Positions 1 through 64,000 of a DNA stretch of 64,000 nt are shown here, one piece after another. A model generated the notes under the pieces. The model was not told the origin of the DNA, did no database searches, and worked only from the letters and a program-made list of their open reading frames with translations. This stretch comes from Thecamonas trahens ATCC 50062 (lineage: Eukaryota > Protista > Apusomonadida), in contig NW_013657649.1 in the NCBI RefSeq assembly GCF_000142905.1, forward strand, positions 186,001 to 250,000, given 5' to 3'. The translations under genes and the position numbers were made by a program. The first letter of the stretch is position 1; every line of letters begins with the position of its first letter.

Positions 1-30
1 GATCTGCAGCTTCATCACGTCACCACACGC
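1..30 (-). CDS. ISCU: Internal exon of Fe-S cluster scaffold IscU/Isu1 (continues off the left edge)
   Basis: Reverse complement of 1-30 translates to ACGDVMKLQI, the IscU signature (GAPACGDVMKLQI), directly after a CAG acceptor at 33-31. Upstream exons not located, possibly in the 577-676 gap. Confidence 0.85.
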
Positions 31-796
31 CTGTTCACCATCATCGTACCTCGGCTTTCTGTGAGTACACCCGCAATCAGAGGGATGTGTCTTGGTCGGC
101 CATGGCTTGCGTCAGACAGACCAGACCACAAGGCTACATACCACATCCACATGCAACCATATCAACCACATCAACCCGTTCCAATCCCGACACAGACACA
201 GCATCCATTCATCCCCAGACATCCCCATGCCCCCTCCCAATCGCCCCCCCCCCCCCCCCCCCACCACCTTGTGCACGTATGCGCGGTGGAGGGGAGTGTG
301 TGCGGATAGGGTGGGGCGGTGATCACGGGCGCGGCAAGGAACGACCGCGACCGCCTCCCGAAGAGACTCGGGGGTACAGGGAAGGGACGGAGAGGGCGAC
401 AAGGGGAAAAAAGGTACACAGAGGAAGAATAGAGAGGGGCATCTACACCTCTGGTGTGTGCAGAAGGGGGTTAAAGGGTAGGTGGGCTCCTCATGGATGG
501 AGGTAATGGTTGGGGGGGGGGGAAGGGACGACAAGGGGGGTGATCAGCGAGAGGGAGGGGCGGGCGCATGAAATATNNNNNNNNNNNNNNNNNNNNNNNN
601 NNNNNNNNNNNNNNNNNNNNNNNNNNNNNNNNNNNNNNNNNNNNNNNNNNNNNNNNNNNNNNNNNNNNNNNNNNNNTGGGGGAAGGTCACAACCGGGTTG
701 TGGCCGTCTGCTAACAGCTGTGTCGTCGTCGATATTCCGGCAATCAGGGTGTTAGGGATGGGATCGGGATGGTTGAGATCGGAGTCATCCCTTTGA

Positions 797-836
797 GGTG
801 GTGGTGGTGGTGGTGGTGGTGGTGGTGGTGGTGGTG
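797..836. repeat. (GGT)n microsatellite
   Basis: Perfect run of about 13 GGT units. Confidence 0.9.
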
Positions 837-1064
837 ATCAGCCGAGTGCGACTCGGCTTGACGTCCATCCGGCTCGAGGTCTGTCGGTGACCGACTGCAG
901 CTGAGCAGAGCGGGTCAGAGGCGACCGGTAGGACCCGTACTCATACCCATACCACTCGTATCCAACCTGAATCACTCTTCTCTCTCCCCCCTCCCTCCCC
1001 CCCCCTCCCTCCCTCCCTCCCTCCCTCCCTCCCTCCCTCCTCTTCTCCCTCTTCTGTGGTCATC

Positions 1065-2125
1065 ATGTGGTGGGCGCTGCAAGCTGGCGCGGCTGTGGCG
1101 TCTTACGGCACACCCTTTGTGGGCCTCCCGTTGCTGTACTACCTCGGCGAGTACGGGTCGTTCATGCGGGCCTCGCTGGTGGTCACACTCTTCCACTCGC
1201 TCTTCCTGGCGCTGGTAGTCAAGCCGTTTCCCTCGCTCCGGAGCCTGGCTTCGCTCGTCGAGACGCCTGCCATGGTCGGCACGTCTTCGCTGCTCTACGC
1301 CATCGTTCCCACTGCCGCCGTCTCGGCCTACTCGGGGCTGCTGCACGCTGTCGAGCCTGCGGTCCTGGTCATCGAAGGCGTGCAGATGGTGGCGCTTGCG
1401 CTGTACTTTTCGCGGATGATGCACTCGCACATTGCAACGTCGCCGGTCCGCGCCAAGACCGCCATCCTGGTTGTCTCCTTTGTGGCGTACGCGCTCGCCC
1501 TGGTTGTCTTTGCCCGCCTCCTGAGCCACGCCAACATCTCGGTCACGCTCTCGGTCGCCATCTCTGCAGTCCTTACGCTCTCGATGGTCCTGCTCGGCGT
1601 GACCATTGCTGTCGAGCGCGGTATCATCTCGGACGCCGCCCTCCTCGCCCTCTTTATGGCGTACATCTGCTGGATGGCGGTCGAGGTTTCGGACGATGTG
1701 CAGGCTGCGCGCGGGTCGACGGGCGTGGTGCAGACGCTGCGATACATGTTCCGCTACCTTGTCGAGCGCAACGTCTCGTTGACGGCATCGTTTGCGCCGC
1801 TGCTCTCGGTCGAGCTGCTGCTGAGCGTAGGCATGGCCACCATGGCCATCGTCACCCTCCCGCTCGACCTCGACCGCGCTGCCACCGTGCCGTACCAAGT
1901 TGGCCGGGCGGCGCCGCGGTGGTCATGGGCGGCAGTGACCAAGGCGCTTGCGGCCTCGCCGCTGGCTTCGGCCTCGCGCCTTCTTTTGTCCTCGTCTACA
2001 CCCAGTACCTCTCGTGCTCGTACGGCTTTGTCGACGGGACCTACCGCGTCCGCTGGCGCTTCATCCAGGCTGCTGTTGGCCTGGCGTACTACACCTACCG
2101 CATGCTCCGGTTTGAGGCAGAATGA
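1065..2125 (+). CDS. ICE2: ICE2-like multi-pass ER membrane protein; 1-nt frameshift near 1950
   Basis: Multi-TM protein with ICE2-like motifs (P..LVIEG, ERGIISDAALLALFMAYIC). The ICE2-like C-terminus (APSFVLVYTQ...WRFIQAAVGLAYY) lies in a second frame ending TGA 2123-2125; the frames join with one extra nt at ~1950-1954. Confidence 0.65.
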
Positions 2126-2299
2126 ATGTCCATGTTACAGCTCTGCCACCTTCTGCACCTCATCATGCTCGGATCCGGGCTTTGCCTCTGGCGGAATCGG
2201 CCGGCCGGCTGGCTGGCTGGCTGGGGCTGGCTTGGCGCCACCGTCTCTCGTCGAGAGAGGAGACGGGCCGGGAGACGGCTGACACCTCTCTGAGCAAGG

Positions 2300-3561
2300 A
2301 TGGCAGGATCTCAAGTGGTGTCTGTGCTCCAGTGGGTGCAGTGTGTGGCGGACACACTCATCCGGCTCATTGGCCCACTCTTTGTCCTCCTTGCCCTCAC
2401 CCTCACTTCCTCGGTCATCTACGTCTGGTGGGTCGTCCTCCTCCCTCTCCATGTTCCTCAGGTGGTCTCTTTCTGGGGCCTCATCCACTGCATGGTTGCC
2501 GCCTGTCTCATCGTCAACATCCTCTACAACTACATCTCATGCATTATCACCCCTCCGGGAACTCCAAGCAAGGTACCTGCCCTCCCCCTTCCCTCCCCCC
2601 CCTCCCCCCCTCCCCCCCTTCCCCGCCTGCTTCCGTGCCGCCACCCCTACTTCGCCCCCCCCTCCTGCTGCGCCCGCCATGCTCCACCCACCCCTTACAA
2701 CTCACCCCTCCCTCCCTCCCCCCCCCTAANNNNNNNNNNNNNNNNNNNNNNNNNNNNNNNNNNNNNNNNNNNNNNNNNNNNNNNNNNNNNNNNNNNNNNN
2801 NNNNNNNNNNNNNNNNNNNNNNNNNNNNNNNNNNNNNNNNNNNNNNNNNNNNNNNNNNNNNNNNNNNNNNNNNNNNNNNNNNNNNNNNNNNNNNNNNNNN
2901 NNNNNNNNNNNNNNNNNNNNNNNNNNNNNNNNNNNNNNNNNNNNNNNNNNNNNNNNNNNNNNNNNNNNNNNNNNNNNNNNNNNNNNNNNNNNNNNNNNNN
3001 NNNNNNNNNNNNNNNNNNNNNNNNNNNNNNNNNNNNNNNNNNNNNNNNNNNNNNNNNNNNNNNNNNNNNNNNNNNNNNNNNNNNNNNNNNNNNNNNNNNN
3101 NNNNNNNNNNNNNNNNNNNNNNNNNNNNNNNNNNNNNNNNNNNNNNNNNNNNNNNNNNNNNNNNNNNNNNNNNNNNNNNNNNNNNNNNNNNNNNNNNNNN
3201 NNNNNNNNNNNNNNNNNNNNNNNNNNNNNNNNNNNNNNNNNNNNNNNNNNNNNNNNNNNNNNNNNNNNNNNNNNNNNNNNNNNNNNNCCCGCTTAACCCC
3301 TACCCTAACCTACACCCTCCCCTCCCCTCCCCCTCCCCCCTCCCCCCCCCCCCCCCGTACCCCCCGATGACCACAATCCCTTAACCATACCCATACCCAT
3401 ATACAGGAGCAGATGGCTGACCTGGCAGCAGAGGACGGGGACGATGGCTCTGCCTTTTGCAAGAAGTGTACGTCGAGAGAGAGTGTGTGTGTTGGGGAAC
3501 GGGCAGGGACTGGGGGAGGTGGAGGGGAGGAAGGGACTCATGCTTGGAGATGTTGTGTATG

Positions 3562-3597
<36 letters not shown>

Positions 3598-4370
3598 GTG
3601 GCGGTCTGTGGTCATGGTCCTGGTCGTGGGGAAACTGGGCTGCACGTGGTGGTCATGGCGCGGGTTTCCCCTGGCTTGCTTGGTGGACTCTGGGGACGAT
3701 GATGGGTGGCGGGGGCGGGGGCTGGGGGCGGGAACGGGTGGTGGGGGTGGTTATGATGGCGGGGTGGACATGAAACGGATGATGATGGATATGGGATGGT
3801 ATATGGGCGGGAGTAGGCAACTGCGTCAAGCCGCGCCGGGCGCACCACTGCCATGTGTGCAAGCGCTGTGTGCTCAAGATGGACCATCATTGTCCTTGGA
3901 TCCACAACTGCGTTGGATTTTACAACCATCGGTACTTTGTTCTCTTCCTCATATACATGTGGGCAGGGTGCCTGTACGTGGCGTTCATGTCGTCGGCGCC
4001 GTTCTTCGAGTCTGAGGCCAAGCCGTGGCCGTACCCGATTGGGCGTGGCTCTGTTGTCTTTGTCTTTGTCCTTACTCTCTCGATTTGCTTGGCGCTGACG
4101 TTTATGATGGTGTGGCAGCTGTATCTTGTGATCACTGCGCAGACGACGATCGAGTTCTACTTTAACCGCTTCCGCAAGAAGGAGGCCGCCCAGCACGGCG
4201 AGGTCTGGGTCAACGAGTACGACCTGGGGACGTGGCGCAACCTCGACCAGTTCTTTGGCTACCGCGGCCAGTGGTGGCGTATTTTCTTCCCGGCCTTCTC
4301 TCCGCCGCCGGGCGATGGCATCCACTATCCGACTCTTGTCGAGTCTTCCGTCAATTATCTCTACGTGTAG
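2300..4370 (+). CDS. DHHC palmitoyltransferase (ZDHHC16-like); exons 2300-2572, 3407-3467, 3817-4370
   Basis: Splicing at AAG|gtacct...atacag|GAG and T|gtacgt...gagtag|GC rebuilds [43 protein letters not shown] and NEYDLG motifs and 4 TM segments present. Intron 1 contains an N-gap. Confidence 0.9.
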
Positions 4371-4470
4371 GTGCAGTCGTGTAAAGTCTTGCCGCTCAAG
4401 ATCAGCTCTCTGGCTCGGCGGCGTCAGTAGTGTAGGGTTATCATCTCTTTTAGTCCCGCCTTGCGAGCGG

Positions 4471-5471
4471 CTACAACCACTTGTGGTGTTCGCGCGGCTC
4501 ATTGTCCTCGCGCCGATCGTATGCATAGTGGTACTCGGTGACCTCGTTGCGGAGCGCTCGGTGGCTCGCGGGCCAAAGGTGGGCGTCGGAGCAGCAGCCC
4601 GTGTCAACCGCGAGCCCGAGCCGGCGATGGCTGAGGCCGGCACTGTAGTGGGACGCTCGACGCTCGCGTGCGCGCCGTAAGTCGCTCCAGTGGTAGTCTC
4701 CCACATGTTTGCCGGCCCGTAGCTCGGCGGGATCCGGGTTCGGTCAGCATTAGCGCACGCTACCACCTCGGACGGTGGCAGGTCAAAGCCAGCGTCCGGG
4801 TCGGGTTGCGGCACGTGAGTGGCCTGGTACGTTGTCACCATGCCGGTGTGCGGGACCGGGCGGAACGACGACGGGAGGCGCGCTGTAGCCGGATCGGAAT
4901 CACTGGCTGATGGTGGGCGTGATGAGCTGCGCGACGCTGCCGCCGCCCGAAGGTGGTCGGCCTCGTCGCGGTTCATGCCACGGGCAGCGTCAGGGTTGTC
5001 GCGCATGAGCGTGATAGCGTGCTCGGCGGCGTGCGGGAAGGCTGACTCGGGCGGAACGCCGTACGCCGCATGGGTCTCGGAGAGTGGCACAAGCGATCCA
5101 AACGGCAGCGTCGCGGGATCCATGGTCTGCAGCGGGCGGTTTGCGGCCTTGCGGGTGGCAGCGTCGATCTCGGCAGCCTTGGTCTCGCCCTCTTGCTCCG
5201 CCTCCTCCCGAGTGGCGCGCGCCTGCGCCAGCCGCTCCTCGGCGCTCTTCACCGCGGCATCAAAATGCGGCAGGGCAAGGGCATCCTTGTCAAGCGCGTA
5301 ATTGAGCCTGTCCGAAAGCGGCGCCTTGTTGTGCGACGGGTGCTCGAGGACAGACGGCACGGCCACAGGCACCTCCTTGGGCGGCGCATACGTCCGCTGA
5401 TGTGTGGTGGCATACATATCAAAGGTAGCTGGATCGTTCCAAAACGCTCCGCCTCGCCTTGAGTCAGCCAT
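4471..5471 (-). CDS. Uncharacterised protein with repeated Mn-like [TS]x[YHT]xxx[YH] motifs; 1-nt frameshift near 4557
   Basis: ATG 5471. Motifs MYATTHQRTY, SETHAAY, VTTYQATH, WETTTGATY. The tail ALRNEVTEYHYAYDRREDNEPREHHKWL* is in a second frame ending TAG 4473-4471, which removes the apparent antisense overlap with the DHHC gene. Confidence 0.6.
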
Positions 5472-5781
5472 TCGCGCGTCACCGTAATCATCCAGCGCCC
5501 GCCGCTGTCCGCGCGCTCTCGGCCGAACAGGCGCCGTTGGCAGCGGTGCTGCCTTGGGCTCCAGCGCGATGCCCGAAGCTATTCATCGCCATCAACCACA
5601 ACGACAACAACAACATCATTATGTGAGTAGCATCCAAGAGAGCGAGGGGGAGGGGGGGGGGGGAGGGAGGGGACGGGGTCACTGCCACCAACGGCCGCCC
5701 GACCGACGACAGTCTCTGGTCAACCTACTCGTTCGGGAGCGGTCTCTGGCCAGCATCTTGGCCTCACCAGCTGTGTACTGG

Positions 5782-6273
5782 TCAGGGCGGAGAGAAGGAG
5801 TGGACGCAAATGACGTCGTTCCAGTCGGACGCCACGCCATGGTGGGAGTCAATGACTGCGTCGAGTGTGCTGCCCCGAGCTAGGCCGGTATGAGGTGAGG
5901 GGTAACGGGGGGGGGGGGGGGGGAGCGGCAGTGGTCGGCCAACCGTTGGGATCGACTGGTCATTGCCAAGCGGCCCGACCAACAGTGGCTCATGTGGCAA
6001 GCTGGAGGTGGAAGGGGGGGGGGGGGGGGGGAGGGACGGGGGAGTCGATCTCCTGCGATCCCTCTCTTGCGATGCAGGAGTATTTTTGGTGGCAGTCTGG
6101 CGAGAGGATGATGTACGGCTGTAGTTAAGGTGCATGTATGCGGGGGTGGGTGGGGGCGGGGAATGTGCGCGAGTGCGCAAGTCGGAGACCAGCGACTCAC
6201 CTCCTTCGACCTCGCACTTCTGGAGCTCCAGGTTCTCCTGCTTGATCTCCAACTCCGGCGTGTACCGCCACAT
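5782..6273 (-). CDS. Possible small spliced ORF (~56 aa); exons 6273-6201 and 5879-5782
   Basis: MWRYTPELEIKQENLELQKCEVEG has strong GC3 bias and ends at G|gtgagt. A phase-compatible acceptor ggcctag|CT gives ARGSTLDAVIDSHHGVASDWNDVICVHSFSPP*. No family recognised. Confidence 0.3.
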   Translation of the reverse strand: MWRYTPELEIKQENLELQKCEVEGGESLVSDLRTRAHSPPPPTPAYMHLNYSRTSSSRQTATKNTPASQERDRRRSTPPSLPPPPPPSTSSLPHEPLLVGPLGNDQSIPTVGRPLPLPPPPPRYPSPHTGLARGSTLDAVIDSHHGVASDWNDVICVHSFSPP

Positions 6274-6416
6274 CTACATAAAGTTGAGGACAAAGTACTT
6301 GATCTACGCGCAGACGCTCTCCCACACCGATTGCGACACGATTGCGAATGCGGCGGAGCGATGGAAGGCGGACAGAGGCACCTGCCCGCACTCCACACCT
6401 GTCTCGCTTGTCCCTT

Positions 6417-7109
6417 ATGCCGGTGAGTGTGGTGGCCGAGGTGTGTAATGGCGATGGGAGGCTGCTGCTGGCTGACTACACATCAACCGTGCGGGCGACG
6501 GAGGACGAGGGGCTAGCCATCGGCGCGCTGCTCAATCTAACCTTTGATTTGCGGCATCCGCTGGAAGATGCCGATGCCGAGGCAAGCGCAGTGGCCTGTT
6601 TGCACATTGCACAGCGTGACGAGATGGACGAGACCATCGCGGCGTACGTGGACGAGGGCGTGCCGTTCATTGCAGCAGCCTTGGATAGCGGCTCCGTCGC
6701 CATAGTCTTCTGCCAGGCCGGCATCTCGCGATCGGCGACAGCGGTGCTTGCCTTCCTGATGATTCACGGCTTTCCTGACGATCCTGAGCGGCAGGTGCCG
6801 CGGACGCTGGCGGACGCCATGGACAAGGTCAAGGCAGCGCGGCCAAACATTGGGCCAAACGCCTCGTTCATCGCGCAGCTGCTCGAGCTGGAGGCTGATC
6901 TGTTCGCGCAGGATGCTGACTATCAGCCGTCGCTCGAGCCTGCAGCTTATGCTGCGGCATCGTTGCAGGCCATGCTTCCCGACTCGCTGTCGCTGGCTAT
7001 CGTCCGTGCAGCAGTCGATGCCCACATTGCGACAACACCGGGCTTCTCGTTCAAGTCGGCCGACGCGGTGAACGCGCTCGTCACATCACTTCTTGATGCT
7101 CTCCTCTGA
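6417..7109 (+). CDS. Dual-specificity protein phosphatase with CUE-like C-terminus
   Basis: Catalytic loop VFCQAGISRSATAVLAFLM and VKAARPNIGPNASFIAQL motif; likely start MPVSVV at 6417. Confidence 0.85.
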   Translation: MPVSVVAEVCNGDGRLLLADYTSTVRATEDEGLAIGALLNLTFDLRHPLEDADAEASAVACLHIAQRDEMDETIAAYVDEGVPFIAAALDSGSVAIVFCQAGISRSATAVLAFLMIHGFPDDPERQVPRTLADAMDKVKAARPNIGPNASFIAQLLELEADLFAQDADYQPSLEPAAYAAASLQAMLPDSLSLAIVRAAVDAHIATTPGFSFKSADAVNALVTSLLDALL

Positions 7110-7254
7110 TCATTTACCGGCTTCAACGGCGGGCGATCCCGAGCTAAGCAGGATCGGGCTAGCAGCGCAAAGCCAGGGCAAGCGGAGTGGAGGTAAATCG
7201 GAGTAACGCAGAGTCGTCCCCCGCTCACCCGGCGGGCTGAAGACAGGGTGGCCA

Positions 7255-7689
7255 TCAGCGGCCAAGAAAGTGCTGGCGACGGACAAGCTGGCGATGGCGA
7301 TCCAGAGTGGCCGAGTCGACGGAGCCCGGCGGGGAGGACGAGATCTTTGCGGTCCTGGACCTGATCTCGGGCTCTGCACCGGGCTCAGCCGGGACAACCT
7401 TGCCATCGCGGAGAACAAAGCGCTGGACGGCAGCATCAGCCTTTGCCACATCAGCGGGGCTCGGGTCGAGGCGGACGGAGAGGATGGAGGAGAGAAAGCG
7501 GAGCTTGGCGTGTCCCTGATCGACAGCCGCCGCCACCGACGCAGCATCAGCACCGGCATAGACCTTGCGGGCGGTGTCGAGCTCTGTTCGCAGCGCTAGG
7601 GCTCTGCCCTCGGGGAGGTGGCGGGCAAAGCGAAGGACTCGCCGGTAGAGGCCTACTACCGCGGATGCGGTTGCCGACGAGGACGCCAT
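7255..7689 (-). CDS. LYR-motif (Complex1_LYR) mitochondrial protein
   Basis: N-terminal VVGLYRRVLRFARHLP LYR signature; 144 aa. Confidence 0.7.
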   Translation of the reverse strand: MASSSATASAVVGLYRRVLRFARHLPEGRALALRTELDTARKVYAGADAASVAAAVDQGHAKLRFLSSILSVRLDPSPADVAKADAAVQRFVLRDGKVVPAEPGAEPEIRSRTAKISSSPPGSVDSATLDRHRQLVRRQHFLGR

Positions 7690-7811
7690 GGGATGTGTGT
7701 GTGTGTGTGTGGAGAGGTGTGGGGAGAGAGGAGGGATCACCGCCCGGGGGGGGGGGGGGGAGTGCATCGCGTGTCGACCACGTTGAGTACAGCGCCCACG
7801 TCATGGACAGC

Positions 7812-8030
7812 GCACGTATCGCGCATAGCATACGTAGATGTCGTATATAGCATACGTAGATGTCGTATATAGCATACGTATCGCGTGCTGCAGGGTATGT
7901 CGTGCACATCGCGCACATCGCGCTTATCGCGCACAACACACACAGCACACACATCGCGCACAACACACACATCGCGCACAGCACACACATCGCTCACAGC
8001 ACACACATTGCTCACAACACACACACATCT
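7812..8030. repeat. Composite minisatellite between divergent genes
   Basis: 22-bp unit tagcatacgtagatgtcgtata occurs about 2.5 times, followed by about 6 imperfect 18-bp units gcaca(a/g)cacacacatcgc. Confidence 0.85.
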
Positions 8031-8140
8031 CCCACATCTCCCACCAATCATCGCCAGTGGCGACGCCTCACATAAGCAGGGCGCCGCCCAGCCCACCCCC
8101 CCGCCCCAGCCCACCCCCTACCCCTACCCCACTCCACCAC

Positions 8141-9181
8141 ATGGCCACCTCCCGCCTGGCCCAGCTGGTGGCAGACGCTGTTCCCTCGCGCAGTGTGGCC
8201 TTTCACTCGTGGTGGCCAAACCTCCTCCCGCCAGCGACCTCATGCGGCTCGGCCGCCGACCGCCTCGTGGCCGCTGGCTGGCACGCCGGCTCGTTGGGCA
8301 CGGCCTTTGCTGCCGGCTACCAGGTGGCGAACGAGTTGTCGTACTACGCAGCGTACGCCGAGGCAGCAGGCGCTGATCCAGCCCGGCTGGCCATGTGTGC
8401 CACAGAGGCTGTCCCTGGCGCCCCGCCGTCGTCCATCGCCACAACCATCGTCGGCGAGCCCGGCGCAAGGCTCCTCTGCGGATCAAAGTCATTTGTGACC
8501 GGCGGGGCGGAGGCCGAGGTCCTCGCTGTCATCGCCGCTGTGGGTGAGAACGACTCGCCGCGCCCGCCGCTGGCTGTTGTTCTGGTCGATGCTGCCAAGG
8601 CCTCTGCCGCCGGCCGTATCTCGTTCCCGGCGCCAAAGCGGAGCGTCGACTTTGTCCCCGACGTCTCGCACTCGCAGCTCATCCTCGACGACGTGCCTGT
8701 TGATGACGGCTCTGGCATGGTGCTGGGTGTGCTGGAAGAGGGTCACGCCTGGCCGCGCATCCTGCGCCCGTTCCGCCTCATTGAGGACTCATGCGTCAAC
8801 GTGGCCACCGGGGCTTACCTAGTCCAGCTCGCCGCGCAGCACGGGCGGCTCGGCAACGCCATTGTCGACGTCATGGCGCCGCTGGCGGCTTACGAGTCGC
8901 TACTGGCCGGCATCGAGGCGCGGGTGAATGACATGTCTGATACTCTCGACCGTCCACTCGACGACACAGCCGAAACGCTTGTCTTTGCCTCGGCTTCCCG
9001 CGGCTCGGCGGCGCTCGTCTCGCACTTGCTCGATGACAGCGCGTTCTGTGCTGCCGAGCCCGACTTTGTTCGCGACGCGCGGCTGTTCCAGGTCGCCGGC
9101 GCCGCCCGCAAGGCCCGCCTTGCCAAGGCGCTACGGCAACTGGCTGGCGACGTCCCGCCCGTTCCACGATCGCGGCTCTGA
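8141..9181 (+). CDS. Acyl-CoA dehydrogenase-like flavoprotein, bacterial-type short form
   Basis: AFAAGYQ, MCATE (FAD-binding ALTE equivalent), LCGSKSFVTGG (GxKxF(I/V)T), FVPDVSH and LRPFRLIED motifs; intronless. Confidence 0.7.
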   Translation: MATSRLAQLVADAVPSRSVAFHSWWPNLLPPATSCGSAADRLVAAGWHAGSLGTAFAAGYQVANELSYYAAYAEAAGADPARLAMCATEAVPGAPPSSIATTIVGEPGARLLCGSKSFVTGGAEAEVLAVIAAVGENDSPRPPLAVVLVDAAKASAAGRISFPAPKRSVDFVPDVSHSQLILDDVPVDDGSGMVLGVLEEGHAWPRILRPFRLIEDSCVNVATGAYLVQLAAQHGRLGNAIVDVMAPLAAYESLLAGIEARVNDMSDTLDRPLDDTAETLVFASASRGSAALVSHLLDDSAFCAAEPDFVRDARLFQVAGAARKARLAKALRQLAGDVPPVPRSRL

Positions 9182-9225
9182 CCGCCGACATCTGGCATGT
9201 ACTCATGTTCAACTGTTTAAGACAA

Positions 9226-12200
9226 CTACTTGCCATCAGCGCTGCCACTTGCACTGCTCATCGAGTCTGATGAGCTACTTGTCTCGGGGCTGTCCGCATT
9301 GTCTGCGGCGCCGGCGGCGTCGCCGGAACTCGAGTCCGAGATAACCAGGCCCGGCTCGGGCTCGAGCTCGGGCTCGGGCTCGGGCTCGACCTCACCCTCC
9401 GCCTTGGCGCTTCCGTCGTCGCTCGAGTCGCTGCTGGTTGCACTTCCACTACTAGTTCCGCTTCTGCTGGTGCACCCGCTCCCGCTGGTGCACCCGCTCC
9501 CGCTGGTGCACCCGCTCCCGCTGGTGCTCGAGACGGAGATGGCGCCGTCGGTGGTCTGGGTCTCGACCTGGGCGCCGGGGCGGGCCTCGGTAAAGTTGAT
9601 CTTGATGCGCCCGCCGTCTAGCCGCCCGCGCATAGTCCTTGTCTCGCCCTGGGCTTGCGGCGAGGGGACAGCACAGAGAAAGAGCACGTCGGTCGACGTC
9701 GGCGTTGGATGGACCGCTACTGCCGGACCGTCCTGCGATGAGAGAAGACGGATGGGCCCGTCAAGGAAAAGCTGCTGGATAAGCGCGCCGTTGAGGAGCG
9801 AGCGGACCTCGATAAAGTCAATCATGACGCCCACAATAACCGGTGGGTAGCACGCGAGCTTGAGCGGCTGCGACGACCATCCAAACTCAAGGCCCGTCGC
9901 CTGCCCGACCTCGTTGACAAACAGCGCCCGATCGTCGTAGCAGATCAGGTACCGGTCGTCCGCGGTCATTGGGAAGATCTCCAGCGCCCGATTGCCCAGC
10001 GGTGATGGCGGGACAAATAGCGCTTGCGAGCCTGAGATCGCCAGCGTATCGGCCTCGAGCTGCAGCCGGTAGAACTGGGTCGGCGAGCCGACAACCACGT
10101 GGCTACCGATGATGTGGAGCACCGTCGCCTTGCCGCCAGCGAGCGCCTCGCTCGACGCCTGCACAAAAGTGGAGCCCTGCCACTTGAAGACCACCAGTGA
10201 CGACTTGACTCCAGCTACAAGCACCACGTCGTTACCAATCTGCGCCACCTCGTACTGGCTCACGCCCTTGGTTCCGCTCAGCCGGACCTGGACAAGCTCG
10301 CCGATTGAGCCGAGGTACAGCAGCCAGAGCGCGTTCTTGGCCTTGATCACCAGCACGTCGAGGGCTTCAACGACCGTCATTTCTGCCGCAGCCAGCGACG
10401 AAATCCGCACCGGTGCGTCGTCGGCCGCGCTCGCGTCGTCGGCGGCGGTCGGGCAGAGGAAGAGCCCGTAGTCTGACGAGAAAATAAAGTGCGAGCCCCA
10501 GAGGTCCCAGCACACGACTTTGTGCGGCACGCCTTGCATCAGTGGCTCGGTCACAAAGATAGCGTTCTTGGTCAGCTCGTTGCCTGACGGCGGGACGCCC
10601 GACTCGCCCCACAGCTGCGCAGCCACATCCGCCGACCGCGCGAGCACCTCTGCTGTCGTTCCACTTTCGGCCGCAGCCACTGCGTCGTCATGAATCGACC
10701 GCAGCATGATGTCGAGTGTCCGCTTGTACTTGATGGCAAACAGCGGCGAGGTGAGGATGGCTGACCGCTCGCCGTTGAGCAGCTTGAGCACAAGGTACTC
10801 GATGAACGGCTCACCGGCCTCCCAGACCGAGGTCGGGAGTGGTGGGCCAAACTCATACATCTCGCCCTTGTGCGCCACGCCCAGCGCGTACGCGCGGCCA
10901 CCATCGATAGGCCGGACGACAGCGACCACGTGCTGGAACTTGCAGCGGATGGTGTTTGGGTCCCAGCCGGCAAAGCCCTCGCCCTCCTCCACAAACACAA
11001 TGCACGCCACGTCGTTGCCAATGTGCCGCTTGCGCTTGAGCTCCTGTCCGGTGTCGTCGTGCGGAAGATATGTCGAGACGTGGAACATGACCTCGTTGCC
11101 GTAGACCTCGCGCGAGACCGAGTGCGTCCCGGTCCCGTCGGTCTTGACGTCCAGCCCGCCACGGTACCCAGTGTACCCGAGGAGCCGAACCCGCTCGCCG
11201 AGGAGCGCAAGGAACTTGTTGAACGGCGCGTCGCCGTCGTTGGGGTCGACATCGTTGGCAAAGATCTCGTCCTCGTCGGTCTGGTTGGGCCGCGCCACAA
11301 GGACCCCAATCTTGAACTGGGTCGGGACCCAGAGCTTCTCGAGCTTGAGCAGCTCGTCGCGAACGCCCTGCTCGTGGCACGCCACAAACTCCTTCTTCAG
11401 CACCACATACTCGCCATCACTCCCCAGCCGCGCCAGCACCTTGCCCAGGTCGTGCTTGTATGACTTGAAGCTCCACGTGGGCTCCAAGTAGTGCTTCTCC
11501 AGCCCGAGCGGCGTCCACACCAGCACCCGCAGCATCGACACGCCTGCACGCCCGTAGAGCGATATTGCCTCGCGAACGAGCGAGATAATGACTGGCGAGT
11601 CGTCGGCGGTGATGGCGGAAAAGACGCCGTGGTCAAACGGCGCGAAGAACCGCTTGTAGAATGCAGAGAGACTCTCATCGTTCTCGACGCCGTACGCATA
11701 GCGGGCCATCGACGACTCGACCGGCACGCCTGTCCACGTCGGCGGAATATCATCGTCGCTACTGGCCAGTGCTGGCGGCGTTCCCGAGACGGATGCCGCC
11801 CGCGACCGGTACGACCGGATCTGACACTGTGCAAGCATCGAGTAGTCGGCCACCGACGCCACGGGCTCGCGGACCAGGTACTGCTTGATCGGCGTGAAGC
11901 GGCCTGATGGCGAGCCGACCTGCGCCGAGTACATCGCCTTGGCATACGAGAGCTTGGAGATCCATGTGCTAGCAGACTCGGACGTGGTCGCCGCGAACAT
12001 CAGCGCGCCGTCAGCGAGTGCCAGCTTGACCAGGCGCCCGTCGTACTTGTCAGCCTTGGCGTGGCTCGGCGCGTCGCTGGCCGCCGCCCGGCCCACACGC
12101 TTCACTGCCGACACATCGACCGCGGTCCGCAGGTCCTTCCCTGCCGGCTTGTCCAGCAACCGCAGCGAGCGGAACTCGAGCACGAGCCATCGCTGCTTCC

Positions 12201-12771
12201 AGCCCTTGCGAAAGCCCTTACCCTCATAGTACAGCACCCATCCCGACGCCGACACCTCGTGCTTTTCCACATGCATCTGCTCCTGGCTCATCGCCACCAT
12301 CGACGATCGTCGCTCCTGCCTAGTCAGCGCCGGTCTATATCCCCCCAGCCCGTTTCCCCGGCGCATCGTCCGTCGCGGTCCAAAACGCATTCTCGCCAAC
12401 CATGAGTGCTCCACCCTACCTTTCCCCACATCCCCTCCCGAACATCCCCCCCCCCCCCTCCCCAAACTATGCCCTGCCTGCCCCTCTCTGTCGCCTCCAG
12501 GCCTGCTGCCCTGCCCGGTCGCCCTGAATCGGCGTTTGGCCGTTTGTGGCTTTGGCGCGCCAATGTCAGCGAACACGTTCCCCCGTTGTCGGGCCCGGGG
12601 AGGACAGGCAAGGTGGGGGCGGGATGAAGGCGACAGGGAAAGAGAAAAGAGAGGGTGTGTAAAGAGGGGCGTAGGTCATGGGTAGACCCTAATCACATAC
12701 CCGCCATACCACGAGCCACGGACGCCCGGCTTGATGGGTAGGACCTCGGGGTCGGCATCGTTGGCCGCCAT
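9226..12771 (-). CDS. PH-RapGAP-CNH protein (GARNL3-like); exons 12771-12701 and 12319-9226
   Basis: RapGAP motifs FKIGVL, GYRGGLD, EVMFHVST and KRHIGND (Asn thumb). N-terminal PH (GWKQRWLVL...WISKL), C-terminal CNH (FGWSSQP, DFIEVRSLLNG). Phase-2 intron GG|gtatgt...ctgactag|G joins in frame. Confidence 0.85.
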
Positions 12772-12935
12772 GTCCCCACACGAGTTGAGTGCGGAGAGAG
12801 TGGAGGTTGAGTGACCGTCGACTTGCCATCGCCACACGCTGCCGCAGTTGGGCTTGACAGTATCCAGGGCAGGTTGCATGGTTGCGCTCCCGGTGAACAT
12901 AGTTCAAACAAAAAATGTGTGTGTACGCGCGTGCT

Positions 12936-12967
<32 letters not shown>

Positions 12968-13020
12968 TGTGCGTGTGCGGGAGTGTGCGTATATGTGTTT
13001 TGTGTTATCAACACTCAGGG

Positions 13021-14259
13021 CTACGGGGCAGCGCACCGGATCTGGGCACATACCTCGGCGATCTCGCCCTCGGACAGCGACTGGAGCTGGACGATGAGGT
13101 CTGGGAGCGAAAGGTCGTACTTGTTGATAAAGTTGATGTACCACATGTAGGTAAACGTAGCCATGAGGAACTGGCAGTCGACACGGTCGATGATGCCGCC
13201 GTGGCCGGGGAGCAGGTTGGCAAAGTCCTTGAGGTTGTACGCCCGCTTGACACCCGAGGCAAAGAAGCCGCCAAAAGGGGCGATGACCGAGGCAAAGAAG
13301 GCCAGCGCCAGGCCGTGGAGCTGGACGGGGATGAGAACGACGGCGGTGCCGACGACGGTAAAGCCGAGCTTGGCGAGGATCGAGGCGGCGAGCGCAGACT
13401 GCAGCTCGTATGCGGTCGGCGTAAAGACCGGGTTGAGGGTGCAGCTCTCGATGGCGCGCGGGCAGATGAGCCACTCGTGCGAGACGAGCCATGCCGGGAA
13501 GACAAAGCCCCAGATGAGGGTGCAGAGCCCTCCGCCGATGAAGCCCTCCCAGGTCTTCTTGGGCGAGAGCTGGATGAGCGGCGTACGGCCAAAGTGGAAG
13601 CCCCACATGTAGGCTGTGATGTCGTTGACAAAGATGAGCGTCGAGGGAAGGAGGAACCAGAAGAGGCCGTTAAAGGTGTTGCGGATGACAAAGATGTTGG
13701 GCAGGATGACAAGGAGCAGGCACATGTGAGTCCACGCAAACTGGGCCACTTGGTATTTGTACGAGCCCTTGCGGAGCGAGACGACAAAGACGACAAAGCC
13801 GCAGACCCAGCCGCAGAACGCCACAAACGAGTGGTGGTTTAGCGTCCAGCCAAAGCCCGGCACCACCTCGCCCATCATCGGAAGCAGGTACAGCTGCGTG
13901 CCCTTGCCGTACACGGCGTAGAAGGCCACCAGCAGGAAGTACCACTGCTGGACCCGGAACAGCGGCAGTTGCTTCTCCACATTCCACAGGTAACCGATGT
14001 TGACCACCTCGCGGAAGGCCACCATCTGCAGCAGCACAATCGAGACGGAGATGGCAATCGGGCCCTGCTGCACAATGAGCGAGAAGATGCCAATCAGCGT
14101 CCACGTCGTGATCGTCCGCACCACCCACTTGCGCCACCGCTCAGACAGCGTCACAGGCAGCGGGATCGGCAGATTGCTGCTGCTCTGCCCAGTACCCGTT
14201 GCCTCAACAGCCGCATCGGCCGCCGCCGCTCCGCCCTGTCCCTCGTCGCCGCCGTCAGG
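13021..14259 (-). CDS. CDS1: Phosphatidate cytidylyltransferase (CDP-DAG synthase); main exon, 5' exon(s) unresolved
   Basis: FGRTPLIQLSPKKTWEGFIGG and FFASGVKRAYNLKDFANLLPGHGGIIDRVDCQ signatures; acceptor gttgcag| at 14260. Confidence 0.93.
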   Translation of the reverse strand, partial: PDGGDEGQGGAAAADAAVEATGTGQSSSNLPIPLPVTLSERWRKWVVRTITTWTLIGIFSLIVQQGPIAISVSIVLLQMVAFREVVNIGYLWNVEKQLPLFRVQQWYFLLVAFYAVYGKGTQLYLLPMMGEVVPGFGWTLNHHSFVAFCGWVCGFVVFVVSLRKGSYKYQVAQFAWTHMCLLLVILPNIFVIRNTFNGLFWFLLPSTLIFVNDITAYMWGFHFGRTPLIQLSPKKTWEGFIGGGLCTLIWGFVFPAWLVSHEWLICPRAIESCTLNPVFTPTAYELQSALAASILAKLGFTVVGTAVVLIPVQLHGLALAFFASVIAPFGGFFASGVKRAYNLKDFANLLPGHGGIIDRVDCQFLMATFTYMWYINFINKYDLSLPDLIVQLQSLSEGEIAEVCAQIRCAAP

Positions 14260-15085
14260 CTGCAACACGGCAGTAGCAACCAAGCCCCAGCACATGACAT
14301 ACAACACACATGAGTTTCAGCACATCCCACCCGTCCGCCCCTCCTTTATCTCCTCCCAGCCCACTCCCTCCCTCCGGGCGACCCCTCTGCGAGCCTCTGC
14401 GGGGCCGACCCCCTCCCCCCCCCCCCCCCCCTCCCCCTCACAGCAGCCAACACCACCACGGACCACATACCCGCTTCCGGTACACTAGCTTTGATGTCGC
14501 CATGTTGGTACACACACTACACGTCAATGAGTTGCAGTGCAGTGGAGTGGAGTAGTGAATGTGTAGGAGGGGTAGGTGGAGGTGGTGGTTGGGGAGTGGG
14601 AGAGCCTGGTCTTACCCTGGCTGTCCGTCTCGTTTGGGGTGGAGCCACGGCTCCATGCCACGTCGCCTCTCACCTGCCGCTCACAGCCGCACCTACCTAC
14701 ACGCGAACTGGCTATTTACCCCCCATCCTCCTCGCCGTTTCTCTCAATCACAGCAAGTATGCCTGTCAGAGAGACTGTCAACGTAGCCGCCCGCGCTATC
14801 ACACACGACCACCACACCGATCACCACACACTGACCAGCAATACCATCTTCTCTCCTCCTGCCAGCTGGCCAAAGTTGATGTAATCGGATTGACACACCA
14901 CATCCGGATTCCACCAGATCGGCCCACCAGATCACCAACCAGACCACCCAGTCCACCAGATCACCAACCAGATCGTCGTCGCCCCTGCCAGCGAAGTGTC
15001 TTCTCCTCTAACCCGCCACTGCGGCAAATTCGTTGCCGCTTCTCGCTTCTTAGTACTTCTCCCCTACATCTACACACGCACCATC

Positions 15086-17506
15086 ATGGCGGCTTTCAAT
15101 GGACAGCTCGCTCCAGGAGGGGCACAGCCGGCGTGGTCATGGTGGGTAGACGATACAGACGAGATGATGGCGTCTACAAACACGCCGCGAGAGGCGTTGG
15201 AGGCCATGGAGAAGCAGCTGCTGGCCGAGGGCTTTTCTATGCAACAGACTTGGGCAATGCGCCGGCAAAAGTTCTGGCACGCCAAGCTCAAGGGCAACCC
15301 GCTGCGACGGCATCTGCTGCCATCGGCACTCGCACCGATCCTCTCTGGTGCCATGCGGGTCGGCCAGCAAGTGGTGTCGGGGGCTCACTTTAACGACCGG
15401 GTCCACTTTTACTTGGCGCCGCTGGAGATGCACAGTTCGGCAGTTGTGGATCTTGCCGCCCTGCCTCCGGTCCTAGTCCTCTCTGGCTTCCGCAAGAAGA
15501 TCATGATCTCGCACAACATGGAGAGCAGTGCTGTGGCAGCGCTCGGCACTGCCCTGGCCGCCGAGGGCATCCAGATTGGCGGCCGCGGCTTTGTGGAGAA
15601 CAGCAAGACCGGGATGTACGAGGGCTCAGTCCTCACTTCGTTTGAGCATCGCGAGACTGCGCTGGAGAACGTTGTCGGCGTGGCAAACGCCATCGTCGCC
15701 TCGGGATACTCGCTTCTCACTGTTGCCGGCGAGTACGTTTTTGTTTTTCGCCAGTACCTGGCCGGCGTCGACCCCATCCCACACCGCTACGTTGGCGTGG
15801 CTGGCTCTTCTGACCGGGTCTATCTCTCAGCCAATGCTCCGGAGCAGCTCATCAACGATGTCATGATGCGGGTCTCGTGCGGTCGCCACGTCCAGCGCGA
15901 CATTCAGCGCAACGCCGTTGGCGTCTTTACTGCCAAGCTCCGCGGCTACCCGTTTGTCATGTGGAAAGGCCTTGTCCACTCGTCGCAGAATCTGCTGGCC
16001 GCCCTCCATGCCCAGATCTCACAGACCGTCATTTCAATTGGCGACGACGACTACTTTGCCGCCATCGCGCCGCTCGACGGCCAGCACGATGTCGCGCTCG
16101 GTACTTCGGGCGGCATGGTCACCATCTCGCTCCTCAAGGATTACTTTCGCATCATTCCTGATGACGGCCAGCTCTTCTACGTTCTGCAGAGCGGGCTCGA
16201 GAGCTACGGCTACCGCTCGCAGCGCCGCTCCATGTTTAAGCGCAACGCCTACAACGACCCGTACTTCTCCCACCCGCGTGCCATCTTCAACGGCTTCCCG
16301 TTCAAGGGCAAGTATGATCTTGTCCACTCGGAAATGGCCATCGTCAACCTGCTGCGCGCCGAGGGCTTTCGCGTCGAGGCCATCCACCAGACCCAGCACC
16401 TTGAGCGCCGGCCGAACCACTCGCGCAATAACCACAGACAGGAGAACAGGACGACCGTCCGTGACCAGCTCATCATTGCTCGCTACGCTCCGCATGCCGC
16501 CCACTCGGTCACCTCGACTATGCCGCGCCAGCCGACAATGATAATGGCACCAATGCCGACACCACTAGCGTCGGCGCCGCCAGTTGGAAGCCCATCGTCG
16601 TCCGGGCTTCCTCCTAACTGGGAGGCCAAGATCGATCCCGGCTCTGGCAAGATGTACTATGTTAACCACACCACCAAGGTGACCCAGTGGGAGCGCCCTG
16701 CGGCGCCTGCCTCGGCCTCCACGCCTGCGCCTGCGCCCGCCGCAGCATCTCTCCCGCTGGACTGGGAGGCCAAGGTCGATCCTACCTCGGGTAAGACCTA
16801 CTACGTCAATCACAAGACCAAGGTGACCCAGTGGGAGCGCCCTGCGGTGCCTGTTCCGGCCTCCACGCCCGCGTCCGCGCCCGCCGCAGCATCTCTCCCG
16901 CTGGACTGGGAGGCCAAGGTCGATCCTACCTCGGGTAAGACCTATTTCGTCAATCACAAGACCAAGGTCACCCAGTGGGAGCGCCCTGCGGTGCCTGTTC
17001 CGGCCTCCACGCCCGCGTCCGCGCCCGCCCCGGCGTCTCTCCCACTGGACTGGGAGGCCAAGGTCGATCCTACTTCGGGCAAGACCTACTACGTCAATCA
17101 CAAGACCAAGGTGACCCAGTGGGAGCGCCCTGCCGCCCCCGGCACCACGGGCGCCGCCCCGCTTCCATCAGGTTGGGAAGCCAAGATTGATCCGTCGAGC
17201 GGGCGTACCTTTTATCTCAACCGCACCACCAAGGTGACGCAGTGGCATCCCCCTCCCGGTGCATCGGCGCCTGCCTCGGCTGCCGCACTCAGCGCCCCAC
17301 CTGGTCGGTTCGTCAACCCGTACCAGAAACCAAACGCGCCGGCTCCACGTCCTCCTATGGGTCAGCCGTTTGGCGCGGCGCCACGAGCGGCACCAACGGC
17401 CCCAAGCCCATCAGCTCAAGCCAGCTCATCGATCCAAGCCTCTGCACCTCCTTTCTACACCGCATCTGCACCTCCTGATGACAGCCTCCCATCGTACTCG
17501 CCCTAG
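15086..17506 (+). CDS. Protein with N-terminal KL(K/R)GxP repeat region and five WW domains
   Basis: Five LPxxWEAK(I/V)DPxSG(K/R)x(Y/F)(Y/F)xNxxTKVTQW units at 16608-17255; Pro/Ala-rich tail. Confidence 0.85.
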   Translation: MAAFNGQLAPGGAQPAWSWWVDDTDEMMASTNTPREALEAMEKQLLAEGFSMQQTWAMRRQKFWHAKLKGNPLRRHLLPSALAPILSGAMRVGQQVVSGAHFNDRVHFYLAPLEMHSSAVVDLAALPPVLVLSGFRKKIMISHNMESSAVAALGTALAAEGIQIGGRGFVENSKTGMYEGSVLTSFEHRETALENVVGVANAIVASGYSLLTVAGEYVFVFRQYLAGVDPIPHRYVGVAGSSDRVYLSANAPEQLINDVMMRVSCGRHVQRDIQRNAVGVFTAKLRGYPFVMWKGLVHSSQNLLAALHAQISQTVISIGDDDYFAAIAPLDGQHDVALGTSGGMVTISLLKDYFRIIPDDGQLFYVLQSGLESYGYRSQRRSMFKRNAYNDPYFSHPRAIFNGFPFKGKYDLVHSEMAIVNLLRAEGFRVEAIHQTQHLERRPNHSRNNHRQENRTTVRDQLIIARYAPHAAHSVTSTMPRQPTMIMAPMPTPLASAPPVGSPSSSGLPPNWEAKIDPGSGKMYYVNHTTKVTQWERPAAPASASTPAPAPAAASLPLDWEAKVDPTSGKTYYVNHKTKVTQWERPAVPVPASTPASAPAAASLPLDWEAKVDPTSGKTYFVNHKTKVTQWERPAVPVPASTPASAPAPASLPLDWEAKVDPTSGKTYYVNHKTKVTQWERPAAPGTTGAAPLPSGWEAKIDPSSGRTFYLNRTTKVTQWHPPPGASAPASAAALSAPPGRFVNPYQKPNAPAPRPPMGQPFGAAPRAAPTAPSPSAQASSSIQASAPPFYTASAPPDDSLPSYSP
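16745..17135 (+). repeat. 144-bp coding tandem repeat (WW domain + linker)
   Basis: Near-identical units begin at ~16751, 16895 and 17039. Confidence 0.85.
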
Positions 17507-17940
17507 CGACAGCCCAGCCCAGGCCAGCCTGAGTCTCCCTGTCGCATTGTTCACCAGCATGTCCATTCGTTCCCCAGCTCGAAACCATTGCCCATCACCC
17601 ACCACCACCACCACTTCACTGTGCCCCCCGCCATGCACCGCGCCTCCCCGCAACGCGCACTGCGGGCGGAGTTCCTTGTATGCGACCCCCCACCCCTACC
17701 CCCCTTCTCCTTCCTTTCTGCTTATCTTCCCCATAACCCCCACCCCCCCTCCCTCTCCCTCTTTCCTCCCTCTGCGCTGCTGCCGTGCCAGCGGGCCAGC
17801 AACGCCTTGCCAAAAACCAAACCACCTCCCCTCCACCACCACCGCCACTAGCTCCTTTTCCCTCCTCCCCCCTCCCCCCCCCTCCCTTCCCCACACTCAC
17901 GCACGCTGGCTGTGGTGGAGAGTAGGAACAGGAGCGGAGG

Positions 17941-20900
17941 ATGTCGCGGGTGGCCTGGCTGGCAGATAAGCGGGCAGAACTTGGCGAGCTGTGGGAGCAG
18001 CTGGAGGTGCCAGCGGTTGAGCGGCGTGCCTTTGAGAAGCTGTGGTTGGTGGACGACTCGCCAGAGTCTGTGCGGGCCATCACACACATGGTCGATTGGT
18101 TGGAAGACTTGATGGGTGCTTCATTGGCTGTCGAGCGGGCGGTGGAGGATCGGGAGCGCGTCCTCGCTGCCTTTGGCCGCATGGAGGCTGCTCTTGTCGC
18201 TGGCGAGTGGGAGGTTCAGCCGCAGTCGGCGGCCCGGGCCGAAGTGGGCGAGCTCGCCAACGATCTGCGGTATGCAACACTGGCGGTTGTTGAAGCCATT
18301 GTGTTGTGGCGCCAGCACATGTCGCGCCCATTGCCTTTTGTCTGGCGTGGCGTTAACTACATGGCCAAAATGAGCTCAGACCTCCATGCGCTCATCCATC
18401 TGCGGCTCGCGGCCTACCTCCCGTGTTTTGTCATCGAGAATCCGTTGCTAATTCTGCCACAGACGCGATACAGGTCGGGCGTCAAGCGAAGCCACCGCAA
18501 GTCGCTGCAGCGGCCGCAGACCGCGAGCGGCCGCTCGCGTCCCCCAACCAGATCTGGACGTGGCCGCGGGCGTGGGCGCAGCCAGCTCCGACCTGCGTCC
18601 GCGGCCGGGCGGAACCGCGCTTCCGGCTCGCCGTACGCACATCGGATGCAGCGGCGGTCCCCAGGCTCGGGCTCGGGCTCGGGCTCGCCACCATACCGGT
18701 CGCTGATCGAGTCGGATGACGAGAGCGAGGCCGAGAGCGAGCAAGACGCTTTTGTGCGCCGGCTCATTGCTGCAGAGCGCCTTATCAAGGGCGAGCGCCG
18801 CATTGTCGAGTCTGTCCGTCGCGAGCGCGAGGCCCTGCTCCAGCAAGGCCTATACATGCCAATTGTGTGCAACCCGGACGACGAGCCGATTGAGCTTGCC
18901 AGCCGAAGGGCCTACGACGACGACCCTGCGCTGGCGCGCATTGACTTGGCGCTAGCGCGCGAGTGGAGCGAGGCGCAGGGCGAGTTTGCTCGTGCCCAGC
19001 ACGAGGCCATGGCTGCCACGCCGCTGCCGGGAAGCTCGCAGCCGAGCACACCGCGGCATGCCTGCAGCGATGAGGCGTCCGAGGCGTTGCCGCGGAACTT
19101 GTCACCTGTCCGCATCGCCGAGCTCGGCTGCGAGTCAGACGGCGGCGACGAGACCCATCTGGCGCCATCGGTGGCATCGAGTTCGGCACAGGGCACGTCG
19201 GACATGTATCTGGCCGGCGGCTCTGTTGCCGACGATGGCATGTCGGTTGATGCGGCGTCGACAGTGGTGCATCCGCCAGACTCGTCACAGTCGAGCGAGG
19301 CGTCACATGCAGGGTCAAACGCTGGCGACGTTGACGTCGACGCACCGGCCAGCTCGCGCTCGCTCTCGTCAGTGCTCTCCGGCGAGGCGCGGGCGCGGGC
19401 AGTGGCGTATGCGCGGCAGGAGTCGTTTGCGCAGCGTGAGCGTGCTGAGCGCAACCAGGCCGCGACCCACATCCAATCGACTTGGCGCGGCCATCGCGAC
19501 CGTCGTCGGGCGCTGGCGTTGCGCAAAAAGCACCGGCACCGTGCCGCGGTCAAGATCCAGACCGAGTACCGGGCCCACGCAGCGAGGGTTCAGGCAAGTC
19601 AGCTCCGGCGCGAACGTGACGCCGCAACCAAAATCCAAACCGAGTACCGGGCCCACGCAGCCCGGGTCAAGGCTGCCAACTTGCGACTGCTGCGGTCCAA
19701 AGAGGCGAAGCGCGCTGCGCGAGAGGCCCGTCGCAACGACGCCGCGACTCGAATCCAAGCCGTCTATCGCGGGCACGCCGACCGCCGCAAGTTCCTCAAC
19801 AGGCGCGAGGTAGTCAAGCGCGAGCACTTCCGCGACAGTCAGCGGAGCGGCGGCGTTGGTGCGCTCAAGGCGCTCATCCGCAGCTACATGGCGCGGCAGG
19901 CGGTGCAGTCTCTGCACACCGAGCTCGCTGCGCGGCGGTCGGCGCAGCTCGAAATTGTGGCCCTTCAACGCGAGGAAGACGCTCGGCAAGCTGCCAAGGC
20001 CACAGTCCGCGCTCAGCGCCAGGCTGCAATGGACACACTCGTGCCGCAGATCCAGGCGCTAGTCCGTGGCCACCTGGCACGAGTCACGTTTCGTCAGGTT
20101 CTTGCTGCGCGCAAGGCCGAGGCCATTGCGCGTGCCGAGGCCAAGGCCAAGGTCATTGCTGCGCGCGAGAAGGAACGACTGGCGGCAGAGCATGCGCGGG
20201 CCGAGGCCGAGCGCGACCGGCGGCGGCTGGCCAAGGCCGAGGCCGAGGCCAAGGCCGAGATTGCCGAGATTGCCGAAGCGTCGGCGTCGGCGGCGACCCC
20301 GGCAGTGATGGTCACCAATCCAGGAGACACCAGCATAGCCGCCGTGCCGGTTGTCATTCCCGACCGGCCTAGCGAGGACAAACCGTTGCCAGTCGGTGAC
20401 GGAGGAAGCGGAGCCAAGGACACTGCCGACGACACACTGGTTGTCCAGGTGGTCGAGGCCCGCAACTTGCCTGGGCGAACCAAGTCGGGCGGGATCAACG
20501 CGTTTGCAGCGGTCTCGCTTGGTGACGACGTGCAGCATACACTCTCGCGCGAGGATGAGACCGATCCGCAGTGGAAGGCTCTGTTTAAGTTTGCCATCAA
20601 CGCTGCGGATCGGCCGCCGGACCGCTTCCTCAACATTGCGGTGTACGACCACAAGGTCGGGCGTGACGGAAAGACACGGCGGCGGTCGCTGGGCAAGACC
20701 AAAGTGGCGCTCGCGGCGCTGGAGCTCGACCACGACACGGCGATGTGGCTGCCGCTCACGGTGAGCGAGGGGGATCGCCAGGCGACCAAGAAGCCGGAAA
20801 TGCTGGAGATTGCCATTTTTAACGGCCACGGCCTCCAGTCGTCCGACCCATCGGCGCCCGACGGTGCGGTTCTCATGGGCACGATCGCCATGCGGGTCGA

Positions 20901-21750
20901 CTCGATCACGCTCAACGCCCCGATCAACGCACTGGTCAACCTCGACCACACATCGTCAGGCGTCCTGCACCTCAAGATCAATGTGCAGGAGCCGGAGCAC
21001 TTTTCGCAGCCGCATGAGCTGGTCGTCAACCTAGTCGAGGCCACCAAGCTGGACCTCTGCGGTGCGCGCAGCGCTGCGGCTGTCTCGCCGTTTGCTGTTG
21101 TTCGCCTCGGCTCGACGCAGTACGTCTCGCGGATGTGCCACTCGACGCTCAACCCCGCATGGGACGACACCTTTGTGTTTGCCACCAAGCTCGAGGCTTT
21201 TGAGCAGCCGATGATCCACCTCGTGGTCCAAGTGCGGACGGCACAGGCCAAGGCTAGGGCCAAGGTCAAGGCGGCCTCCCAGACCAAAGCTCAAACGCCG
21301 GCCAAAGCCAAGGCCAAGGCCAAGGCCAAGGCCAAGGCCAAGGCCAAGGCCAAGGCCAAGACGCCAGCAAAGGCGACTGCGAGCGGGACGGGTGACAGAA
21401 AGGCCGTCAAGCGTACGGCCGACTCGAACAGGGGCTCGCTGACGCCCGGCCGCAAACAGGCCAAGGCCTTTGTGGTCGAGTCGCACGACTTGTACACAGA
21501 CGAGCAGACCGGCGCTAAGCTCCTTGTCACACTCCGAAACAAGTCGGACGAGACAGCATCGCTGAAGCGGGCGCGGCTGAAGATCACCGCACTCTCATCA
21601 GAGGACAAGACGCCGCTGCGCGCAATCCTGCCCGTGGTGGTCAAGCACTTTTCCAAGCGCGACATTGCGCCGGGTGACTGCCGGCGTCTGCGGCTCCCGT
21701 GGCCGAAGAGCATCCCGCTCGGGCCGACGCATGTTTCGCTCGACGCGTGA
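17941..21750 (+). CDS. IQ-motif, coiled-coil and C2-domain protein (1269 aa)
   Basis: IQ motifs IQSTWRGHRDR, IQTEYRAHAAR (x2), IQAVYRGHADR, IQALVRGHLAR. C2 domains LVVQVVEARNL...DPQW and LVVNLVEATKL...TLNPAWDDTFVF. (AK)n run at 21301-21360. Confidence 0.85.
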   Translation: MSRVAWLADKRAELGELWEQLEVPAVERRAFEKLWLVDDSPESVRAITHMVDWLEDLMGASLAVERAVEDRERVLAAFGRMEAALVAGEWEVQPQSAARAEVGELANDLRYATLAVVEAIVLWRQHMSRPLPFVWRGVNYMAKMSSDLHALIHLRLAAYLPCFVIENPLLILPQTRYRSGVKRSHRKSLQRPQTASGRSRPPTRSGRGRGRGRSQLRPASAAGRNRASGSPYAHRMQRRSPGSGSGSGSPPYRSLIESDDESEAESEQDAFVRRLIAAERLIKGERRIVESVRREREALLQQGLYMPIVCNPDDEPIELASRRAYDDDPALARIDLALAREWSEAQGEFARAQHEAMAATPLPGSSQPSTPRHACSDEASEALPRNLSPVRIAELGCESDGGDETHLAPSVASSSAQGTSDMYLAGGSVADDGMSVDAASTVVHPPDSSQSSEASHAGSNAGDVDVDAPASSRSLSSVLSGEARARAVAYARQESFAQRERAERNQAATHIQSTWRGHRDRRRALALRKKHRHRAAVKIQTEYRAHAARVQASQLRRERDAATKIQTEYRAHAARVKAANLRLLRSKEAKRAAREARRNDAATRIQAVYRGHADRRKFLNRREVVKREHFRDSQRSGGVGALKALIRSYMARQAVQSLHTELAARRSAQLEIVALQREEDARQAAKATVRAQRQAAMDTLVPQIQALVRGHLARVTFRQVLAARKAEAIARAEAKAKVIAAREKERLAAEHARAEAERDRRRLAKAEAEAKAEIAEIAEASASAATPAVMVTNPGDTSIAAVPVVIPDRPSEDKPLPVGDGGSGAKDTADDTLVVQVVEARNLPGRTKSGGINAFAAVSLGDDVQHTLSREDETDPQWKALFKFAINAADRPPDRFLNIAVYDHKVGRDGKTRRRSLGKTKVALAALELDHDTAMWLPLTVSEGDRQATKKPEMLEIAIFNGHGLQSSDPSAPDGAVLMGTIAMRVDSITLNAPINALVNLDHTSSGVLHLKINVQEPEHFSQPHELVVNLVEATKLDLCGARSAAAVSPFAVVRLGSTQYVSRMCHSTLNPAWDDTFVFATKLEAFEQPMIHLVVQVRTAQAKARAKVKAASQTKAQTPAKAKAKAKAKAKAKAKAKAKTPAKATASGTGDRKAVKRTADSNRGSLTPGRKQAKAFVVESHDLYTDEQTGAKLLVTLRNKSDETASLKRARLKITALSSEDKTPLRAILPVVVKHFSKRDIAPGDCRRLRLPWPKSIPLGPTHVSLDA

Positions 21751-21764
21751 GGAGCGCCCTGTGG

Positions 21765-22784
21765 TCACATGGTCCGCATCTCCATGTGTGTCCAGTCGGT
21801 GGTCGGAACCGAATCTAGCTCCTCGTCGGGCTCGGGCACTGTGAGTGCCGAGTAGTAGCCAGAGCGAAAGCCCGAGGCTATCGAGCCGCCAGGTTGCGGC
21901 TGGCGTCCTTGCGCGGGAGTGCTGCGGGTCGGCTCGGCTCCGGCCCGCTGTGCCAATGTGGTAAAGGTGGCACCGCCAGCGAGCAGTGCATCGCGCTGGA
22001 GCTTGACCAGCTGCGGCGAAAAGGTATTGGTTGAGGCAAGGTCCAGCCGCGGCGCACCTAGGCCGTCGGCGCGTGCATCGTGCAGTTTGACAAGGGTCCG
22101 CTTGATGTGTGCAATGCGAGTGCGTGCGCGGCGGGCCTCGGCTTGCGCCGGCGATTCGGGCGCAGAGTCCGAGGCCTCGTCCGAGAGTTCGCTCTCGGAG
22201 CCAGTGACGGCAGCGGCGGCAGCAGAGCGGCGGGCGCGAAATGCGGCGCGAAGGGCAGCATCTTCTGCGGCGCGGGCCTCGCGCTTGGCGCGAATAGAGG
22301 CGCGGGCACGGGCGCGGCGATCTTGGTCGGCCCTGTGGCGAGCCTGGAGATCGCGGGCGTGCTCGATCTTGTACAACCTCTTTTCAGCCCGCTTCTCAGC
22401 CGCCAGCTGAAGCTTCTTGGCCCCTGCAGCCTGCCGTGCTCTTCGCCTGCGGACTTTCTGCGCGCGGGCAGCATTTGCACGGGCGGCAGCCTCGGCAGCC
22501 TCGGCCTGCCGCACACGGGCCTCCCTCCGCTCGTCGCGGCGGCGCGCAGCCTCAGCGGCTAGCGCAGGGTGCGCTGCGACCAGCGCTTGCGCGCGAGCCC
22601 TTGTCCTTCCACCCTCTGACATCGACTGGCACTTCTCCACCGTAGAAGGCTCAACCCGTGTCTGTGTCGGTGCTCCCCGCCGTACCGAGCGTGGCGAGCG
22701 TGTCGAGCGTGGCGAGCGTGCCGAGGCCGGAGCAGCCGCAGACCGAAGCAGCGCTGCGCGTGTGAGGCGCACAGGCAGTGGCAT
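21765..22784 (-). CDS. Uncharacterised Arg/Ala-rich coiled-coil protein (~339 aa)
   Basis: Open frame from MPLPVRL with a charged helical segment; upstream part of the track ORF is antisense to CLP1 and microsatellites. Confidence 0.55.
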   Translation of the reverse strand: MPLPVRLTRAALLRSAAAPASARSPRSTRSPRSVRRGAPTQTRVEPSTVEKCQSMSEGGRTRARAQALVAAHPALAAEAARRRDERREARVRQAEAAEAAARANAARAQKVRRRRARQAAGAKKLQLAAEKRAEKRLYKIEHARDLQARHRADQDRRARARASIRAKREARAAEDAALRAAFRARRSAAAAAVTGSESELSDEASDSAPESPAQAEARRARTRIAHIKRTLVKLHDARADGLGAPRLDLASTNTFSPQLVKLQRDALLAGGATFTTLAQRAGAEPTRSTPAQGRQPQPGGSIASGFRSGYYSALTVPEPDEELDSVPTTDWTHMEMRTM

Positions 22785-22990
22785 GTATACGTGTGTATGT
22801 GTGTGTGTATATATATATATATATATGTGTATGTGTGTGTGTGTGTGTTGGGTGGTGGTGGTGGAGGTTGTGGTGGTTGTGGTGGTGGTGGTGGCGATGG
22901 CTGCCTGTGCTGGCGGTGGTAGTGGTGGCCTTGCTCGATCAGTGGCAGACAAGGCGACACGGGCAGGCCTTGGGGGGGGGGGGGGGGGAG
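22785..22990. repeat. (GT)n/(AT)n/(GGT)n and poly-G tract in divergent intergenic region
   Basis: Visible simple repeats between the divergent starts at 22784 and 23025. Confidence 0.85.
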
Positions 22991-23024
22991 GACCACTTCT
23001 CGACGCCAGGCAGGGGGTTGAGGT

Positions 23025-24296
23025 ATGTCTGCGTCCGGAGGAGGCAGCCATGTGGTGCGTGTGAACAAGGAGAGTGAGTATCGATTCGAGACGGGCGAGA
23101 CGGCGGTGACGGTGACGGTGCGGTCGGGCCACGCCGAGGTGTTTGGCGCAGAGGCTGCGGTGGGCGCCTCGTATGTCTTTGCCCCGCATACAAAGGCGGC
23201 ATTCTTCACCTGGCATGGGGCTGAGCTGGCGGTGGTGGGCGAGCCAGAGTCGGGCTATGTGGCGGGTGAGACGCCCATGCCTACCTACGCTAATGTTCAC
23301 GGCGCCCTGCAGACGCTGCGTGGCGAGGCAAGCACAAAGGCGGAGCTGACTGGGCCGGTGGTGGTGGTGGCCGGGCCGACAGACGTGGGCAAGTCGTCGC
23401 TGTGTAAGATCCTGGTCAACTTCGCCATCCGCGAAGGCGCCGCCCCGCTGTTTGTCGACCTCGACGTGGGCCAGGGCGGGATCACCGTGCCGGGCATGCT
23501 CGGCGCCCTCATCCTGGAGCGCCCGTTCGAGATCGAGACCGGGGCGCCCGACGGCTCGCCGCCGTTGGTCTACTTTTACGGCCACGCATCGCCCGGCGCC
23601 AACGCGGCGTTCTTTGAGCGCATGTTGGACAAGGTGGCCGGCGAGGCGCGCGAGCTGTTTGCGCTCAACGACGAGGTCCGCGCTGCTGGGGCGGTCATCA
23701 ACACCTGCGGTTGGATCGAGGGCGACGGACTTCGGCTGCTCAAGGAGACGATTGCCAAGTTCCAGGCCGACATTGTGCTTGTTCTCGATTCTGACCGGCT
23801 GACGCAAGAGCTGACATCGACGTTCAAGGACACGCCGTCGACCACGGTGGTCAAGCTGGCCAAGTCTGGCGGCGTGGTGACGCGATCGGCGACGTTCCGG
23901 CGGTCGGCAAGGTCTAGCAAGATGAAAGACTATTTTTATGGCCCGCACCGCGACCTTGCGCCGGCGGCCACGACCATCTACTTTCGCGACGTTCAGATCT
24001 ACCGGGTCGGCGCCGACGAGGTTGCGCCGCTTTCGGCGCTGCCGATCGGCGTCGAGGCCGCTGCCGAGCCCGTCGTCGTTTCCAAGGTTACGCCGTCGAA
24101 CGAGCTGCGCTCGTGCATCCTGGCGGTCTCATATGCCCAAAGCGAAGACGAGCTGCTCGACGCTAATATTGCCGGCTTCCTCCACGTCCAGGACGTGCAA
24201 GTCGACAAGGCCAAGATGATGGTCCTCGCTCCGAGCCAGGGCGAACTCCCAGGCCAGTTCCTCCTCGTCTCTGACGTTCAGTGGTTTGCCGACTAA
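23025..24296 (+). CDS. CLP1: Polyribonucleotide 5'-hydroxyl kinase Clp1
   Basis: EYRFE, GHAEVFGAE, FFTWHG, P-loop GPTDVGKS, DLDVGQG, INTCGW, KSGGVV and DYFYG motifs. Confidence 0.96.
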   Translation: MSASGGGSHVVRVNKESEYRFETGETAVTVTVRSGHAEVFGAEAAVGASYVFAPHTKAAFFTWHGAELAVVGEPESGYVAGETPMPTYANVHGALQTLRGEASTKAELTGPVVVVAGPTDVGKSSLCKILVNFAIREGAAPLFVDLDVGQGGITVPGMLGALILERPFEIETGAPDGSPPLVYFYGHASPGANAAFFERMLDKVAGEARELFALNDEVRAAGAVINTCGWIEGDGLRLLKETIAKFQADIVLVLDSDRLTQELTSTFKDTPSTTVVKLAKSGGVVTRSATFRRSARSSKMKDYFYGPHRDLAPAATTIYFRDVQIYRVGADEVAPLSALPIGVEAAAEPVVVSKVTPSNELRSCILAVSYAQSEDELLDANIAGFLHVQDVQVDKAKMMVLAPSQGELPGQFLLVSDVQWFAD

Positions 24297-24354
24297 AATG
24301 TATCGTTGAATCAGGTAGATATATGGCTACATGCTTATTTGCTTAGAGGCTGAT

Positions 24355-24437
24355 GCACAAGGGGGGAAACTCGGGGCGCGGCAGTCGCCCGACAAAGTCG
24401 GACGGCTCCCGCCGCGCCCGTCATGGACGCGCTGTGC
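24355..24437 (-). promoter_or_regulatory. SECIS element (type II-like, non-canonical apical GAG) in SELENOS 3' UTR
   Basis: Minus strand reads GCACAG...AUGAC-GGGCGCGGCGG-GAGC-CGUCCGAC-UUU-GUCGGGCG-A-CUGCCGCGCCC-CGAG...UUGUGC: helix I, UGAN/NGAN core, 11-bp helix II and apical ministem, ~180 nt downstream of the stop. Confidence 0.85.
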
Positions 24438-24617
24438 GGACTCACCACGGCGGCGGTGCACAAGCGCATGCATCAGTGTAGAAAACAGGAAGCCCGATGG
24501 CGGGTAGGGACGGTGTACGGCAGCAGAGCTGCACACGGCGACATGCGGATCGGGGCAACGGGGAAAGAGAGAGCGAGAGGCAGAGGCGCCCTCGGAGCAC
24601 ATTGCGGCTCCGAGGGC

Positions 24618-25094
24618 TTATCCTCAGCCGCCACGGCTTGGGCGCTTGCGGGCTGGACGATACGACGGGCCTCCGCCGTGCATACCGAGGGCACCTCCTC
24701 CGCCACCGGTGCCACCCCTTCTGTGGCGGAGAGACGACGGCCCACCGGGCGAGAGCGAGTCTGCCGCCGATGAGCGCGAGGGTGGAGCGGGAGAGGGAGC
24801 GGGCGGCTGGGCCGGACGCTCGGCAGCATCTGCGACGATCTTGTCCTGCAGGGCGTTGTATCGCTCTGCACGGCGGCGATCGAGGTCAGCACGGTACGAT
24901 GGGTCGCGTTCAAAGCGCGGGGCGAGGCCAAGGAGACGGCGGATGGCAGCGCCGAGATGCGACCAGACCACGGCAGCGAGGACCATGGCGGCGAGGAGGA
25001 GCCAGCCGTGCGAGGCAAGGAACTCGGTGGCTGTGGCGACGGGTGAGGCCAGCCATGGCGGCGTGGTGTATGCCAGGCTGGGGCTGGTGGCCAT
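24618..25094 (-). CDS. SELENOS: Selenoprotein S (VIMP), 158 aa, Sec at penultimate position
   Basis: FLASHGW plus a single TM, a charged helix and a Gly/Pro/Arg-rich tail GGGPSYRPARKRPSRGG, then TGA(24626-24624)-GGA-TAA = GGUG*, matching the SelS C-terminus; downstream SECIS. Confidence 0.92.
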
Positions 25095-25099
25095 GGGGG

Positions 25100-25355
25100 A
25101 AGGGGGGGGGGGGTGAGGTGGTGGTGGTGGTGGTGGTGGTGGTGGTGGTGTTTGGTGGTGGTGGTGGTGGTGGTGGTGGTGGTGGTGTTCGGTGGTGGTG
25201 GTGGTGATGGTGGTCGTCGTGTTCGGTGGTGGTGGTGGTCGTCGTCGTGTTCGATGGTGATGGTGGTGGTGGTCGTCGTGTTCGATGGTGGTCGTCGTCG
25301 TGTTCGATGGTGGTCGTCGTCGTGTTCGATGGTGATCGTCGTCGTGTTCGGTGGC
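25100..25355. repeat. Poly-G, (GGT)n and gtcgtcgtgttcgatggtg repeats
   Basis: Visible simple and compound repeats immediately upstream of SELENOS. Confidence 0.85.
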
Positions 25356-25687
25356 GGCAGGTGAACGTGACGTGATTGTGCTGGACGCCCAAGGTGTGAT
25401 GAGGTGTACCACATTGATGCCATAAGCATATGTGCATGTGTACTTGGGTGTACATGTGTGTGTCTTATTGGATGGCAGTGGTGGTCATCGTGGATGTGGT
25501 GGTCGTCGTAGTCATGGCGCATGAGACAGATCATGCCCCTCCCCCCCCCTCCCTGCGCCTGCGCAACTATCCTATCCCAGCCCCTCCCCCCCTCCCCCCC
25601 CCTCTCCCCCCCCCTCCCCCCCGCCCCTTCCCCCTTCCTTCCCCACCCCACTCGCCTCCTTACTGGCTGCTGCTGCAGGAAGAGGAC

Positions 25688-27564
25688 ATGGCGAACGCGT
25701 GGTGGGACGACGACGAGCCTGGAAGCTCTCCAGGCTCAGAGGATGCATGGTTGGAGGGTCTTCGGGCAAAGGCTGCCAGGGACCGTGCCGAAGCCCGCCG
25801 CAGACGAAACAGAACGGCGCCCGGACGCCGTGCTACCATTGTCCATGCTGGTGGTGGCTCGCTTGGGGACGATGCAGGAGGGCTTGGTCATGCTGATGGC
25901 GGTACTGATGATGGTGGTGGCGGCGCTGATGAGCTGCCGCCGGTGCTTGGCCAGCGAGCGCAGTCGGTGTCCGTCGGTGGCCGGCAGAGCGAGGACGATG
26001 ATGGTGGCGGTGGCGGCGGGGGGATGCCAGTCAGGACAGCGGAAGGCGCAATGGTGTGGGGGCTGGAGGCCGTGGGCGTGGGGTGACGCTGGAGGATGTG
26101 CTGCGGCCGTTTGGCCCGCTCGAGGCACTGCAGGTCGGCGGCGGTGGCGGCGGCGGCGACAGCATGGGCACGATCGAGGACAACCCGTTCTACCAAGAGG
26201 TGACGACGCGATATGCACACCTCCATGGGCACGCGTCGGCGAAAGGGTACGCGCTGGCGGTGCCGCGGGCGTCGTCGCTGGCGGGATACGTGGTCAACGA
26301 GGCCGCAGTGATGATGCACGTGCTCATGCCTGCAGCGTCAGAGACCGAGTTTATCACCATGGACCGGCGGCATGTGACGCTGGACAAGGAGCATGGGGTG
26401 CTGATCACCGGGCGTGGCTTCCGCGAGTCGCGAAGCGTGGGCATCCAGTTTGAGGAAGTCTTCTACAACGCCGACTTTCAGCCGTTCACCATCTTTTGCA
26501 TTGAGGAGCCGCTTGAGGGCGGACTCTCGTTTCTCTTTGCCACCGATGACGACGAGTTTGAGAGTGGTGGAGCAAGCGGCGGGGCAGACGGTAGCAGCGG
26601 CGGCGAGGAGACCGGGTGCGGCGGGGCGGGCGACGGTGGCAGCGAGAGCTCACGCGACCTGTACACGCTGGACGTTTTTCCGATCACCCATACGTATCCC
26701 GAGTACGTGTCACTGCTGACACGTCTGGCGAGTGCGTCGCTGGTGGGGTCGATTGTACCTGCACTGTGCGAGTTCAACCAGACTCCAATCAACCCGCAGA
26801 ACAACCACGCGTACACTGTGCGGCGGTTGCGGGCGCTGTGCGACGCGACGTTGACTGAGCTCGAGGTCAGCGTTGACGGGATTCGCGAAGCGATTGCGAG
26901 CGAGCCGCAGTACCAAGTCCAACTTCAGGTGGCGGTCGAGTCGTTTGTGCTCGGCGGGGTGAACACGCATCTCTTTGCGGTGCTATGTCAGTACCACGCG
27001 CGGCAGGAGCGGCGTGTTCAAGCCGGAATTGCGGCGCTGGGGGCCATGGGCCTCGACGAGATGGACGTGCGGCCGGAGCTCGCCGGATGTGAGCTGGGCG
27101 AGGCAAGCCGAATGGTTGAGCTGCTACGTGAGTGCCGGACGCCATTGGAGAAGAAGATGGTTGTTCGCGCAACATTGCAGACGATCACCCTCGCTGTGGA
27201 AACGCATCTAGAGGCCGGAGCGGAGCCGCTCAACGCGGACGACATGTTGTGGCTGGTGGTGTACGTGCTGTGCCGGGCCGAGGTGAGCCACTTGTACGCT
27301 CATGTGGTGCACATGCGCGAGTTTACATTGTACTCTGCATCACTGCAAGAACTGGCTTACTATGTGGCGTCGCTCGACGTGGCGGTGGCATTCCTCGCGC
27401 AGCGGGGCGGAACGAACGTCACGTCTGACGACGACGATGATGACGACGATGACGTGGACGATGGCGGGGTGGAGGCCGCGGCGGGGTGGAGCGCTGCCGG
27501 GGCTCACGAGCTTGTCAACCAGTCACAGGAGGCGGTAGCGCGCGATGCGGCTGTTACCACTTGA
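25688..27564 (+). CDS. VPS9-domain Rab GEF with VARP/ANKRD27-like N-terminal domain, no ankyrin repeats; 5' end uncertain
   Basis: DNPFY...LAVP...IQFEEVFYN...IFCIEEPLE resembles the VARP N-terminus; VPS9 motifs TPLEK, NADDML, ELAYYVASL. The first frame (MANAWW, 25688) joins via +1 nt at G-run 26080-26083 or a weak intron 26054-26133; alternative start 26164. Confidence 0.75.
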
Positions 27565-30500
27565 CCTGGGCCTGGGAAGCGGACATGTCGCCCTCCTCAA
27601 CGGCGACGACGTCCCAGTACGACGACTTGAACTTGAGGTAGTCGACCGTGTGATCGTAGCCCTCGCCAGCGTATTCTGTAGTGTAGCCGGAGCCCGAATC
27701 AAAGTCTTCGGGCGACTCGGAGGTGCCAGACGACTTCTTGTTCTTCTTCTTGCCAGCCTTGGAGGACTTGCTGGGTTTGGCTGGCGGTAGGACAGCGTGG
27801 TCACCGCTGATGCCGGACGAGAGGTCGGCCTTGATCTTGCCCTTGCCCTTTGCCTTCTTGCCCTTTGCCTTCTTGGCCTTCTTGGTCTTCTTAGCCTTCT
27901 TGGTCTTCTTAGCCTTCTTGGTCTTCTTTGACGTTGGAAGAGCCTGGTCGACGGCATCGCCAGAAGAGATTTCGACAGCACCGGCCTTCTTGGCCTTAGT
28001 CTTCTTGGCCTTGGCCTTCTTGGCCTTTTTGGCCTTCTTGGCCTTCGCATCTTTGCCCTTCTTCTTGCCCTTCTTGCCAGCCTTGACAGCATGGTCGGCG
28101 TAGTCGGTGTCGTACTCGGAGAGGTCGGAGCTGGAGCTAGAGGATGAATCGGAGCCTGACTTCTTGCTGGTTGCCTTGCCGGCATGATCAGCGTAATCGG
28201 TGTCGTACTCGGAGAAGTTGGATGGGGCAACGGCCCTGTCGCTGGCGCCACCGGAAGAGACATCAACGGCAGCGGCCTTCTTGCTCTTGCCCTTCTTGCC
28301 CTTCTTGCCCTTCTTCTTGCCGACCTTGGCTGCATGATCAGCGTAGTCGGTGTCGTACTCGGAAAGGTCGGAGCTTGAGCCGGACTTCTTCTTGTCCTTC
28401 TTGCCCTTGCCCTTCGTACCCTTCTTGCCCTTCTTCTTGCCGGCATGATCGGCATAGTCGGTGTCGTACTCTGAGTAGTTGGACGGGGCGGCGGCCTTGT
28501 CACCGGCATCACCAGAAGAGACATCAACGGCGGCGGCCTTCTTACCCTTGCCCTTCTTGCCCTTCTTGCCCTTCTTGCCCTTCTTACCCTTCTTCTTGCC
28601 CTTCTTCTTGCCGGCCTTGGCAGCATGGTCGGCGTAGTCGGTGTCGTACTCGGAAAGGTCGGAGCTTGAGCCGGACTTCTTCTTGTCCTTCCTGCCCTTC
28701 TTGCCCTTCTTACCCTTCTTCTTGCCCTTCTTCTTGCCGGTCTTGGAAGCATGGTCGGCGTAGTCGGCGTCGTACTCTGAGTAGTTGGACGGGGCGGCGG
28801 CCTTGTCACCGGCATCACCAGAAGAGACATCAACGGCGGCGGCCTTCTTGTCCTTGCCCTTCTTGCCCTTCTTGCCCTTCTTCTTGCCTTCTTCTTGCCG
28901 TCCTTGCAGCATAGTCGGAGTAGTCGGTGTCGTACTACGGAAAGGTCGGAGCTTGAGCCGGACTTCTTCTTGTCCTTCTTGCCCTTGCCCTGCCCTTCTT
29001 ACCCTTCTTCTTGCCCTTCTTCTTGCCGGCCTTGGAAGCATGGTCGGCGTAGTCGGTGTCGTACTCTGAGTAGTTGGAGCGAGCAGCAGCCTTGTCACCG
29101 GCATCGCCAGAAGAGACATCAACGGCGGCGGCCTTCTTGCCCTTGCCCTTCTTGCCCNNNNNNNNNNNNNNNNNNNNNNNNNNNNNNNNNNNNNNNNNNN
29201 NNNNNNNNNNNNNNNNNNNNNNNNNNNNNNNNNNNNNNNNNNNNNNNNNNNNNNNNNNNNNNNNNNNNNNNNNNNNNNNNNNNNNNNNNNNNNNNNNNNN
29301 NNNNNNNNNNNNNNNNNNNNNNNNNNNNNNNNNNNNNNNNNNNNNNNNNNNNNNNNNNNNNNNNNNNNNNNNNNNNNNNNNNNNNNNNNNNNNNNNNNNN
29401 NNNNNNNNNNNNNNNNNNNNNNNNNNNNNNNNNNNNNNNNNNNNNNNNNNNNNNNNNNNNNNNNNNNNNNNNNNNNNNNNNNNNNNNNNNNNNNNNNNNN
29501 NNNNNNNNNNNNNNNNNNNNNNNNNNNNNNNNNNNNNNNNNNNNNNNNNNNNNNNNNNNNNNNNNNNNNNNNNNNNNNNNNNNNNNNNNNNNNNNNNNNN
29601 NNNNNNNNNNNNNNNNNNNNNNNNNNNNNNNNNNNNNNNNNNNNNNNNNNNNNNNNNNNNNNNNNNNNNNNNNNNNNNNNNNNNNNNNNNNNNNNNNNNN
29701 NNNNNNNNNNNNNNNNNNNNNNNNNNNNNNNNNNNNNNNNNNNNNNNNNNNNNNNNNNNNNNNNNNNNNNNNNNNNNNNNNNNNNNNNNNNNNNNNNNNN
29801 NNNNNNNNNNNNNNNNNNNNNNNNNNNNNNNNNNNNNNNNNNNNNNNNNNNNNNNNNNNNNNNNNNNNNNNNNNNNNNNNNNNNNNNNNNNNNNNNNNNN
29901 NNNNNNNNNNNNNNNNNNNNNNNNNNNNNNNNNNNNNNNNNNNNNNNNNNNNNNNNNNNNNNNNNNNNNNNNNNNNNNNNNNNNNNNNNNNNNNNNNNNN
30001 NNNNNNNNNNNNNNNNNNNNNNNNNNNNNNNNNNNNNNNNNNNNNNNNNNNNNNNNNNNNNNNNNNNNNNNNNNNNNNNNNNNNNNNNNNNNNNNNNNNN
30101 NNNNNNNNNNNNNNNNNNNNNNNNNNNCTTCTTGCCGGCATGATCGGCGTAGTCGGTGTCGTACTCTGAGTAGTTGGAGCGAGCAGCAGCCTTGTCACCG
30201 GCGTCACCGGAAGAGACATCAACGGCGGCGGCCTTCTTACCCTTGCCCTTCTTGCCCTTCTTGCCCTTCTTGCCCTTCTTCTTGCCCTTCTTCTTACCGG
30301 CCTTGGCTGCATGATCGGCGTAGTCGGTGTCGTACTCGGAAAGGTCGGAGCTTGAGCCGGACTTTTTCTTGTCCTTCTTGCCCTTGCCCTTCGTACCCTT
30401 CTTGCCGGCATGATCGGCGTAGTCGGTGTCGTACTCTGAGTAGTTGGAGCGAGCAGCAGCCTTGTCACCGGCGTCACCGGAAGAGACATCAACGGCGGCG

Positions 30501-32699
30501 GCCTTCTTACCCTTGCCCTTCTTGCCCTTCTTGCCCTTCTTGCCCTTCTTCTTGCCCTTCTTCTTACCGGCCTTGGCAGCATGGTCGGCGTAGTCGGTGT
30601 CGTACTCGGAAAGGTCGGAGCTTGAGCCGGACTTCTTCTTGTCCTTCCTGCCCTTCTTGCCCTTCTTACCCTTCTTCTTGCCCTTCTTCTTGCCGGCCTT
30701 GGAAGCATGGTCGGCGTAGTCGGTGTCGTACTCAGAGTAGTTGGAGCGAGCAGCAGCCTTGTCACCGGCATCGCCAGAAGAGACATCAACGGCGGCGGCC
30801 TTCTTGCCCTTGCCCTTCTTGCCCTTCTTACCCTTCTTCTTGCCCTTCTTCTTACCGGCCTTGGCTGCATGATCGGCGTAGTCGGTGTCGTACTCGGAAA
30901 GGTCGGAGCTTGAGCCGGACTTCTTCTTGCCCTTGCCCTTCTTGCCCTTGCCTGTCTTAAAGACGACATCGTTGTCATACGACGACAAATTTCGAGTGTA
31001 GTTCGCGTAGTCGGTGCCGTACTCGGATGCTGATCCACTGCGCTTGCCCTTGGCCTTCTTCTTGCCCTTGCCTTCCTTCTTCCCGTAGTTGCCGACATGC
31101 TCGTGGTTGACGTAGTCGGTGCCATACTCCGAGCCGTACGACGACGGGCCGTTGAACGAAGCGTAGTCCTTGTCGTACTCGGAGCCGTGCTCGGACTTGT
31201 GGTACACGTAGTCGTTATCATACGACGAAAAGCCGGGGCGGACAAGGTGATGAGCGTGATCGGTGTCGTACTCAGAGCCCGAACCCGAGCCCGACGAGTG
31301 GCCGGGCGCCCCAGCATGGTCTTTGGTGTCACCCGAGGAGACATCGACGGCTCCGGCCTTCTTGCCCTTGCCCTTTTTGCCCTTTTTGCCCTTTTTGCCC
31401 TTGCCCTTCTTGCCCTTCTTACCCTTCTTCTTGCCCTTCTTCTTACCGGCCTTGGCTGCATGATCGGCGTAGTCGGTGTCGTACTCGGAAAGGTCGGAGC
31501 TTGAGCCGGACTTCTTCTTGTCCTTGCCCTTCTTGCCCTTGCCTGTCCTTCTTCTTGCCCTTCTTCTTGCCGGCCTTGGAAGCATGGTCGGCGTAGTCGG
31601 TGTCGTACTCAGAGTAGTTGGAGCGAGCAGCAGCCTTGTCACCGGCATCACCGGAAGAGACATCAACGGCGGCGGCCTTCTTACCCTTGCCCTTCTTGCC
31701 CTTCTTGCCCTTCTTACCCTTCTTCTTGCCCTTCTTCTTGCCGGCCTTGGCAGCATGGTCGGCGTAGTCGGTGTCGTACTCGGAAAGGTCGGAGCTTGAG
31801 CCGGACTTCTTCTTGTCCTTCCTGCCCTTCTTGCCCTTCTTACCCTTCTTCTTGCCCTTCTTCTTGCCGGCCTTGGAAGCATGGTCGGCGTAGTCGGTGT
31901 CGTACTCAGAGTAGTTGGAGCGAGCAGCAGCCTTGTCACCGGCATCACCGGAAGAGACATCAACGGCGGCGGCCTTCTTACCCTTGCCCTTCTTGCCCTT
32001 CTTGCCCTTCTTACCCTTCTTCTTGCCCTTCTTCTTGCCGGCCTTGGCAGCATGGTCGGCGTAGTCGGTGTCGTACTCGGAAAGGTCGGAGCTTGAGCCG
32101 GACTTCTTCTTGCCCTTCTTGCCCTTCTTGCCCTTCTTACCCTTCTTCTTGCCCTTCTTCTTGCCGGCCTTGGAAGCATGGTCGGCGTAGTCGGTGTCGT
32201 ACTCTGAGTAGTTGGAGCGAGCAGCAGCCTTGTCGCCAGCGTCACCGGAAGAGACATCAACGGCGGCAGCCTTCTTACCCTTGCCGCGCTTCTTCTTGCC
32301 CTTGGCCTTTCCCTCATGGTCGGCATAGTCGGTGTCATACTCGGAGAACGAGAACGACTTGGCGCCCTTGTCACCATCACTGGCTGTGTCCGGCACGTCG
32401 ACCCGCGACGCTTTCTTGCGCGACGACGACGACGTAACCTTCTCATCGGATTCGGACGACGACGGCGAGCGCGACGGCGAGCGCGACGGCGAGCGCGACG
32501 ACGACGATGACGAAGAAGACGAAGACAACGAAACAGGGCACGAAGACGATGACGAGTACGCATTGAGCTTGACCTTGGTGGTTCCAGCGCCACGCTTAAA
32601 GTCGGTGTAGTCGGTGGCAATGTCCATGTCCATGTCCGAGTACCGCTCCCACGTGTAGGGATGGCGGTACCCGTCCCGGACGCCCCCACGACGTGACAT
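27554..32699 (-). CDS. Large Lys/Gly-rich tandem-repeat protein with SEYDTDYADH motifs (gap and local frameshifts inside)
   Basis: Repeats translate consistently as GKKK..., KKAAAVDVSSGDAGDKAAARSNYSEYDTDYADHA and KKKSGSSSDLSEYDTDYADHA, with synonymous third-position variation between copies; unique C-terminus ends TAA 27556-27554. Confidence 0.75.
28090..32345 (-). repeat. Higher-order coding tandem array, A+B unit ~297 bp
   Basis: Sequence at 31564, 31861 and 32158 recurs with a 297-bp period; about 20 visible SEYDTDY copies; spans the N-gap 29158-30127. Confidence 0.92.
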
Positions 32700-33446
32700 C
32701 TGCACCCTCCAATGCCACCCCCATCCTCACACGTCAGTCTTCCTGTCCTCCACCAACCATGTTCCCCAAAGAGAGTGCGAGCATGCAAGCGAGAGAGCGC
32801 AGCGCGCCCACGCTGGCAAGCCGCCAACTTCACCGCCTGCTCGACACCACCCACCACAGCGCCCACCTCCACCCCAGCCCCCCCTCAAGCAAGCCCATTC
32901 CCATCCAGCCCATCTCCATCACGTTTTCTTCCATTACCCACAACCCGCTATCCCCTGCCTCCCTCCATGTCCACACTAGCCCCCGGGCCATGGCGGGCGA
33001 CCCACCCCGAACCACTCCGGAAGTCAACGAACAATGCACAGGTAAACGAGTGGTGTGGCTGGAATGGCTCAAAATTTGTAAGTAACATGACAGCCGCCAC
33101 CACCATACTTTGCCCATCAGACCTGACAGACTCGCCAACCGAACCGAGCCGACGGACGAGCCGAACTGCCTGACACAGCCGGCCACACCATCATCATCTA
33201 TGTCTTTCGCCTCATCTTATCTGCCTTTGCAATCGCCACTGCCACTACAGTTCGGTATACATACACTATCAACACCATCCCGATCCTCTGATCCCCCCCC
33301 CCCCCCCCCCCCCCTCCCCGGACGTTGAACCCGCCTCGGGCACAACCGCCTGCGCCTCTAGCCCCTGGCACCGGGTCACTCGCAGTCACTCGCTCACTAG
33401 CAATAGTGGCAGTTGGTGGTAGTGATGATCACCCACACCACTACAG

Positions 33447-34610
33447 ATGCCAGGGACACGGACTGGGGGTGGGAGTGGCTCGCTGGCCCGGCTACGGGCA
33501 CAAGTTGCCATGCTCCGGGCGCAGGTCGAGGAGGGCGAAGAGGCCCGGGCCGTCGTCGAAGTCGCCCGTGACGCCTACAAGCTGCAGGTCTCTGAGCTGG
33601 AAGCCCAGCTGGCTGACGCCACGCTGTCCATCTCGCGCCTGGAGCGCGAGGTCCGAGACGGTTCGCGGAAGCTCCACTCGGAGTTGACTCGTGAGCAGGC
33701 TGCGCTTGCTCAGCGCTCGGAGCTGGCCTCGATGAAGGACGCACAGATCCGTGCGCTGCGGGCACAGGTTGCCGAGCTCGACGCGCTCTCGGTAACCCAT
33801 GACGAGGTCATGACTCTGGGCGATGAGCTCTCGCTCGACGCCTCCATGTCTGACTTTTCTGCCTTTTCGCTCCTCGCCCCATCCGAGAGTGGCGGCGATG
33901 ACGGCCTCTCGCGCTCTGAGCTCCGGGTCAAGCTCGCAGAGCTGCGCCGGGCGCTCAAAGTCTCCCGCCGTCGGACTTCCGAGCTAGCCGAGGCCAACAC
34001 CTCGCTGACCGACCAGCTGATGCGGGCCCAGGAGTTCTCACGCATCACCGCTGTCCAGAATAGGGCACTGCGCAAGCAAATGGGACTCGCCCCGGCCGAC
34101 GACGAGGAGGGCTACATCTCCGACTACTCGCGCTCATCCATGGCCCACACTCTCATCCGCGAGAACAAGGCCCTGCGCGACGAAATGGCCGCCGCCCACG
34201 AACACAATTCGGTCCTGGTAGCCAAGATCAAGGAGCAGACCCACACCGCCGAGCTCCGCGACCGCGCTGCCGCCCAACAAGCTCGCAATCTCGCTGCCGC
34301 CCGCTCGCGCTTTGATGCCGAGAAGCGGAACCTCGAGCTCCAGCAGGAGGTCCGCGACCTCCGCCTCAAGCTTGAGCGCGTCGAGGCCGAGGCCGAGGCT
34401 GCCGCCGTCGAGGACGTTCAGGCTGTCGCTGCCACTGAGGCTCGCGTCAAAGCCAAGTATCGCACTGCTCTCGTCAAGGCCAAGAAGCGGCTCTTCCTCT
34501 ACCGCCGTAAGATCTCCCAGCTCGAGGCCATCATCGCCCGCCTCCGCAAGGAGCTCACAGATTTCAAGGGCACCGTCCGTAACCTCAAGGCCTACATTCT
34601 CCGCACATAG
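33447..34610 (+). CDS. Uncharacterised long coiled-coil protein (387 aa)
   Basis: Strong GC3 bias and E/K/R/L/A heptad pattern; no domain recognised. Confidence 0.75.
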   Translation: MPGTRTGGGSGSLARLRAQVAMLRAQVEEGEEARAVVEVARDAYKLQVSELEAQLADATLSISRLEREVRDGSRKLHSELTREQAALAQRSELASMKDAQIRALRAQVAELDALSVTHDEVMTLGDELSLDASMSDFSAFSLLAPSESGGDDGLSRSELRVKLAELRRALKVSRRRTSELAEANTSLTDQLMRAQEFSRITAVQNRALRKQMGLAPADDEEGYISDYSRSSMAHTLIRENKALRDEMAAAHEHNSVLVAKIKEQTHTAELRDRAAAQQARNLAAARSRFDAEKRNLELQQEVRDLRLKLERVEAEAEAAAVEDVQAVAATEARVKAKYRTALVKAKKRLFLYRRKISQLEAIIARLRKELTDFKGTVRNLKAYILRT

Positions 34611-34816
34611 CCTCACCATGAACCCATACCTACCTCCGATCGATCCCCCAGCTCGCCGCGACGCCCGACCAAAAACCAGCCACGAGCTAGCGACTACCTC
34701 CCCGGACAGCTAGCGTCCTTGGCCGCAGCCACAGCCACTGCACTACGCAGCTCCCCCAAACCCGCCCGCCCACCTCACCCCAACCCACCCCACCTCACCT
34801 CACTCTACACTCCACA

Positions 34817-36589
34817 ATGGACAAACCATCCCTCAAGCGCAAGCGGTCGCTGTCAGACGCACCGCCGTCACCCTCGGGCGCCTGGTCGCGGCACACGTCG
34901 CAGACACACGGCGAGGACTACTGGTTCAACAGCAAGACGGGCAAGCAGATCTGGGTTCGCGAGCTGGTGGCAAAGCGGGAGAAGCAGGAAGCTTCCGAGG
35001 CCGGCCTGGGCGTGAAGCGCCACAAGGGACTGTCGCCAGCCACCGCCATGGGTGCCGGCCCGCTAGCAGGCGCTGCCCCGGTTACAAACTCGACGCACAT
35101 GGGCTCGGCGTCGTCGCTGGCGTCGGGCGCGGCGGCAGCAGCGTCAACCCCGGTGGCGCCACCGAGTGGCGCTAGTGTGGGCGAGTTCGGCAGCGCGACG
35201 GCAGACGAGGGGGCAGGGCCGTCGGGCGAGGGAGCTCGGTCGTACGAGGAGATTCTGCAGATCAACACGACGTGGCTCCCGCACTGCACGCCGCGCAACG
35301 TGACGGACAAGTTCCTCGAGTTCTTTGCGCCGCTTCACATCCTCACGCTCCGGCAGCGGGTCTCCGAGTACCACATCAAGGTGGAACTCGGCGGCGACGA
35401 GTCGCTGGCCGAGGGCATGCTCTATCCGCCGGACTGCCCGCATGTGGCTGTCATGCGCCAGCAGCGGACCAAGATGCTCCGCAACGACATCAAGCAGCTG
35501 TGCGTGGCCGAGGGTGGCCTCTCCAAGGAGCCGGCGATGTGCTACGACCGGTGGATGTTTGTGCAAAAGCTGCTGGAGGATCCAGGCTTTGCCAAGGACC
35601 CAGTCCTGCCCAACACAGCCATCTTTGATGTCAACCTCGTCAAGGAGCTCATGGCTGCCGGCATGAACTACGACGTGGCGCGATCGATTGTGGACCAGTT
35701 TGTGGGCGCGGTGGCCAAGACCGTCGACACCATTGCTGCTGAGCCGCGCTGTGAGATGGGCGGCCGCTGCACGGCAGGTACGCAGGGTATCCACACCCGC
35801 GGAATGCAGACGACAACGTACCAGGACGGCGAGGAGATTACGGTGGCGGCATCCGAGGTCTCGTGGAACCAGAGCAAGTTTCTGGTCGAGTTTGAAAAGT
35901 ACAACGAGCTGCTGGCTCGGTACAAGCGGGCGAACGAGGGGCAGGTCGACGAGAGCGGCGAGCCGATCCCGTTTTCGATGGAAACCTTTCTGTGGCACTT
36001 CTTCATTCTGCTTGTCCGCTATGAAGCGCTCGGCGCCGGCTCGTACCAGGCGGCGCTCCCGCGCTCAGCCTTTGGTGTTCTCCAGCGGCGGCTGGGCGTG
36101 ACGACCGAGTGCTTTGCCTCGCCGCTCAATGCCACCCTCGAGCAGTACCACTCGGCGTACTACGACACAGATATTGCGTTTGGCTCGTTTGGCTCGTTCT
36201 TTGACTCGTACCCGGAAGAGGGCTCGTTTGAGGCGAACCCGCCGTTTGTGGAGGAGACCATGAAGGCTATGATCGAGCACCTTGACGATCTCTTCTCGCG
36301 CTCAGCCAAGCCGCTCTCGTTTGTGGTCATCATCCCGGCGTGGCGCGACGCCGACGCGTGGCGCATGCTTGCCGAGTCGCCGTACATGCGCCGCATGTTT
36401 GAGATGCCCAAGCGCGGCCACCGCTACGTCGTCGGCCGCCAGCACATTGTCCGCCGCAACAAGACTCGCGACTTTGTAGCCCCGTTTGGCACCGGCGTCT
36501 TTGTCCTGCAGAACGATGCGGGCGCTGGCCGCTGGCCGGCCGATGACGCTTTCCAGAAGGAGTTCTTCCACGCCTTTGCCAACGGATAG
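34817..36589 (+). CDS. PCIF1: Cap-specific adenosine N6-methyltransferase CAPAM/PCIF1
   Basis: N-terminal WW (WSRHTS..HGEDYWFNSKTGKQIW), YQAALP, ECFASPLN, DIAFGSFG, GSFEANPPF (NPPF catalytic), LSFVVIIPAW and VFVLQNDAG motifs. Confidence 0.93.
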   Translation: MDKPSLKRKRSLSDAPPSPSGAWSRHTSQTHGEDYWFNSKTGKQIWVRELVAKREKQEASEAGLGVKRHKGLSPATAMGAGPLAGAAPVTNSTHMGSASSLASGAAAAASTPVAPPSGASVGEFGSATADEGAGPSGEGARSYEEILQINTTWLPHCTPRNVTDKFLEFFAPLHILTLRQRVSEYHIKVELGGDESLAEGMLYPPDCPHVAVMRQQRTKMLRNDIKQLCVAEGGLSKEPAMCYDRWMFVQKLLEDPGFAKDPVLPNTAIFDVNLVKELMAAGMNYDVARSIVDQFVGAVAKTVDTIAAEPRCEMGGRCTAGTQGIHTRGMQTTTYQDGEEITVAASEVSWNQSKFLVEFEKYNELLARYKRANEGQVDESGEPIPFSMETFLWHFFILLVRYEALGAGSYQAALPRSAFGVLQRRLGVTTECFASPLNATLEQYHSAYYDTDIAFGSFGSFFDSYPEEGSFEANPPFVEETMKAMIEHLDDLFSRSAKPLSFVVIIPAWRDADAWRMLAESPYMRRMFEMPKRGHRYVVGRQHIVRRNKTRDFVAPFGTGVFVLQNDAGAGRWPADDAFQKEFFHAFANG

Positions 36590-36642
36590 GCGTTGTTTGC
36601 CGGTCAAGGCGGGCCAGGCTTGCCCCTACTGGACTGCGGCAT

Positions 36643-38023
36643 TTACTTCTTGCGGCGCTTGCGCGAGCGGGTGACCCGCGGGGCCTCCTCGGCGACGGCG
36701 TCCTCCTCGGCGGCGGCGTCCTCCTCGGCGGCGGCGTCCTCCTCGGCGGCGGCGGCGTCGTCATCGGCGGTCTTGCCCTTGGACTTGGCCTTGCCGGAGC
36801 GTGCGCGCTTCTTGCCGGTAGTTTGATCGGCCTCGGCCTCGGTCTCGGGCTCCTTGACCTTCTTAGCATCCTTGGTCGTCTTCGCCTTCTTGGCCTTCTT
36901 GGTCTCGGCAGACTCGGCGGGCTTGGACGACTTCTTCGCCTTGCTGCTGACGATCGAGTTGTCGGTGTCAAGATCTGCGATCCAGCCGATGGGGTTCTTG
37001 GCGCGGCGGTTGCTCTCAATTCGCTTGATCTCGGCTTCGGTGGGCTTGACGACGGCGTCGGACGACACATTCGTCTTGGCCTTGTAAACTGGAAGAGCGA
37101 CCGAGTCGCGGGTCTTGATGTGCATGGACCGGAAGTTGTCCCAGCCACCAGGAACGATCTTGGCGGCAGCCTTTGCGGCCGCAACGGCGTTGGCCACCAG
37201 CTTGTCCTCGTCCCACGAGGCGTAGCCAATCTTCAGCGAGAAGCTCACGCCACGCGTGAGGTAGAGCTGGATGGAGGAAAAGGCGCGGGCGAGCGACTTG
37301 CGGACCGACGATCCCGGCTGCATATCCACCATGGTCGGCAGGCGCTTCTTGGTGTAGAACTTCTTGCCGAGCCGCTTAGGCAGCTGCTGCATGATGCGCG
37401 AGTCGGCGAGAAACATGTCGTACGAGGCCAAAAGCACACGCCTCGCCTCGTACGTGTACGTCATCTCGCCCAGACCGGCCACATCGATGACGTTGAGGTT
37501 GCCCTTGAGCCCGAGCTCCTCGGCAGTCTCACGGATCTTGTCCTCGTACGCCGACGCCGGGTCCTTGACAATGAAGCAGATGTCCGTATCCGCCTCCACC
37601 AGCGAGTGCGGGACAGGGAGCGAGTACGGGTTCGTCCGCGCCGCCACCGGCGGCCGATGCAGGCCGAGGGTGAGGTAGATGGGCGTCTCGTCGGCACCCA
37701 GCAGGCCCTCGACACCCTCCTTGTCTGCGATGCTCTTCTCCACAAACGCGATCAGCGCCTGCATGGCGTGCGCAGTCTGTTCTCCACATCCTCATCCCCA
37801 TGTGAGTCCCCCCCCCCCCCCCCAGCCTGATTATTGGAAATTAAAATCAGTACAAGATATCCTGCCACCCCCCCCCCTCTATGCCCCCCCCCCCTCCCCT
37901 ACTCCCCCCCTCCCCTACTCCCCTCCCTCCCCCCCTCCTCCTCTTCCCTCTTCCCTCTCCCCTTCCTTCTCACTATGAACACTCTCTCCGGATACGTACC
38001 CGCTTTGAGGAAAGCTTGGGCAT
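36643..38023 (-). CDS. RSL1D1: Ribosomal L1 domain-containing protein (RSL1D1/Utp30/Cic1); exons 38023-38000 and 37776-36643
   Basis: ICFIVKDP, YDMFLADSRI..LPKRLGKKFY and WDNFRSMHIKT..SVALPVY motifs; phase-0 intron CGG|gtacgt...aacag|ACT gives MPKLSSKRTAHAMQAL. Confidence 0.9.
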
Positions 38024-38099
38024 GGCAAAGCGAATGAGTGAGATGCAGACTGGTGGGGTGCGGTTGGCCAGTGGTTGGCTGGTGCGAGCAGGGAGCACT

Positions 38100-38150
38100 G
38101 TCGGCCATTCGGCCATTCGGCTACTCGGCCATTCGGCTCCTCGGCCATCC
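38100..38150. repeat. 8-bp tandem repeat (TCGGCCAT, ~6 copies) upstream of RSL1D1
   Basis: tcggccat tcggccat tcggctac tcggccat tcggctcc tcggccat. Confidence 0.8.
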
Positions 38151-38289
38151 GTCTTGCCTCTCCCTCCGTCCTTGTCCAGGACATCATCAGATGGCAAACA
38201 TAGTGGGATGGTGGTCAAGTCAGTGACATCAATTGCATTCAGCCCCATCGCCGGTCTATGGCCGTGTGGTAGCCCAAAGGGGGGGGAGG

Positions 38290-40005
38290 CTACGGGGCGC
38301 GACGGAGCGGGCTGCCGCCGGTGCTGCGGATCTGGAGGCTGAGCGACGGCGGGACGGTGGCGGAGAGGCTCGCTGCGTCTGCTGATGGAGCGAGGGAGAT
38401 GGCGAGCGTCTTGAGCGAGGGTGCGGCATGAGCCAATGATGCGATGGCGCTGGGCGTAAAGGTGAGGATGCCAGTGAGCTTGAGGTCGCGGAGGGCGCAG
38501 GCCTGTGCAGCAGGCGAGGCCGCCAGGAGGGGGAGGATGGCATCAGTGACGCTTGGGAGCGAGGCAAGCGAGAGCGAGCGGAGCTTGGCCGAGGAGGCTT
38601 GGCCGATGATAGCACTGACGGCGTCATCGTCGAGAGCAACGCATCGGGCGAGGTCCAACCGGACCAGCGCCGGAAAGGCCGAGCCGAGAACGGTAGCGGC
38701 GGCATGACCAAGCTTGTCGCAGCCGGCAAGCGAGAGCTCTCTCAGTGAAGGCCCTAGAGTGCTGGCAAGCTGGGCCACGCCGCCTTCGGTGAGGTGCGAG
38801 ACATCGCTGAGATTGAGCCGCTGCAGCGCCGGCGCGCCGGCGGCAATAAAGGCGAGCGCCTTGTCAGTCAAGTGCTGGCAGGCCGAGAGATTGAGATGGG
38901 TGAGCGCAGCACCGCCGCCGTCAGCGAGTAGCAGCTGCACGCCGCGATCTGTAACGGCGCGGCAGACCGAGGCAGTGAGCGAGGCCAACGACGGCGGGCC
39001 ACCCCACGGCGCGGGCCACTGTGGCGACGGCCGCCACGCATGCTGTAGCGGCGAGAGCGGCGGGGCGATGAGGGTGCTGTCGGCTACCGACATCGCAGAG
39101 GTATCATCACCATAAACAGAGCCGAGCAGCAGGCCCATGTACCGGAACGATCGGTCGGTGGCGCCTGCAGGGTTGATGCGGATCTTGGGCGCGAGCCGGA
39201 CCAGCCGCGGTACCGCAAAGTGCAGCGAGGTGTCGGTGAAGCGAGTATGCGAGAGCAATGCCGTCCACACAGCCTCCAGCTGCGGTGTGGCAATCAGAGC
39301 CTTGCGCCAGGCCCAGCAGACCCGCGAGGCCGGGACAAGGACGGACTCGGGCGGCGATGCGACGAGTACAATCCGCACAAGCAGCGAGGCGGGGAGCGCG
39401 TCCCAAGTGGAAGCAGGTGAGCGCGCAGCATCGTCAGGAGTTAGAGCGGGGGCATGATTAACAGCTGTTGGTGGCACCGGGGGGCTGTCGGCTGCGATGG
39501 AGGCGGGCGGCGGCGACAGCGGCAGCGGCGGCAGCGGGCGCTGGAGGCGGGCAATGCGACGAGAGGCGTCAGCTGGCGGGGGCGGAGGCGAATTTCCCAG
39601 CAACCGCGCAGTGTGCGAAGCGGCTGCCGCGTGTAGGCGCTCTGCGGCCACCGCAGCAGCTCGCTCGGCGTCGAGGGCGACGCGGAGGGTGTGGACCGAG
39701 GCGCGCAGGTCTGTGGCTTCGCGCTCTGCGGCGTCGCGCGCAGCGTGTGCAGCGGCCAGCTCGTCACGAAGAAGCTGCGTGGCGGCAGTAGCGGCAGCTT
39801 GAGTGGCAGCGGCGTCGGCTTGGGCGGCAGCAGCAGCGGCTTGGGCGGCAGCGGCATCAGTGCGAGCCGCTGCGAGAGCCTGAGTGAGGCCGGCGGCGGC
39901 AACCTCGTACTCGTCGAGCTCACTCTCGCAGCGGCGCAGCTCGTCGGTGAGGGCAGCGCATGCGGCGCATGGAGGGGGTGAGGATGAGGATATAGAGGAC
40001 GACAT
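38290..40005 (-). CDS. F-box/LRR protein with N-terminal coiled coil
   Basis: F-box WDALPASLLVRIV...ASRVCWAWR; cysteine-containing LRRs (LTHLNLSACQHLTD, LRELSLAGCDKL, LVRLDLARCVALDD). Confidence 0.85.
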   Translation of the reverse strand: MSSSISSSSPPPCAACAALTDELRRCESELDEYEVAAAGLTQALAAARTDAAAAQAAAAAAQADAAATQAAATAATQLLRDELAAAHAARDAAEREATDLRASVHTLRVALDAERAAAVAAERLHAAAASHTARLLGNSPPPPPADASRRIARLQRPLPPLPLSPPPASIAADSPPVPPTAVNHAPALTPDDAARSPASTWDALPASLLVRIVLVASPPESVLVPASRVCWAWRKALIATPQLEAVWTALLSHTRFTDTSLHFAVPRLVRLAPKIRINPAGATDRSFRYMGLLLGSVYGDDTSAMSVADSTLIAPPLSPLQHAWRPSPQWPAPWGGPPSLASLTASVCRAVTDRGVQLLLADGGGAALTHLNLSACQHLTDKALAFIAAGAPALQRLNLSDVSHLTEGGVAQLASTLGPSLRELSLAGCDKLGHAAATVLGSAFPALVRLDLARCVALDDDAVSAIIGQASSAKLRSLSLASLPSVTDAILPLLAASPAAQACALRDLKLTGILTFTPSAIASLAHAAPSLKTLAISLAPSADAASLSATVPPSLSLQIRSTGGSPLRRAP

Positions 40006-40126
40006 GGGCGGGGGGAGGGAGGGGGGGGGGGAGTCCGGTGGTTGTGGGGAGAACTGGGCGGACAAAGCAGGGGGGGAGGGGGGGAGGGGAGTAGTGTGTG
40101 AGTGTTAGGGCAAAGGGCGTGGGCAT

Positions 40127-43100
40127 CTAGCGTGATGACGACGAGGAGCGATCGTGATCGTGGACGCGGGAGGAGCGGCGACGGGGGCGGCCTGGGGTCC
40201 GCGACTCGCGACGACCGGAAGAGCCCTGGTTGTGCGAGGCGTTGGAGCCTGCGCGGCGGCGGGAGACTGAGGCGCGGCGGGCGCCCTTGCGCGAAGAGGC
40301 GCCTGGCGGATCGGCGCGCTTAGACGAGCGATTGTTGGTAAAGCGGGCCTTGCGCGAGGGGGTGCGCGAGTCGCGCGAGTCGCGCGAGTCGCGCGAGTCC
40401 GAGGAGGAGGAGCGGCGGGCGCGGCGCGAGGGGCCTGCAGCCGAGGCGGCGTCGACCTTGTAGATGGAGAGCTTGACCTTGGAGATTTCCTTGGTTTCGT
40501 GGTTGTAAGAGAGCTCGCGCAGGTCACGGTGGTCCTTGACGGCCTCGTAGACCTCTTGAGAGATGTAGACGTCGCCTCCAGTGGCGTGGTCTTCACACAT
40601 TTTGGACGATGTGTTGACGGGGTCTCCCCAGTGGACGTTTGTCCCCTTGACGAGCAGCAAGGTGCCCGAGTGGACGCCAAAGCCGAGGATATGGATCTGA
40701 TCGACCTCGGGCTTGTCCTCGTTGTACTCGTGGACGGCAGTCTGGATGGCGAGGACGGTGCGGACGGCGTCGGCCGGGGTGCGGAAGATCCAGAGGCCCT
40801 CCTCCTCCATGGTGCCGGCATTGGCCTTGACGAGCGGGCGGACGATGCGGTAGGCGGCGGACTTGACCTCGATGGTCTTTTGAACGCCTCCGAGCTCTGT
40901 GGTGCGGGCAAAATTGACACCGTACATGGCGACGGTCCACTCGGACTCGAAACGGTGGCGGAGGGCATCGTCGATATCTTCGCGCTCGGCGTCAGAGACC
41001 AAGAGGCGCCGGTTGATGCTTGCCGAGAAAAGTCCTTGTCCTTGTCCGACGACTTGGGCTTGCGCGGCGTGGTGAGGGCGTGCGATGGGAGCTTGTACGA
41101 GCCCTTGAACTTGGCGTACCCGGTGCAGTCGTAGTACGTCAGCGACTCGCCGGCGGGGAACGAAGTGTCCTTGGCACGGGTGAAGCGCACGGCCTTTTTG
41201 ACGGCCTTGACCTTGGCGATGGCCCCGTGGATGTTGGCGTCGACAAGCATGTGCCGCTTCTCGCACAGCTCCTCGCCGAGCCAGAACGCCGAGTCACACG
41301 GGTCACCGTACAGTTTGCCGGTCCGCTGGTCTTGGATGAGGTTCTCGCCGTAGCCAACGCCGACGCCGCCCATGACGATCTTAAAGTCGTTGTTGGACTG
41401 GCGGTCGTTAAAGGTATCGAGGAGCGGAAGAATCTGCGCTGCCGCCGAGAACGCTGCCAACGGGTCTTCAAAGACCACCAGAAAGTTGTCGGCTTCGGTC
41501 TCGATGGTCACTGCGCCGTAGTGCTCAAAGAGCGGGATGAGGAGCCTGCGCATGGTGTAAATGAGCGAAGCAAAGTGGATGATGCCCATCTTGCGGGTGA
41601 TACGGGTAAAGCCGGACATGTCAGTGACGAGCACGGCGTGCTTGCCTTTGTACTTGCGGATGTGGCGGTCGGGCTCAAAGGCGGAGCAGGCCGACGAGTC
41701 GGCCGAGCGCGACGAATGGGACGATGACGACGACGATGATGATGATGACGACGACGACGACGACGACGAGCCATCATTGCCCTTGCCCTTGCCCTTACGC
41801 TTACCCTTGCTCTTGCCCTTACGCTTGCCCTTGCGCTTGCCCTTGCCCGACGCCGAGCTTGCAGAGCGACTCGGGAGCAAGTCGCCCCAGCAAATGCGAC
41901 CAAAGCGGTCGATGGGGTCACCGTCACGCATGCGGGGATCGTGGACAACGTACGAATGCAGCTTGACCTTGGAGACGGTCGGCGAGCGCTTTTCAAACTC
42001 GAGGTGCTTGAGCGACTTGACGTTTCGGATCTTGCGGTGAATGTCAAGGGTGATAAAGAGCTCGCCATCGGCGGCGACGTCCTCGCCAAGCTTGGACGAG
42101 GTGTTGAGCGGGTCGCCCCAGTGGACGTCCGAGCCGTCAACGAGGAGCATCTTGCCAAGGTGGATGCCAAAGCCCTTGAAGGGGACCTGCTCGTCAGGCC
42201 CATGGCTCTCGTTGATAAAGACAAAGAGAGCCTTGATGTCGAGGGTGGCGCGGACAGCGTCTTCGACACGGTCAAAGCGGAAGATGGTATCCTCGATGAC
42301 CGAACCGTCATACTTTTTGAGGATGCGGGCCACCATGGTTGAGATGTTCATCATTTTGCCAAGCGAGTTCATGACGCCAAACTTTTCAGTCTCTTCGGCA
42401 AAGTCCAGGCCCATGACGACAACAGCGTAGTCGTGCATGTACTTTTCCTCGATGAGGGCGTCGAGGCGGGAGCGCTCGCGCTCGTTCTCGAGGCGGGCGA
42501 GCATGTGGTTGGTAAAGACGCCAAACTCGTCGGTGGCTTTGGCGGCGGCGGCGTTGGCAGCAGCAATGGCCTTGTCAGCCTTGAGCCTGCCGGAGAGCTT
42601 GCCCGAGACGACAAAGTGGACGCGGCCGTCGCCGCCGTCCTCGTCATCAATGCGGCGTTCGCCCTTGACTTTTGCAAACTGCGGCATGTCGCGGATGCGA
42701 TCGTAAACCTCGTGGTCGACGCAGATGTCCGAGTCTGCGGCGACGTCCTCGCCGAGGCGAAAGGCCACGTCGCGGGCCTCGCCGAACAGCATGTGGTTCT
42801 TGCCGAGGATGGTGTCGCGGCCGAGGCCGATGCCGTAGCCGCCGATGATGGGCTGGAAATCCTTCTCAGCCACAGTGGCGGTGTACTCGTCCATCTTGGT
42901 CTTGGCCTCGATGGCGGCAGCCACGGCGTCCTCGGGCGTGGAGAAGAGGACCAAAAAGTTGTCGGCCTCGGTGAGGATGTACAGTGCGCCGTAGGCCTCG
43001 TAGATGGGCCTGCAGATGGCTCGCATCTTGAGGATGAGCGAGGCAAAGTGAATAATCCCGTACTTGCGCGTCAGCCGCGTGAAGCCCGACATGTCGGTGA

Positions 43101-43230
43101 CCAGGACCGTGACCTCGGACTCGTACCGTGTGGCGATGGCGTCCTCGCGGTTGACCAAGTTTGCCAGCGTCTCCGAGTGCTTCAGCGGATGCCTGCCACT
43201 CGCCCCACCGCCATCATCTCTGTTTCTCGC
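40127..43230 (-). CDS. Class III nucleotidyl cyclase with four tandem catalytic-like domains; 1-nt frameshift at 41028-41031; 5' end unresolved
   Basis: VLVTDMSGFTR..RKxGIIHFASLI...TEADNF occurs twice and G(I/V)HxG...VHWGDPxNTSSKxxEDxA occurs twice. The fourth domain is in the frame of track ORF 40127..41266. Confidence 0.85.
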
Positions 43231-43442
43231 CTGGCCCACTATGTCCGCGCACAAGCATACCACCCACCACCCACATCGTCCAACAGTGAGTCCAACTCCC
43301 TGGGTATGCAGGACAGAGGGCGGCGACGGAACCACAAGTGAACTGAGGCAGTGGGGGGGGGGGGGGGGGGTCGTGAGCAGCAGTGTGGCGGCGGCCGAGT
43401 CATCGCTGGGCAGGTACACCCGGCTCTGCGGCGAGGTGACAG

Positions 43443-44947
43443 ATGCTGGGCGTGGTGCGAGCGATGGGCGGTACAGGCAGCATGCATTTGCTGCGGCATG
43501 TGGCGGCAGGTGGAGCCGGGTTGTCCCGACCGAACAGTGCGCTGGCATGGGCCCGTGCGGCCGGGTGCGGCGGCCGGGTGCTACCGCTGCCTGCCAACGC
43601 GTCAGTCAGCGTGCTCGACTCGCCGACGGCCTTCCACGCCCACCTGGTGACCAAGGCCAAGGCTGCCCGCACCCGCATTCTCCTTGGCACGCTGTATGTG
43701 GGTGGCGGTGAGAAGGAGGATGCGCTTCTCGCTGCTGCCGCAGAGGCTGCTGTGTCAGCCGCCGGGCCGCCTGCAACGCGACTGCGGCTGCGGGCCCACG
43801 TCGACTACCATCGCGGACAGAGGGCGCAGGAAGGCGGGAGCTCGGCAGAGATGCTGGCACGGCGGCTGCTGGCAGATGAGGTGAGAGAGGGAGCGGATGT
43901 GAGGGTGACGCTGTTTCGATCGCCGCGGCTGCCGCAGGCGCTGGCACCGGCGGTCCCGGCCAAGTACCGCGAGGCTGCGGGCGTCTCGCACCTCAAAGTC
44001 CTTGTCTTTGACGACGATGTGGTGCTGACGGGCGCCAATCTCTCGCACGACTACTTTACCAATAGGCAGGACCGCTACGTGGTGCTGAGCGGCGTGCCGG
44101 AGCTCGCAGACTGGTACGAGGAGGTGATGGATGCGGTGGCGGACGCCTCGCACCAGCTGGTGGCCGATGGCAGTCTCCGCCCGCCGTCGCGAGGCGCACA
44201 AGCGGCGGCACGGGCAGCGCTGCATGTGCTGGTGACAAATCCAGGGAGCAAGCGTGGCGATGTAGGGGCCGGAGCCGCGAGTGACGAGGAGACGGCAACG
44301 TGGCTGGTGCCGACGCTTCAGTTTGGCCCGTGGGGTCTTGATCACGACGCGCGGGTGGCGCTGGCGCTGTTGGGTGGCGGAATGTTGCGAGGCCGTGCAC
44401 GGATTCAACTCGCGCTGGCGTACATGAACCTGACACCCGAGCTCGCGGACGCAGTGGTGGCGGCAGCCGGGCGTGGCGAGTGCGAGGGGGTGAGGGTGGT
44501 GACGGCGGCGCCCGAGGCGAACGGGTTTCACGGTGCGAGCGGGCTCCCGGGCTACGTCCCGTTTGTGTACTCGTGGCTGGCGAGCGAGTTCTACAGCAAG
44601 GCGCGACAGGCGCTGGCGCCGATGGGTGCCGATGACAAGCTAGTCATGTACGAGTACGCCGCGCCTGGGCAGACCTTTCACTGCAAGGGGTGTGGGTGAG
44701 CGAGGCCGGGCAGACAGCGACGCTGGTCGGCTCGACCAACTATGGCGCGCGATCGGCAGACAAGGACCTCGAGTCGCAGGTTGGCATCTTTACGACAGAC
44801 CCCGAGGTAGCGGCGCGGCTCGAGGCTGAGGCTGAGACGCTGGTGGCGCGGGCGAGCCGAGTGAGCGAGGCTACGTACAGCGAGCCGCAGCGGGCGTGGC
44901 CGGGCTGGCTACCGGTGGTGGCGAAGCGAGTGAGCCAATTCTTCTGA
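43443..44947 (+). CDS. PGS1: Mitochondrial phosphatidylglycerophosphate synthase; 1-nt frameshift at 44687-44690
   Basis: HLKVLVFDDDVVLTGANLSHDYFTNRQDRY, APEANGF and TFHCKG; continues in a second frame WVS..TLVGSTNYGARSADKDLESQ. Confidence 0.92.
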
Positions 44948-44978
44948 GCGGCTCGCGCTACGAGGGTAGGATTGCGCG

Positions 44979-47261
44979 TTACGGGTACGAGTCGAGAGCG
45001 GTGCGGCCAGAGACAAGGCCGATGGCGTTGATGGACTCGGCCGACTTTGTCTGGCGGTACCACCACCACTCAAACGACTCGTACGAGCACTTGCCCTCGC
45101 CGGTCGGGTCCATGTCTGCGAGTGCAGCGTCGAGCTCGTTCTTGGAGAGCGGCTTACCAAGGGCGGTGGCAAGGTTCTGCAGGTCGTTGGCGTCGACGTA
45201 GCCGGAGCCGTCGACGTCGATGGCGGCAAAGGCGTCGCGGATTTCCTCGGATGAGGCCTTGTCGATGGAGCGGATGGGGATGCGTGCCGGGCCGCCAAAC
45301 TCACCGGAGAACATGACGTCGACACGGCGGTACTCCTTCTCAATGCGGGCGTTGTCCCAGCCGAGCTCGTCGGCCATGATCTCGATGACGCGCGGGACGG
45401 CCTCGCGGGCGGCCTCGACGTTGAGAAAGGCGAGGCGGGTGCGGCGGGCTAGGACGTCGGTGGCGGAGCGGGCAAACTCGGCGCACGCGACGCGGACCTC
45501 GGACTCGAGGTAGGGATAGCCCGGGACGAGGCGCTTTCCAGAGAGCGGCCAGCGCTGGCCGGTGGGGTTGGTCTCTGCCGCCATACGGGCGACGTCAAAC
45601 GACTCGGAGCCGTAGGTGCGGGCGAGGTGGACGGCGACGTCGCGCTCGATGCCGAACTTTTGGATGAGCTGGATGTGGAGGTTGGGCGTCCAGCCCTCTG
45701 CGCCGATGAGCTTGACGTTCTTGGAGATGGCGGTCTTCTTGCGGAGGCCCGAGACCTCGAGGGCCTTGTCAACGGCGTCCTGAGCCATCTCGCGGTAGGT
45801 GGTCCATTTGCCACCGCCAACGAGGACCATGCCGCCGGGTGAGACGGCGACGACGTGCTCGCGACGGATCTCCTGGGTGTCGGCAGCGGTGGGGTCGGAG
45901 ACGAGTGGGCGGATGCCCTTCCATGCCGAGAGGACGTCGCGGCGGCGGACCTTGAGCTCGTCGGTCAGGTACCGCTGGACCTCGTTGAGGATCCACGAGA
46001 CCTCTTCCTCGGTCGGCGCCGGGTTGCGGTCGACCGGGCATGGCGCGTCGGTTGTCCCGCAAACGGTGTGGCCGAGCCAAGGGAGGAAAAAGATGACGCG
46101 ACCGTCCGAGGTCGACGGATCGATGAGGCCCATCGACGACGGGGCGTAGAACGAGGGCAGGATGATGTGGGTACCCGACGACGGCTGGACCATGGGCTCG
46201 ACGTCTGGGTCCTCCATGCGGCGGACCGAGTCAATGAAAGGGCCTGCGGCGGCAATGACGACCTTGGCGCGGATCTCAAATGTCGACTGCGACTCGCGGT
46301 CTGTGGCCACGACGCCGGTAACCTTGCCGTCAGCGTCCTTCAGAATCTTCTCGGCGTCGACGTAGTTGCCGAGCGCGGCGCCCTTGGCGGCTGCAGTCAG
46401 CGCGATGGCGAGGTTCATGCGCGTGTCGTCGTTGACACCGTCGTAGTAAACCACGGCGCCCTTGAGGCCGTCAGCCTGAAGCATGGGAAACTGCTCCAGG
46501 GCGCGCCGCTTGGAGAGAAAGTACGACCGCTTGGGCGGGAGGCCGGCGACAAGATCGTAGGCCTTGACACCGGCGTACATGTAAGGCACCTTCCACCACG
46601 AGTAGAGCGGGAGCATGATAGGCAGCCAGCGCGAGATGTGGGGGGCGACGTTCATCCAGTGGCTCCGCTCCTTCAACGCCTCGCGGACCAGCTTGTACTG
46701 CCCGTAGTCTGCGTTCCAGAACGCCTTCTCCAGGTACCGAACGCCGCCATGGATGAGCTTGGTCGACTTGGAAGAGGTCGCGCAGCCAAAATCGCCGCGC
46801 TCCACAAGGGCCACCGAGTAGCCCCGGGTGATGGCATCGAGCGCCACGCCCACGCCCGTCGCCCCGCCGCCGATGACCAACATATCAAACTGCGACGTGT
46901 GCCGCAGCCGGTCAATCATCTCCTCCCGTGGCGGCACATCGGCCATCGACACGTGCGCGCCGACAGCAGCACTTGTGCTCTGTAAGGGAAGGAGCAAGCA
47001 AGCACACGAGTGAGTGATCGGGTGAGGCAGGCCACGGATGTGTGTGGGCTGTGAGTGGTAGCGCCCGCACGGCCGCACAGGCGACGGAGCCCGCATGGCG
47101 AGGCCACCCGTCACTACCGTCATCCTCATCCTCCTCCTCACCACCCCAACCCCAACCCCAACCCCAATCCCAATCCCAATCCCAATCCCTCGGGTCGTCC
47201 GTACCAGTGCCCGTCCCAGCCGGGCCCATGTCGCGCTGACCACGGCAGTGCTACGCAGCAT
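44979..47261 (-). CDS. GPD2: Mitochondrial FAD glycerol-3-phosphate dehydrogenase with C-terminal EF-hands; likely exons 47261-47205 and 46979-44979
   Basis: VIGGGATG, TSSKSTKLIHGGVRYLEKA, GGKWTTYR and ARRTRLAFLN motifs; EF-hands DVDGSGYVDAND and DPTGEGKCSYES; phase-0 intron CTG|gtacgg...ttacag|AGC. Confidence 0.95.
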   Translation of the reverse strand: MLRSTAVVSATWARLGRALVRTTRGIGIGIGIGVGVGVGVVRRRMRMTVVTGGLAMRAPSPVRPCGRYHSQPTHIRGLPHPITHSCACLLLPLQSTSAAVGAHVSMADVPPREEMIDRLRHTSQFDMLVIGGGATGVGVALDAITRGYSVALVERGDFGCATSSKSTKLIHGGVRYLEKAFWNADYGQYKLVREALKERSHWMNVAPHISRWLPIMLPLYSWWKVPYMYAGVKAYDLVAGLPPKRSYFLSKRRALEQFPMLQADGLKGAVVYYDGVNDDTRMNLAIALTAAAKGAALGNYVDAEKILKDADGKVTGVVATDRESQSTFEIRAKVVIAAAGPFIDSVRRMEDPDVEPMVQPSSGTHIILPSFYAPSSMGLIDPSTSDGRVIFFLPWLGHTVCGTTDAPCPVDRNPAPTEEEVSWILNEVQRYLTDELKVRRRDVLSAWKGIRPLVSDPTAADTQEIRREHVVAVSPGGMVLVGGGKWTTYREMAQDAVDKALEVSGLRKKTAISKNVKLIGAEGWTPNLHIQLIQKFGIERDVAVHLARTYGSESFDVARMAAETNPTGQRWPLSGKRLVPGYPYLESEVRVACAEFARSATDVLARRTRLAFLNVEAAREAVPRVIEIMADELGWDNARIEKEYRRVDVMFSGEFGGPARIPIRSIDKASSEEIRDAFAAIDVDGSGYVDANDLQNLATALGKPLSKNELDAALADMDPTGEGKCSYESFEWWWYRQTKSAESINAIGLVSGRTALDSYP

Positions 47262-47960
47262 GACAGCAAGGCCAGACAGCGATGGGACCACAACCGACCA
47301 GTACTGACACCCTCTTGTGCCGGTGTACCACTTGCTCTTTGCGGTAAAATGGGGTGGATCGCCCTTGCAAGAGCTCGAGTTGAGTCTCCTGGTCGCTGTC
47401 GCTGTCGCCGTCGTCTCCTTGTTCGCTGCGGTCGCTCCCGCTCTCCCCCACGTACCGCTCCCGCAAACCTCCGCCAAACAAACACCATCGCCACCCTAGG
47501 NNNNNNNNNNNNNNNNNNNNNNNNNNNNNNNNNNNNNNNNNNNNNNNNNNNNNNNNNNNNNNNNNNNNNNNNNNNNNNNNNNNNNNNNNNNNNNNNNNNN
47601 NNNNNNNNNNNNNNNNNNNNNNNNNNNNNNNNNNNNNNNNNNNNNNNNNNNNNNNNNNNNNNNNNNNNNNNNNNNNNNNNNNNNNNNNNNNNNNNNNNNN
47701 NNNNNNNNNNNNNNNNNNNNNNNNNNNNNNNNNNNNNNNNNNNNNNNNNNNNNNNNNNNNNNNNNNNNNNNNNNNNNNNNNNNNNNNNNNNGCGCCTCGA
47801 CCTCAACTTGCCTCACGTACCTATGCGCTCCCGCCGCGGCCAGGACGCCCGCGGCGGCCTGGCGGGCATTCGGTTTACCCCGCTTTGCTCGCCACTGCCG
47901 AGTGAGGCGCTGGCGCGCGGACCGCCGGCATGCATCACTGCCCTCTTGCCGTCTTCGCGC

Positions 47961-50900
47961 ATGTCCAAGCTGCTTGTTCGCTTTGGGGAGGTCCAGACAG
48001 ACGGCTCGAACGTGTGTGTGGTTCCGGTTGGTCCTGGTGAGACCGCCGTCAGCGTCGACGTCCCGCAGTCGTTGCCCGAGTCGGCCACGCCGCCCACTCC
48101 CGACTCGCCCGATCGTCTGGTCAAGATCTACGTCTCCACGGGCAAGAAGTGGGTTCTCATTCCCACCGCCTTTATCTTTTTTGATTCTGCCAGTCTCGAG
48201 GTTACTCTCTGGCCGCGATGCGGCGTCCGCCCGGCCTCTAGCAGTCGCAGCTCTCCGCCGTCGTCGCGCGCCCAGTCGCCCGAAGCCTCACACCGTCCAC
48301 CCATTGCCGACACCGTTGCCTCGCTCACGCCGCAGTCGGCGGCCGTACGCGCCATGGCCCGCTCTAGCGGTGCGCTCAACGCATCGTCGGCCGCAGCCGC
48401 TCTCGCCGCCGCCGCCTCCTCGGCCTTTGAGCCCGATGTCGAGCCGGCCGGCTTCTACGGCGACGAGGCCAGCGATGCATCTCGCCGTGGCACCCGCGTC
48501 TTCATCCTGGAGCCACGGCTCATGGCGTACCTCCCGCTCGTCCGCTCGACGCTCAAGGTCAAGCTCGCCTTTCAAAAGCAGTTTGGCCCGCCGGGCGTCT
48601 CCATCCGCATGCGCCGGCCGACCGACGAGCTCAACTCGACGGGCGGCCCGGACATGTTGTCGAGTGCCGGCCAGAGCTCCACCGGCGCCCCGTCGCGCGA
48701 CAAGGCAGCCGTGGTTCTCAACGTCAACGTTCTTGTTTCGCCTGACGCAACGAGTGAGACCCCGACCCACCTCGCCATCATGGCTGCTGCCGCGCTCGGA
48801 AGCCAGACGACCATGGCCCAGGCTGTGCTCGCCGGCGCTCCGCTTCCATTCTTCACCATTCCGCCTGACATCATGATTGGTGCGCAGTCGGTGGCACTCT
48901 CGCTCGATGGCGCGGCGTCGTGGATCAACCTCGATGGCAGCTTTCTCGTCTACGACGCAGCCTCGCTCAGCGACACTGGATTCTCGCCAACCGCCTCATG
49001 GACCCACGAGTCGGTTGTCTCCACCTTTTCCGGCGACCTCCTCAAGCATGCTCTCTTCCGCTACCGTACCAACCCGATGGTCGCGCTTGGGGCGCCGCCA
49101 CCGCCTGTTCCGGTCTCTACCCTCCGCATGCGCCTCCTGTCCGAGTACCTCTCGTCCGAGGCAACCGCTGCCGCCCTTGTTCAGGCCTCTATCAAGTCTG
49201 CGGTCTCGTCGCCCAAGGCGCCTGACTTTCCCGACCGCCCAACGTCGAGCGGCGGCGGGCCCGGTGGTGAACTCTCTGATGTTGTTGTCATGCACACCCG
49301 TGCCACATCCAGTGCCTCGACATCACATCAGGCGCCGAGTGGGGGCTTGGCGGGAGCATCTGGTGCTGGAGCCAGCTCTCGCCGCAGCAGAGCAAACACT
49401 CGCCGCGGTGCTGGAAGCTCAGGCATGGGCACTCCGACCGGACAACGCTCGGCGGCTTACGTCTCGCTCCTCAGCTCGGCGCTCTCGTCATTGGCCAGCA
49501 GCTCTTCGAGCGGCCGTAGCTCGTCGTCGGCCGCCATCGGCGACGTCCTCCCGGTATGTGTCATACCCTCCGAAGGCCACTCACTGTTTGAGAGGCCGAC
49601 GTCGGCGTCGTCACGCCGCCGCGGTGAGCGACTCTCACTCGACTCGGGCGGAAAAGAGTCAGACGAGACGATCGGACAAACCGGCCACCGCGGCGAGCCG
49701 GGCTCAACAGCCCGGGTCGGGAGCGGGAATGCACGGGCGCGGCTTCCGCGCAGGGTCGGCTCGATCGGCTCGGGCATGGGCGGCACTGTTGACGATGGCC
49801 TTGAGGTTGAGGGCATGCGATCATCCAGCGCACTTCGCACGCTCTCGCGCATCGGCGAGTCGCCAGTGCCCGAGGCTGTCGACGCCGCCACCCTGGCGGC
49901 GTTAGTGCGGATGAAGCACCCTGCGCTGCTCAGCCAAGGTTCGTCCGGCGCGGGAGCACTCACTATCCCCGATGTGGCCCTCGTGGTTCCGCCATGCTCG
50001 CCCGGCCTCCGCCCCATCTTTATCTCGCTCGATGCCGGTCAAACCTGGGTCCAACTCGCGCTCCCGTTTCTCCACTACACAGACGGTGCGCTCACCGATG
50101 TCACCATCGAGCCGGCATGCGCTCCTGCAGTAGGGTCGACCACGGTTGCTATCCGCGCACCCGAGCTCAAGTCGCTCCTTCCGTACCTCGACATCCGCGT
50201 CGCCTTTGTCTCAGAGGACTTGCTTGGCTCGTCGGCCGAGCTCCGGCATCAGCAGCTGAGCCGCCGAGCCACAGCCCGGGTCGCCAAGACTGCGCATGCC
50301 GAAGCGCTTGCCTCGACCGAGATGACCTCTGACCAAGTCCTCCGCCACGTCCACGCCTCGCTCTCCCCCGAGTTTCTCTCGTTCTGGATGTCGGCGGCCC
50401 ACCAGCGGACACGCGGAAGCGGGTCGTCGGCGCGACACGCCGGCGGAGTCGACTCGGGTGCCTCAGGTGGCTCGCACAACGGCGAGGCCGTCTTTGAGGA
50501 TGCCATTCGGACACGAGTCCGCACCGGCGGCGACGAAGTCACCATGATTGTCCCACCACACGACATTGGCCTTTTTTACATGCGTATCTCCATCCACAGC
50601 CAGCCGGGCATCACGCTGCCGACGCCGTTCCTCTTTTTCGACGACGACATGCTCAAGGTCTCCAAGCTCTCGTTTTCACCGGCACTTGGGCCCATCGAAG
50701 GCGGCATCCGCATTGCGCTGCATGGCGAACTCGTTCCATACTTTCTCCCGTTTATGGGCCGGGCGCGACTCAAGTTTGCCTGGCCGTCGCGCGGCTCGCA
50801 CGCTGTCGCCTCAATCTCGCTCACCATGCGGTCCAATCGAAGCGGTGACCGCAACGGCGACCGTAGCGGCGACCGCAACGAGCTGCCTGATTCACTCGCT

Positions 50901-53900
50901 GGCCAGGGCGCCATGCCGGGCATCCAGCTGGTGAGCCCGTCCATATCAGAGGTCGATGAGGATGTGGACGACTCGCTGCTGGGATCCATGTCAGTCGAGG
51001 CCGTCTGCGTCCTTCCTCCCGGCCCTCCCGGCCTCTGCATGCTCTCGTTTGCGCTCGACGGCGAGGCCTTTGTCGACGTTCCCTCCAAAATCTACTACTA
51101 TGACGCAGACGGCTTCTCGCAACTCTCGTTCTCACCGCGGTCCGGCCCGACCTCTGGCGGCACACCGCTCAAGATTAGTGTCAACAGCCTTGCGCCGCTG
51201 CTGGACCACATTGACGTGGTGGTGATCAAGTTTGACTCGGGCGTCACGCCGCCGGTTGTGGTCAAGGGCGAGATTCGCAGCGGCGAGACCATCACTGCCT
51301 TTGCTCCTCCGCTCGCGCTCGGACCCCACCAGGTCTCGTTCTCGCTCGACTCGGAGACCTGGATTCCGTTTGAGCGGAGGTTCCATGCCTATGAGCAGCC
51401 TGCGGTCTCCATCTCCCCGCAGTCGGCGTCGACCGCACACTACACTCACGTGGTGGTCACCTGCTCCAACGACCACTTTGTCTCCCTCGGCATGGTCCCG
51501 GTCCTCCTCCGGTTCTCGTCGACTACCTCGGTGCAGCCCATCGAGTTTGAGGTCCGCGGCCTGGCGCGGACCTACCTGCGTGCGCTCTCCACAAGCCAAG
51601 CGGCCGAGGCCATGATTGCCGTCAACGAGCCGCACAGTGAGCCGTGCGAGACCAGCGACGGCGAGATGCGCGAGTCTGCGCTGTCGGGCTTGGCAACGTC
51701 AGAGGTCGAGCATGCGCTCCGGGCTGTGTGGCGTGACGCCGAGCCTGTCCTCGACTTTCTCATTCCGCCTGACATTGCGCTGCCTGGCGAGTACTATGTC
51801 TCGCTCTCGCTCAACGGGCGGATCTACGGGCACGACGACTCGGACGCGCCGTTCCGGTTCTACGATCCGCCGATTGCCGACAACGTCGCGCCACCGCTTG
51901 TCCCGGCGTCCGGCGGCTCGCACATTACTGTGTCTGGCAGTCAGTTCCCGCGACAGGGCAAGCTGCTCATGGGCCTTGTGCCCCTCAGCGACTACTTTTC
52001 CTGGCTTGAGGACTCGAGCTCGTACGACGAGGTGACTTTGGATCAAGACGAGGAGATGCATTTGGTGCACGTACTGGAGGGTGCGCTGGCAGCGCGGCGG
52101 CTTGACCTCGCCACAGCACATCGGTCGCACGCTGGCGCTGCAGCCGGGCGCGGCATGAAGAGCTCGCTCGCCTCGGACATGGGCTATGCGAGTCGCGACG
52201 GCCCGTCTCGCATGCCTTCGCCTCGTCACTCGCTCTCCCCAGGCGATGTGCGCACGATGCGTGGCTCGGCCTCGCTGGCCTCACTCTCGTCGGCTTCGGG
52301 CGTGCATCCGCAGTACCAGCGGGCATTCAAGGCCTCGCTGCTCGCAGTCTCACCCATTCAACTCCGATTCCACAGCGACCGCGAGCTAAGCGGCGTGGTA
52401 CCGGCACTGGCGCCGACCACGTACGCTGCCTTTATCTCGTACAACGGCGGCGAGACGTACCACTTTTGCTCGCGCTTTCTCCTCCACGCCTACACCGAGC
52501 CTGTTGTTGCCGGCGTGGCACCCACCAACGGCCCGACCATGGGTCTTCCTGACGTTCGGCTGCAGGTGGCAGACCCGGCACAGCTTGTGGCGCTCTCGCG
52601 AATTGACATGTCTGCCGCGCGAGTCGCGCTTGTGCCGGTCGACCCGACAACAGGCATGTGTAACCCACCCTCGGCGCCGGCCGGCGGTGGCCCGCGGCCG
52701 GGCTCGCGGCCGACTGGCGGCGCAAGCTCGGGAGCGGAAGCCGCCCGGGCCGGCCCGCGCCGGCGAACCTCGAACCTGGACTCGAACACCGCCGATGCAT
52801 GGAGTATGTCCGGAGGCGCGATGGCGTCCAATGCGGAAAAGGTCGTCGTCCCAGTCCACCTGTTTTTCGAGACGGCGACCGGTCACCGGGTCGCGGCATC
52901 CCAACTCGAGTCCTCGCTCTCGGACGCCATGGGCCAGCTCACGTATTTGGGGCAGTACTTTCCACCATCGAACCCGGACGGCTCGTCGACAAGCGGATAC
53001 GGCCACGGGCGGACAGCGTCGCGATCAGGCCAGAGCGGGTACGGCGGCGGGCAGGGCGGGCGAGGCGGTCCTGGCGCTAGCGGCACGCCAGTCGCGGGCG
53101 GTGACGGCCAGCTGCCGCCAAGAGCGTTCATGCCACTCGAGGCTGCGCTCATGCATGGCCTCATCACGTACGACATGTACACAGTGGAACGCCGGGCGAT
53201 CGACGCCACTCGGATCTCGCTCATCGACTCGCTCTCGGGCTACTTTGCTTTTGATGTGGCGGCGTCGACGTCGCCGATCCAGTATGGCGTCTTTCTCGCC
53301 GTCAACGGAGTCGATTTTGCACCGCGACCAGTGGCCACCGTCGGCGGAGATAAGCTCGGCTCGCTCTCATCACTCGGCTCGTTTTCGTCGCGCCATCTCT
53401 CGCTGGAGATCCCGCACCCACCGCTCTTTACCATGCTCGAGCCACCGGTTGTCGACACCATCTCGCCCGAGTTTTTGGTCAACACCGGCGGGACACGGGT
53501 GACCATCTCCGGCCGCAACCTAGCGACGGCAACCCTCTTCTGCAAGTTTGTGCGGCAAGGCGGGGCCGGAAGCGACGAAGAGTTTGTCGTCCAGGCTGAG
53601 GCCTCGCCTGACGGCTCAGAGGCAGTGTGCATCACGCCACACTTTCGGGACGTCCGACCGGGTTCACTCCTGGTACTTGAGCTCTCCCACAACGGGCAGG
53701 CGTACGTTCCGGTCCCGACCTCGATCTCGCACCCGTTCCGGGTTTCTGTCCTCCCGCACGTTGAGTCGCTTTCGCCGCTCGCCGGTCCAATGGAGGGCGG
53801 GACGACGCTGCTCATCAAGGGCCATGGCCTCATCCATGTCGCCAACATCGCTGTCCGCTTCACGCTTGGCAACCGGGCGTCGACGGTGATGGGCGAGTTC

Positions 53901-56900
53901 AAGTCGTCGTCTGCCATTGCGTGCCAGACGCCGCCGGATCTGGGAGCGCCTGGCCTTGCCCGGGTCTCGGTTGCCCTCGACGGCGTCAACTTTTCCGGCA
54001 ACGGTGTCGCGTTCTGCTTTCTTCCGCCGCCGTACATTGTTCGCATGTACCCGTCGGTTGGACATGTGCTCCCGCTCGTTGGCGAGGGCGATTCGCCGGC
54101 ACCACTGCCACAGCCTGCGAGCGAGAGACGGACGTCCGAGGCTACGTTGCCGTCTCGACCGGTGAGTGCGCTCCGCGGCACGCAGCGGCGACAGTCGATT
54201 TCATCGTACACCGTCAACGACATAGACGACCTTGCGCGGCTGGTTGCGATGCCGAACGCGCACGAAACGAGCACGCCGCGGCGCGGCATGCTCGACGTGA
54301 GCGAGGTACACAAGAGGCGGACGCGGTCGCCATCGATTGTGCGACCTGGCCAGCCGCGGCACGTGGTGGTGCTCTCGGCCACTGCTGTTTGTTGTGGCGA
54401 CTTTTCGCACCCGCTCATCCGATTCCGACAGGACGGTGCGACGTCAGGCTCGATGGAGAAGCTAGCGCTCTCCAAGTCGCGACTCCAGCTGGCGCTGGAA
54501 GACTTTGAGACCAAGCGGGTAATGTCGGCCAACGCCCAGCTAGAGACCGACTCGCCGCTGGCTTCGCACTACGACGAGCTATTCGCCGAGTCCGAGGCCG
54601 ACATCAACACGTTGCTCTCTCGCGAGGATCTCGTGCGATTCCAACTGCCATCGGCGCTCTGCCGCAAGCCCGGACTGGTCTTTGTCGATGTTTCGGTCGA
54701 CGGCGGGGCGACGTACACCTCTGGCGGCGAGTTTGAGATCGTGGCCTTTCCGCGGCTTGGCCTCCTCTCACCGTGGTGCGGACCTGCCGGAGCTTCGCGG
54801 GTCATATCGTTTGTCGGCCTTGGCATCGACAAGATGGCCTACCTCCGGCTTGTCCCACTCGCCACACGATCCGCGCTGGTCGAGCTGCAGGCGTCGGGGC
54901 AGGCGTCGGGATCGTCGCTGAGCCCAACAGCCCGGCTCGGGCTGGGCATGGTCGAGGACGAGGAGGACGACCTCGGTGTGCTTGGTCCTTTTCCGCTCAA
55001 AGTCATTGGGCAGCTCCACGTCTCGACTCTACTCAACGTGGCAGCACCAGCGCTCCTCGCAGCCTACAAGCCGATGGCGATGAGTGAGACTGGCGGCGCG
55101 TCGTCATCGCTTCTGGACACGGGTAGTGCGCTCGACGGGGCGAACGCCAAGTCGGTCCGCGACGAGGCTGGCGCACTGGCACTCCTCCACAAGCTGCAGC
55201 GGCTTGTGGAGAACCCAAAAGATGTCTCGCTTGTGACATGCAAACTCACAAGCTTTCCGGGCTGGCGTGGCCACTACGAACTCCAAGTTGGTCTCTCCTC
55301 TGACGGCCCCTTCCGCGCACTTGCGAGCGACGCGGAGCTAGTTGATGTGCTCACGGCCCAGTACGTCGACGTCGACAGTCCGAGCGGCGACGATGAGGCC
55401 AGCGATGTTTCACCGGCACCTAGCCAGCTGTCGGCGACGGCCAGTCCGAAGCCAGCGACGCCACAGCGGGCAAGCAGCGCTGGCGACTCCGGTATTGGCA
55501 CCTTTTGGCTCTTTGACGAGGCATCGGTTCTGAATGGTGCGGTCATAGAGCCACAGCATGGGCCGCTGACGGGTGGTATCAACGTTGCTGTGGTTCTGAC
55601 ATCCAACGACAGCGACAATGACGACGACGACGATGGGGATGGTGTTGGTGGTGGTGAAGTTTGGAGCGCCGTACTTGCTCGGCAAGCTGCTAGGATGCGG
55701 GTTGCACCCAGATACGCTTCGCTACCGCCTGTGGTTGTTCTCCGCTCACGCGATGGACAGCAAGTGACGACACAGGCCGAGTTTACGATGCCGCACCGAA
55801 TCGAGTTTGTTATGCCGAGAATGGCCGATTCAGGCCTAGTCACGGTCTTTGTGGGCCTCGACGGACTCGATGCTTCACAGCTTCCTGTCGGGCACTTTGA
55901 GGTGTTTGAAGAGCCACGGGTGAACAAGACGGTGGCGCTTGGCCCAGTGGGCATGCTCCACGGTACGCATCTTATGCCCAACTTTCCTCTCCTCGCCTAC
56001 CGCGACTGGAACGAGGCAGAGACACCGGAGCATCGGCTTGGCGACTCTGGGCTTCACCTGCCGCTTGTGCGGATTTCGGCCAGCGGCGGCGGCGGCGGCG
56101 GTGAAGAGAGCAGCAATCCCGTCGTTGTGGCAGCATACGGGACGACGACATCGCTTGCCTTTCATGTGCCGGATGCATTCCTCGGCGACGCGGTGGACCA
56201 CGAGCAAAAGGTTGTGCTTGGCCTCGAGCTCTCGTGTGACGGCGGAGCACGGTTCTCCAACGTGGGCAAGCTCCAGATCGACCCACACATTCACGACACG
56301 GTGCAAATGTCTGTGTACATCGAGTCAATATCTCCGATGTGCGGCCCGACGATCGGCGGGACGACAGTCGAGCTCCTCCTCGAGGGCACACCCGGGCTGG
56401 CGGGAATTCTTGTGGCCGGCTCGTCGGGCCATGAACACTCACCAACAGGCGCTACACCTGGCGTGCCAGGCCAGAGTGTGGTTGTTCCGGCCTCTCAAAA
56501 GTGTCGAATCAAGTTTTCGATGGTCGGTGAGGAGCGGGTGGTCGAGGGCGTGGTCGAGGCTGACAACGAGACGCCGCCGTCATCGTCGGGACGGGTGAGA
56601 ATCCGAATTCTTTGCGAGACACCACGGTTTCTGGCACCGGGCCTCGCACAGGTCCAGGTTGCGCTGGTAGGCACCTCGTTTGTGGAGTCATTTTCGGCCT
56701 CGTTCTGCTTCCTGCCGCCGTCGCAGGTGGAGAGCATTTCGCCACCGGTGATTGCACGAACGGCAGCGTCGACGATATTGACCCTCCGCGGCGAGGGCCT
56801 AGTGACCGGCCAGCTCACACCGCCGGCGTTCATGCTGGTGTGTGGTGGCAATGGCGAGCCGCTGGACGGATCGGAGGTCGAGGTTGTTCTCCCGGCACGT

Positions 56901-59900
56901 CTCCAAGTAGTGCTCCGCAACCTCGTTGACTCACGGCGGGCGATCCCACTCTCGCTTGTGGGGCACACGCTCGCAAAGACCTTCCTCAAGAGCCTGTACA
57001 CGTCTGCGGCGGATGCGGTGGCGTCGGCGATGAGCGAGGGCGACATGCTTGTTGTCCGAGCGAAGCTTGACTCAGCAATCCCGCGCGAACTGGCCGTACT
57101 GGGCCTGGAGTCTAACGCTACCACTGTGGCCGAGCCGTTGATTGTGGTCAATCCCGATGACGAGATTGAGGACGACGCCGATGCTGTGGCTGAAGCGATG
57201 CGACGGAACGAGATCGAGACGGTGACGCCGAGCTCTGGCCCGGCGGCTGGCGGAACACGCCTCACGGTTCGGCTCCGGTCGACACTGTTTGACGTTTCGA
57301 GTGTGTTTGGTAGCTCTGCCGGCACGGGCTTCGTCTCGAGCTTCCAGCATATGCCGTCGGGCGGGTCAATTGACTCTGTCGAGGCAAATTCGGTGTCGGG
57401 TGAGTCGGACCTGAGCCCGGCCGAGTTGTCACCTCCGCCCCGTGCTTTGCACGTTGCAGCGCCGCGGGCAGCGTCATCTGCCCACCTCTACGGTAGCCGC
57501 GAGAACTTGGATCAAGCAGACGATGAGCCTCTCCGTGGAGCAATTGTCGCCTTTCTCCGGCGTTGCAAGGGGTGCATGGCCAAATCACGGAGCACAACGT
57601 CGACTCAAGCTGGGCTCTCGTGCTCGTGCTGGTGCGTGACCATGTCTGCACAACAGGTGAGCACAGGTGTGTTCGAGGCGGTGACGCCTGCTATGGAACA
57701 CTCGCAATGGGGCGTGCTGGGCCTGGTGAGCGTGCTGGTAGCGCCGCTGGCACGGCTCGGTTCGGAGCGCCGTTGCGTTCACCCACTTGTTCCTCACCAT
57801 GCACACCTTTTTGAGCCTGTTGGCACATTCTGGGTGTACCAGGTGCCTCGGCTGGCATCTTTGCGGCCTTGTGTGGCATCGCTGGCGTCACGAACGCGTG
57901 TCGAGCTGCAGCTGCCGCGGCCAGTGATCGGGCCAGCCGAAGTGGTGCGCGGCAAGTGCAGGGTGAGCATCGCGTTCCCTGGCGGCCGCAAGCTGTTCCT
58001 GGATGCGGACGTGGTCTCGTCGTCGACAATTGCGTTTGAGCTCCCGTCGCGAGCTGAGCTCAGTGCGATGTATCCAGAGCTGAACAGCGCCCTTGCGGCG
58101 GGCTTGCAGCGGAGCGACTCTCGGGCACTGCTGACGTCTGACGGCGAGCTGCAGGTCCGGCACCAGGCGGCACTGGAAGTGAGTGTGGCACTCAACTCGG
58201 AGCAGATGAGCGAACCGGTGGCGGCGATGCTTGTGCACGCCGAGCTGGAGGTGTCGCACATGGTGTCGCTTCCCAAGGTGCTGGCGACCAAAGTGGGAGT
58301 GGGCATGCTTGTTGGCGAGTACTGTGGACCAGTGCTTCCACTCTCTGCCGTGACGGACGCTATGCATCACGTGGAACATCATGTCGATCCACGGCATGAG
58401 AGCGCGACGTCACGGACGAGCAAGACTATGATATCCGTGTCGATGCTGCGGTCTGCAGTGCTCTCGTCATCACTCTCGTCTCGCGATTCGCGCGGCTCGT
58501 CGCACTCGCCTCGCAGCAGCAAGGCCACACCTGCGCTGCGGGTATCCAACTGCTTTGTATGGCTGGCAACGCCCGACTCATTGCCAGAGAGTGCGATAGA
58601 GACCGGAGTCATGCGCGAACCGCCAAGCGAAGAAGTGGTGCCTGGCTACGGCTTCCAGTCGCGGATAGTGTTCCCACTGGCCAAGTCTGTGGCGAGTGCG
58701 CCCAAGCTCCACGTCTTTGTCTCTGTTGACTATGGCGTCGAGTTCAAGTGTGTGACGCAGTTCTCGTCGAACCGGGTGCCTTTGCGACGGCGTTGGCGCC
58801 GTCGACGGGCCCGTCGTCAGGTGGGACGCGGGCAACCATCCAGTTTGCTGCCGACGGCCCAGCACTTCCTCCGACACTGTACATTCGGCTCGAGTCGTTC
58901 AATCTTGTACTGGGTCCGCTGGAGGTCGACGTTGATGCCGGCGAGGTTTCGTTTCACATGCCCGCACTGCGTCTGGATGCGGATATGCTTGCTGACCATG
59001 ACGGCGGCAACGAGGGCGACGGACTTGCGGCGTCGGTCTCGCTGGCCTCTGTGGCTATGGCGGGCGGGAAAGGCAGTGGGAGCGGAGGAAACGGAGCGCT
59101 GATGGTCAAGGGCGGGCGGGTAGCGTCAGGGACGTTCCGGCAGCGTGGACGGGCGGGCTCGGTGACCTCGCAGGTGCGCATGCCCGACGGCAGTGGCATG
59201 GGTAGCACTGGCGGGCCACCCAGCTCGCTGGCCAGCCTCGTGTCCACGCCGTCGTTGAGCGAGGGCGGGGCCAGAGGGCGACGGTCGCACAAGCTGAGGA
59301 CTCGGATTGGGCTCTCAATTGATGGAGGCACGACGTTTGTCAAACAAGGCTCTGCGGTCTCGTTTACCTTTTTCGAGGAGCCGATGGTTGATCGAGTCTC
59401 GCCGAGGCTCATTCCGCTTGACGTGTCGTCACAGGTCTCGATTTATGGGACTGGGCTTGCGCCGCACGCGGCGGCGAGCAAGAGAGACGGGCGTGGCGTT
59501 CTGGTCCGGCTGCTACCCAAGGCCAAGATCGGCAAGCTGCCTGCAAGCATGGAACGGCGGCGTGCACTTGTGGCGCGCGAGTCGTGGGCCACCATATTGC
59601 CGCTGGCGGACTTGACTGACGGCGAGGCGGTGTTTCAGCTCCAGCCCGAGTCGCTGGCAGTGGTGCGACCCGGGCTGTTCTGGCTGGCGTTCTCGTACAA
59701 CACTGGCATCGACTGGGTCATCTTTACCGAGCTTGTCATGCTGTACGACACCGGCGGTGGAGCGGCGAACCTCTTTCCATCATCAGGCCTCATTCGCGGC
59801 GGCCGGCGGCTGGAAGTGGTCCCGAGCCACTCGCTGCGGCTACAGCCACGGGCCGATGTCTCTGTCTTTGACGTAGTCGTCCGGTTTGATGTCGACAGGT

Positions 59901-62900
59901 CGATGGCACGGGCAGGCCAGACAAGCTCGTCGCGGGTGCCGCTGTCGGTGGGCGGCGCCGAGCCGGTGATCGTGCAAGGCGAGCTGGAGTGGGTCCGGCG
60001 GCTCGAGGGCGAGGCGGCCGGTGATTGGGTGGTGGTTTGCAGGAAGGTGCCACCGTTGTTTGCCTCGATTGTGCACATGATGAGTGCGCTTGTGACGTAC
60101 TCGCTCGACGGCGGGCGGGTGTTTGGCGAGGCCTCGGCTGTGTTCAACCTCTTCCCCACCCCGACGCTTGACTCGATTGCGCCGTCGAACGGGTTCTGCA
60201 CAGGAGGCACGACGCTCACACTGCGTGGCGGGTTCCCGACAAGCATCGACGGCGCGCCCCGGGTTCAAGTCCGATTCACGGTCCGCCGCATCCTTGGTGA
60301 GAGCGAGGAGCCCATTGGCATTGGCGGCGGCGAGGGCAGCAGGAGCGAGAGTGGCAGAGACGGCGACAAGAGCGGCGAGTCCGACGACGAGTCTAGCTGC
60401 GATAGCGTTGCGAGTGGTCAGCTCAGCGGGGATACCGGCGGCGTGACGCGCGTTTCTGCCGACGGGCGGTATGAGGAGATGGAGGTGACGGTGCCTGCAA
60501 GCTCTGTGTCTGGATCGACGGTTGTTGTGTCTGCGCCTGCGGTGCCGTGGTCGTCGCTCTCGACGGCGGTGCTCTCCCTTTCGTTTGATGGCGGGGCGTC
60601 ATGGGTCTCGTACGACGAGCCCGCGCTTCAGTTTCAGTTTACAGGCCGGCCGCGCGTGCATGGCTTCTCGCCGTCATTTGGTGTCTCTCACCAGGAGCAC
60701 GACATCGACTTAGCGGTCACTGGCCTCACGCCTGTGCTTGACGAGATGTCGTCTGTGGTCATTGCGCTCAAGCCTGTGGCGGACGAGGGATCCGGAGACG
60801 AGGGCGAGGTGAAGAGTGGTCCTGCGATCTTGGTCTCAACGACTGTACCGGAGCTTTCCGAACTGATGGCGATGCGCGCACCGCTTGCACGAAGCATGGA
60901 CGCGCTTGCGCGTGTGGCGGCGTCTGTCTTTTCCAAGGACGTGCGGCAGGTGCTTCTCTTGCAACGCGCGGCGTGCCAGGCGGAGCTAGAGGCGAAGCTT
61001 GCACCCAGGCTTGCGGACGTGCAGAGCATTTCGGTGCGAGTCCCGATGCTCGAGGCCGTGGGCCCGTACGGGGTGGGCATTGCGCTCAACGGAACGCAGT
61101 TTGTGTACTGCGAGACGTCTGCGTATCACTCGTTTGAGCGGATCCGGATCACGTCGATTTCACCGTCGCATGTGTTTGCGAGCAAGCCAATCACGCTCAC
61201 GCTCCATGGAAACTTTGTTGATCTTGGCGGGGCCCGGGTCTCGTTTTCACGGGTGCTACCGTCAGGTGAGCTTGCCGCACCGATTGTGGTGCCGGCTAGG
61301 CTTGGCGAGGCAGATGCCAGCGAGACGGCTGCAGCTGCCGCGATGATGTCGATGGGACGGTCGACGTCGCGAGACACGGTGCTTGTGGCGACGACACCGG
61401 CGCTGCCGCCGTCAACCGAGTTTGTGGTCGAGGTGTCGCTGGCCGACCTGCCGTTTACACGACAGCACCGATACGTGCTCAAGTCGATGCCAATTCCTCG
61501 GATTACCGAGGTGGTACCAGCGGTACTTCCGGAGGGATTCTCAGACCCGATCAAGCTGATGGGGACAAACTTTGGCACGGCGCCGATTGTGGAGCTTGTG
61601 TTTGGCCCATCGAACGGGCGCGGGAGCGGGGCTGGCGGCAGCGAGTCACGGCGGCGACGGCGCGGAGCCAGTGGCGCCGGCGACAGCAGCCGCGAGAGTC
61701 GCGGTGGCGGCGGCATTGTCATGGCTCCACTACCCAGCTGCGATGGCGAAGACGAGGTGCAAATCAAGCGGGCAGCACGGGTGCTGTCCAAGACGGAGAT
61801 TGTGGCCGAGGCGCCTCCGTTTTCAGAGAGCCATCCGGCGCTCTCGCTCCTCCTTACCTTTAACCGGATGCAGTTTGTGGAGGCCGAGTGTGAGGTCTTG
61901 TACTTTGCACTGCGGTCGCTGGTGCCGCGAGCTGGGTCAGCTGCAGGAGAATCGCGACTTGTTCTGCGAGGCGTGTTCCCGGCCGGTGGCGCGTCGGCGG
62001 TGGCGACGGCGTCCGGCAAAGTGGCGGTCCGGTTTACGCAGTCGATGGGTGGGAGCTGGAGCAAGGTGGTGAGCGCAGTGTTTTCGCGGTCAGGTCACGA
62101 GCTGCTCTGCACCACGCCGACGTTTGATGAGGCTGTGCGCGGGCCGGTGATGGTGGAGGCGTCATACGACGGAATTCACTACACGCGGTCGCGGTTGGAG
62201 TTTATCGTGTTTGACGAGCCAACGTTCAACTCATTCTCGCCGGTGAGCCTGACGCCGTCCAAGGGCGCGATGCTTGAGCTTGCGACCGAGAACGTGACAG
62301 ATACCGGCATGTTGGGCGTCAAGTTTGTGGATGCCGTATCAAAGACCGAGGTGCATGCAGCGACGGTGCTGGTCAAGTCGAGCTCGACGGTCCTTGTCTC
62401 GCCGCCACCGTACGATCCACAGCAGGGCGACGTGGCGTACTCGGTCGAGCTGACGCTCAACAAGCAGGACTACATCCCGTGCGGCTCCGGTGAACTCTTC
62501 CGGTGGGTGCGGGTCAAAGCGGTGTTCCCGCTCGCGGCGCCTTTGCGCGGCGGGACGCCGCTGACGTTTACCGGAACCAACCTCACACCCGATGCCGAGT
62601 ACTCGGTCGCGTTCCACGGCGCCAACACGCTAGTCAACTCGGTCCTCACGCCGCTCCTCCACGGTGCAGGTGTCCTGATTAAGTCGTTCTCGATGGCGCA
62701 GCTCTCGCGATCGTTTTCGCGCCAGTCGGTGGTGTGGAGCAGCAACGACGAGACGGAAGCCGACGTGAGTGGCGCTTTGGGCTCGAAGAGCAAAAGCTTG
62801 TCCAGCTCGTCAAGTTTGCTCGAGGAACAGATGGAAGAAGAAGAAGCAATGAGCGGGAGCGGGGATGGTGACGACTTTGAGTCGATTTCGCTCTCCAGCG

Positions 62901-64000
62901 CCTCGAGCAGCTCGTCGAGCAGCGGATCTCAGCAGGCGGATGCGTATGGACCAGACGACGATTTCGAGGACTTGGGCGACGACTCATTCTCGCTGGACGA
63001 CATGAGCTGCGGAAGCGAAAGTACGGCCGAGAGCGAGGCTCCGTCTGCGGGCAGTGATGCAGCCGACACTCAATGTGGCTCAAGGTGCTCTTCGTCGGCT
63101 TCTTCGGCCACTTCGTCGTCTTCGTCTTCACTTTGCATCCAGAACGAGGCGATGTTGCCGGCTGCAGCCAAGTCGGTGTCGTCGTCGGCGGACTCGATGG
63201 TCTCGTTCCAGGCTCAGGCCTCTATGGATGTGCGGAGCATGATGGGGGTGCGAACCCAGTCTGCGGCGGCGGCGAAGAGCGGGAAGTTTGGAAGTATGGC
63301 TGGGCAGGCGAAGCGCAGCAAACTGGAGAGCGGGATGGCGTCGTCCCAACTTGCGTCTCAGTCTGAGGGCGCGATGGCTGGCTTTGGAGAGGGGTACGCG
63401 GTTGGGGCCACGTCTTTAGACTCTGACGATGGGGTGACGTCGCTCGCGTATCACAAAAGATTCGAGCTTGCGGTCGAGCCGGCGACGGGCTCTGGGCGCC
63501 ACGAGCACTTTGTCGGCTCGATGAAGGAGCCGCAACGGCCAGGGCAGTCACCGCTCTCGCGCGGCGGGAATAGCAGCTCGTCGAAAGTTATGTCGATGAA
63601 GCGGCAGCGGACCGAGGGACTGCCACCGATCAAGGTCAGGCTCGGCGTGGCGCCACCCCGTGACAGCGGTGTGCTTTGGCTGAGCTCGCTCTTTGAGCTT
63701 GGCGAGATTCACTGGCTGGAGACGCGTGCTGTCGACGAGGTCGAGTACCGCGTGGGCGTGTGCAGTGTGACGATGTTGCGGAGTGTGGAGGTGGTTGATG
63801 CAAGCTACGAAGGGTGGCAGCCGCAGTCGGATGATCTGGTAGGCTATCTCACGGTGGTGTCGCCTGGCCAGTCTGCGGTCTCTGTCCTGCAGATGATCTC
63901 TCTCCGCAGCGTGATGTCGTTCAACTCGCTGCTTGATGCCAAGGCGGCGATCGGGTCGGGCGAGGCGAGTGGCTGGATGAGCAGCACCATGTCGCCGACC
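47961..64000 (+). CDS. Giant IPT/TIG-repeat protein (>5,300 aa), partial; 1-nt frameshift near 58763; runs off the right edge
   Basis: Many xSPxxGPxxGGTx(V/L)x(I/L)xG starts and V(S/A)L(D/N)G ends. After ~58763 the shifted frame reads LVEPGAFATALAPSTGPSSGGTR and is still coding-like at the window end (EASGWMSSTMSPT). Confidence 0.8.

What the first reader, a model, noticed from the sequence alone, without database searches (positions are those of the whole stretch)
24355..25094. Hidden selenoprotein S gene with UGA recoding and a SECIS lacking the apical AA
Seen: the ORF track stops at TGA 24626-24624, but the sequence continues GGA TAA, giving ...RPSRGG-U-G*. About 180 nt downstream is AUGAC + 11-bp GC-rich helix + apical ministem + CGAG, closed by a GCACAG/UUGUGC helix. 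Known: SELENOS ends in GGUG, and eukaryotic SECIS have a UGAN/NGAN kink-turn core with usually AAR 11-13 nt above it. Here that position reads GAG and the 3' core is CGAG. Inference: a lineage-specific SECIS variant that default AA-based searches would miss, so this organism's selenoproteome may be under-counted.
Basis: partly seen in the sequence, partly recalled or inferred. Interest (0 to 1): 0.8.

Follow-up and report, generated by a model that had tools for sequence, protein, structure and literature searches.

The report
Unannotated SelS-like selenoprotein in Thecamonas
A small membrane-protein gene of the marine flagellate Thecamonas trahens, annotated as ending at UGA, almost certainly reads that UGA as selenocysteine, guided by a 3' RNA hairpin built like the organism's other SECIS elements but lacking the usual apical AA.

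Summary
The window is Thecamonas trahens. The gene at 25094-24618 (-) is AMSG_07172, annotated as an uncharacterized protein that stops at the UGA. It reads ...RPSRGG-UGA-GGA-UAA.

All four homologue groups whose DNA I could read also show GG-UGA, one codon (Gly or Arg), then UAA or UAG. So does the genome's own SelK.

The hairpin at 24437-24355 (-) has the architecture I found in 12 SECIS of bona fide TGA-containing genes of this genome: UGAC, an 11-bp helix, a 4-nt 5' bulge, a ministem, a 1-nt 3' bulge, then CGAG. Covariance models trained only on those SECIS rank it first in the window (27.6 and 25.7 bits, E about 1e-3). A strict descriptor expects about 2e-4 chance hits per 3'UTR.

The bulge reads GAGC where the others read NCA(A). 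The missing AA is real but specific to this gene: 9 of 12 others keep AA and 3 keep a single A. Rfam SECIS_1 finds none of them.

SelS is the best family assignment, but it stays below Pfam's threshold.

New here: a strong stem-loop starts 6 nt after the UGA, at the place of the mammalian SelS proximal stem-loop. Three distant homologues (two strongly, one weakly) have one there too.

The scan's index lists this same stretch once more (s1-744738), read in another window or again.

Verdict: a new member of a known kind.

The parts
24627..25094 (-). Coding sequence before the UGA: 156 codons. Short N-terminal segment, one TM helix (about aa 30-51, 25007-24942), a charged helical stretch, a Pro/Ala/Ser linker and a Gly/Arg-rich tail ending RPSRGG.
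   Evidence: Equals AMSG_07172 of Thecamonas trahens. Homologues P0002-P0006.
24624..24626 (-). In-frame UGA, proposed Sec codon, penultimate residue.
   Evidence: The same GG-UGA + one codon + stop layout occurs in L040, L041, L042, L046 and in this genome's SelK.
24618..24623 (-). GGA (Gly) followed by the true stop UAA.
24588..24617 (-). UGA-proximal stem-loop. Perfect 11-bp stem (24617-07 / 24598-88) with an 8-nt loop. It starts right after the UAA, 6 nt after the UGA.
   Evidence: -24.8 kcal/mol, z -5.3, 0 of 200 shuffles as stable. Unique in the genome. Hairpins at the same position in L046 (z -3.6), L040 (z -3.0) and L041 (z -2.4). None in SelK.
24355..24437 (-). Type-II SECIS element: helix I, AUGA/GA core, 11-bp helix II, 5' bulge GAGC, 8-bp ministem with UUU loop, 3' bulge A, CGAG.
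   Evidence: Models not trained on it: R2 27.6 bits, E 3.5e-4 in the window; R3 25.7 bits, E 1.1e-3. Descriptor statistics.
24405..24408 (-). Apical 5' bulge GAGC, at the place where the genome's other SECIS read NCAA, NCAC or NCAU.
   Evidence: Structural alignment A8. The models skip this part of the candidate by a local end.
24761..24817 (-). 57-nt in-frame GT..AG 'intron' of the public gene model. Probably coding.
   Evidence: P0001 lacks these 19 residues. Its 5' site is GTCCGG, against GTACGT and GTACGC in two introns inferred from the SelK and GPx loci. Homologues keep a linker of similar length. Unsettled without RNA data.

Best explanation
The gene at 25094-24618 (-) of Thecamonas trahens (AMSG_07172) encodes a divergent SelS-like single-pass membrane selenoprotein of 158 residues. 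Its penultimate codon, UGA at 24626-24624, is decoded as selenocysteine, giving the C-terminus GG-Sec-Gly.

Recoding is directed by a type-II SECIS in the 3'UTR (24437-24355), 200 nt downstream. This SECIS has the AUGA/GA kink-turn core that SBP2-type proteins bind. It follows the organism's own SECIS design, except that the apical bulge is GAGC instead of NCAA.

A very stable stem-loop starts 6 nt after the UGA (24617-24588). It probably modulates the competition between termination and Sec insertion, as UGA-adjacent stem-loops do in mammalian SelN and SelS mRNAs.

Shown: the sequence layout, the structural and statistical fit of the SECIS, conservation of the UGA + 1 codon + stop layout in homologues, and the presence of Sec machinery.

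Inferred: actual Sec insertion, the roles of the hairpin and of the GAGC bulge, and the SelS-like cellular role (ER membrane, ERAD).
For: (1)...GGC GGC TGA GGA TAA.

(2): phmmer against 1.84e9 proteins finds four homologue clusters, and every predicted product ends ...GG. Their DNA reads TGA CGT TAA, TGA CGC TAG, TGA CGG TAA and TGA GGT TAG.

(3): the genome's bona fide SelK (Pfam 33.6 bits) ends AGG-TGA-GGA-TAA. It shares 17 identical nt around the UGA with this gene.

(4): 12 SECIS of TGA-containing GPx, DIO-like, Rdx/SelT/SelW, SelK, SelU-like and DsbA-like genes share UGAC, a helix of about 11 bp, a 4-nt bulge, a ministem, a 1-nt bulge and CGA[G/C]. The candidate has every one of these features.

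(5): models R2 and R3, not trained on the candidate, score it 27.6 and 25.7 bits. That is the best hit in the window. Held-out true SECIS score 48-51 bits.

(6): chance expectation is about 2e-4 per UTR.

(7): homologues carry SECIS-like elements 91-128 nt after their UGA.

(8): tRNA-Sec (TCA), SepSecS and SelD are present.

(9) SelS assignment: Pfam SelS is the top hit for 4 of 6 family members (E 1.8e-4 to 0.06; a precomputed weak SelS hit on P0008). The protein-language-model neighbours of two members are SelS clusters (0.90 and 0.92, 189-205 of 256 features).

(10), with PMC6844570: the stem-loop lies at the position of the mammalian SelS proximal stem-loop (nt 3-36 of the 3'UTR).
Against: - There is no experimental or transcript evidence.
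- The apical part of the SECIS does not fit the genome's own model, which costs 15-30 bits. It lacks both the AA and the conserved C-A.
- At whole-genome scale a score of about 27 bits corresponds to E about 0.2. The significance therefore rests on the position.
- Rfam SECIS_1 gives no hit, though it misses every SECIS of this genome.
- SelS membership stays below Pfam's cut-off (17.3 against 29.8 bits).
- A family profile finds no annotated SelS and no SelS chain in the PDB.
- The protein has no Cys that could pair with Sec as in human SelS.
- One homologue (L042) shows no recognisable SECIS in 850 nt.
Confidence: 0.8

Rival explanations
1. The UGA is an ordinary stop. The protein ends at ...RGG as annotated, and the downstream hairpin is an unrelated 3'UTR structure.
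For: This is the public annotation. Rfam SECIS_1 is silent. The apical AA is missing. Truncated mammalian SelS is reported to remain functional (PMC6844570).
Against: Five of five gene lineages use UGA, never UAA or UAG, followed by exactly one codon and then UAA or UAG. The hairpin matches the genome-specific SECIS model. Chance expectation is about 2e-4.
Confidence: 0.05
2. It is a selenoprotein of the wider SelK/SelS-like class but not an orthologue of animal SelS. On this reading it is a separate protist family with convergent architecture: a TM helix plus a Gly-rich tail ending GG-U-G/R.
For: All SelS Pfam hits are below the cut-off and confined to the TM and adjacent helix. The profile search found no annotated SelS and no PDB SelS. 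There is no Cys partner. Three of the four homologue groups end in U-R, as I recall SelK does (GGUGR; recalled, not checked here), rather than U-G.
Against: SelS is the top Pfam family in 4 of 6 members, and SelK never appears. There is no similarity to the genome's own SelK. The embedding neighbours are SelS for two members. The GYNPL/GYSPL motif in P0004-P0006 resembles the human SelS tail, but that is recalled from memory and was not tested. The proximal stem-loop sits as in mammalian SelS. SelS is already reported in prasinophyte algae (PMC2375036).
Confidence: 0.22
3. The SECIS is a weakened element. The GAGC bulge lowers Sec insertion, so most product is the form two residues shorter, and the gene may be drifting towards loss of Sec.
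For: The A conserved at bulge position 3 in 11 of 11 other type-II SECIS, and the AA kept in 8 of those 11, are absent. The homologues' SECIS keep AA. In mammals the AAR motif matters for efficiency (established knowledge; PMC3753652 describes the conserved apical adenines).
Against: Helices, core and flanks are perfectly kept, with 11 of 11 pairs in helix II. Three bona fide selenoenzyme genes of this genome, whose catalytic residue is Sec, also lack the second A. If the top G-C pair opens, the single A of the candidate sits 13 nt above the core, where the first A sits in the SECIS with 10-nt helices.
Confidence: 0.2

Closest known systems
Selenoprotein S (SELENOS/VIMP, Pfam PF06936)
   Same: Size of about 160-190 aa. 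A short N-terminal segment followed by one TM helix that starts with a G-W motif, then a charged helix. A Gly/Arg/Pro-rich disordered tail with Sec as the penultimate residue in GG-U-G. A SECIS in the 3'UTR. A stem-loop right after the stop codon, like the mammalian PSL (PMC6844570). SelS is already known outside animals, in Ostreococcus (PMC2375036).
   Different: Below Pfam's threshold. No Cys to form the selenylsulfide of human SelS. The VCP-interacting motif is not recognisable with confidence. The SECIS lacks AA.
Selenoprotein K (Pfam PF10961)
   Same: A TM helix plus a Gly-rich tail with Sec near the C-terminus. The Thecamonas SelK gene ends with the identical GGC GGC TGA GGA TAA GC.
   Different: No Pfam SelK hit and no BLASTP similarity to the genome's own SelK. 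The protein is longer, with a helical region after the TM. SelK has no UGA-proximal hairpin.
Eukaryotic type-II SECIS element (Rfam RF00031)
   Same: AUGA/GA quartet, helix I, 11-bp helix II, an apical internal bulge plus ministem, and a 3'UTR location about 200 nt after the UGA.
   Different: The bulge is GAGC instead of AAR (or the CC of SelM/SelO). The Rfam model does not score it, nor any other Thecamonas SECIS.
SelS proximal stem-loop (PSL) and the SelN Sec redefinition element (SRE)
   Same: A stable stem-loop next to the Sec-UGA. Here it starts 6 nt after the UGA. The mammalian SelS PSL covers nt 3-36 of the 3'UTR.
   Different: No sequence similarity. Conservation is positional and structural only, and it is strong in 3 of 5 genes. 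In mammals deleting the PSL raised Sec insertion, so the direction of any effect here is unknown.

Membership tests
Eukaryotic SECIS element | Non-Watson-Crick quartet: 5' (A)UGA opposite 3' GA | tested here: met
   AUGAC at 24424-20 faces CGAG at 24373-70 across helix II.
Eukaryotic SECIS element | Helix II of about 9-13 bp above the core, and helix I below an internal loop | tested here: met
   Helix II has 11 bp (one G-U). Helix I has 6 bp. The centroid fold shows both.
Eukaryotic SECIS element | Conserved unpaired AAR (rarely CC) in the apical loop or bulge | tested here: not met
   The bulge is GAGC. In this genome 9 of 12 other SECIS have AA and 3 have a single A.
Eukaryotic SECIS element | Lies in the 3'UTR downstream of an in-frame UGA of a selenoprotein-family gene | tested here: met
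   It lies 200 nt after the UGA, inside the 321-nt gap before the convergent Clp1-like gene.
Eukaryotic SECIS element | Scores with a SECIS covariance model | tested here: inconclusive
   Rfam SECIS_1 gives no hit, but it also gives none for any SECIS of this genome. Genome-specific models give 27.6 and 25.7 bits, E about 1e-3.
Eukaryotic SECIS element | Directs Sec insertion and binds SBP2 | not testable with these tools
   Needs 75Se labelling, a reporter assay or a binding assay.
Selenoprotein S (PF06936) | Pfam gathering score | tested here: not met
   17.3 bits against 29.8. The best family member, P0004, reaches 21.9 bits at E 1.8e-4.
Selenoprotein S (PF06936) | Sec as penultimate residue in a Gly-rich C-terminus (GG-U-G) | tested here: met
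   The same holds in P0004/P0008. The other three homologue groups read U-R.
Selenoprotein S (PF06936) | One N-proximal TM helix, a following helical region and a disordered Gly/Pro/Arg tail | tested here: met
   Read from the sequence and alignment A6. The Pfam match covers the TM and helix. No structure was predicted.
Selenoprotein S (PF06936) | VCP/p97-interacting motif | not testable with these tools
   An R-x5-A-L-x2-K stretch at aa 75-85 resembles the motif as I recall it, but it is not conserved across the family alignment. No usable test was available.
Selenoprotein S (PF06936) | A Cys that forms a selenylsulfide with Sec (Cys174-Sec188 in human SelS; from my own knowledge) | tested here: not met
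   The protein contains no Cys. Only P0003 has one, 5 residues before the UGA.
Selenoprotein K (PF10961) | Pfam match or similarity to the genome's own SelK | tested here: not met
   No SelK hit at E up to 10. The own-genome SelK search did not return this locus. BLASTP against the SelK exons gave E 8.4 and 4.6.

The most novel reading that the evidence does not exclude
In apusomonads only one apical adenine, or none, is needed for SECIS function. SelS-type mRNAs, from protists to mammals, carry an ancient stem-loop 6 nt after the penultimate UGA. This stem-loop is part of the recoding signal when Sec sits one codon before the true stop, and it may compensate for a weak apical motif.
Probability: 0.2. 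Interest if true: 0.6.

Novelty: new member of a known kind. Interest (0 to 1): 0.42.

Why it matters
It corrects a public gene model: AMSG_07172 is truncated at Sec and probably carries a spurious intron. It also places a SelS-like selenoprotein in Apusomonadida, a lineage close to animals and fungi, which fits an ancient eukaryotic origin of SelS.

It shows that a standard SECIS model (Rfam) finds none of at least 13 SECIS elements of this genome. Selenoproteomes of such protists therefore need lineage-trained models. The consensus given here is one: UGAC, a helix of 10-11 bp, an NCAA bulge, a ministem, a 1-nt bulge, then CGA[G/C].

The natural GAGC, CUAC, CCAC and UCAU bulges are ready-made variants for testing what the apical adenines do.

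The positionally conserved UGA-proximal stem-loop offers a comparative handle on the mammalian SelS PSL/SPUR question.

Tried and rejected
- First guess of a trypanosomatid (GC-rich, long ORFs). Rejected (Thecamonas) and by the intron-split genes.
- Rfam cmscan of the 3' region, of the whole genome and of 12 selenoprotein loci found no SECIS_1 hit anywhere. This is uninformative because the true SECIS are missed too.
It served only to align the others.
- The genome-wide search with R2 scored only 150 of about 30,000 first-look candidates, so it is not a census.
- MAFFT alignments of SECIS (A1, A2) misaligned the 3' strands and were not used for models.
- The word-indexed search with the family profile returned only family members plus P0006.
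- PDB searches with the single sequence and with the profile gave only helical or Gly-linker noise.
- Pfam scans of the C-terminal tails alone gave nothing relevant.
- Complex prediction of the Thecamonas Cdc48 N-domain with aa 52-96 gave no verdict, because a control scored nearly as high. It is no evidence either way.
- No SECIS was found for homologue L042.
- A second model hit in the window (38592-38634, 18-19 bits) lacks the GA core and has only a short stem. Rejected as a SECIS.
Exons and the pre-UGA piece were searched separately by reference. The post-UGA piece is a single Gly.

Full report
**What is there.**
On the minus strand an ATG at 25094 opens 156 sense codons that end GGC GGC TGA GGA TAA. 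The UGA is at 24626-24624 and the UAA at 24620-18. A word-indexed protein search identifies the locus as AMSG_07172 of Thecamonas trahens ATCC 50062, an 'uncharacterized protein' of 137 aa that stops at the UGA.

The public model also removes a 57-nt in-frame GT..AG segment (24817-24761). Its 5' site, GTCCGG, differs from GTACGT and GTACGC in two introns I inferred in this genome. Homologues keep a linker of similar length. I therefore think this intron is spurious, but only RNA data can settle it.

**The organism uses selenocysteine.**
The assembly (28.7 Mb) contains:
- a tRNA-Sec of 74 bits with anticodon TCA
- SepSecS
- SelD
- many genes with one in-frame TGA at the catalytic position: four GPx, three deiodinase-like, three Rdx-family (SelT/SelW-like), SelK, a SelU-like and a DsbA-like gene

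**The UGA is conserved as UGA + one codon + stop.**
phmmer against 1.84 billion representatives found four homologue clusters (E 4e-20 to 2e-4), and a profile search added a fifth. All the predicted proteins from the phmmer search end ...GG. The fifth, P0006, ends GRRR, and its DNA was not read.

Where DNA was available the ends read GGA TGA CGT TAA (L040), GGC TGA CGC TAG (L041), GGC TGA CGG TAA (L042) and GGA TGA GGT TAG (L046/L047, Tara marine metagenome).

The genome's own SelK, which passes Pfam's cut-off, ends AGG-TGA-GGA-TAA. It shares 17 identical nucleotides around the UGA with the window gene. Otherwise it shows no similarity to it.

**The SECIS.**
Rfam's SECIS_1 model is silent on the 3' region. 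It is equally silent on the whole genome and on 12 loci of bona fide selenoprotein genes, so that silence carries no weight.

I located the SECIS of those genes with my own scans. They share a tight design:
- [A/C/U]UGAC
- a GC-rich helix II of 10-11 bp
- a 4-nt 5' bulge
- a ministem
- a 1-nt 3' bulge
- the 3' strand of helix II
- CGA[G/C]

The flanks are also conserved. The window hairpin (24437-24355) has all of these features.

A covariance model built from seven of the SECIS (R2) scored two held-out true SECIS at 50.7 and 48.1 bits. It scored the window hairpin at 27.6 bits, E 3.5e-4 in the window, where it is the best hit. A model built from twelve (R3) gave 25.7 bits, E 1.1e-3. Neither model was trained on the candidate.

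At whole-genome scale about 27 bits equals E about 0.2, so the significance rests on position. A strict descriptor (UGAC, at least 9 contiguous pairs, CGA[G/C]) gives about 2e-4 expected hits per 321-nt UTR. In about 340 kb of real sequence it hit only this site and three spots in 3' regions of other selenoprotein genes: two confirmed SECIS and the L015 candidate.

Three homologues carry SECIS-like elements 91-128 nt after their UGA. I found none in L042.

**The missing AA.**
In the structural alignment of the other SECIS the 4-nt bulge reads UCAA (x3), CCAA (x2), GCAA (x2), ACAA, UCAU, CCAC and CUAC. The SelW-like SECIS has a larger GAAAU loop. Position 3 is A in 11 of 11 and position 4 is A in 8 of 11.

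The candidate reads GAGC, and both models skip its apical part by a local end. The absence of AA is therefore real. It is a peculiarity of this gene, not of the lineage, and the homologues' SECIS read ACAA, CAAAG and ACAAAG.

Two observations soften it:
- Three genes whose catalytic residue is Sec also lack the second A.
- If the top G-C pair of helix II opens, the candidate's single A (24407) lies 13 nt above the core. The first A lies there in the SECIS that have 10-nt helices.

**Which family.**
Pfam SelS is the top hit of the window protein (E 0.0048, 17.3 bits against a cut-off of 29.8). It is also the top hit of P0003, P0004 (E 1.8e-4) and P0006, always over the TM helix and the following helix. 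SelK never appears.

Protein-language-model neighbours of two members are SelS clusters (0.90 and 0.92, 189-205 of 256 shared features). Against this, the family profile reached no annotated SelS and no PDB SelS chain, and the protein has no Cys.

SelS outside animals is already known from Ostreococcus (PMC2375036). I file the gene as a divergent SelS-like member with about 0.75 confidence.

**An added feature.**
Immediately after the UAA, 6 nt after the UGA, lies a perfect 11-bp stem with an 8-nt loop (24617-24588; -24.8 kcal/mol, z -5.3, 0 of 200 shuffles). It is unique in the genome.

Hairpins start at the same position in L046 (13 bp, z -3.6) and L040 (8 bp, z -3.0), and less clearly in L041 (z -2.4). 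L042 and SelK have none. The sequences differ; only position and structure are kept.

Mammalian SelS mRNA has a conserved proximal stem-loop at nt 3-36 of its 3'UTR that influences UGA recoding (PMC6844570). The parallel is suggestive, but it is untested here.

**Verdict.**
The selenoprotein and SECIS reading is well supported. The claim of a lineage-wide AA-less SECIS is not. This is a new, mis-annotated member of known kinds, with a natural SECIS variant and a proximal stem-loop that are worth a bench test.

Noticed in passing
window 24588-24617 (-); L046:2035-2072; L040:779-798: A strong stem-loop starts 6 nt after the Sec-UGA in the SelS-like genes of three distant organisms. It sits at the place of the mammalian SelS proximal stem-loop and is absent from Thecamonas SelK.
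   Followed up: partly
L006:1940-1956 and window 24632-24616 (-): The SelK gene and the SelS-like gene share the identical 17 nt GGCGGCTGAGGATAAGC around the Sec codon, although the proteins are otherwise unrelated. Homologues read GGN GGN UGA [C/G]GN UAR G.
   Followed up: partly
whole genome G000; loci L006-L021, L043, L044: Rfam SECIS_1 detects none of at least 13 SECIS of this genome. They follow a tight lineage-specific consensus: UGAC, a 10-11-bp helix, an NCAA bulge, a ministem, a 1-nt bulge, CGA[G/C]. Some cores are CUGA or UUGA instead of AUGA.
   Followed up: yes
L043 (G000:C37:45255-45323, -) and L044 (G000:C5:169855-169925, -): The genome search with model R2 turned up two further selenoprotein genes. 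One is SelU/PRXL2-like with FG-U-QIC. The other is DsbA/FrnE-like with NI-U-PWC. Each has a SECIS.
   Followed up: partly
L015:2717-2807 (+): A possible SECIS of the fourth GPx-like gene: UUGAC, a 10-bp helix, a long apical region beginning CCAU, then CGAC. Only the descriptor found it, not the covariance models.
   Followed up: no
window 24761-24817 (-): The in-frame 57-nt intron of the public model AMSG_07172 has an atypical 5' site (GTCCGG against GTACGY). It removes a linker that homologues retain, so it is probably an annotation artefact.
   Followed up: partly
window 38592-38634 (-): A weak hit of the SECIS models (18-19 bits). It comes from flank similarity (GAUGACG...CCAAGCCUCCU), with a short stem and no GA core. 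Probably chance.
   Followed up: no
window 25100-25300 (-): Long (CCA)n / ACC-rich and poly-C simple repeats lie directly upstream of the start codon.
   Followed up: no
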